Source of the DNA: Ylistrum balloti
Taxonomy: Eukaryota
DNA length: 64,000 nucleotides
Reading direction: 5' to 3'
Assembly: GCF_031769215.1 (NCBI RefSeq)
Contig: NW_026781958.1
Coordinates: 1,798,001 to 1,862,000, forward strand
Shown here: positions 1 through 64,000 of the stretch, in pieces
How positions within the stretch are numbered: the first letter of the stretch is position 1
Layout: each line of letters opens with the position of its first letter
Notes under the pieces: model-generated
Told to the model about the DNA's origin: nothing
What the model saw: the letters and a program-made list of their open reading frames with translations, nothing else
Databases searched by the model: none
Program-made: the position numbers and the translations under genes

Positions 1-2606
1 ACAAACAAAAAATGTGTAGTGTTTTACATTTGTCATCAATCATTATTAAATCTTCACATTGTTATTCGAGGGAAACACATAGCTAGCCTTCATAATTTGT
101 TTGTTTAGTAGTAAGCATTCTGTGAATGTTTTTAAGTGTAATATCTGTAAAGTATATATTTATAGCAAAGGAGATGCAGAATTTTGATTACTACCATCAG
201 TTACTGTCAATGTACAAATGTGTTGGGCCTGAAAACAATCCCAAAACACACCATTAGGCATGTTGAATGTATCTTTTTTATACACATAGTATTTCAATCT
301 ATTTCAATCAAACTATTTGTTTACAATCATCTTTATTCGTAAACTTGATCGAGAGAGTTGGGGCAGGATTTTGTAAAAATGAGACATTTGCAAGGACATG
401 TCAGAATTTAAAGAGAAAAAACTTTCCTAGGAAATTTTGAATAAAAAGTGAATGTATATATTTGTCTGATAGAGTCCATTGGGAATAGGTTTTTCAGTCC
501 ACTGAGATCCTGTTGATAAACATGTACCAGATGATGTGCAATATTATCGCTTGTTTGGTAAAACCAGAATTTTTACTTTTTTCTTTTCCATTTTTATTTA
601 GCTTTTGATTTATTTATTACCATAATCAAATTGTTTTTCTTGCCATAACATGTATTGTATCAGTCAATACAATCAAGGTTTGTTTTCTTATTATTTATAT
701 TGTATAGGACATTAATTGGGGTTTGAGTATGTAGTGTCAAGATATTTTTCTGTTTTGAATAGTTAAGAGACTAGGAAACTGGTTTGCTTTACATGTACTA
801 CACATTTAGGGCCCTATTTATATAAGCTGTTTAAATTTGGTGTATACGCACACACAAGATATTGACTGTATCTTATCATATTTAAGTGGTCTTAGGACTC
901 CCAGATTCGCTAGGTAAGATTGATCTGTGATAACAATTTACACAAAATACTGTAGTTAGGATTGGAGATGTCGGTATGGCTTAGAAAACTGAATTTATGT
1001 TGTAAATGATTATCAAAGAAATAGAACAATACAATCTGAACGTTTCTAAAATGATTGAAGATATGAGAGAATTTGAAATGTTTTAATCTCAATTCATGAT
1101 TAGCATATCTAAGGTTTACCTGATTCAGCAGTTTCTGTGAGACATACTGACAAAAATTGTATTTTTGTGGAATATAAATTTGATAGCTTTTCAAAAATTC
1201 TTACTTTTTGGTCACTTGTTTTTATAAATAAATGATACTTATGTGAAATTCACTTAAGATAAAACAAGTCATGAAATTCAAACAAATGCTGATGTTTTAT
1301 TTTAGCAGTTCATATATATAACATATGAATCCCTTGAGAAAGAGTGGATTAAAATGAAAATAAATCACCCACAAGGAATTGATAATTTTACAGTATGACT
1401 GACTATTGTATTAGTCACGGATAGGAAACTGGTTCTACAAGTGATATGTTTTAAACAGTGATCAAATTACCTTTTGAAAAGAATGCATAAAAGGCAGCTA
1501 GCAGTAGTGAATGTTACCTGTGTAGAGTACTGTGAAGCAAAATATTGTGTGTACCTGTAATGTAAGAAAAGTTCTTTGTGGCTTTTGGGTAGAACATAAT
1601 ATACTATTTATAGTAACATATCAATTGGTCATGATTCAAACAGTTCAAGCCAGTAAATCTCATAAAGATATATTTCAATGAATGCTTCCAAGTGCCATTT
1701 CATGTTTCAGTTCAGCATAACAAGAGCAAACATTTGTTTTCTGATCAAGTACGCCTCTAAACATCTGAAGTCTGGTTAGCTTTATGTGTAATTTTGTTTT
1801 ATTTATTTCCTTTTTTTTATTTTATTTTTATTTGTTCAAGCTTGCATGCCTTTCGATTAAAAGTGTCAGAATTTCTACATTCAACCAAGAATATATTGAA
1901 TAATTTAAGAATTCGTACAGGTTTGACTATATGACTGAGACTCATGAAGCCTGCCATGCTTTGTATAGAAATACATAGCAGATTCAATTGTGTTCTACAC
2001 AATAGAGTTCTGTTTAAAAGTTACAAATGTGTGAACATTGCTGTACAAAAAGTTAGATATTGAAACAAATTGACTTTGAATTTGAAATCAATTTTTATTA
2101 TGTAATCTAATCATTCCAGCAAGAATGCAAATCCTAATTGTGTTAATGAATGTGCCCATGATGGGATGTTTCAGATAAAACTTCCAACAGACTTAGTAAT
2201 GAGATTTTGTTTCTGGTGTAAAGGCAAATCATTCCAATGTAATGCGTGATCACATGAGATATCTGTATTGTAAAAAGGAATTATTTACAAGTGCACTTGA
2301 GCTGTATTTTACCCAAACATTTTGTTGTAGAGTAGTAGTTTATAAAAACAGGGTCCTCATATAGATGGATGAAAAATTTTTACAACGTATATTTCATTTT
2401 AAGAATCATCTTTGAATTAAAATTTCACAATTCATCTTTCATTAATTTTTTTCTTACATATATTATTATATTAATATTCAATAAAACAAGTTAAACTATC
2501 AAAATCGTTTTTATTTGTTTTGTTTAAAAACTATCTTTATATACATATACACAAACCATAGGTATTTATACAAGTGCCTCTGTTTAGTTTCATTGGTGCC
2601 TGTGTT

Positions 2607-3722
2607 GGACCTACAATGGCCCTGTTTACCAGGGACATTTACTTTCTTACCTGTTGTCAGTTACATCCCCTACAGTGGGCCTGTTACCAGGGACATGACC
2701 TTCCTTACATGTTGTCAGTTACATCCCCTACAGTGGGCCTGTTACCAGGGACATGACCTTCCTTACATGTTGTCAGTTACATCCCCTACAGTGGGCCTGT
2801 TACCAGGGACATGACCTTCCTTACATGTTGTCAGTTACATCCCCTACAGTGGCCTTGTTACCAGGGACATGACCTTCCTTACATGTTGTCAGTTACATCC
2901 CCTACAGTGGGCCTGTTACCAGGGACATGACCTTCCTTACCTGTTGTTAGTTACATCCCCTACAGTGCCCCTGTTACCACGGATGCAGCCTTTCTTTCTT
3001 GTTGTCAGTTACATCCCCTACAGTGGTCCTGTTACTAGGGACGCAGCCTTTCTTTCTTGTTGTCAGTTACATCCCCTACAGTGGTCCTGTTAACAGGAAC
3101 TCAGCCTTTCTTACCTGTTGTCAGTTACATCCCCTACAGTGGCCCTGTTATCAGGGACGCAGCCTTTCTTTCTTGTTGTCAGTTACATCCCCTACAGTGG
3201 TCCTGTTACCAGGAACGCAGCCTTTCTTACCTGTTGTCAGTTACATCCCCTACAGTGGCCCTGTTACCAGGGACGCAGCCTTTCTTTCTTGTTGTCAGTT
3301 ACATCCCCTACAGTGGTCCTGTTACCAGGAACGCAGCCTTTCTTTCCTGTTGTCAGTTACATCCCCTACAGTTGCCCTGTTACCAGGGACACAGCCTTTC
3401 TTTCTTGTTGTCAGTTACATCCCCTACGGTGGGTCTGTTACCATGGACATGGCCTTTCTTACCTGTTGTCAGTTACATCCCCTACAGTTGCCCTGTTACC
3501 AGGGACGCAGCCTTTCTTTCTTGTTGTCAGTTACATCCCCTACTGTGGTCCTGTTACCAGGAACACAGCCTTTCTTTCTTGTTGTCAGTTACATCCCCTA
3601 CAGTGACCTTGTTACCAGGGATGTGGCCGTCCTTACCTGTTGTCAGTTACATCCCTTACAGTGGGTCTGTTACTTGGAATACGGTCTTCAATACCTGTTG
3701 GCAGACACATCCCTTGCAGTAG
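2607..3722. repeat. 58-bp tandem repeat array (~19 copies)
   Basis: Unit TGTTGTCAGTTACATCCCCTACAGTGGGCCTGTTACCAGGGACATGACCTTCCTTACA; successive copies at 2652 and 2710. Confidence 0.95.
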
Positions 3723-3754
3723 CCTAGAAATGACCAAAAGGGTATCTAAAGACT

Positions 3755-5253
3755 AAATGACCTGACCATAAACAGGGTTTCTGAAGGATAAATAACGTGA
3801 CGATAAACAGGGTATCTGGAGGATAAATGACCTGACGATAAACAGGGTATCTGGAGGATAAATGACCTCACGATAAACAGGGTATCTGGAGGATAAATGA
3901 CCTGACGATAAACAGGGTTTCTGGAGGATAAATGATCTGACGATAAACAGGGTTTCTGGAGAGTTAATGGACTGAGAATAAACAGGGTTTCTGATGGAAA
4001 AATGACCTGACGATAAACAGGGTATCTGGAGAGTTCATGGACTGACAATAAACAGTTTATCTGGAGGATAAATGACCTGGCGATAAACAGGGTATCTTGG
4101 GGATAAATGACCTGACGATAAACAGGGTTTCTGAAGGATGATTGACCTGACGATAAACAGGTTATCTAGAGGATAAATGACCTGGCGATAAACAGGGTTT
4201 CTGGAGGATAAATGACCTGACGATAAACAGGGTATCTGGAGGATAAATGACCTGACGATAAACAGGGTATCTGGAGGATAAATGACCTCACGATAAACAG
4301 GGTATCTGGAGGATAAATGACCTCACGATAAACAGAGTATCTGGAGGATAAATGACGTGACGATAAACAAGGTATCTGGAGGATAAATGACCAGACGATA
4401 AACAGGTTATCTAGAGGATAAATGACCTGACGATAAACAGGGTTTCTGGAGGATAAATGACCTGACGATAAACAGGGTTTCTGGAGGAAAAATGACCTGA
4501 CGATAAACAGGGTATCTGGAGGATAAATGACCTGACGATAAACAGGGTATCTGGAGAGTTCATGGACTGACAATAAACAGTTTATCTGGAGGATAAATGA
4601 CCTGGCGATAAACAGGGTATCTTGGGGATAAATGACCTGACGATTAACAGGGTTTCTGAAGGATGATTGACCTGACGATAAACAGGGTATCTTGGTGATA
4701 AATGACCTGTCGATAAACAGAGTATCTAGAGGATAAATGACCTGACGATAAACAGGGTTTCTGGAGGATAAATGACCTGACGATAAACAGGTTATCTAGA
4801 GGATAAATGACCTGACGATAAACAGGGTTTCTGGAGGATAAATGACCTGACGATAAACAGAGTATCTGGAGGATAAATGACCTGACGATAAACAGGGTTT
4901 CTGGAGGATAAATAACGTGACGATAAACAGTTTATCTGGAGGATAAATGACCTGGCGATAAACAGGGTTTCTGGAGGATAAATGACCTGGCGATAAACAG
5001 GGTATCTTGGGGATAAATAACCTGACGATAAACAGAGTATCTAGAGAGTTCATGGACTGACAATAAACAGTTTATCTGGATGATAAATGACCTGGCGATA
5101 AACAGTTTATCTAAACAGAGTATCTAGGATGACTGACAATAAACAGTTTATCTGGATGATAAATGACCTGGCGATAAACAGGGTATCTTGGGGATAAATG
5201 ACCTGACGATAAACAGAGTATCTAGAGAGTTCATGGACTGACAATAAACAGGT
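3755..5253. repeat. 35-bp tandem repeat array (~43 copies)
   Basis: Unit CTGGAGGATAAATGACCTGACGATAAACAGGGTAT. A variant unit containing GAGTTCATGG occurs at 4031, 4556, 5046 and 5227. Confidence 0.95.
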
Positions 5254-6574
5254 TTTACGATTACATAATATTTGTAGGGTATCTCTTTAACAGGTTCCAC
5301 CAGCACACAACAACTGGACCAGATCGTGATCACTGCAGTCAATTTGACGCATTGCGTGTATCGCAGACATTTTACACGTTCATGTCTATTTTTTATTGAA
5401 ATTTGCAACACGCGATCGTCATTAAACGAGTTAATTCGTTCACACGTTTGTATACTGACACTACCGTTCATTCACCCTCTTCCCTACTTTTACAAATTAT
5501 ATATTTTGTGACTTCTGCTAATTGTTCCCCTCGTAACGGGTTTGCGAAGATATTAAATTGGGCTAGATGCGCGATCTGTGCGTTCGTTCGTGTCGGTCCG
5601 CAGCTCCAAACTGTTGAAGTAACAAACCGCCACCTTGTACGTACGTAGATTTTACCAATAGGGATATTAAGTTTGAATATCGATTTCTGGTTCCATAGAA
5701 ACTAAGTCAAATATACATATTTCATTGTTATGAATTCTATACCAAATGTATGTATCTCTGTGTTTGCTGTCAAGCAGTAAGGTCACCATGTTCACTGAGA
5801 CCTGAGACATGTTACCAGTTTAGTAAAACTTTAGACGAGGAGAAGGAGGACAAGAAGATAGTTAAATATACAAATATACACTATAGGTGTGACAAGTTTT
5901 ACTTAATGTTGACCCCTCCTCCCCGTCCCCCACATCCACACCCCAAACCCCAACCCCAACCCCGCCTCCATCCACACACCCACCACGCCCCTTCTCAAAC
6001 GCTTGACAATGTTATTTATTATGAACAATTTGGGACAGGTCGATATACAACAGAAGTTCTCGGATCCATGTGATCTTGTATTGTCGACCATCTCTCAGCC
6101 CCTTGTTAAACACATTTTAGTCCCCAATCTCCACATAAGTTTACCAGCATACACTCGGCACGAACTAGGAGTAGCCGATACGGTTTACTTTGTCTACTAG
6201 CAAACTCGACCAGAAAATCTATAATCACAGTATATTTCTTTAATAAATCACAATGCCGTATCCAGGATTTTTTACAGAGAGAGAGAGAAAGAGAAAAAAA
6301 TGTAAATGTAAGAATGTACGGTTGGGGATATTTATGCATTTCAGAAAATCTGATACGGTACTGTGTTAAATTAAGAATGTACACGTTTTTAACTGTTGAT
6401 TTCATCGAGCTTATCAGCTTATACACATAGTATTTAGCATAGCATGTGACTATACTCCAAGCTGATCAAATGTATCTTCACTTTATATCATAAACTTTCT
6501 GCTCAATAATGCTACAAGGAGCGAACGATTTCAAAGTTTTGTAGCTGGTTTGGTGTTATTTGTGCAATTTGGTG

Positions 6575-7772
6575 TCCGAGTTTGGTGTATATTGTGGTGA
6601 GTTTGGTGTATATTGTGGTGAGTTTGGTGGAAGTTGTGGTGAATTTGCTGTATTTTGTGGCGAGGTTTGTGTATATTGTGGCGAGTTTGCTGTTTTTTCT
6701 GTGAGTTTGATTATATTGTGGCGAGTTTGCTATACTTTGTCCGAATATGCTGTATTTTGTGGCGAGTTTGGTGGAAATTGAGGCGAGTTTGGTGCATTTT
6801 GGGGCGTGTTTGGTGTGTTATGTGGCGAGTTTGGTGTATTATGTTGCGAGTTTGCTGTATTTTATGTGAGTTTGATGTATTTTGTGGCGTGTTTGCTGTA
6901 TTTTGTAGCGTGTTTGCTGTATTTTGTGGCGATTTTGCTCTTTTTTGTGCGAGTTTGCTGCGAGTTTGCTGTATTTTGTGGCAAGTTTGCTGTATTTTGT
7001 GGCGAGTATGCTGTATTTCATCCGAATTTGCTGTATTTTGTGGCGAGTTTGCTGTATTTTTGGCGAGTATGCTGTATTTTGTGGCGAGTATGCTGTATTT
7101 TATCCGAGTTTGCTGTATATTGTTGCGAGTTTGCTGTATTTTGTGGCGAGTTTGCTGTATATTGTTGCGAGTTTGCTGTATTTTGTGGCGAGTTTGCTGT
7201 ATTTTGTGGCGAGTATGCTGTATTTCATCCGAGTTTGTTGTATTTTGTGGCGAGTTTGCTGTATTTTGTGGCGAGTATGCTGTATTTTATCCGAGTTTGC
7301 TGTATATTGTTGCGAGTTTGCTGTATATTGTTGCGAGTTTGTGTATTTTGTGGCGAGTATGCTGTATTTTGTAGCGAGTTTGCGTATTTTGTGGCGAGTC
7401 TGCTGTATTTTGTGGCAAGTTTGCTGTATTTTGTGCGAGTTTGTTGTATTTTGTGGCGAGTTTGCTGTATTTTGTGCGAGTTTGTGTATTTTGTGGCGAG
7501 TTTGTGTATTTTGTGCGAGTTTGTGTATTTTGTGGTGAGTTTGCTGTATTTTGTGCGAGTTTGTTGTATTTTGTGGCGAGTTTGCTGTATTTTGTGGCAA
7601 GTTTGCTGTATTTTGTGGTGAGTTTGCTGTATTTTGAGACGAGTTTGGTGTATTATGTGCGAGTTTGTGTATTTTGTTGCGAGTTTGGTGTATTATGTGC
7701 GAGTTTGTGTATTTTGTTGCGAGTTTGGTGTATTATGTGGCGTATTTGCTGTATTTTGTGTTGAGTTTGGTG
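6575..7772. repeat. ~21-bp GT-rich tandem repeat array
   Basis: Unit GCGAGTTTGCTGTATTTTGTG, with 19-21 bp variants. Confidence 0.95.
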
Positions 7773-9447
7773 AATATTATGGCTAATTTAGTGTATGTTT
7801 TTCACGATACTTTTTAAAATTCGTAGTTGATATCATTGTTAAGGCTCTATTCTTTTATTTCAATGGAACTTCATTGTGCCTCTCATTACCTACGTTGTCC
7901 CACAAATCTATTTTTTATAAAACTAGGTATTTTATAATGGAAGCACAGAGATTCATGAATAAACGTTAAAAACGTCCGTGAAAGTGGACATTTAATACGG
8001 AAACTGAACAAAACAGATTTTCGTGTAGACAATCTTGGCTTGCGCGTGCAATTATATCGTTGGCAAACGCGACATAATTTAATAAAATAAAACAGACGTG
8101 AAGCTACAATTTTAAAGATAGAAAGACAGAAATTCATTTAATGTTTGTATCCGTTTCGTTCTTGGTTTAAGACTAGCGTAACCTATCACCATGGCTTCAA
8201 AGTCCCGATAGTGCCATCAAAACCATTTCGCCAAGTTCAACCGCTTAACTAAAACAGGATACGAAAAAAATCGATAACCTCTATCATGGTGAGGTCTTAA
8301 TGCTGTTGGATTTACCAGCAATCGTGCGTGTAAACGTTTTCATCGCAATTCCTTCATTATCCTTATTTCATCTTTTGTGATTTTTTATGCATTAACATTT
8401 GAATTGCGAAAATAATTTTTTTTATTCTCGAATAGGGATCTCTTCACTTTAAACCAGAAAATCAATATTCTTGTCACACATCTGCAGTGCTACGAAGCTA
8501 CATCTCCAAAACGAATGATCGGAGATACATTTGCACTGAAAAAAACCTTTGCCTTCTTTGTGCTGTTGTTGTCAGTGTTTAAAAGTCTTGTCTAACAAAG
8601 GCATAGGCAGATATAAAAAAAATATCTTCAAATTCTAGCGGTTCGACGTCCCTTGCCCGTCCACTTGCCCGCTAATCAACTGGTACGCCATCTACACTGA
8701 AACCTGTCTATTCCGACACCTATGGAAAACAGAATGTCAGGGTAGACAGACTTTCTTCTCTGTGTTAGGGATTTCTGGTATTTTAGGTTTGATAGGAAAA
8801 TGGCTACCAGACAGTGTATACGTGAGAATGGTACAATGCTATACATATCCTTCGAATTGAATAATAATTTTCCAGTCCCTCCCAATATTTAAAGTAGTTT
8901 GTTTCCTGTCATAGCTGCCTGGAAAACGTAAAATTACTCCCAATTTTCATTAGTCTTACGACCCATCAAAATTCGATGCAGACGTTTTTTCAACAGGTCG
9001 TGGACATTTATGAATTTTTGGATTAAGAATTCCCACGAAACCGATGAAAATAAACCCTTTTTGAAAATTAATAACTTTGCTTTACACATTGTAAATGCGT
9101 GTTTTAAAATGCTAATGGGGGCTGGGGGGGGGGGGGGCGCATATTGTGAGATCTACCAGTAAGATATGTGTAGTCCTAGTTTTTCTGACGTTCTGTCAGT
9201 TTGGTTTCACATCGGTCCGGAGTTCAGGCTATTGTTTAGTATACTGGCGCCACAAGAACCTGACTCGAGTTTTGTTACACGACAGTGTAATCAAGTATCA
9301 TATCCCTGTGCGCATGCTCAGTAAAAACTGTATTCATACATTTTTTAGTGTATAGCTGGAATCCTTTATATCATAAATAAACTTTGGCCAGTTAGTGGTT
9401 ATATTTCATTTTCCGATTTCTCGACTGCAAATATAATAGCAACTAAC

Positions 9448-9518
9448 CAGAAGGAAAGTATATTGTGACAAGAGCCTGTGTCATCTATGTACAGTAGTTT
9501 CAGATTCGTGTCGGCCAT
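9448..9518 (-). CDS. Candidate first coding exon of an unidentified gene (MADTNLKLLYIDDTGSCHNILSF...)
   Basis: The minus strand reads AACAAAATGGCCGAC, a good start context overlapping a YY1-type motif. It gives 71 coding nt, then CTG|GTTAGT donor, within CpG-richer DNA. No protein family recognised. Confidence 0.25.
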
Positions 9519-10687
9519 TTTGTTTAACACAGGTCAGAATTAGATCATCACAATTACATGTGATTTGTTATCTCCAGATCGAAGTCGGAACGGATATTAT
9601 AATTACGTTCACTGATACGACATAAACCTGTTGCATAATTATCAACGAAAGATCATATTTCGGAAATAGGACACGCGGCAAGCGAGTACACGTATGGAAC
9701 CGAAACTGTCGATATCCGCCCTCGTTTGTTCAAGTTATAATGTTTCTTATTTGGGACAAAGTACTGTTAACGGCGTTATTTTCAAACGGGAAAATTTGTG
9801 GAGACTCATATATAAATGTACAGTGACGACCGTTGTCCATTTCAAGACTTCCATGAGAAAGAAAAGTAACTTAGTTTTTTTCGTAGAACCGTGGAAAACT
9901 TATTTTTTTATTATTATTAACTTTACAGTGTCAGCTAGTTTTGCTGAGACAAGTTGTAATTTCCAGACATTAAGAGGTGTGAAAGTGCAGTTCATCCGAG
10001 GCGCGTGGACCAGCGCAAAAGGGCTCCTTTCATCTCCTTAAAAATATGGAGATGGAGGTTATAATACAAATTACTTATTTGGCCAAGAAATACATTTCTT
10101 TTATTGCGAGCTTGTAGCAAAACAGAAAGAAATCTTTTTTATTTGAGTTTTAAAGCTATTAGCACCTGTATAACATAAATTGTTGGTGGTAAGTACGGGT
10201 AGTGTTTCATCTTCGTCTACAAGCGGCCATTGTTTACATTAGTGGACGAATGCCAAAAGTAACAACAGTGTTCGTTGAAATCTATTTAATCTCTCAGCGA
10301 GTAACTTGTTGTAATTGTGGAGTTTGGACGGTTTTCCTCGGGGGAATAATCCCATCATCAAATGTCTGGTTAATTTGACCTGAATGATATAAAAAGTCGT
10401 CCCAGGTATATTGATTTATTTTCCCACAGAAAAAGATAGCTCTTTATTGCAGACATTTCTCAACTTCACTCTGCCCCAACCTAACATTAAATGTTTACTT
10501 TGCATATTTCAAACGACCCTGAATAATTCGGTAAGTTGAAATAAACTATCCAGGTAAATAAACATACTATTATTTTATTTCAGTCTGTCCCATGAATTGT
10601 AACGTATCCAATATTCTCCCTTAACAACCCGAAACATTCCATTATGAAACAACTACGTTATTCGCCCTATATCGGTTAATGTTCCCA

Positions 10688-13140
10688 ACACCCCACACCA
10701 CCGACCTAAGTAACGTGTCCCCGACTTTAATCAACGTGTCCTCGACTTTAATCAAACACCCCACACCATCGACCTAAGTAACGTGTCCCCGACTTTAATC
10801 ACACACCCTACACCACCGACCTAAGTAACGCGTCCCCGACCTTCCTCAAACACCCCACACCACCGACCTAACTAACGTGTCCCCGACCCTCCTCAAACAC
10901 TCTAAACCACCGAACTAAGTAACGTGTCTCCGACCTTCCCCAAACACCCAATCACAAACGACCGAGGTGACTGTCGTCCTCGACCTTCCTCAAACACCCC
11001 ACACCACTGACCTAAGTAACGTGTCCCCGACCCTCCTCAAACATTCCACACCACCGACCTAAGTAACGTGTCCTCGACCTTCCCCAAACACCCAATCACA
11101 ACCGACCGACGTGACTGTCGTCCTCGACCTTCCTCAAACACCCGACACCACCGACCTAAGTAACGTGTCCCCGACCCTCCTCAAACACCCTACACCACCG
11201 GCCTAAGTAACGTGTCCCCGACCCTCCTCAAACACCCCACACAACCGACCTAAGTAACGTCTCCCCGACCCTCATCAAACACTCCACACCACCGACCTAA
11301 GTAACGTGTCCCCGACCCTCAAACACTCCACACCACCGACCTTAGTAACGTGTCCCCGACCCTCCTCAAACACCCCACACCACCGACCTAAGTAACGTGT
11401 CCCCGACCTTCCTCAAACACTCCACACCACCGACCTAAGTAACGTGTCCCCGACCCTTCTCAAACACCCCACACCACTGACCTAAGTAATGTGTCCCCGA
11501 CCTTCCTCAAACACCTCACACCATCGAACTAAGTAACGTGTCCCCGACCCTCCTCAAACACCCAACACCACCGACCTAAGTAACGTGTCCCCGACCCTTC
11601 TCATACACTCCACACCACCGACCTAAGTAACGTGTCCGCGACCCTCCTCAAACACCCAACACCACCGACCTAATTAACGTGTCCCCGACCCTTCTCAAAC
11701 ACTCCACACCACCGACCTAAGTAACGTGTCCCCGACCCTCCTCAAACACCCAACACCACAGACCTAAATAACGTGTCCCCGACCTTCCTCAAACACCCCA
11801 CACCACCGACCTAAGTAACGTGTCCCCGACCCTTCTCATACACTCCACACCACCGACCTAAGTAACGTGTCCGCGATCCTCCTCAAACACCCAACACCAC
11901 CGACCTAATTAACGTGTCCCCGACCCTTCTCAAACACTCCACACCACCGACCTAAGTAACGTGTCCCCGACCCTCCTCAAACACCCAACACCACCGACCT
12001 AAGTAACGTGTCCCCGACCTTCCTCAAACACCCCACACCACCGACCTAAGTAACGTGTCCCCGACCCTCCTCAAACACCCCACACCACCGATCTAAGTAA
12101 CGTGTCCCCGACCTTCCCCAAACACCCAATCACAACCGACCGAGGTGACTGTCGTCCTCAACCTTCCTCAAACACCCGACACCACCGACCTTAGTAAAGT
12201 GTCCCCGACCCTCCTCAAACACCCCACACCACCGACCTAAGTAACGTGTCCCCGACCTTCCTCAAACACTCCACACCACCGACCTAAGTAACGTGTCCCC
12301 GACCCTTCTCAAACACCCCACACCACCGATCTAAGTAACGTGTCCCCGACCTTCCTCAAACACCTCACACCATCGACCTAAGTAACGTGTCCCCGACCCT
12401 CCTCAACACGCCACACCACCGACTTAAGTAACGTGTCCCCGACCTTCCCCAAACACCCAATCACAACCGACCGAGGTGACGTGTCGTCCTCGACCTTCCT
12501 CAAACATCCCACTTCATCTGACTTGGTAAAGTGTCGTCCACGTCCTTCCCCAAACACCCATCTCTACTGACCAGAGTAACATGCCATTTCCGACTTTTCC
12601 CGGATTCACCACTCCAGTGACTTCATTAACGTGTCGCTCTCGACCTCACCTAAAACCCAACTCTTCCTGCCTAAGAATGATGTCGTCTCCGACCTTTCCC
12701 CAAACACCCTACCCCTCGGCATTAGATATGTGTCGTTCGTGACCTACTCCAGGACGTCACTCCACCGCCCCTAGTAACGTGACGTACCCGACCTTCCTCA
12801 AGAACCCATCTACAACGGCCTAATTGATTTGTCGTTCCCGACGTTTCCAAACACCATCGCCATCGGCCCTAATAACCTGCTGTCCCCACCCTCCGCAACA
12901 CCCCTTTCAACTGGCCTTAGTAATGTGCCTTACCCGACCTAATGCAAAGCCCCTCTCAACCGACTGAAGTGATGTGTTGTCCCATATCCATCGGTCTTAA
13001 CGTGTCGTCCCCTCCCTTCTTAAACACGCCACTCCGCCGTCCTTAGTAACGTGTTGCCCCCGACTTTTCCCAACACGCCTTTTCATCGGCAAACAAAATG
13101 TCGTTCACCATACTCCACCGCCCTAGTAACGTGTCGCTCC
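10688..13140. repeat. 47-bp C-rich tandem repeat array with a degenerate right tail
   Basis: Unit CAAACACCCCACACCACCGACCTAAGTAACGTGTCCCCGACCCTCCT (copies at 11344 and 11391). Homogeneous to ~12530, then progressively diverged copies to ~13140. Confidence 0.93.
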
Positions 13141-13750
13141 CTGCAAATACTTTTTTATTTTCATTCCTGCTATTGTTCTAAGTAGTAAGTTAAATGAATA
13201 CTGCGATAGTATACAAAGTGACCTTTCGTTCCGTTGCTAAGCAAACCTCCGCAAACAATAGGCAATGCAGCATAAGCCTTGTCGCAGTGGCCAGATAGAC
13301 TGGACATTTACGTAATTACAATTAATGAGTGTGGATGATAATGACTTGCTGTGTTTCTGACCAGTAATCAGTAAACGTGATCCCCTGGCGACATCGTTTA
13401 GTATTTATGGAAATCTGACGGCGATATCCACCAATTATGTCTCTCCTGGTAATTGTTGTAGTAATTGCACGCATGGAATTTACATGTCTATGTCGATCTG
13501 TATGAGTGGTCAGTATCTCGTGTTACTAAGGACCGGTATATGTATTCTGTATACCAGGTCAATCGATACCCCTTAGACGTTGTGTAGTACTGTACACTGC
13601 GTCGGTACAAACACGTATTTATTTTCATTTAGCACATATTTCGCAGTGTTAGTGATTTCTAGACATATTTAAAGCAACTTTTTAAAATATCATGTTTTAG
13701 AAGTAATTTTGTCCATTTTAATATTTGTGACTTAACATGTTTTTAATTAA

Positions 13751-14896
13751 GGTATTCCCACCCTAATGGACCACTTCCGGTTATAATCTCGATGAATGCC
13801 GATGTTTTATAGATCGTGAATTTTAGGAAGTCAAAGAGTTGACGTTCATGCCGTTAATTTTAGCGCGGAAAAGGCAAGAAAATATACCTTCCTTACATCC
13901 TTTAATATCAAAAGACATTTTAAAACATGCTACTGCTGAAAATATTGCAGGCTCTGGCTTAAACTTCCAACATCTAAAAAAATATTCCAAAGGGATGGTG
14001 AAGATGGTCTGAGAGCAATATTTGTGTAAAGGAACTGTAATGGACAGCCGCGGATCTCTTCTGCAAAGCGTGTTCTGGATTCTGTAATTCCAAAGCTTGT
14101 TGAACTGTAGGATAAAAATGAACTTTTTATATAGCTACAATGGTAACACTTTTTTTTGTGCAAAAAGGACTTGATTTCTTATTCGTTTTTGTTACATAAT
14201 GAATTATATGGTCATAATCGGGTCAAGGTCAGAGGTCAAGGTAAGAAAATATCAGAAATAGTTAATTTTTATTACTATTCTACTTGTAGCCTTCAAAGAG
14301 TTTAGTATTTATAGTCTGTTTGGGTATGATGCTATTGTATGCAATTTTCCTGAAATCTAATGAGTCATCGAAATTAAGGGGGTAGGGGTATTAAAACTTA
14401 GAAATATCTAATTACATGTGGTAAAAGTTTCTAAAAGATATTTGAAAATTTGCAGAAGGTGTGCCAGTAAGTATTTAAACAGATTTTTCATTGAAAACTC
14501 TCTTGTCACACTCAGTTTACCTTACAAAGTGTCTTTGTCACTTTTCTAAGAGTGACAACGAGGGTACCGATATAACACTTTTTTGCATATCGTACATTGT
14601 ATATGAATGTGATATGAATAGCAGCTATTTTATTATTCATTGCTGTTATTATGGTATGTAAAAACACATGTTTTTGTTTGAAATTAAGTTTTTTATTGGG
14701 CATACACTAGTATTTTTATTGTATCCAACCAGCATGATATGTGACACCGTTGAAGTACTTAAATTTTTGTTAGATGAAAAAAAACTTGTGGATAGAAATG
14801 GTCAGTAACGGAGTATACATTGTGATCTTTATGAATTAGGTGAAAAATTTGATTTTTGGTTTTGTCCCTATTAAAAGGCTCTACGGGCTGAATACC
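13751..14896. mobile_element. Non-autonomous DNA transposon, Kolobok-like
   Basis: TTAA (13747-13750)|GGTATTCCCACCC ... GGGCTGAATACC|TTAA (14897-14900): short imperfect TIRs starting with GG, flanked by a TTAA duplication, with an internal decayed ORF. TTAA TSDs with short RR-starting TIRs characterise Kolobok. Confidence 0.55.
13827..14110 (+). pseudogene. Decayed ORF resembling the C-terminus of PML-like/DEDD-exonuclease proteins carried by some invertebrate transposons
   Basis: Reads RQENIPSLHPLISKDILKHATAENIAGSGLNFQHLKK/(frameshift in A7 run, 13976-13982)/IFQRDGEDGLRAIFV*RNCNGQPRISSAKRVLDSVIPKLVEL*, with an in-frame TAA at 14027-14029. The family call comes from recalling the A-x-x-IA-x-SGL...HL...F-x-RDGEDG motif. 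Confidence 0.5.
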
Positions 14897-16589
14897 TTAA
14901 TAGCTAAGATTTAAAATGAAATATTCACGTACAGTTTTGTTTTTCAAAAAATGTATCGAGCGACAGATAACTACTAGCACAAATTTAAAAATGTTTCTTA
15001 TCAGATAAAATTTATCTGTTCGGTCTAGTTATCCTTAAAATAAACGATTTCACGTTGGTTCCCAGATAATATTTATCAAACAAGTTCGATAATTTTGATA
15101 TGTCACTCGTAATTGCATGTATTCAACGAGTCTGATAAATTTCATGTTACATCGGCAGGAATAAAACATTCTATTTATCACATAAGTCGCATTTCTAAGA
15201 CATAAACGAACTTTTTTCTACAGAGACAATCACGTGACGTCGTCAAGATGTGACTAATCTTTGACGTCAGAACATTGTTTTTACATGTGTGTCATACGAC
15301 GTTTATGACAGGCTGTATGAACAAAGTTGCACATCCTCCATTGCTTGAAGACAATCTTCAGTCAGTCAATGCAATTTATGTTTCCGACAATTTGGTTGAA
15401 ACTATGACAAGGTGTTCTAGAAGAGTAGTTTTTCAGAGAGAGATAAGATGCCGCGCCTAAGTAAAACTCAAACCGTCACTGGGACGAGTAACTTGATAAA
15501 AGTAATGCCATGGACGGGAAAAATATCTCCACGTTGCATACGACCAGTCTAATATATATTTCATACGCAACAAGGTCTAGCAACTGGTGATGAAAGCCAC
15601 ACCATGTCTGTAAGAATTTCCTTTCATTTTGTTTGATTCAAAATGTAAATAACGGCATGATTAGAAATGGAACGGATCACGCAATGGGCAGTAAAAAGCA
15701 CTAGTATGTATCGTGGGTTGTACGATGATGTGCTCTATCCGGGTGCAAGTTTTGAAGTAAAGTCTGGAACAAAGTGCTACCGCAGTATCCGGAATCAAAC
15801 ACGTTCAATTTATCTCATTGTTTGTAACATTGTTTGGATAGGCTACCTGTTAAATTATTTTATTTTCATCTTATGTCTTCCTGATTATCTGCACTATCTG
15901 GGTGATAAGATGATGGCATTAAATTCTCACTAGGAGACCGGACCAGCTAGGTCATACCATTTTACGTCTTCGTAACAACCAGGAATTTCAATATAAAAAA
16001 AAATGAAAAAAATCTGTAAGTAAACTTATGTAGCGATTAATGTGTCTGAAGTTCATTGGAACCGGTTAACAGTGACGTCATAGTTAACACCGGTTTTGGA
16101 TTTGATCACGTGATCAATAGATGTCGCCTGACGCAACTGACACTGTACCTCAATTCCGAAAACTCTTCCCACAACTAATGTATTTGTTTTATATCGGCTA
16201 ACTGATAGTTACAAAAGAAAATAAATTATCGCCAGAACATGTGCACCTGCCCCGTGCGGGAATAGTGAATGTCATGCCTGCTGTCACCACATGCAGCTGT
16301 CGCAGGTATCACTATTAAATATGTTTAAACCGTTGGCGGTTGGGGCGTGAACTTCCTGCAGATTTGTTCCTTTTTATTCTGGACACAGATGAGCTGTTCT
16401 CTTGCATCTAGTGATGTGATGCATTGCAGACATGTGTGCGCCCTATATCGACACTCTACACCCAGTTGTGATCTGCCAGTCAGTTTTGATGCATTTAAAC
16501 CATTTAGATGGTTTAGGGATAAGCTTGATATCTCAGAAGAGACAGAGGGGAGGGGGTGAGGGCTTAGAAAATTGATAAGAGTGTCATAC

Positions 16590-19410
16590 CGACAACCGAC
16601 ACGTGACAACTCTCTTCACCCTGATATGTGACAACCCATCACATTAAGTCGCGCGACAACCCCTTTCATAACGAAATGAGACAACCCACAGCATTCTGAA
16701 AGTAGGAGACCACAATCACTTCACCCTACGAGTCAAAACGCCAAACCCTGGCACGTGACAATCAACCATATTCCGACATGTGAGACATCCCCACCCCAAC
16801 CCACCTCAACCCACGTGACACATCGACACGTGACAACGTACAACATTCAACACATGTGACAACCCCTTTCAATCCGACATGTGGCAATCCCAATCATTCA
16901 GACATGTGACAGACACTCCCTAACCTTCCCAACACCCCAACAAATGAGACAACTCTCTACACCCCAACATGTGACAAAGATAATCATCAACATTTTGACA
17001 TTTGACAGACCACAACCACTCCACCCCACGAGACAAAACTCTTAACCCCGACACGTGACAATTAACCACATCCAGACATGTGAAAGACCACAACCACTCC
17101 ACCCCACGAGACAAAACTCTTAACCCCGACACGTGACAATCAACAACATTCTGACATGTGACAGACCACATCCACTCCACCCCACTAGACAAAACTCTTA
17201 AACCAGACACGTGACAATCAGCCACATTCTGACATGTGACAGACCACAACCACTCCACCCCACTAGACAAAACTCTTAACCCCGACACGTGACAATCAAC
17301 AACATCCAGACATGTGACAGACCACAACCACTCCACCCCACTAAACAAAACTCTTAACCCCGACACGTGACAATCAACAACATTCTGACATGTGACAGAC
17401 CACATCCACTCCACCCCACTAGACAAAACTCTTAAACCAGACACGTGACAATCAGCCACATTCTGACATGTGACAGACCACAACCACTCCACCCCACTAG
17501 ACAAAACTATTAACCCCGACACGTGACAATCAACAACATTCAGACATGTGACAGACCACAACCACTCCCCTCACGAGACTAAACTCTTAAACCCGACACG
17601 TGACAATTAACAACATTCTGACATGTGACAGACCACAACCACTCCACCCCACTAGACAAAACTCTTAAACCCGACACGTGACAATCAACAACATTCTGAC
17701 ATGTGACAGACCACAAACACTCCTTCCCACTAGACCAAACTCTTAAACCGGACACGTGACAATCAACAACATTCTGACATGTGACAGACCAAAACCACTC
17801 CACCCCACGAGACAAAACTCTTAACCCCGACACGTGACAATCAACAACATTCAGACATGTGACAGACCACAACCACTCCCCTCACGAGACTAAACTCTTA
17901 AACCCGACACGTGACAATCAACAACATTCTGACATGTGACAGACCACAACCACTCCTTCCCACTAGACAAAACTCTTAAACCCGACACGTGACAATCAAC
18001 AACATTCAGACATGTGACAGACCACAACCACTCCCCTCACGAGACTAAACTCTTAAACCCGACACGTGACAATCAACAACATTCTGACATGTGACAGACC
18101 ACAACCACTCCTTCCCACTAGACAAAACTCTTAAACCCGACACGTGACAATCAACAACATTCTGACATGTGACAGACCAAAACCACTCCACCCCACGAGA
18201 CAAAACTCTTAACCCCGACACGTGACAATCAACAACATTCAGACATGTGACAGACCACAACCACTCCACCCCACTAGACAAAACTCTTAAACCGGACACG
18301 TGACAATCAACAACATTCTGACATGTGACAGACCACAAACACTCCACCCAACTAGACAAAACTCTTAAACCGGACACGTGACAATCAACCACATCCAGAC
18401 ATGTGACAGACCACAACCACTCCACCCCACTAGACAAAACTCTTAACCCCGACACGTGACAATCAACCACATTCTGACATGTGACAGACCACAACCACTC
18501 CACCCTACTAGACAAAACTCTTAAACCCGACACGTGACAATCAACAACATTCTGACATGTGACAGACCACAACCACTGCACCCCACTAGACAAAACTCTT
18601 AAACCGGACACGTGACAATCAACAACATTCTGACATGTGACAGACCAAAACCACTCCACCCCACGAGTGTTACAATCAACCACATTCTGACATGTGACAG
18701 ACCACAACCACTCCCCTCACGAGACTAAACTCTTAAACCCGACACGTGACAATCAACAACATTCTGACATGTGACAGACCACAACCACTGCACCCCACTA
18801 GACAAAACTCTTAAACCGGACACGTGACAATCAACAACATTCTGACATGTGACAGACCAAAACCACTCCACCCCACGAGACAAAACTCTTAACCCCGGCA
18901 CGTTACAATCAACCACATTCTGACATGTGACAGACCACAACCACTCCACCCCACGAGACAAAACTCTTAAACCGGACACGTGACAATCAACCACATTCTG
19001 ACATGTGACAGACCACAACCACTCCACCCAACTAGACAAAACTCTTAAACCGGACACGTGACAATCAACCACATTCTGACATGTGACAGACCACAACCAC
19101 TCCACCCTACTAGACAAAACTCTTAAACCGGACACGTGACAATCAACAACATTCTGACATGTGACAGACCACAACCACTCCATCCCACTAGATAAAACTC
19201 TTAACCCCGACACGTGACAATCAACCACATTCTGACATGTGACAGACCACAACCACTCCACCCCACTAGACAAAACTCTTAACCCCGACACGTGACGATG
19301 TACAACATTCAGAGATGTGAAATATCTCTACCCCATCCTTGTCCACCCCTACACTCCAACACATGGCAACTCTCCACATCCCGACACGTAACGACCTGCT
19401 ACATTCAGAC
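16590..19410. repeat. 78-bp tandem repeat array (~30 core copies, 16985-19320) with degenerate flanks
   Basis: Unit ACATGTGACAGACCACAACCACTCCACCCCACTAGACAAAACTCTTAACCCCGACACGTGACAATCAACAACATTCTG. Confidence 0.95.
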
Positions 19411-22400
19411 ACGCGTATCAATTAATATTCCTGGCATGTGACCACCCGCATTAACAACAGCCCGCCCCCCTCTTCCCAGCCCCCCAAACCCCAACCCCAG
19501 CCCTCAGCCACCCACCCTACACCGGACTGACATTTGACAGCTCTCTGTTCAATTATGTATTGACTTTTATTCAAAATGTAGCTGATGTCGTTTAAATTTT
19601 TATTGTCTGTGAAATAATAGAACATCGATCAGGCGTAATGATGGAGCTTTTAGTATGACAGGAAATACATTACCGTTTATGAGACTGTACTAAAGGATCA
19701 CAATAACTATAACCAGTTTTAACTACACGTTATATATTCCTTATTAACAATTCATATGAGAAATGTTCGTCCCATAAACTGTGGCCTTTGCATCGAATAT
19801 TAATAAAACAAAGCACCGGGTTGTCTGTTATACTCAGTTTTGATAGTTTTGTCTTTATCGGTTTTAACAGTTGGACTAGGGTTGTTAAGTTCACGAAATG
19901 TGGACGAACCTGCTGATCTTAGTTTATTTTCGGCCTCGACAAACACTTTCAAGTTCCATATTTAAACATGCTGGTCCTTCCCAATTTATATATGAAACAT
20001 GTCAATTTCACGGTGACATTCGGAACAACACCGAGCGGTTACGGTGGTAAAGGGCGATTTGTGGAGAACGTAATGGTGTGAACAAATACCATGGTATTCA
20101 AAAATATTTCATTTTCCACTTGTTCAATTCTATTTAGAGCACAACGCTTGTTAATGTTTTCAAATTTCGTACTTTTTTATTTGATTTTTCTCGGAGACAT
20201 TTGGAATATCGATCAACAGCACAATAAATGGCTTATTTTGTTTAAAACTTGGCCACAGTTAGGAGATTCTGTGTAAATATCACTACACGATATTCGTGCT
20301 GAAAACAAGAGCTAAACAAACGCAGTTATTGAAATTCTAAGTAGTGTATCAACAACCTGGCCAACTTTTTAAACACAAAGTAAATATTTGATAGACAAAT
20401 TCAAAATTAGTCGCGGCGACTGATGGAGTCGTTGTACTGGCATGTGAAACTGCATGTTTGTCTGATATCAAAGCATTGGTGGCGAATGATTAATGGCATT
20501 AAATAGAATTCATCTCTGAAGTGGTAAACAATATTTACATGATATTTACACAGATAAAACGTACTGGTCGTGTGGCTCTTTTGATCTGTCAACACTTAAA
20601 TTGAACCTAAACGAATGATATTGAACTTTTTTTTCTCACACCAAACACCATATGCTTGGCTTGGTTAGTAGAAAAGAGGATGACTTAAAACAATATTTCT
20701 AAAAAGATATCTACTTTATCGAAATGGTTAATAACATGTCCTCGAATCGAGAATACTATTTCAAAATACCAGTTTAATGTCAAATTTTGACCCTATGCAA
20801 ATATCACCATGCATTATCAATTTGGTAAATTCAGCCGAAGTTATCTCGGCAATTTCCGTTGAACATTGTTCATTACCGAACTGTGCCGATATTAACCGAT
20901 TGTTAAACTATGCATTTCATGCTTGTTTTCATCTCACTTCCGATCAGATAGCGATGTTGTAGGTGACGCCAACCGTATTTAGCTGCAATGCGACATAGGT
21001 TTTAACTGTATATATCTCGAGTTTTTTGTCAAAAACAAAACAGAAAAAAATGTATTATAGTTCTCACGAACTGGAACGCCTTTACTTGTAACAAATAATT
21101 CTTTTTTGTTTGGAGGAGATTGCCAGATTTTCGACGTTTTGTTTACGCTGTTGAGCAGATCCGTCTCAGCTCCGCCGCTATCTTCCCAATTTATGACAAA
21201 CACAATCCATGGATGTAACATAAACACAATGGCTGGAGCTGAGTGTAGTCGAACGGACCTTATAAATGTACCAACTGACCTGGTGGTAGGTCTGTGAAAC
21301 AGCGGAGATACATTGTACATAACAAAAGAATGAGGTATTCTACAAGTTTTTAAGAAATTTAATATCAAACGTTGTTACCCATTTTTCTCAAAAAATAACT
21401 TAGGATATCTTCTTTTCTTTACATCGGAATGCCCTCGGAGGACGAAGGGAATTCCATAGCAATGGCGTAAATTGTGTCCTTAGATTAAACTGCAGCGGGA
21501 AAATGCCGATATCAATAACAGCCAGGCTTTTTTTCTTCAAACCTTTACGAATATGCTCTGTATGGGTCCACGTACTTTGTACATGCTGGATTGTGAATTG
21601 ATATGATATTCAAGTTAAGCCAGTCACCATTCTGTCATTTGAGGTTGAAAGGGATCGCCCTATGTTGATACAATCGTTAGTGATTGTGGTCGCGCTTGTC
21701 ATATTCTGAGGTTGACCGGGTTTTCAAAATGGCTCATTTGAGGTTAGTAGGTATCATCACTATGGAAAGTACTATCTTGGAACTGTATCAGACTTATTTA
21801 CTATGAGATCTGATTGTGCGTGCCTGATCGCTAGCGCCCCTTCACACAACCCCCCCCCCCCCCCCCACCTGAAAAAAAGCGAAGGAGAATAAATTTTAGG
21901 CGGCATTTGTTCAATCCGTGATATGTTTTTCCGAGCCATAACTGTTGATGCAATATTACCTGAGGTAGGGCCTGACCATGATGCCTGTATCAATGTTTCT
22001 GGGGTATGAGGGCTTGTATGGTACATTATAACGAGTGTAGAAACATTGCTACAGGGCCCTGTGGCCCCGAAGTTAAAGCTAGCCAGGCCAAGGTCAAGGT
22101 CACAACTATGAGGTTAAAAGACAAATTCATAGTGTAGTCCAAAATTTCTTTCCACATGAAGGCAGTTATAAACAAAACAACAAACTTGCTATTATGTAGC
22201 GTGTCGGATTGTATATACTTTTTCTCTATAAATTGTGTTATATAAACTGAGTTGACCAGGTTTTGGTGTGCTAGTATCCAATTAAATGAACTTGGCGAGA
22301 ACTAAGAACGAGTTTTTTGGGTACACCGCACAACGGGCACTCAAGTGTCATGTAGGGAGGTTTGACAAATGAGTGAGGATTTTAAAGATCAACCAGGTCC

Positions 22401-25400
22401 TTTCTCTTCCTCACCCTGTTTACAGATACCCGATTTGTTCGACTCAAAGAAAGCAGAATTTCGTAAAATAAAAGATTAATTACCTAAAAGGTGAAGGTCT
22501 GCATGTGAACTCTTGAATCTTTTCGAGTCGTCACGACCGTTTACCATAGCAGCAATCATAAGGAGTAAGTCTCTTTTTTATTTTTACGGAGTGGTTTTGG
22601 TAAGTGACGTCAGTACACTGCAGTACAAAGTAAGATCGATGTGACCAGATACATGGTCACGATTGCCGACAATCTGTCAGATCAATACTATTTTCGTGCC
22701 GTTTCGTCTAATTAGAATCAATCTAGGTTTGAAATGTTGAGACCCCGGGAATATCTGTACACCTTGTCGTCCGTTAGTCTCACTAGGTCGCGCATTGCTC
22801 TTGCCGCACTCTTTGCCGTTTGTCGCAGAGACAGTTATTTGTGACTATGTGACCGGATTTACATCTGTACGTTGTATCTATAGTATGATAGCGTTCTCTC
22901 GAACCTTGTAAATCATGCGACATTTCATTAGCGTATTACGGCCGAGCACCGTTAACAGGAATACCCAATATGTGGCTACCTTGACGACCGGCGATTGACG
23001 GACGGGGGCACTGCGGCAAGGCGGATCCATCGGATTTCATCTTCGGTATTAATCAATCAAAACACGTAATAAATGCGGTCTGTCATATATCCAATACCAT
23101 ATATGGTCAGCGCTATTCTGACCAGTTTTGACGCTACAATGCAATATAATAAAATGAATGTGAAAAATTGATTACGTGCAATATGATACACGTGTCATAT
23201 TCATTACAATGACATATTGACGTACAATATATGAACTAAAAACAATGATAAATACGTCAATGAAATATTAAACTACATACAATTTTTTGGGTCAAATTAT
23301 AGATTTATACAAAATTACTGCTAGGTCATTGCAGGCAATTGGAGTTACGAATACAATAACTCAACAAACAGGACATATTTCCATCCCATCAAACAAATTG
23401 ATTTCTACACAAATACTGGAGAGACATATCACCATTATTAATTGATGCCGATGTGTTTTGTACTGAAACACTGTATACAGAGGACAAAGAATAGTAATAT
23501 CATGGGATAGCTAACCCTTGGAGACAACTTATCGATTATTCTTATCGATTTTTTCAATCGATTTTACCATATTACCGTTCAATTCTCGCTCTGTTGTCAC
23601 GCTCTGTGCGAAACAACAAGACTCCGGCGATTTGATCAGTTCTGCTACATAGAAAACACATTCTGGAAACTTAGCAGATATCTTTTTCATAAACTCTATA
23701 AAAGGAAATTTCTAATATTATGTCTCGTAGACGTTGTGCTGAGTGAGGCTACATGATTATTCCATTAAAGTTATCGAAGTAAGACTATTGAGTACTTCTC
23801 AACACCCCTACGCGTCGGGTGTGGTGTCAAATCTTGAAACAACGAATTCGATTGGTCAGTTGAAATTGTATTCTGCGACAGAAAAGAAATCTGGAAAATT
23901 CCGACACCCTCTTAGCATCCCATATTTGATATATTTGTATTCTTTTGATAAATTGAAACTGGCGATTTTGGGAAAATGTTGGAATATTTCAATGAAATCT
24001 AAATAATCACTAAGAATGTAGGTTAAAATCAGTTATATGGACAACCAGGAAATGATGACAAATGGAGGCCAGAACAACATCGGTAGAACGAGCTAGCAAT
24101 TCAGATACAGTTCGCTGTATCCTTATGGCGCGCTGTCATTTCTGGTGGTGCATTGTTACTATGACAACCAGATACTGCAGGAAAGCTTTAGCCGTAAAAT
24201 CTACCTAGTACAATGCTTCTAGCAATTAAGTATTCCTGGAACGTGTGAAAAATTCATCAGACTGCGTATCAATTATACATCACAAGTTTGGTAAATTAGC
24301 TTGGAATACACCCGAACACATTGTCATACACATGTTTTCAAAACAGAACAAAGCGGATGTCCCACCGGACATGACGTGCCTGCATGTCCTGCGTGACCCC
24401 GTTTTCCGGCAGGCGCCGTCAGGTGAACGGTTGTTCAGGGGATTGCAGAAGCTTAACTCTTGCTGAAATGAAATTGGAAGTTTAAACTCAAATTAATCAT
24501 CTCGTGAGAGAAAATGATTTCAAACGACGGTAGGATCCCCTTGGGTCCTCGGCCATATTAACACAAACATATCACGTAGGGTCTGAAAAAAACGAGGTTT
24601 TGGTTGAATAACCGGATTCTTTATATTTGGTTGATTATTTTTAAAACAAATGATCTATTCATGGTGTATGCATAGTGTTCCCACGAAAAGCATCATGATA
24701 ATAAAAAAAATTAGCCTGAAATAGCAGTTTTCATTAAGTGTTTCCTGTCCACCAAACTTTGCAGTCGGAAGTCGAAACATATCGACGACGGGGGAGCTAT
24801 TCTCTATAACATGTCACGTTCTATATAGAGTATACAACTAGGAAAGCGTTAGTGCACACTTAAGAGTTACAAATACGTAATAAGGTTAAGTGTTTTGAGG
24901 ACGGGAGCGTAAATTGAGGTAACATAATCGTAGTAACTCGGCAAATTCCGCCTTAGATCGGGATGATAAATCGAAAGCGAAAGTCGAACGGCTAAGCGTG
25001 GTTTTTTTATTCTCGACAGACAAGTAAAACAACAAAAGTAAACGATTACAGAAGAGTCATTTGCACTCTGAAATTCTCCAAGATAAATGTATAGTTTTAA
25101 TAAAAATAAATAAACAAATAATAACTTTATAATTTGTACCTTGCACGATGTCACATTCCAGTAAAAAAAATAATACTATGCCCCCCACCCGACCTCCAAT
25201 TGTCGGGTTATGACCTCTCAAACACTAAAACAATTCAAGAAAAAAAGATGATTTGAAGCAGTAACTCCGTTGCATTGTATATCTTAATGATTCATGTATA
25301 CAGCAGTAGATGTTCTCTTAACTGACAGCATCTGACACGTGCATCAGTACATGACAGGATTACATACTATAAAATCATTACCATACAGATCTGCACGAGG

Positions 25401-26613
25401 AGGTGATGATGAATGACGAATGGGGGATGGGGGTTGCGTGCGGGGGATGGGGGGTGGGGGGAGGTTAGGGATTGCACACGAATTGTGGGCGGAGAAAATG
25501 CATGTATTTGACATTTCTGATAGATAACGATGCAGTCACGAAAAAGTGGTTATGAATTACATAAGCCAAAGTCTGGCAAGAAATAACGACTTCTCCATAG
25601 TTTGTGATGCAACATCAAATGAATGCACATCCCTAACTATGATCTGCCCTCAGCGCGTGCGAGCTGGCACGAGAGAACAGTCGAAGCATTACATCTCATC
25701 GGGGGGTTACAATTAAATTTATGAATGGGCAAGCAACACTCCTACGGCACAGAAGTGCTTTGTTGTATTCAATACATATCGAAGGCAACAGGGTTGGAAT
25801 AACGCTTTGTTAAACCGTACGAGGAATTAGTCATAAAAAAGAAATATCTTTTCTATGAAACACAATACTCAGTGCAGGGGGATGTACTCTAATCTGGTGA
25901 TATTGGTAATGAACATTAAACAAACCCATCTAGACCACAAATTAAAGGCTCTTAGGACAGATAAAAATCTGGAGATGGACATTATCGCCATCACTCGGGA
26001 ACCGGGTCGTTTGCAAAGACAGAACAAATCGAAATTGGCGCGGACCATTATCTGTTAGTGCTAATCATGGCTGACACTTGGAGAGAATGAAATGTCCAGA
26101 GGGGATCAGAATGCAGAGAGCTACCGAAAGAATGATATCAAATGCTCCGTCCATACTCTATCGAGTCCGGTCGATATCGACACTATAGGAGGTGCGCCGA
26201 AGGTTTGCTAGGAAGTCACGATCGTAAATATCTGATATATACTTTTTATCCACGAGACAAAGAAACTAGATCGTAAAATCTATTTTTTTAATCAAAGTGA
26301 ATTTCCGAGTGGATATTTGTGATGACAATAGATCAATGCACTTACAATATATACGCACGAGAACCTTTTCTGTTGTTTTTAGAGTCCATTTTGATCGAAA
26401 CATTGTCAGGAATATTTATCATCTCTATCTTTACGATATCAGATTAACTTTGGGTATAGATGATATGTCGATATCACTAAATATTCTTGACCTTTACCGT
26501 TCTGACCTTTAGTACATGCATTGACCTTTCTCCAATCCAGGTAATTAGCCCTCCTTTGGCAGTACCTTGCCCTTTCTCCTCTCTCGATGATGACCTTTAC
26601 TTTCTTTAATTGC

Positions 26614-27362
26614 GTTGTCCTTTCCCCGCTGTCAATGCTGTACCCACCCCTTGTCCTTTAGTTGTCCTTTCCACGCTGTCAATGCTGTACCCATCCCCTC
26701 GTCTTTTTGTTGCCCTTTCCCCGCTGTCAATGCTGTACCCACCCCTTGTCCTTTAGTTGTCCTTTCCCCACTGTCAATGCTGTACCTATCCCTTGTCCTT
26801 TAGTTGTCCTTTCCCCACTGTCAATGCTGTACCCACGCTGTAGCTGTCAATGCTGTACCCACCCCTTGTCCTTTTGTTGTCCGTTCCCCGCTGTCAATGC
26901 TGTACCTACCCCTTGTCCTTTAGTTTTCCTTTCCCCACTGTCAATGCTGTACCCATCCCCTCGTCTTTTTGTTGCCCTTTCCCCGCTGTCAATGCTGTAC
27001 CCATCCCCTCGTCTTTTTGTTGCCCTTTCTCCGCTGTCAATGCTGTACCCACCCCTTGTCCTTTAGTTGTCCTTTCTCCGCTGTCAATGCTGTACCCACC
27101 CCTTGTCAATGTGTTGTCCTTTCCCCGCTGTCAATGCTGTACCCACCCCTTGTCCATTAGTTGTCCTTTCCCCGCTGTCAATGCTCTACCCACCCCCTTG
27201 TCCTTTAGTTGTCCTTTCCCTGCTGTCAATGCTGTACCCACCCCCTTGTCCTTTCGTTGTCCTTTCCCTGCTGTCAATGCTGTACCCACCCCCTTGTCCT
27301 TTAGTTGTCCTTTCCCTGCTGTCAATGCTGTACCCACCCCCTTGTCCTTTCGTTGTCCTTAT
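26614..27362. repeat. 47/48-bp pyrimidine-rich tandem repeat (~16 copies)
   Basis: Unit GTTGTCCTTTCCCCGCTGTCAATGCTGTACCCACCCCTTGTCCTTTA (copies at 26614 and 26661). Confidence 0.95.
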
Positions 27363-27774
27363 TTCTCTGCCAATAACGAGTCATCTTACCGGTTTCCTGT
27401 TGTCTAATTACCAGATGATGAACACTCTGAGCTCACTGTTACCTACCCCTTCTCCTCTCCCGATGTTAAAACCGTCGTATTTGCATATTTATTGTACTCT
27501 TTTTCCTCCCTGGGAGATCCTTTCTCTCTATTACTAGATAAACCACCCATACTCATACTTTCTTGTCATGTCTTTCTTGATATTGGTGACCCGGTCCTTT
27601 GCAAACCCTTCCACTTAATTCTATGTCAATCGTCATCTCTGGGAAACGTTATGCTACCCTTTTCCCTCACTACACCTTCTCACTTAATGTTATACTCTGT
27701 GACATCTGTTACCCTCTCCTTTCAACACATCCTTACACCTAGTTCTATGTCAATTACCCACTCAATGTGACATT

Positions 27775-28975
27775 TGTTTCCCTCCCCTTCACTATGTCAA
27801 CGACAAACTCATGGGGAAATTTAGATATCCCTCCCCTCCCCTCCCACTGACTATGTCAACGATCCACTCCTGGGGAGATTTAGATATCCATCCCCTCCCC
27901 TCACTATGGCGACGATCCACTCCTGGTGAGAAATAGATATCCATTCCCTCCCCTCACTCTGTCAACGATCCACTCCTGGAGACATTTAGATATCCCTCCC
28001 CTCCCCTCATTGTGTAAACGTATCCACTCCTGGGGAGATTTAGATATCGCTCCCCTCATTGTGTAAACGATCCACTCCAGGGGAGATTTAGATATCGCTA
28101 CCCTCATTGTGTAAACGATCCACTCCAGGGGAGATTTAGATATCCCTCCCCTCATTGTGTAAACGATCCACTCCAGGGGAGATTTAGATACCCCTCCCCT
28201 CCCATCATTGTGTAAACGATCCACTCCAGGGGAGATTTAGATATCGCTCCCCTCCCATCATTGTGTAAACGATCCACTCCAGGGCAGATTTAGATATCGC
28301 TCCCCTCCCATCATTGTGTAAACGATCCACTGCAGGGGAGATTTAGATACCCCTCCCCTCCCCTCATTGTGTCAACTATCCACTCCAGGGGAGATTTAGA
28401 TACCCCTGCCCTCTCCCCTCATTGTGTAAACGATCCATTCCAGGGGAGATATCCCTCCCCTCCCCTCCCCTCCCCTCACTATGTCAACGATCCACTCCTG
28501 GGGAGATTTAGATATCGCTCCCCTCCCCTCATTGTATAAACGATCCACTCCAGGGGAGATTTAGATACCCCTCCCCTCCCTCTTACTATGTCATTGATCC
28601 ACTCCTGGTGAGATTTAGATATCGCTCCCCTCCCCTCATGGTGTAAACGATCCACTCCAGGGGAGATTTAGATATTCCTGCCCTCATTGTGTAAACGATC
28701 CACTCCAGGGGAAATTTAGATATCGCTCCCCTCATTGTGTAAACGATCCACTCCAGGGGAGATTTAGATATCCCTGCCCTCCCCTCATTGCGTAAACGAT
28801 CCACCCCAGGGGAGATTTAGATATCCCTCCCCTCCCTTCATTGTGTAAACGATCCACTCCAGCGGAGATTTAGATATCCCTGCCCTCCCCTCATTGTGTA
28901 AACGATCCACCCCAGATGAGATTTAGATATCCTTACCCTCCCCTCATTGTGTGAACAATCCACCCCAGGCGAATG
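27775..28975. repeat. 48-58-bp tandem repeat with a variable CCCCT tract
   Basis: Core CTCATTGTGTAAACGATCCACTCCAGGGGAGATTTAGATATCGCTCCC; unit length changes with the number of CCCCT pentamers. Confidence 0.93.
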
Positions 28976-29829
28976 TCGATGTAGATGATTCTATCCTTTG
29001 TTGTTTTTTTAACATTACTATTCCTAGTCGCCATTCATCCCATCACATCATACACAGACGTAACGGTTCAATATATAAAGCAGATCTGATGTGCCGCATC
29101 ACTGAGAATGAGTCATGATCTGCAGTAAAGGCAAGAGGGCTATTCTATAGTAATATCCACTTATAATAACTACATGTATGTATGTCAAGGGCTGTTTGTT
29201 TGCAGGACTTCATGTCCCAGCCTTGTAAAACGACATTTAGAGACAATTAAGCATTTTTACATGAAATAGAGAAATAATGATTAATATTTCTTCATGGTTC
29301 CATGAATTGATATTGGATGCTTAGTGAGATGTGGACATTTTTGCTAGGTGAACTTCCTACCAAGTTTCCAACAATTTTCCCGTACATGTAAACGAAAACA
29401 GTTACATTGTAAGATATGTTTGTTTTTCAGACGTTCAAATGACACTCGGATACTACCAAAGGTGCTAAATAGAAATACAGGATCGTAGTAATATAAGTAC
29501 ATTAAAATTGATCTTAAGCGAATAAAATTACGTTTGAATACAATCATTATTTATAAGAACCATTGATACGTTTCCAAACTATTTTCTGTCTTTTTAAGTA
29601 CTGATTGCATTCCGCAGTGCTTTTGAGTCCGCGAGACTTTGTTTCAAAAGTATATTGATACGAAACAGCGCAGCCTAGCGGACGGCAGGCGATCAAAGAC
29701 AGGTAAACAGTCTATCCGGTATCGTATTGAGCTCATATGTTTGTATTTTTACGTTGGTGGTACTTAACATAAAAACAAAGTTTTAAAACAAGCAGATGCT
29801 ACATATATATATTCCGTTATAACAAAAAT

Positions 29830-30982
29830 TCGGTGAAATATTGCTTGTGGTAGGTGAAATATTGCTTGTGGTAGGTGAAATAATGTTTGTGGTAGGTAAA
29901 ATTATGTTTGTGGTAGGTGTAATAAAGTTTATGGTAGGTGAAATATTGCTTGTGGTAGGGCAAATTATGTTGTGGTAGGTTAAATTATGTTTGTGGTAGG
30001 TGTAATAAAGTTTATTGTAGGTGAAATATTGCTTGTGGTAGGGCAAATTATGTTGTGGTAGGTTAAATTATGTTTGTGGTAGGTGTAATAAAGTTTATTG
30101 TAGGTGAAATATTGCTTGTGGTAGGTGAAATAATGTTTGTGGTAGAGTAAATTATGTTTGTGGTAGGTGTAATAAAGTTTATTGTAGGTGAAATAATGCT
30201 TGTGGTAGGTTAAATAGTGTTTGTGGTAGAGTAAATTATGTTTGTGGTAGGTGTAATAAAGTTTATGGTAGGTGAAATATTGCTTGTGGTAGGTGAAATA
30301 ATGTTTGTGGTAGGGTAAATTATGTTTGTGGAATGTTAAATAATGCTTGTGGTAGGTTAAATAGTGTTTGTGGTAGGTTAAATTATGTTTGTGGTAGGTG
30401 TAATAAAGTTTATGGTAGGTGAAATATTGCTTGTGGTAGGTGAAATAATGTTTGTGGTAGGGTAAATTATGTTGTGGTAGGTGTAATAATGTTTATGGTA
30501 GGTGAAATATTGCTTGTGGTAGGTGTAATAAAGTTTCTGGTAGGTGAAATATTGTTTGTGACAGGTTGAATAATGTTTGTGGTAGGTTAAATAATGGTGT
30601 GGTAGGTGAAATATTGCATGTGGTAGGTTAAATAATGTTTGTGGTAGGTGAAATATTGCTTGTGGTAGGTAAATAATGGTGTGGTAGGTGAAATATTGTT
30701 TGTGTTAGGTTAAATAATGTTTGTGGTAGGTTAAATAATGTTTGTGGTAGGTGAAATATTGCTTGTGGTAGGTAAATAATGGTGTGGTAGGTGAAATATT
30801 GTTTGTGTTAGGTTAAATAATGTTTGTGGTAGGTTTAATAATGTTTGTAGTAAGTGAAATATTGCTTGTGGTAGGTGTAATACTGTTTGTGGTAGGTGAA
30901 ATATTGCTTGTGGTAGGTGAAATATTGCTTGTGGTAGGTGAAATATTGCTTGTGGTAGGTTTAATAACGTTCGTGGTAGGTT
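29830..30982. repeat. 21-bp tandem repeat array
   Basis: Unit TGTGGTAGGTGAAATATTGCT and variants. Confidence 0.95.
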
Positions 30983-32377
30983 GAGTACTGTTTTTGATTG
31001 ACATTATGAATTGGATATGTTTGCCGTGAATGTGTTTACAATTTTTCCGTCGTTGATAATTGATAAAAGAGAGAGAATTGAAAATGTCACCATTAGCTTC
31101 ATGTCTATTAAGGTCAGTCAGGCAACCTTCCTTTCTCATCAGACAGGGTCATTCTGATTAACTTATTTACAAATTTGTCGAGAATGATTATATATGCATG
31201 ATTTCACGAATCAGTTGCAGGGACCGACAAAAATATCACATTCCCTGCTCTATGCATCATTGCTGCATTTTTGTTCTTTCTTAACACCTTACCAGACAAT
31301 ATCTCCCCTATGACCGTAGTGCCTAGCATATACGTCAGAGTATGTCACTGTACCACAGGACTGACGTAGTTCTAAATAACAATTGCTGTATTCCAATACA
31401 CGTGATAGCAGGAGGCGACTTATGTGGACCTCTTTCTGTATCAGTTTAATTTGGGTCACGTTCTACTAAGGAACATCAAGAGACTTAAAACCATGATATT
31501 CGATTTTTCCCCTAGGTGCTCATTCCAGCCCTTTTTCTATAGGTAACACGGCAAACACTGGTTCTTATATGATTTTTGCTATTGCATGGATGATATTTAA
31601 ATCCATAACAGACGAACATACGAACCAACAGAAGAGTCAGTCGAGTAACGACTGTATGCACTGTGCAGGTCATAACGAGAACCATGTTTCTAAACATTTA
31701 ACCAAAACACTAAAGAACAAAGCTGTAATACTCTCTAAAATCGTAGTCCAATTTACAAGAAAGTGGGGAAGTTGGACGTCTGGTGTAGTGTCCGGAGTAC
31801 TTGAGTAGCAGGAAATGGCCTCTTGAAATGCGTCGTTCAAAACATACGAGAAAGGGGTTCTTGAAACAGAGAATATTAAAATAACTACAGTATAATGATG
31901 ATATTTATTAAAAGAGAACATAAACTATCTGATAATTTGTTTTCTATCTGTTATCGTAACAGAAATCGTCTTTACCGTGAAAAGTCATTTGAACACGGTC
32001 CCCGTCACAGCTTATTCGCTCACATCGAAAATGTATATATATGGAGCGTAGCTTGTATTTTTTTTTTTTTTTTTTTAATTATTTCACGCCTAATGTTACA
32101 ATTAACACCTGGTAATATCTAGATTTTATGATATGTAAACATGGGATGTAATTTTAGATGAAGATATTTTCAACAGAATCGCACGACACGTGTGTATCTA
32201 GATCGCTCTGATCACAAGTCCAAATAGGGAACCTTTAACAGTGTTACTTATACACTATTGAAACTGGGAGGACAAAGCAACAAGTCTGCGAGGGCAATTG
32301 GCCGGGGTTTGATTTCAAGTTAGAATATCAAGTGTTTCGCCACACAACGTAGAGCTTACTTCGGCTAATTACCATAC

Positions 32378-32673
32378 TTGTTTGCTGTTTGTGGTTTATG
32401 CTGGGTTTATCGTTCGTTGAACAGCCAGGGTCCCTTTGAGGTGGGGTTTTCTTGTAGTAACTGGTGGCTACATTACTGAACAACAAAAGGAAGGCCCGTC
32501 ACATGCCGTCCAGAGTATCGCTATAGTTGCCTTGCCCAAAGATAACCACGACAGCATGACTTCCCTGAGAAATACAAACCGCAATGATTCAGGAATGTCG
32601 AACCAGGCACCTCGGCTTCTCCATCTGAGCTTGCGAATACATGCACTCAAATGGCTGAACTATCGCAGCCCCC
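32378..32673 (-). mobile_element. Degenerate tRNA-derived SINE
   Basis: Minus strand: GGGGCTGCGATAGTTCAGCCATTTGAG (A-box-like), CCTGGTTCGAC (B-box), central TTTGGGCAAGGCAACT (resembles the CCTTGGGCAAGGCACTT box of conserved-domain SINEs), and tail GATAAACCCAGCATAAACCACAAACAGCAAACAAG. Confidence 0.5.
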
Positions 32674-33414
32674 TTTAGGTTAGTACACGCTGTGTGAGGC
32701 GACTAATGTGGTAACACCCATAATAACGAAGTTGGTTTAATGTTCCAGATATGGAGGCACAAGGGCAACGAGATTAAATCCGATCCGATTCCGAGGAAAG
32801 TTGGATGGTCAATCACTATGGAATTATCGTTCGCTCCGATCCCGAGGATGACAGCCGAAAGTTTAATCTCCCCTGATCAAATCCCGAGGACAGCCGAAAG
32901 TTCAGTTCCTGTTAATTATAAATTGTCGTCAGAATTCCCGCGTTGGATTGACAAGGACAACCCGAAAATCAATGTGCGACCGGGACAGGGTGATCATTTA
33001 TTGATGTCGCCACGACACAGCATTAATTGAGATTTATCTGTTATCGGAGATAAGCAATCGAGACAAAAATCTCTGTTCGTGGGGGAATTCTATCGCTCTC
33101 CTATAGAAATGAACACCTTTTACACACTTTTAGAAATCTCATGCTGTGGTCGTTACACTAAGGGTGTTCAAGGTCGTGTTTATTTGGTTCCTCGTCATCA
33201 CGGCAATGTTTCATCAGAAAGATATTTGAATACTGAAATTTTGTTTTTACCTCCAATTTAGTGTAATATTGAAAAGGTCGAATAACATCGGTTTCTTGTG
33301 CAATCATGTGGGAATGGAGGAGAGAACAAAAAATTATAAAAATATGACAAAACCAAGATTTCATTCTCTAAAAGAGAGCAATGCATTTGCCGTTATTGTG
33401 TCACTGTTCAAATG

Positions 33415-33665
33415 TATGTGCGCATGCGTTTAAATCTTTCGCGCGCAGAGCGACACACAACGCAACGCGAGTGTGAGTCGGATTATTCCTCCGAGAGTGA
33501 AAGTCATGTCACCTCAGTGTTCCGCTGGGGACAGTTCAGAAAGCCGTATAAAATTTAACCTTAGTTACAAATTCTAGTGAAAGCAGTCAGAGTCCACCAT
33601 ATATTTTTAAGTCAGAGCTAGAATTCAGGGGTATTAGGACTACAGGCGTAATGCACTTCCGGTGA
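33415..33665. promoter_or_regulatory. Promoter-like CpG-rich island
   Basis: NRF1-type TGCGCATGCG at 33419-33428, ETS-type ACTTCCGG at 33655-33662, and a consensus donor GTGAGT at 33473-33478. Confidence 0.3.
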
Positions 33666-35422
33666 TAGATCGCATGTGCGATAACTTATTTGGATATCGT
33701 GTCATATGTACACGACGAAAGTGCAATGTTTTCACGTCAATTTTCAACCTAACAGGAATTTTAATGATGAATGGCTAAGTTTATATGCTAACTAGGATGT
33801 TTATGTAAGATCTACAAAGTATAAAAAAGTAGCAAGGATTGAACCACTACTACTGTAAGCTAATTCCACATGTTCTTAATATTTGCCCGAACAAGTTCGC
33901 ACTCTGTAGCCGGGAGTACGTGGTATGCCTTTCACTACAACTGTTGGATAAGCCTACTTGCTGTAGGTGTATTACACCGACCAGTATTACAACGCATTGT
34001 TAGCTTGAGAACTTAATTCCAAAATGTTTTCATGTTTTCAAAAACATTGTTTAAGTTTTCCATGAATATTTAAACCATTTATTTTTTTAGAGTAATGATT
34101 TTAAGAAATGAAAATATAAAGCTGACATTTAATATGGGCGGTTAATTACAAAACAGATCCGGTTTGAGCAGGTTCTCGGGTGTAACATTCATTTATAAAT
34201 ATAGTTGTAGTATTTGAAAAGCATATTTTTTTCTTGCTAGGAACACCAGATCACGGATACAACAGATCCGGCCAGTTTTGTGGCGTAATCGCTTTTGTGG
34301 TGTGTAAAGTACCACATTCGCACAATCTACACTTACTTAGACAAGCGTGCTGGTAAGATACAGCTCGAGTACAGCTACTGGCCTTGATGTCAGTAGCAAT
34401 TCACGTACACAGTTTACCTAGTATACTAACCTGCTTAGTACTAGGGAACCAGGCCAACCACTCTACCGAATGGTGCTTGATATTACAATCGATAAAAACT
34501 AATTTCCCCGGGGAAATCGATGAGCTTAAAACGTTTTGTTTTGAAGTTGGATGCTTGTAGATGTGTATCAGAAATTATATTGAACACAAGTGCAGAAAAA
34601 GTGTCACACAACTTTGTAGCAATGACGTATTTCAACGATGAAAAATAATCACAAAGAGTTGAGTTATTAGAAAATGTTGTAATCTTAAAAAAAAAAAGAG
34701 GACAAACCGCCACTGAGATAGCGTCGCATTATAATTACATTGTGCTTTAGCTTGAATAGAAAATCGATCTGATTTGATGCTAATACAATAAGCGTCACTC
34801 AAAAGTGTCGGTGCTGAAATAAATTGGATATAAAAAAAAACCAACACGTAAATCCAAGATACTTGGGTTTGAAATAGAACTGAGAATTGGAACGACTGAA
34901 TTGATTTCAGTTAAAACGATGCCTCAGTTTAGTTGATTTACGTCACGGGTGGATTGTGACGTATGTCGTCTGCCTAGAATGATGAGACAGAGACAGCGCG
35001 AGATGTTTCCCGCCAGTGCTAGGGGAACAGTTGGCCGTACTGTCGCAATGCGTCAGAGCGAGCCCGGTCGTGATTTCACGTCTGTTTCTCCGTGTGCTAT
35101 TGATCAATCAGCTATCCAGCATGGCGACCCGTGAACAATGCCATCGTTGTATTTGACTGGCAGTAGTAACGGACAGAACGAGAAATTTGGAGCACCTCCC
35201 TTCGCTTGAGACACGATACGTCCATTCTCGCCCCGCCGGAAACAATATTCACAGACCCTTGGAGTATGCCAATGTGTTTTGTTTATCCCGCGCGAAGTTG
35301 AATTGACATCTGCCGGTGTAAAAGCTGCCAAAGATATATGTAAGAGATGTACCTTAGTAATTACAATCCCCAATGTCTGCTCCAAGTGCAAAATAATCAT
35401 ACGAAAAAATATTGTCATTGAT

Positions 35423-35515
35423 ACGGAAAGAAGTCGGATCGTGGCAATGATTACGGAAAGAAGTCGGATCGTGGCAATGATTACGTAAAGAAGTCGGATC
35501 GTGGCAATGATTACA
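35423..35515. repeat. 30-bp triplication
   Basis: ACGGAAAGAAGTCGGATCGTGGCAATGATT at 35423, 35453 and 35483. Confidence 0.95.
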
Positions 35516-37364
35516 AAAGATAAAAAATAACTTTGATTCGAGAACAGTTCTTATGACTGCAATTAAGTGCCGAGATAATTTGTTCTCTGGCATTCGATAA
35601 ATTCACAGAAAACTCAAATTCCCAACCCTATGGTCCATGATACATGCATCAAAAAGTACACATTCGGGTCGTCTGGATGGGCGTTTGAACAAGGTCTCTA
35701 TTTTACTGTTGTCATAACCAGTATTGTACTTGAGTATATGCTGATACTAATTGTTCTATGTAAATATATGATATGGTTGTCGATAATACTAATGCCCTGC
35801 GACTTTATTTGTATAATTTCTCGAAAGTTCTAAAACAATTGACGAAGCGAAACTTAAAAGCATCTTTTATAAGCCTGTCATCGTTTGATATATTAGGTTG
35901 TGTAACTTTAAATTTCGAACTCGTTCCTGTGTCAAACTCGTTGCGTTTGTTGCTAGGAAGTTTTTAACTGATTCGTTTACTAAAGGCGTGAAGAACGGTC
36001 TCTCTGATTGGCTACACGACACTTGTAGTTGGCAAGTCTGTGAACCATCTGCATTGTGTATGGGGCCAGGGCAAAAAGAAACAAAAATAAATTAAAAACA
36101 AATATCCGTATGTGTTGCACCATATCTAAAACTAACAAGCAATACAACTGAATTCCGAGCGACTAAATCTAGTGACAATGGAGCGAATATTCCCACAAAA
36201 ATTGGAGGAAAATCCTGTTTTTTTCTCACTCAACACACTTGATTTGTATGACCATGACTGAAATTTGGATAAATATGATATAGCCCTTCATAGACACGAA
36301 ATTATGACGCCGGGCGTTTTGGTTTGGAGAAGTCATTCACTCATTTGTCCTTTAGGCTAATGTGAAACCTAATTATATTTTTTAAGACATTGTATGTACT
36401 GAGAAGAATCAGTTTAAATAACGTATACAAAGAAACCGAGATATTTTCCGTCTTCGACATCTAAACAGTAATGACACTTTTGTCGTCTGCCGCATTGTAC
36501 TTCAGAACTCAATAAAAATTATCCGAGAATATCGTTCGCGTGTATAGAACTTTAAACCAACTATTGTTTTCTCTGCGACAGTTCAAATAAATGTTTTAAA
36601 AATAAGTAGGTTTGGGTAGCGTTTATTGATAGAAGAGTAATGGGTGTTTGAGTAAAATCAATGTATATCATATAACGTCTGAACAGGGCTTATATTCCTG
36701 TGTACCGTCATCGGTCCTTTCAACACAATACACAATAACTCCGTCTTAACAGAACATGGATTGCATTTTAGTGAGTCGGCGTTGACAAATAACCAAATAA
36801 GGACTTTACGGTTGTTTTCATGTCAAATCGTCATTTGTTTTGATCCCCTTTGAATGCATGTTTCAACAAGAAAAAAAGTAAAAATACAACCGTTCAAACA
36901 TAAAACAGAACGTCTTGGTTTTTTTCCCCGGGGTTTGTTTCAGCATACTTCAGCACAGAGATATACATCAACTGTACCAAAATCTTGAGACTAACTGGCG
37001 GGATATGCTAGAGTCATTTTCAAATAAATCGTTCTATGATGCGCATCTGCACTTAGGACCCTGATAACAACAAACTTTGTACCTGTGTTCGGGCTTAGAA
37101 CACAAAGAACTATTCGTGCTAGCTTTTATTGGTTATAAGTATTTCTTAAACATGAAAATGCAAACCAGATTTTTATATAGAAATTGTTGGAGTGACTAAT
37201 AAGAAGAAAGACGTGGTCGCCTCCCTCTCTTTAAAAACACCGGCCAAGTTGGGGGATGGGTTGGGGGTGAGGGGTGAGGGTAGCACAGCTAGTGGAGCGG
37301 ACAGGGAGATGTTCTCAAATCTTGACATGAAAGACATAGACATACTGTTGCTATGACTGGGGGT

Positions 37365-38745
37365 TGATATCACTGAGGGTTGATATCACTGAGGATTGTT
37401 ATAACTGAGGGTTGGTGTGACTGAGAATTGATATGACTGATTGTTGATATGACTGAGGGTTGGTATGACTGAGGGTTGTTATAACCGAGGGTTGGTATGA
37501 CTGAGGGTTGGTATGACTGAGGGTCGATGTGACTGAGGTTTGATATGACTGAGGGTTTGTATGACTGAGGGTCGATGTGACTGAGGGTTGGTATGACTGA
37601 GGGTTGTTATAACCTAGGGTTGGTATGACTGAGGGTTGGTATGACTGAGGGTTGATGTGACTGAGGGTTGATATGACTGAGGGTTGATATGACTGAGGGT
37701 TTGTATGACTGAGGGTTGGTATGACTGAGGGTCGATGTGACTGAGGTTTGATATGACTGAGGGTTGGTATGACTGAGGGTCGATGTGACTGAGGTTTGAT
37801 ATGACTGAGGGTTGTTATAACCTAGGGTTGGTATGACTGAGTGTTGGTATGACTGAGGGTCGATGTGACTGAGGTTTGATATGACTGAGGGTTTGTATGA
37901 CTGAGGGTTGATGTGACTGAGGGTTGGTATGACTGAAGGTTGTTATAACCTAGGGTTGGTATGACTGAGGGTTGGTATGACTGAGGGTCGATGTGACTGA
38001 GGTTTGATATGACTGAGGGTTTGTATGACTGAGGGTTGATGTGACTGAGGGTTGGTATGACTGAAGGTTGTTATAACCTAGGGTTGGTATGACTGAGGGT
38101 TGGTATGACTGAGGGTTTGTATGACTGAGGGTTGATATGACTGAGGGTTTGTATGACTGAGGGTTGATATGACCGAGGGTTGGTATGACTGAGGGTTGGT
38201 ATGACTGAGGGTTGATGTGACTGAGGGTTGATGTGACTGAGGGTTTGTATGACTGAGGGTTGGTATGACTGAAGGTTGATGTGACTGAGGTTTGATGTGA
38301 CTGAGGGTTGGTATGACTGAGGGTTGGTGTGAATGAGGGTTGATGTGACTGAGGTTTGATGTGACTGAGCGTTGGTGTGACTGAGGGTTGGTGTGACTGA
38401 GGGTTGGTATGACTGAAGATTGGTATGACTGAGGGTCGATGTGACTGAGGGTTGATGTGACTGAGGGTTTTTATGACTGAGGGTTGATGTGACTGATGGT
38501 TGATGTGACTGAGGGTTGATGTGACCGAGGGTTTGTATGACTGAGGGTTGGTGTGACTGAGGGTTGGTATGACTGAGGGTTGGTATGACTGAGGATTGGT
38601 ATGACTGAGGGTCGATGTGACTGAGGGTTGATGTGACTGAGGGTTGATGTGACTGAGGGTTTGTATGACTGAGGGTTGATGTGACCGAGGGTTGATGTGA
38701 CTGAGGGTTGATGTGACTGAGGGTTTGTATGACAGGGTTGATGTG
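37365..38745. repeat. 16-bp G-rich tandem repeat array
   Basis: Unit ATGACTGAGGGTTGGT, with variants ...TTGAT and ...TTTGT. Confidence 0.95.
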
Positions 38746-41160
38746 ACTGAGGTTGGGTATGATTGTGGGTTGGTACGATTAGGAGGTGGAGTATGACTGT
38801 GGGTTGGTATGATTAGGAGGTGGGGTATGACTGTGGGTTGGTACGATTAAGAGGTGGGATATGACTGTGGGTTGGTAAGATTAGGAGGTGGGGTATGACT
38901 GTGGGTTGGTATGATTAGGAGGTGGGGTATGACTGTGGGTTGGTATGATTAGGAGGTGGGGTATGACTGTGGGTTAGCATGATTAGGAGGTGGGGTATGA
39001 CTGTGGGTTGGTATGATTAGGAGGTAGGGTATGACTGGGTTGGTATGATGGAGGTGGGGAATGACTGTGGGTTGGTACGATTAGGAGGTGGGGTATGACT
39101 GTGGGTTGGTACGATTAGGAGGTGGGGTATGACTGTGGGTTGGTACGATTAGGAGGTGGGGTATGACTGTGGGTTGGTACGATTAGGAGGTGGGGTATGA
39201 CTGTGGGTTGGTACGATTAGGAGGTGAGGTATGACCGTGGGTTGGTACGATTAGGAGGTGGGGTATGACTGTGGGTTGGTATGAGTAGGATGTTGGGTAT
39301 GACTGTGGGTTGGTATGATTAGGAGGTGGGGTATGACTGTGGGTTGGCATGATTAGGATGTTGGGTATGACTGTGGGTTGGTATGATTAGGATGTTGGGT
39401 ATGACTGTGGGTTGGTATGATTAGGATGTTGGGTATGACTGTGGGTTGGTATGATTAGGATGTTGGGTATGACTGTGGGTTGGTATGATTAGGATGTTGG
39501 GTATGACTGTGGGTTGGTATGATTAGGAGGTGGGGTATGACTGTGGGTTGGTATGATTAGGAGGTGGGGTATGACTGTGGGTTGGTATGATTAGGATGTT
39601 GGGTATGACTGTGGGTTGGTATGATTAGGAGGTGGGGTATGACTGTGGGTTGGTATGATTAGGATGTTGGGTATGACTGTGGGTTGGTATGATTAGGAGG
39701 TGGGGTATGACTGTGGGTTGGTATGATTAGGAGGTGATGTATGACTGTGGGTTGGTATGATTAGGATGTTGGGTATGACTGTGGGTTGATGTATGATGAC
39801 TAGGGTGTTGGGTATGACTGAGGGTTGGTATGACTGGGTTGGGTATGATTGATGTTGGGTATGACTGTGGGTTGGTATGATTAGGGTTGATGAGGGGATG
39901 TGTATGACTGAGGGTTGATGTGTGGGTTGGTATGACTGAGGGTTGGTATGACTGAGGATTGGTATGATTAGGAGGTGGGGTATGACTGTGGGTTGGTATG
40001 ACTGAGGGTTTAGGAGGTGAGCTATGACTGTGGGTTGGTATGATTAGTATGACAGGGGGGTATGACTGTGGGTTGGTATGATTAGGAGGTGAGGTATGAC
40101 TGTGGGTTGGTATGATAGGAGGTGGGGTTGAGGATGTGGGGTATGACTGTGGGTTGGTAGGATTAGGAGGTGGGGTATGACTGTGGGTTGGTATGATTAG
40201 GAGGATGGGGTATGACTGTGGGTTGTATGTAGGATGGGTTGAGGATGATTTGGGTATGACTGTGGGTTGGTATGATTAGGAGATGTTGGGTATGACTGTG
40301 GGTTGGTATGATTAGGAGGTGGGGTATGACTGTGGGTTGGTATGATTAGGATGTTGGGTATGACTGTGGGTTGGTATGATTAGGATGTTGGGTATGACTG
40401 TGGGTTGGTATGATTAGGAGGTGGGGTATGACTGTGGGTTGGTATGATTAGGAGGTGGGGTATGACTGTGGGTTGGTATGATTAGGATGTTGGGTATGAC
40501 TGTGGGTTGGTATGATTAGGATGTTGGGTATGACTGTGGGTTGGTATGATTAGGAGGTGGGGTATGACTGTGGGTTGGTATGATTAGGAGGTGGGGTATG
40601 ACTGTGGGTTGGTATGATTAGGAGGTGGGGTATGACTGTGGGTTGGTATGATTAGGAGGTGGGGTATGACTGTGGGTTGGTATGATTAGGAGGTGGGGTA
40701 TGAATGTGGGTTGGTATGATTAAGATGTTGGGTATGACTGTGGGTTGGTATGATTAGGAGGTGGGGTATGACTGTGGGTTGGTATGATTAGGAGGTGGGG
40801 TATGACTGTGGGTTGGTATGATTAGGATGTGGGTATGACTGTGGGTTGGTATGATTAGGATGTTGGGTATGACTGTGGGTTTGTATGATTAGGATGTTGG
40901 GTATGACTGTGGGTTGGTGATTAGGATGTTGGGTGTGGGTTGGTATGATTAGGAGGTGGGGTATGACTGTGGGTTGGTATGATTAGGATGTTGGGTATGA
41001 CTGTGGGTTGGTATGATTAGGAGGTGGGATATGACTGTGGGTTGGTATGATTAAGATGTTGGGTATGACTGTGGGTTGGTATGATTAGGATGTTGGGTAT
41101 GACTGTGGGTTGGTATGATTAGGATGTTGGGTATGACTGTGGGTTGGTATGATTGAGAGG
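38746..41160. repeat. 34-bp (16+18) G-rich tandem repeat array
   Basis: Unit ATGACTGTGGGTTGGT+ATGATTAGGAGGTGGGGT (copies at 38881 and 38915). Confidence 0.95.
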
Positions 41161-43544
41161 TGGGACCACAGAGGATGACTAAGGACTGACACTAGTGATG
41201 ATTGATATGAAGAATTATTATTATAAAAGTTGATATTGCTTTTTGTGGTATATCAGAATTTGTGTTGGCAGTGTTCAGTTTAATTGTGATAAATTTTCAG
41301 ACTAAGCAGTGTTAAATCTTGGGCAAAGTAGACCTAACATTTTATAATTATATACCGTCAGTCCAGTGAACATGCATGCTTGAAGTTCCTTCGTTGTTGT
41401 ACAGCGAGCTAGCGTTTGATGTCTTGTCGCTATGATTCTGTTGTCAGTGTTTATGTTACAAAATACCAATCCCAGGTAGTGACACGTGATTGCGACATTC
41501 CGCTGACAGATCAGTTCACGCGCCATGTAAGCTACATCATGAGTGAAAATGTGACATAGCTACCAAATATTTCATGAGCCATATTTTGTGTGTGTGTAGA
41601 TAATATATAATTAGCTTTTTTTAAAAATCCTTATTTACAAATTTCAGTTTTAAGAGTTAAATTGGGACATTTGGTAATAAAAAAAAATTGTTTTAAGATT
41701 TCACATCCTGTTAATTACTATACATAATTGCGCCCTACGTGTAGACGTCGCTATTTAGTGTTACATACCTGTCCATACATTAGAATACAAATTTATCAGT
41801 AGCGACATGCTGATAACACACATTAAATACTGCAAGTTATCGGAGAGATCACACATCTTTATAGGACAACTCCCGCTCTAGCAAAATACCTTCCCGAGTA
41901 CGAATTTATCACACAATTGAAACTTGCTATGCAATGTTGCACCAAAATTATACATACGGAAGAACATAGTTACTATTGTGCAAGTCTCCAGGTAGATTGT
42001 CCTATTTTTAATTGCCTGTCGGTTCGTGGAGACATGTTTCGTCGGGTACAAACCGAATGCACTTTGCAGCGATGCACTTGAGATTCTTGTTATGCACACC
42101 GTGCTGTATGAGGGAGTACTCTACGGATACAAGCACCAAGGCCGATCAGCTCATTCATCCCATCATGTCTGAATGTTCTGTGGGAGATCGCCAGCCTGTA
42201 AATCACGATATCCTAAACGTCGGGACACAGATCCCTATGGCGGGAAAACGTCCTATGAAACAGTTTGACGTATTTCGTAAAAAAAATCTATTCTGTAAAT
42301 TATTGTCATTATTTTATATACGTCATAGTGGCTCTCCATCGAGAGAGTTCCTGTGGTCACCATAATAGAATAAAAATCGGTCACGATGCATATACATCTA
42401 GTTATCCTTAATTTTATAAAAAGGCATGTCGGCTGTGAAGATCTATCAAACAACAAAAAGGCCTTGAGAGTCAACATATTTATATATACGGATTTATTCT
42501 TTCTGATGTGTCTCATGGACTTTCTGTCGTTCTGTATATACATCAATATCAATGCGTATTGATAAATGAAATATTTCAAATAAAATACTCATAAACACTA
42601 TGTTACAGCTTCATCATCCAGTCATATAGATATGTATTATTCATGCGAGTCAAAGACTTTTCGTTGACTTTTCCCTTTAGTATGTATCAGCTTTTAGATC
42701 TATATCATAAAAAAAAACCCCAAAAAAACCAATCCTTTCATTTCATTCATATTTGGCTTCCACGTAGCTCCATCATTCTATCGGATACATTTGTTAAATA
42801 TAGATTTCTGGTCATTCTGATATTTTTTCATCACTTCTCGGCGTTAGAAATCGCCGGCTATTAAGGTTTTCTCATGTCTCTGGACAAGCACCATTCCTCC
42901 CCCCCACCCCCCCCCCCCCCCCCCCGCCCCAGTTAACAATATTTGTATAAAATACGCCATATTGTGTTCGTATTTATATAGAACTTGTTATCATGGGGTA
43001 AAAGGGATTTTAATAAATGTAATCAAACTTAACACCAATGTATAGCACAAAAAATTTAATCATTTGACAAAGTTGAATCAAATTCAGAAAAATGTTAATT
43101 TTAACAGACCTTGACATATCACTAAAAATAACTAGTTTTAAATCAAAACAATTTCAGTACAAAAATGTTATGGGAAATAAAAACCGTCCATGGTTTACAT
43201 TTTCTAAAAGGTAGCTGTATACTACTCCTTTATCGTTATGAGTCTACCTCACCGCAAACAGGTGTCCGTATATATCTAAATATACATAGGTGACCACGTA
43301 CAGCCACATTTAAATGCCTTTGTTTCCCAATCGAATCGGACTTCGATCAACTTCTGAATAATTCTAAAGAAAACAATGCTAGTTTTACATAATTGATGTC
43401 GTCTAGTCTAAATTTGATCCTCAAAGAATGTGAAATTATGAATTTTCCCGTGCGACATGTGAGTATACTGCCTCTCCGGAACTCTCCTCACAAAATAAAC
43501 ATCCATCTGCCGCAGTGCGCGTTGTCGCATTGCAGGTGTAACCG

Positions 43545-43866
43545 AACCAATGAGCGTTACCGTTACAAACGTTTCCGTGGTAATTTAGGGCGAGATACGA
43601 GCCATTTCCGCGATGTTGATGGAAGCTGAACTGAAAATAGTCCATTCTTAATTCTACGATTTCTAGTTTAAACGTACTTTTTCTGCTCTGGAATTATACG
43701 TTATTTGTGAATATACTTGGTTTATATAAGAACGAAGCACGCCATTTGGATTTATCTACAAATAGAACACAGCGGACTAATCTTACTGACAGGACTACCG
43801 GTGTAAACTAAACACGGGGAATATAGAGCATCTGAACACAGCCGACAGCTTAGTTTAAAATCCACA
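43545..43866 (+). promoter_or_regulatory. Calmodulin promoter and 5' UTR
   Basis: NF-Y-type AACCAATGAG at 43545-43554 and TATATAAG at 43723-43730, about 140 bp upstream of the ATG exon. Confidence 0.55.
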
Positions 43867-50806
<6,940 letters not shown>

Positions 50807-51588
50807 TTATTGACAATGGACATAGTAGATTTTTTCATTAAATTTGTTGTCATTAAAATCACGTGGAATGTACGTTGTTGGTACACTTTTGTGACCATAC
50901 TGGGGAATAAATGCAGTCCGTATGTTGCTGATGGAAGCCAGACTGGATGGCCATCTGATATAGGAACCATTCGACAGCAACGCTGTATTTCCAGGCCAAG
51001 GGATTGACAGGGATTCCTTCCAATGGAAACCATGTCCCAGTTATGATGTAGAGCTGCTATTTCGTTCTACAGATGCTACGGATTATCAGGCAGGGAGATT
51101 TATAGTTGTTAGTGTAGCTAGCTTAGGCACTTCAGATTTTTGTAAAAAAGATAAAAAAAAAGAGGGAAAAAGTTGTATGTTACTGGTGTCCATTATTGTT
51201 GACAGACGTTTCATTCATCAACATTTCTCTCATTACCTGTTGACATTTGTTGTTACATCCTGTGCATTTCTCTTCATTATACATTCTTCAGGAAAAAAAA
51301 ACATTTAAGGGTGTACAAATTGGTAAATTCACTTTTCACCGTGAGATAATATCGATAAAAAGATAATCATGATTGTCTCCAAAATAAATATTATTGTAAT
51401 TTTTCAGAGTTCTATTTTGTCATCCCTTCTTCAAAGTTGTTGCTAAATTCTTTTCAATCTGGGTTGGGAGCGTGTAGCTGCACAGAATTATACATGTATG
51501 TCTGGTGGATAGTATTTAAAGATGTTTATTTATATTTCAAAACTGTTTACTTTCAGGAGATATGTATATATGATATATATATATAGTT

Positions 51589-51594
51589 AATAAA
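51589..51594 (+). terminator. Probable distal polyadenylation signal of calmodulin
   Basis: AATAAA followed by a T/GT-rich stretch; other AATAAA hexamers occur at 50906 and ~51383. Confidence 0.45.
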
Positions 51595-52079
51595 ATTGAA
51601 TATATGTCAAGATCAGTTGATTTCCAAAAGTTCCTTTCTCCGTGTGTTATATATTCATATGCACTGCTTAACTGGGGAGAATGTTTTACATATTAGATGA
51701 CAAGAGAGATGTATGCATTTAAATTAACTGCACAATACTGCGATCAAATTTAAAAGTTGGCACAGAAATCAGCATTGGCCATGTTTTAGTTTGAATGGCT
51801 GGAATTTATCAACTGAGCTATTAGTGTTACAACTAAATCAAGATTTTATTCAAAAGTTATATCTATTACATCTCTTTGATGGCTTGTCCTGACAGCCTGA
51901 CATTTCCTCTAAAATATATGGTATGCAAGTATTCTTTATGGGATAGTTCTGCAGGGATCAGGTTTCCCATCACTAGTTGATAAGATAGCAATGTTGAATT
52001 GGATCTCATTTCGCTTTAATGATTGATCTGTAGCAGGTATTAATTATTATCATGGCAACCGATACATGGTGTAAACAAC

Positions 52080-52505
52080 GAGCATAGTCCAGTGTTTTAC
52101 TGCTGTAAACCTCGAGCATAGTCTAGTGTTGTACTGCTGTAAACCTCCAGCATAGTCTAGTGTTGTATTGCTGTAAACCTCCAGCATAGTCTAGTGTTGT
52201 ATTGCTGTAAACCTCCAGCATAGTCTAGTGTTTTACTGCTGTAAACCACTAGCATAGTCCAGTGTTTTACTGCTGTAAACCTCGAGCATAGTCTAGTGTT
52301 GTACTGCTGTAAACCTCCAGCATAGTCTAGTGTTGTATTGCTGTAAACCTCCAGCATAGTCTAGTGTTTTACTGCTGTAAACCTCTAGCATAGTCTAGTG
52401 TTGTACTGCTGTAAACCTCCAGCAGTCTAGTGTTTTACTGCTGTAAACCTCTAGCATAGTCTAGTGTTGTACTGCTGTAAACCATGAACAGAGTTTAGTG
52501 TTGTA
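52080..52505. repeat. 34-bp tandem repeat (~12 copies)
   Basis: Unit AGCATAGTCTAGTGTTGTACTGCTGTAAACCTCC; the block starting at 52081 is repeated at 52251 (5-unit, 170-bp duplication). Confidence 0.95.
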
Positions 52506-54479
52506 CTGGGAGATACCTGAGTTGATGGTGTCCGTTTAAATATCCTAGTTACCAAGTGTTATTATTGCTACATACCACACTTTGGTGTCAATTTAGTATG
52601 AATGTTAATTTAGTACTGTCTATACCTGTGAGGTATAAAATGCAATGACAAGTATTGTACTAAATGTTTTATGCTTGCGAGAGCGGCACTTCATACTTAA
52701 GAGAGGTCAATAGATGTCCTGTTATGAAAATATACACTTCCTACACCAATATAAATTGACTACACATTTAGTTACACTGACAAATTTATGTAGGCGATCA
52801 AGCAATTGACCTACAGAACGAAAATAAGTCTGCAAATACAGCAATTAGCGAAGAGGCCTGAACGAAATGGCCGTACATTTCATCTTTTAATGAAACTATA
52901 AATTACCAGGGATGCAAAACCAAAGACTAACGATGATTGTTATTGAAGTTGAACAAAATGTAGATTTATTACCACACCTGACCTACGGGGAAGCAAGCTT
53001 GTGTTGTTGCACGACATCCATCAATAATTTCCTTTGGACATTTCGTCCAGACAGCCAAGAGGCGTAAGGTCATACTATGGGACCGTGATCATGCTGGAAT
53101 CTAGCCAAGTGTTACAAGGTCGTGTATAAAACGTGTTGAATCTTCAAATGTCGAATCTACCAGGAGGCTCGGGTTGGGTCTATGGCATACTGTGCGAGAG
53201 GTTTTCGAGCTTAAGATGAATGACCATGGTCTGTATTCAAAGTATCTGGTCTTTTCGTTCATATTGCAACTACTTCAGGATGCTTAGTCCTGAAGTCTTA
53301 CTTTGGTTTCTGACCTCAAAAAGCATTGAATCTGGTCCTTGTATGCCGAACAATTCAGGTTTTCTTGTCGCACTCTGGGCATAAATTACGGGCGAATGTA
53401 CTTGAAATCATTCCAGTATTTGGATCTAAAGTTCAACGGTGATTATTGAAGTGAATTTTGTGTGTAACTGATAGATTTCTTTCAAAACTGACGGATCAGC
53501 AGTGGATTTTTGTAGGGAAAGTCTGAAACGCCATTTTTATGTAAATTGTCTTTTTTCAACTCATTGAAAATTTGAATTGGGGTATGAAAAGACCTCGTTA
53601 AGAAGACGCGTTTATTTACTAGATCTGTATGGAACCAAGCGTCGTGACATGGAGAGTTCGTAGCTTTCTGCCAACATTGGTCGAATTTCAAGGTTACGGA
53701 TAAACTCTCTTTGAATTACATGTATTATTGAATACTATTTAATTGCAACATCTGATCGGGTTTGGATCTAGATTGGATAACGGTTACCTGTTTTGTCTAA
53801 ATGAATGGTCTTGATCAACATTAAAAGTTCACAAAAGTCGAATAAGTTCATGTGTTAAAACGACCTCTTTCTACAAACCAAGTGTCCCTTAATTTTCGGG
53901 AGGTATTTGCAACATACACTAGTATTCTGTCAAGTTCTATGGTGTTCGAACTCTTCCAACAATGTAACTACTTACACTTGTAAGCTGCAGAACAAGTGAG
54001 TAATATTAGCCCGTTGAACCTTTTCTTTCGCCAACGTGTTTGAAACCGAGCACTAGGTGATGGTCGTTATTAATTGCTTCAATACTCCAACATGGGTTCA
54101 CAAGATGGAATTTTTTTGCACAACGATCCATTTTTTTGAAAGATATCATTACAGCCCACTGTACTTCCCTCGAATAGCCCAATAAAAATACATTTGTTAA
54201 TCCGACTGTTTCAAATGAACATTTATCGTGCTGCGACAGTTTTCAAAGACTTGCAGCAGTCGCCCATAGGTCAAATATTACGGCTTGTTTTTCATCTAAA
54301 CGCATAATGAATAAAATCTTATGACTAAACCGAACTACTTGGAACAAAACGGAGGAAACAACGTAAACATTTGATGTAGCTTTGCTCAAAGTTAACTACC
54401 ATTAACAGTCGGAGGCACTCGATCTGATCAGAACTTGCATCCAGACGGTATTAGACGAATTGAACCCTTGGTTTCGTGT

Positions 54480-55010
54480 CTCGGGATCAAACCGTCTTAT
54501 GAAGAGTATGGTCAAAGGGAGATAATCGGATTTCATAGCCAGTGGAGTTTTGAGTTATGTCCGCTATGTACATACGGAGGCAGTTCACAAGCAGAAAGTA
54601 AAAGACCTCCGATTACTCATGGCGATTGGTCATGTGGTCATGACAATATTCCCTTTCTGATTTGAAATATCTATTCTCAGTTATGCGACAAATATTTTAC
54701 AACAATGCTTGTAATTGTAGCCGTTGAACGAAATACACTCGTGAAGGTTTTACACAGACCTACATATTTATTATCTTTCTTTCAGTCGTAGTCAGTATTA
54801 CAAACAGTAGGTTTAATACAGGTATACATAATCGTTCTTCCGCATCAATGCATATCTACTTTTTTTTAAATGATAACATGGGTAGCTCATGAACACCTGT
54901 TTAAATTTGGTGTCCATCAATGTGGTATCGGCGAAACCAAGTGTACGACCAGAACTGGTACACTGATGTTATCAGTTCTTCTGGTGTCCATGAAATATTT
55001 GAATTTTTCA
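54480..55010 (+). pseudogene. Decayed class A peptide GPCR (FMRFamide/sex-peptide-receptor-like), TM2-TM5 region
   Basis: Three successive frames give VMTIFPF*FEISILSYATNI / TTMLVIVAVER (54699-54731, TM3 [DE]RY-like) / TYIFIIFLSVVVSITNSRF (54758-54814, TM4-like) ... WYRRNQVYDQNWYTDVI; several stops and two frameshifts. Confidence 0.45.
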
Positions 55011-56594
55011 ATCTAAATAATTGAATATCTCAAATTTCATTTTTAAATATTCCTGTACTGCACAACGATAACATTTTTCGTGGTTCCTTTTTATAAATTG
55101 TAGTGGACGAGATCTTAACAACTCAATCGTTTTTAGAGAAAAGAAAAGAAAGAGAAAACAGCATACCATTTCTTGTCGTACACTTAGTTTGCAAATTAAA
55201 AAGGAAATTCGTAGGTTTCCATTAACATACCACGAAGATAACTTGATACATTAGTATATTGATACTCAAGTAATATTATGTGCTTGTGTATATTTGTGTA
55301 TAATTTTCTGTTTGCAATACTGACTGAAAGTGTCATATTGTATTATTTACCATTAAAGGAAAAAAAGAGTCAAAAACACGTATTTCGTTCAGCAGCTAGA
55401 ATTACAACCAATACATTGTAGAGAACTATTTATTAATAGCCTGAATGGGAAGAACAGATATTCTACATCCAAAACGAAACATTGTGATGGCCAAATAATT
55501 TGAAGGAAACAATTTACTCACCATTTACCTCGGAAGCGGACTGATATGAAAATCTGAAATTCTGTAGAAAGAATTCATATCCAACATGGTCTTGTAAGAT
55601 ATCTCAGTATTCTTTTTAAAACCGTTTGCGACATTCAAGAAAGGATTTCAACAGGGGAAGAAACTTTGTTCATCTCTCCAAGAACCTTTATGTCTGGTGT
55701 TGCGCACGTTCTCTTTTTAAAAGCAAATATCCGTCTGAATTGCAAGTTGAGATGAAAAAAATTTTACATTTTTTCCCTCTGAAACTTCATACGTGTTTCC
55801 GGTTTCTCGGCCGTAAAGAAAAAATACACTGAAATCGCCATATTAATGGTTTTCCTGATGGTCTGTAATTTTTTTTTAATGTTTTTTTTTTCAAATCTCA
55901 GCACTGAGTCGGTCTCATGTACGTTTGTGACACCGGAGCCAGAAGCTTATTGGGACGCCTATCATTTACTGCATATATCACAGAACGATTTCAAAGATGG
56001 CGGTCACCAGACCATCAAAATTAACTGGGATGTTAGTCGAGTTTTGAATGTATGTATATATTTGTGGAGTTGTCATCTTATATCAAATATATATCTCGAG
56101 TTTGATTCTGCTTATCCGTATTACTTTATGTCGGAAAAAAAACTAGAGAAAACACTGGTGTTACCAAAGACTGACATATCTTCAAGTAGGCCTGTGTTAT
56201 TAACATGTGGCGTTTCTATTTTAATATGTTGTTGTGTATTTTTAAATCGTCTTTTTCACATTAATTTACTTTACATTCTGTCAAATTAAAATGCCAGATG
56301 GGTATCATGTTTTTACAATTTATCATTGGATCCGAATCTTAAATTCTCGCCTATATTTTAATACAAATGAAAATGCTGTAGGCTTCGTGCTATTGTGTTT
56401 ATTGCTATGAATACAATATACTCGGCCCTGACATGACTCTCTAATGCAATTTTATATGTATCCCTGCAGTAGATTTTTGAGAAAATCAAATTTGTCTGAA
56501 CGGAAAATTGAGTTTAAGAATATTTTCGGGACAGCATTCCCAACAATTTCCTTCTTTGGTGTTAACATGAATTTTCGTTTATTTATTAACAAAA

Positions 56595-58582
56595 TTACTC
56601 CGCTGTGTTATTCTGTCGGACGAAGCAGCACAACAGGTTTCTACGGATCCAGTCTTTCCTGTTGTTGACCTTGGATGAACGTGTCGTCTGCTCGCCGACT
56701 GAGGCGCCACTGCTGCCACCTATTGGACATAGAATGAACGATATCAGAAAACAAGAGGATGAATAAAACGACACATTTAACACTAAACATTATATATCAA
56801 ATAAACTGACTATTTAAAAAAGATTTTTCGAAAATCAAGTTAGCACAAACTTGTGTTTTTCGTTTTTCTTAAATTGGATGTCGCGATTGACCTTCCTGTA
56901 TTACTACTGCGAACAGTTGGAAATTTTTGTTTTTGTTCTTGTTCTTTTTTTTATTTCAATTCGAATCAGAAGCTATCAGGTCAGAAATTGTCTGTTTTTT
57001 CCTCTGTATTTCTGATTTTCCCGCACAGTTATTGTCTATAAGCGACTTAAATTGATGGAAAAACTTTCAGTTATGCTTTCGTCTGCTTTTGTTTTGTTTT
57101 TCGAAACACTTCATAAACTCAGAGTTCTAAACTTAAAGCCATTAAAACTAGATATATTCTCACCTTCTGTACCAGTGACTGCTTTCTTTACTTCTTTATT
57201 GTCTCTCTATTAAAAAATAGAAACAGTGTAATGTAGTAACCAGGTAATGACAATGCTAAAACATAACCATTTTTAATATCCCCGCTTTCACCGAAACGGG
57301 GGATATTGAATTGGGTTCGTCCGTCTGTCTGTCACACTTTCGTTTCCGTGTTTTCACTTCCCCAAATATTATACAATTTGGGTGAAACGTGGTCAGCAGA
57401 TGCATCTTGGGGTCATTAAGACTGAGTTTGACTATCAGTGTCATCTGTTAATAATTATGCATACTAATAAAGTATCCTTTGATTTCATTGGTCAATATGC
57501 TTGTTATTATCGTTTCATCCATTTTCCATTCCTACTTTTTTTCCCGTGAAAGAACATCTTATTTTCATTGAAATGATCATGTGTAACTTTGACAGTACTC
57601 GATTGAGTATATCAAATAATAAGCCAATATATGGTCATGTTTCAGCCACAGATTCGATAATGTTCTAACACGTGTTCACAAAGGTGATGGTAAGCTTACC
57701 TTCAGTAGTCTGTCTAACAGTCCTCCCAATATATTCTTTTTGTCGGAAGTCTGGCTCAACTGCCGTGTAGTCACGGGCTCGTTAGCTGTTTAACAAGAAT
57801 ACGAATTAGGTATCTGATAAAGTTATTCGTATACATTTATTAAGATAAATTCAGACAATACAGTTACGATTAGATGATCCAGGATTCATTCCGTGAAAGT
57901 ATATGGTAGTTCTAGGACGATTTATTTATTCATCTCAATTAATTGTTCATTATGAGAGAGTCTGGCTAGTAATGCCGTATACGAAATAATGATAGGTGTT
58001 TCTGAAATACCTTGGACGATGTCAGGGGCTGCAATTCGAACCTGATTGTCACTTCCGCTTCCTGTCACTTCTTGCTTGCTTCCTGCGTCACTAAATGCCG
58101 GTGAATTACTTCCTAATGTGACAGTTGTTACTTCCGGTGTTGTTTTGAGCAGTTCTTCCATCTTATTATCAGTAGGCGATGTTTGACCTTCGCGGATGGC
58201 GGTCACCGATTGTCCAATGGTCAACTCTACAACATCATTTCCTTCCTTATCAACGTGTCCTGACCATTACTTCATCTTATCATCTGTTGGGGAAGTTCTA
58301 CCATCGCGTATGGCGGTAATTGACTTTCCAATGGTCAACTCTACAACATCATTTCCTTCCTTATCAACGTGTCCTGACCATTCCTTCATCTTATCATCTG
58401 TTGGGGAAGATCTACCATCGCGTATTGCGGTAATTGACTTTCCAATGGTCAGTTTCACAATATCATCCACCCCTTGGTCAAGATCTTCGGCCATTACCTC
58501 TGTAAAGATTTTAGTCCATTGCATTGTCTATTGCAGTATTAGTCAAATTCCGCGCTATACTGTGCAGTTGTTCATCATCCAT
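56595..58582 (-). pseudogene. Left paralog: 4-exon gene for an unrecognised AKAP-like protein (274 aa if repaired), apparently disrupted
   Basis: Exons 58582-58011, 57785-57700, 57206-57164 and 56719-56595, with GT-AG sites and compatible phases. An extra base at 58513 creates TAA after codon 23, and a GAA>TAA nonsense lies at 58267-58269. Confidence 0.75.
57271..57499 (+). mobile_element. Helentron/HINE (pearl/DINE-1-like) fragment in intron 2 of the left paralog
   Basis: Absent from the right-arm intron. Starts in a T-run, with hairpin AATATCCCCG-CTTTCACCGAAA-CGGGGGATATT (57275-57307) followed by (GTCY)n at 57318-57333. Confidence 0.55.
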
Positions 58583-60345
58583 GGTGTAATCTGAAGTAAC
58601 AGTTCGTGATGTCGAAGTTTGGTCTGTACAAATTTTGTAATTATTCCACAAATGTCGAGACATAGATATTGATTAATAAACGACGACTACGCTGTTAAAT
58701 GTAACAGTCCAAACAGATTCATAATTCCAGGAAGAAAAGACAAATGTTGAAAGACGTACCGATATCAGACAGTCGATCTATGCAATATCTGTTTTAAATC
58801 TCATTGGTGCGAACAGACTGGTTAAAACCCAACTTTAAAATGAATGTAAATAACTTTATTATAACAATATCTTACAACAGAAATGCATTTATTCTCAATT
58901 TGATTCAACATATCTTTTATCTTTTGCTAGATTTGAACATTCCTGTCCCTATACAATGATAATATTAGAAATTCTCCGTCCAAAAATTAAAGATCCTCAC
59001 TTCGAACTCAAAAAACTAATTCTCTTCTGCCACGAAAGGTTCTATCTTTCCTAAATAACACCATAAAATTTGGTACAGATGAAGTATCTAGGTGCGTTTC
59101 ATTAAAACACAAAATATTTAATTAATTTGTGATGTTTTTCAATATGTTCCAATTTATTACATTATTTAGAAAATTCCTGGTATTTAAATGAAATATAGTC
59201 AGTGCATTATCTGAGGGGCCGAGATTTGTGGCTACCTCTATGATCAATATCAATAAAATTAATATCGAAATATGATCAAAACATTTGCGCCCCACAGAAT
59301 ATATTCATAGAAGAATTGTTCCATATCAGCATGGTTAACATAAAATTTAATTCAATCCCTGTATATTATACGTTCGAGTTTAAAGAGTTGGTCCATAAAC
59401 TGTTGTGGAAATTTCCGATTGAAGCCAAATAACAGACAGGCCACCTATTACACATCATTAAAAGTAGTACATTTTTTATCGATAATTTTGATTGAATTGC
59501 ATTTTATTGAAATTCTGATTCTGTCGATGTCGACAGTGTTTAATTATTGTCGCAGAATCCTTCCGCCCCCACCCCCGCCCCCGCACCCAAACCCCAAAAA
59601 GTTATCTTAAAACCACATGTTGACTCCACAAACAAATTTGATAATGTTAAGTTCGTTTACAATGTAACAAAATATAAAAAAGACGTGTAAATAAGGTTAA
59701 CAACATGAAAAAGCTTTCGAGGGAATTATTTTATGATTACGTCGGTGATATCGTTTACAAACTTGACACAATAAATAAAATTTGGAATAAATTCTTTTCT
59801 GTTACAAAATACTGTTGCATTAAACTATTTACATTTCATTTAAAAGTTGGGATTTTAACCAATCTGTTCGCACTAATGAGATTTAAAACAGATATTGCAT
59901 AGATCGACTGTCTGATATCGGTACGTCTTTCAACATTTGTCTTTTCTTCCTGGAATTATGAATCAGTTTGGACTGTTACATTTAACAGTGTAGTCGTCGT
60001 TTATTAATCAATATCTATGTCTTGACATTTGTGGAATAATTACAGAATTTGTACAGACCAAACTTCGACATCACGAACTGTTACTTCAGATTACACCATG
60101 GATGATGAACAATTGCACAGTATAGCGCGGAATTTGACGAATACTGCAATCGACAAAATCTTTACAAAGGAAATGGACGGAGATCTTGACCAAGGGGTAG
60201 ATGATGTTGTGAAACTGACCATTGGAAAGTCAATTGGCCGATCGACAACGCAAAAAATAAAAGCGAACGGTTTCGTGTCGTGGTCGTACTTTCCACGAGT
60301 GTCCTTCCAAACAAGAGACGATTATACAGTTGAAATTAGTACCCA

Positions 60346-60449
60346 TGTTTCCCAAGTCAGCGGAAGAATGACAAACCTCATATACCGGTGTTGTCTGTCA
60401 ACACAACATCTAAACGGGTCGAGGAATCCCACTGTACATGTCAGATAGG
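60346..60449 (+). pseudogene. SWIM zinc-finger relic (start of a SWIM/YqaJ-type transposon ORF)
   Basis: CFPSQRKNDKPHIPVLSVNTTSKRVEESHCTCQIG followed by a GG|GTATGC donor; the upstream part is in another frame. Confidence 0.6.
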
Positions 60450-61027
60450 GTATGCTTTTGTTCTGCAATATTATGTGTATGTTGTATTTGTTCTGTACCA
60501 TCTTTTGGTTGAATAATAATCACAATAATAAATATAACTAGATAACAACACTATTATACAACACCCATTCTGGAGTTTTGTCGTACATGATAATAATAAT
60601 TTTACCGACCCGAGTTAGCCTGTTGTAATGCTTAAAAAAGGTCTATTATTGTTATTAGGTCTTTTTACTATTTATTACGCTATATATACATAATAAATTT
60701 GTCAACAACGTATCATCACCATCCTCATTTTAGGAGCATTTGTGTTTAATGGTATGTGACAACTATTTCATTATCAAAGGCAATTAGGATGAATGAATTA
60801 TATTTTTAATAATAAATCGTTTTTGAAGATTATTTGTCAATAAATCATAGTATATGTATCAAGTGTGTAAATTCTGATACCTTGAACTATATATAAGTGA
60901 AAAATAAAAAGAATATGGCCATATAAGGTCTTTGAAATTTTGAGTAAAATGTTACACAAATTTGCACCTGATCTTGGCTGAGGCAATATCTTTTAGTACT
61001 AAAAAATTACTTAATTCACATCAACAG

Positions 61028-61105
61028 TGGGCTTTTGTCCCCATGGGCTTTTGTCCTATGGGCTTTTGTCCTAGTGGGCTTTTTTCCTAGTGGGCTTTTG
61101 TTCTA
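61028..61105. repeat. Five copies of a 15-16-bp unit inside the transposon
   Basis: TGGGCTTTTGTCCYA starting at 61028, 61044, 61059, 61075 and 61091. Confidence 0.9.
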
Positions 61106-61263
61106 CAATGTTGAATCCGTTTATGTTTTTTTTCCTCTTTACATTTTTGCTAATAATTAAAAAGATATATATATATATATATAAAAAAAAAAACAAAGTT
61201 CAAGTGGTGTGATAGTTTTCTATGGAGCAGAATTAATGAAATAAAAATAAAAACAGTCGCCAT

Positions 61264-61413
61264 GCAGGGTTAGCTCAGTTGGTAGAGCATAGACTCCACG
61301 ACCAGAGTGGGTTCGAATCCCGGCAGCAGCAATTTCTTTCCCGTGAAAATTCACCTCTCGCCACTGTTTCAAGTGGGAATGAAGTGGTAAACCCCAAAGA
61401 AACAAACAAAACA
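61264..61413 (+). mobile_element. Short tRNA-derived SINE nested in the transposon
   Basis: A-box TAGCTCAGTTGGTAGAGC (61271-61288), B-box GGTTCGAATCCC (61310-61321), and tail TAAACCCCAAAGAAACAAACAAAAC; it cannot fold into a full cloverleaf. Confidence 0.7.
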
Positions 61414-61889
61414 AGTTTGCTTTTACAGTCATATAAAGTCTTTATAAAATGGCCACCAAGATACATCACTGATATAATGGTTACTTCCTAAACTGGCATT
61501 AAATTCTTAAAAATATTTTTTTTATGTATATCATGTTAATGTTTTTTTTCATCAAGAATATTAATACCTTATTGGAAGACTTTAAAATTTTATTTCAACT
61601 GTTAAACCATAACAGTAAACACTCATATTATCACAGACCATTCACAAAGTAAAACTTTGTAAAAGAGCAGAAACACGTCCAGATAATTTCATTTCCCTTC
61701 AGTCAATAAATATCCGAAAATGGTCAGTCCGAAATCAAGCTTGTTGATAAGTACACACATTAACATGCGGCCTATTAACACATGAGAGAGGATTATAAAA
61801 CTTATGCTAGCAAAATTTTGAGTGAAAAAAAAAGAAATACTGATGTTCATTGAAATATTGTACACGTGAATCTGTGAATATTTATGTAC

Positions 61890-62105
61890 TTTTGAGCAGA
61901 CATAAAAATGCTTTAGTCTAGAAGGACACCGCAGGATCTCCACGTTAAGTTGATACTTAGGCCATCCGCACAATTGGAGCCAAGATTTTCAATTCTCAGG
62001 CTTCGTCTGTGGTTTGGGAAACGATATGAACACAACACCTCCTTCCAATCGCTCTGGGTAGCGAGAATCGGTGTTGCAAGTTCCCCAGCAGCAGCGTTTC
62101 ACCAT
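61890..62105 (-). pseudogene. THAP zinc-finger relic (5' exon of the transposase)
   Basis: MVKRCCWGTCNTDSRYPERLEGGVVFISFPKPQTKPEN*KSWLQLCGWPKYQLNVEILRCPSRLKHFYVCSK: C-x4-C, FP, W and VCS match the THAP pattern, with an in-frame TGA at 61989-61991. Confidence 0.8.
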
Positions 62106-64000
62106 TGTCGCAGTATGTCGGAGTAACGAAACGTAAACAAAGAGGCAAATACTACCCGCGATCTGATTGGCTAAACCGCGCTGACAATCTAAAGCTGTCG
62201 ATCGGCCAATTAGCGCCATACGCGATGGTAGAACTTCCCAAACCGATAATAAGATGAAGGACTGGTCAGAACATTTTGATAAGGAAGGAAATGATGTTGC
62301 AGAGATGACCATTGGACAATCGGTGACCGCCATCCGCGAAGGTCAAACATCGCCTACTGATAATAAGATAGAAGAACTGCTCAAAACAACACCGGAAGTA
62401 ACAACTGTCACATTAGGAAGTAATTCATCGGCATTTAGTGACGCAGGAAGCAAGCAAGAAGTGACAGGAAGCGGAAGTGACAATCAGGTTCGAATTGCAG
62501 CCCCTGACATCGTCCAAGGTATTTCAGAAACACCTATCATTATTTCGTATACGGCATTACTAGCCACTCTCTCATAATGAACAATTAATTGAATAAATAA
62601 ATCGTCCTAGAACTACCATATACTTTCACGGAATGAATCCTGGATCATCTAATCGTAACTGTATTGTCTGAATTTATCTTAATAAATGTATACGAATAAC
62701 TTTACCAGATATCTAATTCGTATTCTTGTTGTAAAACAGTTAACGAACCCGTGACAACACATCAGTTGAGAGAGACTTCCGACAAAAAGAACATATTGGG
62801 ACGACTGTTACACAGACTACTGAAGGTAAGCTTACCATCACCATTGTGAACACGTGTAAGACCATTCTGGAATCTGTGGCTGAAACATTACCACACAATC
62901 TTGTACTGTCAAAGCTACACATGATAACTTCAGTGAAAAGAAGAAGTTCTTTCATATGTAAAAACAGGAATGGAAAACGGATATACATATATGATCACCA
63001 ATTTCAACCGAATTCTTCATTATACCTCTGAAAAAAATGAGAACGATGATAATAAAGATAGTTATATTCAGCATTGTCATTACCTGGTTACTACATTACA
63101 CTGTTTCTATTTTTTAATAGAGAGACAATAAAGAAGTACAGAAAGCAGTCACTGGTACAGAAGGTGAGAACAGTATCTACTTTGTATGTCTTTCTGTCTA
63201 GAACTCTGTCGATGATATGTTCCGAAAAAAAATCCATTCCCACCCCAAAGCATACAAGAAGGTCACTCACGATATCCAATTTAAGGAAAGCGAGATGGAG
63301 AAGTTTGTGCTAACTTGTTTTTCCAATAGTCTTATTTCCACAGGCAATTTATTTGATATGTCATGTTTTAATGTTATATGTGTCGTTTTGATAATCCTCT
63401 TGTTTTCTGAAATCGTGCATTCTATGTCCAATAGGTGGCAGCAGTGGCGCCTCAGTCGGCAAGCAGACGTCACGTCCATCCAAGGCAGCAAACAACAAGA
63501 AAGGCTGGATCCGTAGAAACCTGTTGTGCTGCCTCGTCCGACAGAAGAACACAGCGTGTGAACATGAAAAGAAAGAAATTGTTAGGAATGCTGTTCTGAA
63601 AATACTTTTAAACTTACTTTTCCGTTCAGACTAATTTTGTTTTTCAAAATCGATTGCAGGGATAAATTCATTATAGGGGCATGTCAGGGCAAGTATTTAT
63701 CCATGGCAATAAACACAATATCCGGAAGCCTAAGACATTTTTTTTTGCACTGAAATACAGACGAGAAATTAATTTTCGGATCCAATGATAAATTGTAAAA
63801 ACATGATACCCATTTGGCATTTTAATTTAACAGAATGTAAAGTAACTTAATGTAAAAGTACGATTTAAAAATACACAACATTTAAAAATAGAAACGTCAC
63901 ATGTTAATAACACAGGGTTGTCTGAAGATAGCATGCGGCGAATAGAACCTCAAAATGGCCCTAGTTGTCCTCTTAGGGACTTGGCACGAACACGCGCGGT

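What the first reader, a model, noticed from the sequence alone, without database searches (positions are those of the whole stretch)
58011..58582. Unrecognised protein with several tandem AKAP-type (PKA-anchoring) helices
Seen: the N-terminus MDDEQLHSIARNLTNTAIDNAMDKIF is followed by 38-aa repeats containing VDDIVKLTIGKSITAI / NDVVELTIGKSITAI (three here, two in the right copy), then an acidic Ser/Thr-rich linker. Known: PKA R-subunit-binding helices place small or hydrophobic residues at positions 1, 4, 5, 8, 9, 12, 13 and 16, e.g. AKAP7 [24 protein letters not shown] and AKAP79 ASSLVKNAIQLSIEQL. The first helix parallels AKAP7 and the repeats parallel AKAP79, each with Thr at one core position. 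Inference: a lineage-specific multivalent AKAP whose valency varies by repeat number.
Basis: partly seen in the sequence, partly recalled or inferred. Interest (0 to 1): 0.75.

Follow-up and report, generated by a model that had tools for sequence, protein, structure and literature searches.

The report
Broken scallop gene with AKAP-like helix
The stretch is the first exon of a disabled copy of a small gene family found only in scallops; its N-terminal helix really looks like the helices that anchor protein kinase A, but the 38-residue repeats do not, and no binding has been tested.

Summary
Window 58011-58582 (minus strand) is exactly coding exon 1 of a four-exon gene, with three 114-nt (38-aa) tandem repeats. 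A head-to-head duplicate starting at 60098 has two repeats.

Both copies are broken:
- Left: an extra base at 58513 and a TAA at 58267-58269.
- Right: a 12-nt deletion and a 1,972-bp transposon in repeat 1.

Contigs from other individuals suggest about 4-5 further paralogs without the frameshift.

Intact relatives (158-323 aa, 1-4 repeats) occur only in scallops (Ylistrum, Mizuhopecten, Argopecten, Pecten), all annotated "uncharacterized". There are 11 hits in 1.84 billion proteins and no Pfam family.

AlphaFold2 gives a confident N-terminal helix (pLDDT about 90), lower-confidence repeat helices, a disordered linker and a C-terminal helix over a polybasic LLCCF tail.

The N-terminal helix is AKAP-like by a published motif, by hydrophobic periodicity (88-92 degrees, as in AKAP7 and AKAP-IS) and by in-register similarity. 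The only PDB match of one member is the AKAP7 helix, but at E=0.21, and two other members do not repeat it. The repeats peak at about 122 degrees and mostly fail the motif.

Verdict: a pseudogene copy of a scallop-only family of probable membrane-tethered adaptors. Single-helix PKA anchoring is plausible (about 0.3); multivalent anchoring is unlikely (about 0.08). Another note in this scan (s1-258888) proposes an AKAP-like protein elsewhere in this genome; I did not test it.

The parts
58011..58582 (-). Left copy, coding exon 1: ATG at 58582, GT donor after 58011. It encodes the N-terminal helix, three 38-aa repeats and a Ser/Thr-rich acidic linker. This is the finding itself.
   Evidence: 91% identity to P0001 residues 1-23 and 55% to residues 24-180 by tblastn
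58504..58576 (-). Codons for the N-terminal amphipathic AKAP-like helix (DEQLHSIARNLTNTAIDNAMD-KIF), interrupted by the extra base at 58513.
   Evidence: (the helix in near-identical P0001 covers residues 3-31, pLDDT 91-92)
58513..58513 (-). One extra base (T on the coding strand) that shifts the frame after ...NAMD. In four runs of other individuals it is carried only at about single-copy depth, so it appears real for this copy. Most depth lacks it, which points to paralogs.
   Evidence: (left out 1: 61.4 of 72.5 depth in X1)
58159..58500 (-). Three tandem 114-nt units (38 aa each): 58387-58500, 58273-58386 and 58159-58272.
58267..58269 (-). In-frame TAA (KMK*WSG) at the junction of repeats 2 and 3. 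The same position in the unit before reads GAA (E).
57700..57785 (-). Left copy, exon 2 (86 nt): ...TTRQLSQTSDKKNILGGLLDRLLK, a basic amphipathic helix, with an AG acceptor and a GTAAGC donor.
57164..57206 (-). Left copy, exon 3 (43 nt): RDNKEVKKAVTGTE, with AG and GTGAGA splice sites.
56595..56719 (-). Left copy, last exon: GSSGASVGEQTTRSSKVNNRKDWIRRNLLCCFVRQNNTAE plus the stop codon. This is the polybasic stretch with Trp and a Cys-Cys pair (probable palmitoylated membrane tail).
   Evidence: with the N-terminal helix and the repeats, one of the well conserved parts of the family
58583..58830 (.). Upstream region shared by the two head-to-head copies (inverted repeat with 59850-60097, 97% complementary). 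Presumed 5'UTR and promoter.
   Evidence: I2; the role is inferred
60098..60235 (+). Right copy, exon 1, first part: MDDEQLHSIARNLTNTAID-KIFTKE...KLTIGKSI. It lacks 12 nt (NAMD) within the helix.
60236..62207 (.). A 1,972-bp DNA transposon inserted into repeat 1 of the right copy. It has perfect 12-bp terminal inverted repeats (GGCCGATCGACA) and a 4-bp target-site duplication AATT (60232-60235 and 62208-62211). Contig depth is 6-4000 by bin (mostly far above the single-copy 14), so it is high-copy.
62208..62518 (+). Right copy, exon 1, second part: the rest of repeat 1, repeat 2 and the linker, up to the GT donor.
62740..62825 (+). Right copy, exon 2 (KKNILGRLLHRLLK).
63121..63163 (+). Right copy, exon 3 (RDNKEVQKAVTGTE).
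63435..63634 (+). Right copy, last exon (…KKGWIRRNLLCCLVRQ…). The frame runs on past the left copy's stop position to 63632-63634.

Best explanation
The finding is coding exon 1 of a disabled copy of a gene family found only in scallops (Pectinidae). The copy is one arm of a head-to-head inverted duplication, and both arms are broken.

Intact family members are small (158-323 aa), have no signal peptide and are largely disordered. Their parts, in order:
1. A conserved 22-28-residue N-terminal amphipathic helix.
2. One to four 38-aa units: a helix (V-D-D-I-V-x-L-T-I-G-R-S-I-x-A-I-R), then G-x-T-S-P-T-D-x-K-M.
3. A disordered Ser/Thr-rich acidic linker.
4. A basic amphipathic helix (KKNVLGRLLDRILKRDKKE).
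5. A polybasic tail ending in DWIRRNLLCCFVRQ.

Most likely mechanism (inferred, not shown): the tail ties the protein to a membrane through its basic residues and palmitoylation of the Cys-Cys pair. The helices then act as docking sites for partner proteins, which makes this a membrane-tethered adaptor.

The best candidate partner of the N-terminal helix is a RIIa-type docking/dimerisation four-helix bundle, either a PKA regulatory subunit or another protein with that domain. That would be AKAP-like anchoring through one helix. I put this at about 0.3. The repeats are a different helix type with another, unknown partner or a phospho-regulated role (conserved S/T-P).

Shown: gene structure, lesions, family distribution, predicted helices, pattern similarity. 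Inferred: membrane anchoring, adaptor role, PKA docking.
For: Gene and family:
- The four exons have canonical splice sites and are present in both copies.
- Homologues P0001-P0014 come from four scallop genera. Only 11 proteins score E<=0.001 in 1.84e9.
- Several Mizuhopecten paralogs lie on one scaffold.
- Contig L002 joins the repeat region to the tail without introns, as a spliced transcript or processed copy would.

Pseudogene state:
- Extra base at 58513, TAA at 58267-58269, and a transposon with TIRs and a target-site duplication in the right copy.

Structure:
- AlphaFold2 on P0003 and P0001 gives an N-terminal helix at pLDDT 83-92, repeat helices at 53-74, a linker below 50, a C-terminal helix at 54-70, and pTM 0.21-0.22.
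- The ESM Atlas model of P0010 has pTM 0.19.

AKAP-likeness of the N-terminal helix:
- The motif is met in registers 6, 10 and 14 in all seven Mizuhopecten proteins and in P0010. Shuffles reach this in at most 0.3% of trials.
- The moment maximum lies at 88-92 degrees with magnitude 0.48-0.66, against 92 degrees and 0.56-0.62 for AKAP7 and AKAP-IS.
- The best ungapped AKAP-IS or AKAP7 match is always at residues 5 or 2. It reaches 9/17 and 10/26 identities in P0010, with 0/2000 shuffles as good.
- The only PDB hit of P0010:1-30 is the AKAP7 RII-binding helix of 4ZP3, in register.
- Core positions 6, 9, 10, 13, 14, 17, 18, 21, 22 and 25 stay hydrophobic or small across genera, while the positions between them vary.
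Against: - No binding data of any kind.
- No Pfam AKAP model matches.
- The AKAP7 hit has E=0.21. P0001 and P0004 N-termini hit SNAP-25, L21 and PUF3 at E 0.5-1.9, and the family N-terminal profile hits designed helical proteins. So sequence similarity is not significant.
- By my own estimate (not from a tool), the triple-register motif has a chance rate of about 2e-5 per residue, or a few hundred chance cases per proteome.
- A 90-degree periodicity is not unique to AKAP helices: the basic exon-2 helix also peaks at 90-94 degrees.
- P0014 and the L002 product lack the N-terminal helix, so it is not essential to the family.
- The window/P0001 version has Thr and Asn in and next to the core and fails the strict motif.
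- Palmitoylation is inferred from the LLCCF motif and neighbouring basic residues only.
- No RNA run was found for this species.
Confidence: 0.45

Rival explanations
1. The family is a scallop-only, fast-evolving disordered protein whose helices have nothing to do with PKA. The N-terminal helix and the repeats mediate self-association, membrane-surface binding or docking to some other partner. The resemblance to AKAP helices is the coincidence expected for a small-and-large-residue amphipathic helix.
For: - Non-significant PDB E-values that differ between members.
- No Pfam AKAP hit.
- The motif has low information content (own estimate).
- Some members lack the N-terminal helix, while the repeats and tail are kept.
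- The exon-2 helix shows the same 90-degree periodicity.
Against: - The AKAP7 and AKAP-IS match falls in the same register in every member that has the helix, across four genera. It reaches 9/17 identity to AKAP-IS in P0010.
- The hydrophobic pairs keep a strict four-residue spacing over about 20 residues, unlike heptad coiled coils.
- The helix has an acidic or neutral polar face, so it is not a typical membrane-binding helix.
Confidence: 0.4
2. One reading: a multivalent AKAP in which the N-terminal helix and every 38-aa repeat each bind an R-subunit dimer, so that repeat number sets the valency.
For: - Unit positions 1, 4, 5, 8, 9, 12, 13 and 16 are V, I, V, T, I, S, I, I and are conserved.
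- Position 10 is Gly, Lys, Glu or Gln, as an exposed helix position would be.
- AlphaFold2 predicts the units as helices.
- A few units with Ala instead of Thr pass the strict motif: P0004 at 40, P0011 at 119, P0015 at 8 and 46.
- Repeat number varies from 1 to 4.
Against: - The units' hydrophobic moment peaks at 122-124 degrees. At 90 degrees it is only 0.25-0.32, against 0.56-0.61 for real AKAP helices.
- About 4 of 35 units pass the motif.
- Units are never the best match to AKAP-IS or AKAP7. Where the N-terminal helix is missing (P0014), the best match lies in a unit but is at chance level: 751/2000 and 588/2000 shuffles do as well.
- The unit profile does not detect the N-terminal helix; only the linker is shared.
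- pLDDT is only 53-74, and Gly sits in 25 of 32 units.
Confidence: 0.08
3. Not a gene at all: a chance ORF in a minisatellite or a transposon-borne fragment.
For: - The window is rich in tandem satellites that create long spurious ORFs.
- The frame here is interrupted.
- Transposons sit in and next to the locus.
Against: - Intact annotated homologues in four genera share the same four-exon layout and splice sites.
- Conservation is patterned by codon and residue class.
- An intron-less contig, L002, exists.
Confidence: 0.03

Closest known systems
AKAP7 / AKAP18 short isoforms (RII-binding helix solved in PDB 4ZP3)
   Same: Both are small proteins that combine one amphipathic helix with an LCCF-type dicysteine lipid-anchor motif. 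The lipid anchor of AKAP18-alpha is from my own knowledge. The helices align in register, [24 protein letters not shown] against DDEQLRxIAQLLVKxVIEKAVDKI, with up to 10/26 identities, and both have a moment peak at about 92 degrees.
   Different: There is no significant sequence relationship: E=0.21 for one member only, and no PF10470 hit. The order is reversed, with the helix N-terminal and the anchor C-terminal. The scallop proteins also carry 38-aa repeats and a basic helix that AKAP7 lacks. Convergence is more likely than homology.
AKAP-IS / Ht31-type consensus RII-binding peptides
   Same: P0010 residues 5-21 (HIEQIAKTLVTNAVQKA) share 9 of 17 residues with AKAP-IS (QIEYLAKQIVDNAIQQA), and every core position is conservatively matched. 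The AKAP-IS sequence was confirmed in the literature.
   Different: AKAP-IS is a designed peptide. The window's own helix has Thr at a core position and scores much lower (4/17 identities in the near-identical P0001).
AKAP79/AKAP5 and smAKAP (membrane-tethered AKAPs)
   Same: The architecture is similar: a disordered scaffold with polybasic and acylated membrane targeting plus one docking helix. AKAPs are defined by a 14-18-residue amphipathic helix (PMC12083921).
   Different: No WSK-motif or other Pfam match. There is no F/Y-A start of the helix, which marks RI-selective anchors (PMC12083921). According to PMC12083921, most AKAPs arose in vertebrates, so a scallop-only one would be an independent invention.
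Uncharacterized Pectinidae proteins such as LOC132543573 (Ylistrum balloti), LOC110455444 (Mizuhopecten yessoensis), LOC117322832 (Pecten maximus) and XP_069114227 (Argopecten irradians)
   Same: True homologues. They share the N-terminal helix, the 38-aa units, the linker, the basic helix and the LLCCF tail, and the same exon layout. The Ylistrum locus is about 85% identical in DNA, introns included.
   Different: Those are intact open reading frames with 1-4 repeats. The window's two copies are interrupted.

Membership tests
Pectinidae MDDEQL / LTIGRS-repeat / LLCCF family (unnamed, all 'uncharacterized protein') | Significant full-length sequence similarity to the other members | tested here: met
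   The window pieces hit P0001 at E 6.7e-40. tblastn of P0001, P0002, P0003, P0005 and P0008 maps all four exons in both copies. The family profile finds only these proteins.
Pectinidae MDDEQL / LTIGRS-repeat / LLCCF family (unnamed, all 'uncharacterized protein') | Intact open reading frame (functional member) | tested here: not met
   Left copy: extra base at 58513 and TAA at 58267-58269. Right copy: 1,972-bp transposon and a 12-nt deletion.
AKAP (functional class) | A 14-18-residue amphipathic helix with hydrophobic or small residues at positions 1, 4, 5, 8, 9, 12, 13 and 16 | tested here: met
   N-terminal helix only: AlphaFold2 pLDDT about 90, the motif in three registers in most members, and a moment peak at 88-92 degrees. 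The window/P0001 version fails the strict motif because of Thr. The repeats mostly fail.
AKAP (functional class) | Direct binding of that helix to the docking/dimerisation domain of PKA RI or RII, abolished by proline substitution or Ht31 | not testable with these tools
AKAP (functional class) | A targeting element that places the complex at a defined site | tested here: inconclusive
   The tail is conserved, polybasic and carries Trp and a Cys-Cys pair, and it is predicted helical. Palmitoylation and membrane binding are inferred only.
AKAP7 family (Pfam AKAP7_RIRII_bdg) and Pfam RII_binding_1 | Match to the Pfam model | tested here: not met
   No such hit at E<=10 for the window pieces, for P0001, for P0001:1-45 or for any of the 16 family members. 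HMMER's filters drop very weak matches, so this excludes only a recognisable match.
AKAP79/AKAP5 | WSK motifs or sequence similarity to the AKAP79 helix in the repeats | tested here: not met
   No Pfam hit. The repeat segment of P0004 finds only unrelated PDB chains. The periodicity of the repeats differs from AKAP helices.

The most novel reading that the evidence does not exclude
Scallops have invented their own family of lipid-anchored, multivalent A-kinase (or RIIa-domain protein) anchoring proteins. In this reading the N-terminal helix and each 38-aa unit recruit a docking-domain dimer. Valency (1-4 or more) would then be tuned by gain and loss of tandem repeats and by gene duplication, with S/T-P phosphorylation next to each helix switching binding.
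Probability: 0.08. Interest if true: 0.7.

Novelty: new member of a known kind. Interest (0 to 1): 0.4.

Why it matters
AKAPs are defined by function, not by sequence. According to the 2025 evolutionary survey (PMC12083921), nearly all of them arose in vertebrates, and very few are known from invertebrates.

A scallop-only, membrane-tethered protein family whose conserved N-terminal helix matches the RII-binding consensus would be a cheap, direct test of whether PKA anchoring has been invented independently in molluscs. Scallops use cAMP/PKA in catch muscle, cilia and sperm (own knowledge).

The locus in this window is itself only a pair of decaying copies. It does show how the family turns over, through inverted duplication, change in repeat number, transposon hits and point lesions.

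Tried and rejected
- Beta-hairpin reading of the repeats. The alternating V-E-L-T-I-G pattern and weak Pfam BBS2_N hits (E 0.006-0.05) suggested it. I dropped it because AlphaFold2 predicts helices in two members, and the Gly position is replaced by Lys, Glu or Gln in other members.\n- Repeats as diverged copies of the N-terminal helix. A unit HMM matches only the shared linker (MEEMxxxLD), not the helix.\n- GoLoco, WH2 and calmodulin-type motifs for the units. I considered these from memory; none has Pfam support.\n- THAP domain in the transposon ORF at 61989-62123 (seen by eye). Pfam does not confirm it.\n- ESM Atlas: no usable feature hit, and all structure matches have TM<=0.30.\n- Literature search for the LOC identifiers and for the SRA run of L002: nothing.\n- Expression: the only run search returned DNA holders, no RNA, so expression in this species stays open.\n- fold search was not run, because models with pTM 0.21 would give meaningless matches.\n- The published AKAP motif could not be found in the held papers. 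It is quoted from my own knowledge (Hundsrucker et al. 2010).
Full report
**1. What is at the coordinates**

The window is eukaryotic, AT-rich and full of satellites. An earlier follow-up in this scan and my own homology results both place it in a scallop.

On the minus strand, 58582 is the ATG and 58011 is the last base before a CAAG|GTATTT donor.

It encodes these parts in order:
- MDDEQLHSIARNLTNTAIDNAMD.
- After one extra base at 58513: KIFTEVMAEDLDQG.
- Three 38-aa units.
- A Ser/Thr-rich acidic linker.

The tandem array is real:
- Tandem Repeats Finder reports period 114, 2.6 copies, 90% matches and score 467.
- The repeat finder reports three in-register copies.

The frame is broken twice: by the extra base at 58513, and by a TAA at 58267-58269 where the preceding unit has GAA.

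**2. Gene structure and the second copy**

tblastn with intact homologues, followed by inspection of splice sites, gives four coding exons.

| Exon | Left copy (minus) | Right copy (plus) |
|---|---|---|
| 1 | 58582-58011 | 60098-60235 and 62208-62518 |
| 2 | 57785-57700 | 62740-62825 |
| 3 | 57206-57164 | 63121-63163 |
| 4 | 56719-56595 | 63435-63634 |

- The locus is a head-to-head inverted duplication, roughly 56.2-58.8 kb against 59.85-63.9 kb. Its arms are 72-99% complementary, and the longest arms reach 96-99%.
- The right copy lacks 12 nt (NAMD) inside the N-terminal helix.
- A 1,972-bp element (60236-62207) splits the first unit of the right copy. It has perfect 12-bp terminal inverted repeats GGCCGATCGACA and an AATT target-site duplication.
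- By contig depth that element is highly repeated in the genome.

**3. Are the lesions real?**

The five runs that hold the stretch turned out to be genomic DNA, and I laid the contigs of four of them (X1, X2, X3, X5). Their contigs cover the unique spacer 58776-59904 at even depth (about 14 in X1).

- At 58513 most depth lacks the extra base (61.4 of 72.5 in X1, similar in the others).
- A contig at about single-copy depth (11.1) keeps the extra base.
- Exon depth is 2.5-4 times the spacer depth.

I read this as follows. The frameshift belongs to this copy and is not an assembly slip. About 4-5 further paralogs elsewhere in the genome are open at that point.

The repeat array itself is not bridged by the contigs, so the TAA could not be checked.

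**4. Relatives**

- The word-index search with the right-copy piece found one protein: LOC132543573 of Ylistrum balloti (P0001, 197 aa, intact, two units).
- Searching with P0001 added a second Ylistrum protein and seven from Mizuhopecten yessoensis.
- A profile search of all 1.84 billion representatives found 11 proteins at E<=0.001. It added Pecten maximus, Argopecten irradians, a third Ylistrum protein and one unnamed Logan contig.
- All are annotated "uncharacterized". Nothing outside Pectinidae was found.
- The Ylistrum locus is about 85% identical to the window in DNA, introns included.
- Pfam gives nothing above noise for any member.
- Whole-protein PDB sequence search gives nothing.
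- Unit number is 1 (P0008, P0009, P0013), 2 (most members), 3 (P0010, P0011, P0012 and the window's left copy) or 4 (P0002).
- Contig L002 joins the repeat region to the tail without introns, as a spliced transcript or processed copy would, and it carries frameshifts.

**5. Architecture and fold**

AlphaFold2 on P0003 and on P0001 gives the following. P0001 differs from the window protein at 2 of the first 57 residues.

| Region | Prediction | pLDDT |
|---|---|---|
| N-terminal helix, from residue 3 to about 31 | helix | 83-92 |
| 38-aa units | helices | 53-74 |
| Linker | unstructured | below 50 |
| Polybasic DWIRRNLLCCFVRQ tail | helix | 54-70 |

- pTM is 0.21-0.22, so there is no globular fold.
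- The ESM Atlas model of P0010 agrees (pTM 0.19).
- There is no signal peptide or membrane-spanning segment.
- The tail is one of the well conserved parts, together with the N-terminal helix and the repeats.
- A Cys-Cys pair flanked by basic residues and Trp is the usual look of a palmitoylated membrane anchor. This is my own knowledge and an inference.

**6. The AKAP question: N-terminal helix**

- Hydrophobic or small residues occupy positions 6, 9, 10, 13, 14, 17, 18, 21, 22 and 25 in all genera, while the positions between them vary.
- The published AKAP pattern (quoted from my own knowledge) is met in three consecutive registers in all Mizuhopecten members and in P0010, in two registers in P0002, and in one each in P0011 and P0012.
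- Own-composition shuffles reach this in at most 0.3% of trials.
- The hydrophobic moment peaks at 88-92 degrees with size 0.48-0.66. The AKAP7 helix of 4ZP3 and AKAP-IS peak at 92 degrees with 0.56-0.62.
- The best ungapped match of either reference helix within each whole protein always falls at the N-terminus in one register.
- That match reaches 9/17 identities with AKAP-IS and 10/26 with AKAP7 in P0010. Between 0 and 58 of 2000 shuffles did as well in the members whose helix starts at residue 2-5.
- A PDB search with P0010:1-30 returns a single chain out of 177,635: the AKAP7 RII-binding peptide, aligned over the binding helix.

Against this:
- That hit has E=0.21.
- The same search with P0001 and P0004 returns SNAP-25, ribosomal L21 and PUF3 at E 0.5-1.9.
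- The family's N-terminal profile returns designed helical proteins.
- The motif is expected by chance a few hundred times per proteome (my estimate).
- The window/P0001 version has Thr in the core and fails the strict pattern.
- Two members lack the helix altogether.

**7. The AKAP question: the repeats**

The unit consensus is V-D-D-I-V-x-L-T-I-G-R-S-I-T-A-I-R-D/E-G-Q-T-S-P-T-D-x-K-M. Ser12 is invariant, and Ser22 and Pro23 are nearly invariant.

- However, Leu7 and Ala15 are also conserved, so the hydrophobic moment peaks at 122-124 degrees and is only 0.25-0.32 at 90 degrees.
- About 4 of 35 units pass the strict pattern.
- Units are never the best match to a reference AKAP helix. Where the N-terminal helix is missing, the best match lies in a unit but is at chance level.
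- A unit HMM does not recognise the N-terminal helix.

So the units are a different helix type. I consider multivalent PKA anchoring unlikely.

**8. Conclusion**

- The locus itself is a pair of pseudogenes.
- The most likely role of intact members is a membrane-tethered adaptor. PKA or RIIa-domain docking through the N-terminal helix is a testable hypothesis at roughly 0.3.
- According to PMC12083921, AKAP diversification is mainly a vertebrate event, so a positive test would be of moderate interest.

Noticed in passing
window 60236-62207: A non-autonomous-looking DNA transposon of 1,972 bp with perfect 12-bp terminal inverted repeats GGCCGATCGACA and a 4-bp AATT target-site duplication. It carries an internal 16-nt tandem repeat (61026-61105). 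Contig depth is 6-4000 by bin (mostly far above the single-copy 14). An ORF on the minus strand (about 61989-62123, MVKRCCWGTCNTDSRYPE...) looked THAP-like by eye, but Pfam did not confirm it.
   Followed up: partly
window 57250-57650: A very high-copy repeat (contig depth 400-4200 against 14) lies inside intron 2 of the left copy. Some contigs skip 374 nt here (57257 to 57632), and the right copy is shorter at this place. This is probably a SINE or MITE insertion that differs between copies or alleles.
   Followed up: no
window 2999-4573, 6655-7621, 16920-19291, 26662-27537: Long tandem satellite or minisatellite blocks with strong GC skew. They produce spurious ORFs of 130-270 aa in several frames.
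   Followed up: no
L001 10529-10717 (Ylistrum balloti): The Ylistrum locus keeps a region 88% identical to the window's exon 2, yet the annotated 197-aa product P0001 skips it and joins exon 1 directly to the last exon, which is in frame. This may be alternative splicing that removes the basic helix, or an annotation gap.
   Followed up: partly
L002 (Logan contig SRR19746223_12985): An intron-less relative of the Argopecten-type member P0014. It lacks the N-terminal helix and has frameshifts between the repeat region and the LLCCLVRQ tail. It is either a transcript of a decaying copy or a processed pseudogene; the organism is not known.
   Followed up: partly
P0012 residues 9-45 (Pecten maximus): The N-terminal helix is partly duplicated (EIAKLSVTK followed by EIATRFVINAILKAMENV), so the helix itself can also change by internal duplication.
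   Followed up: no
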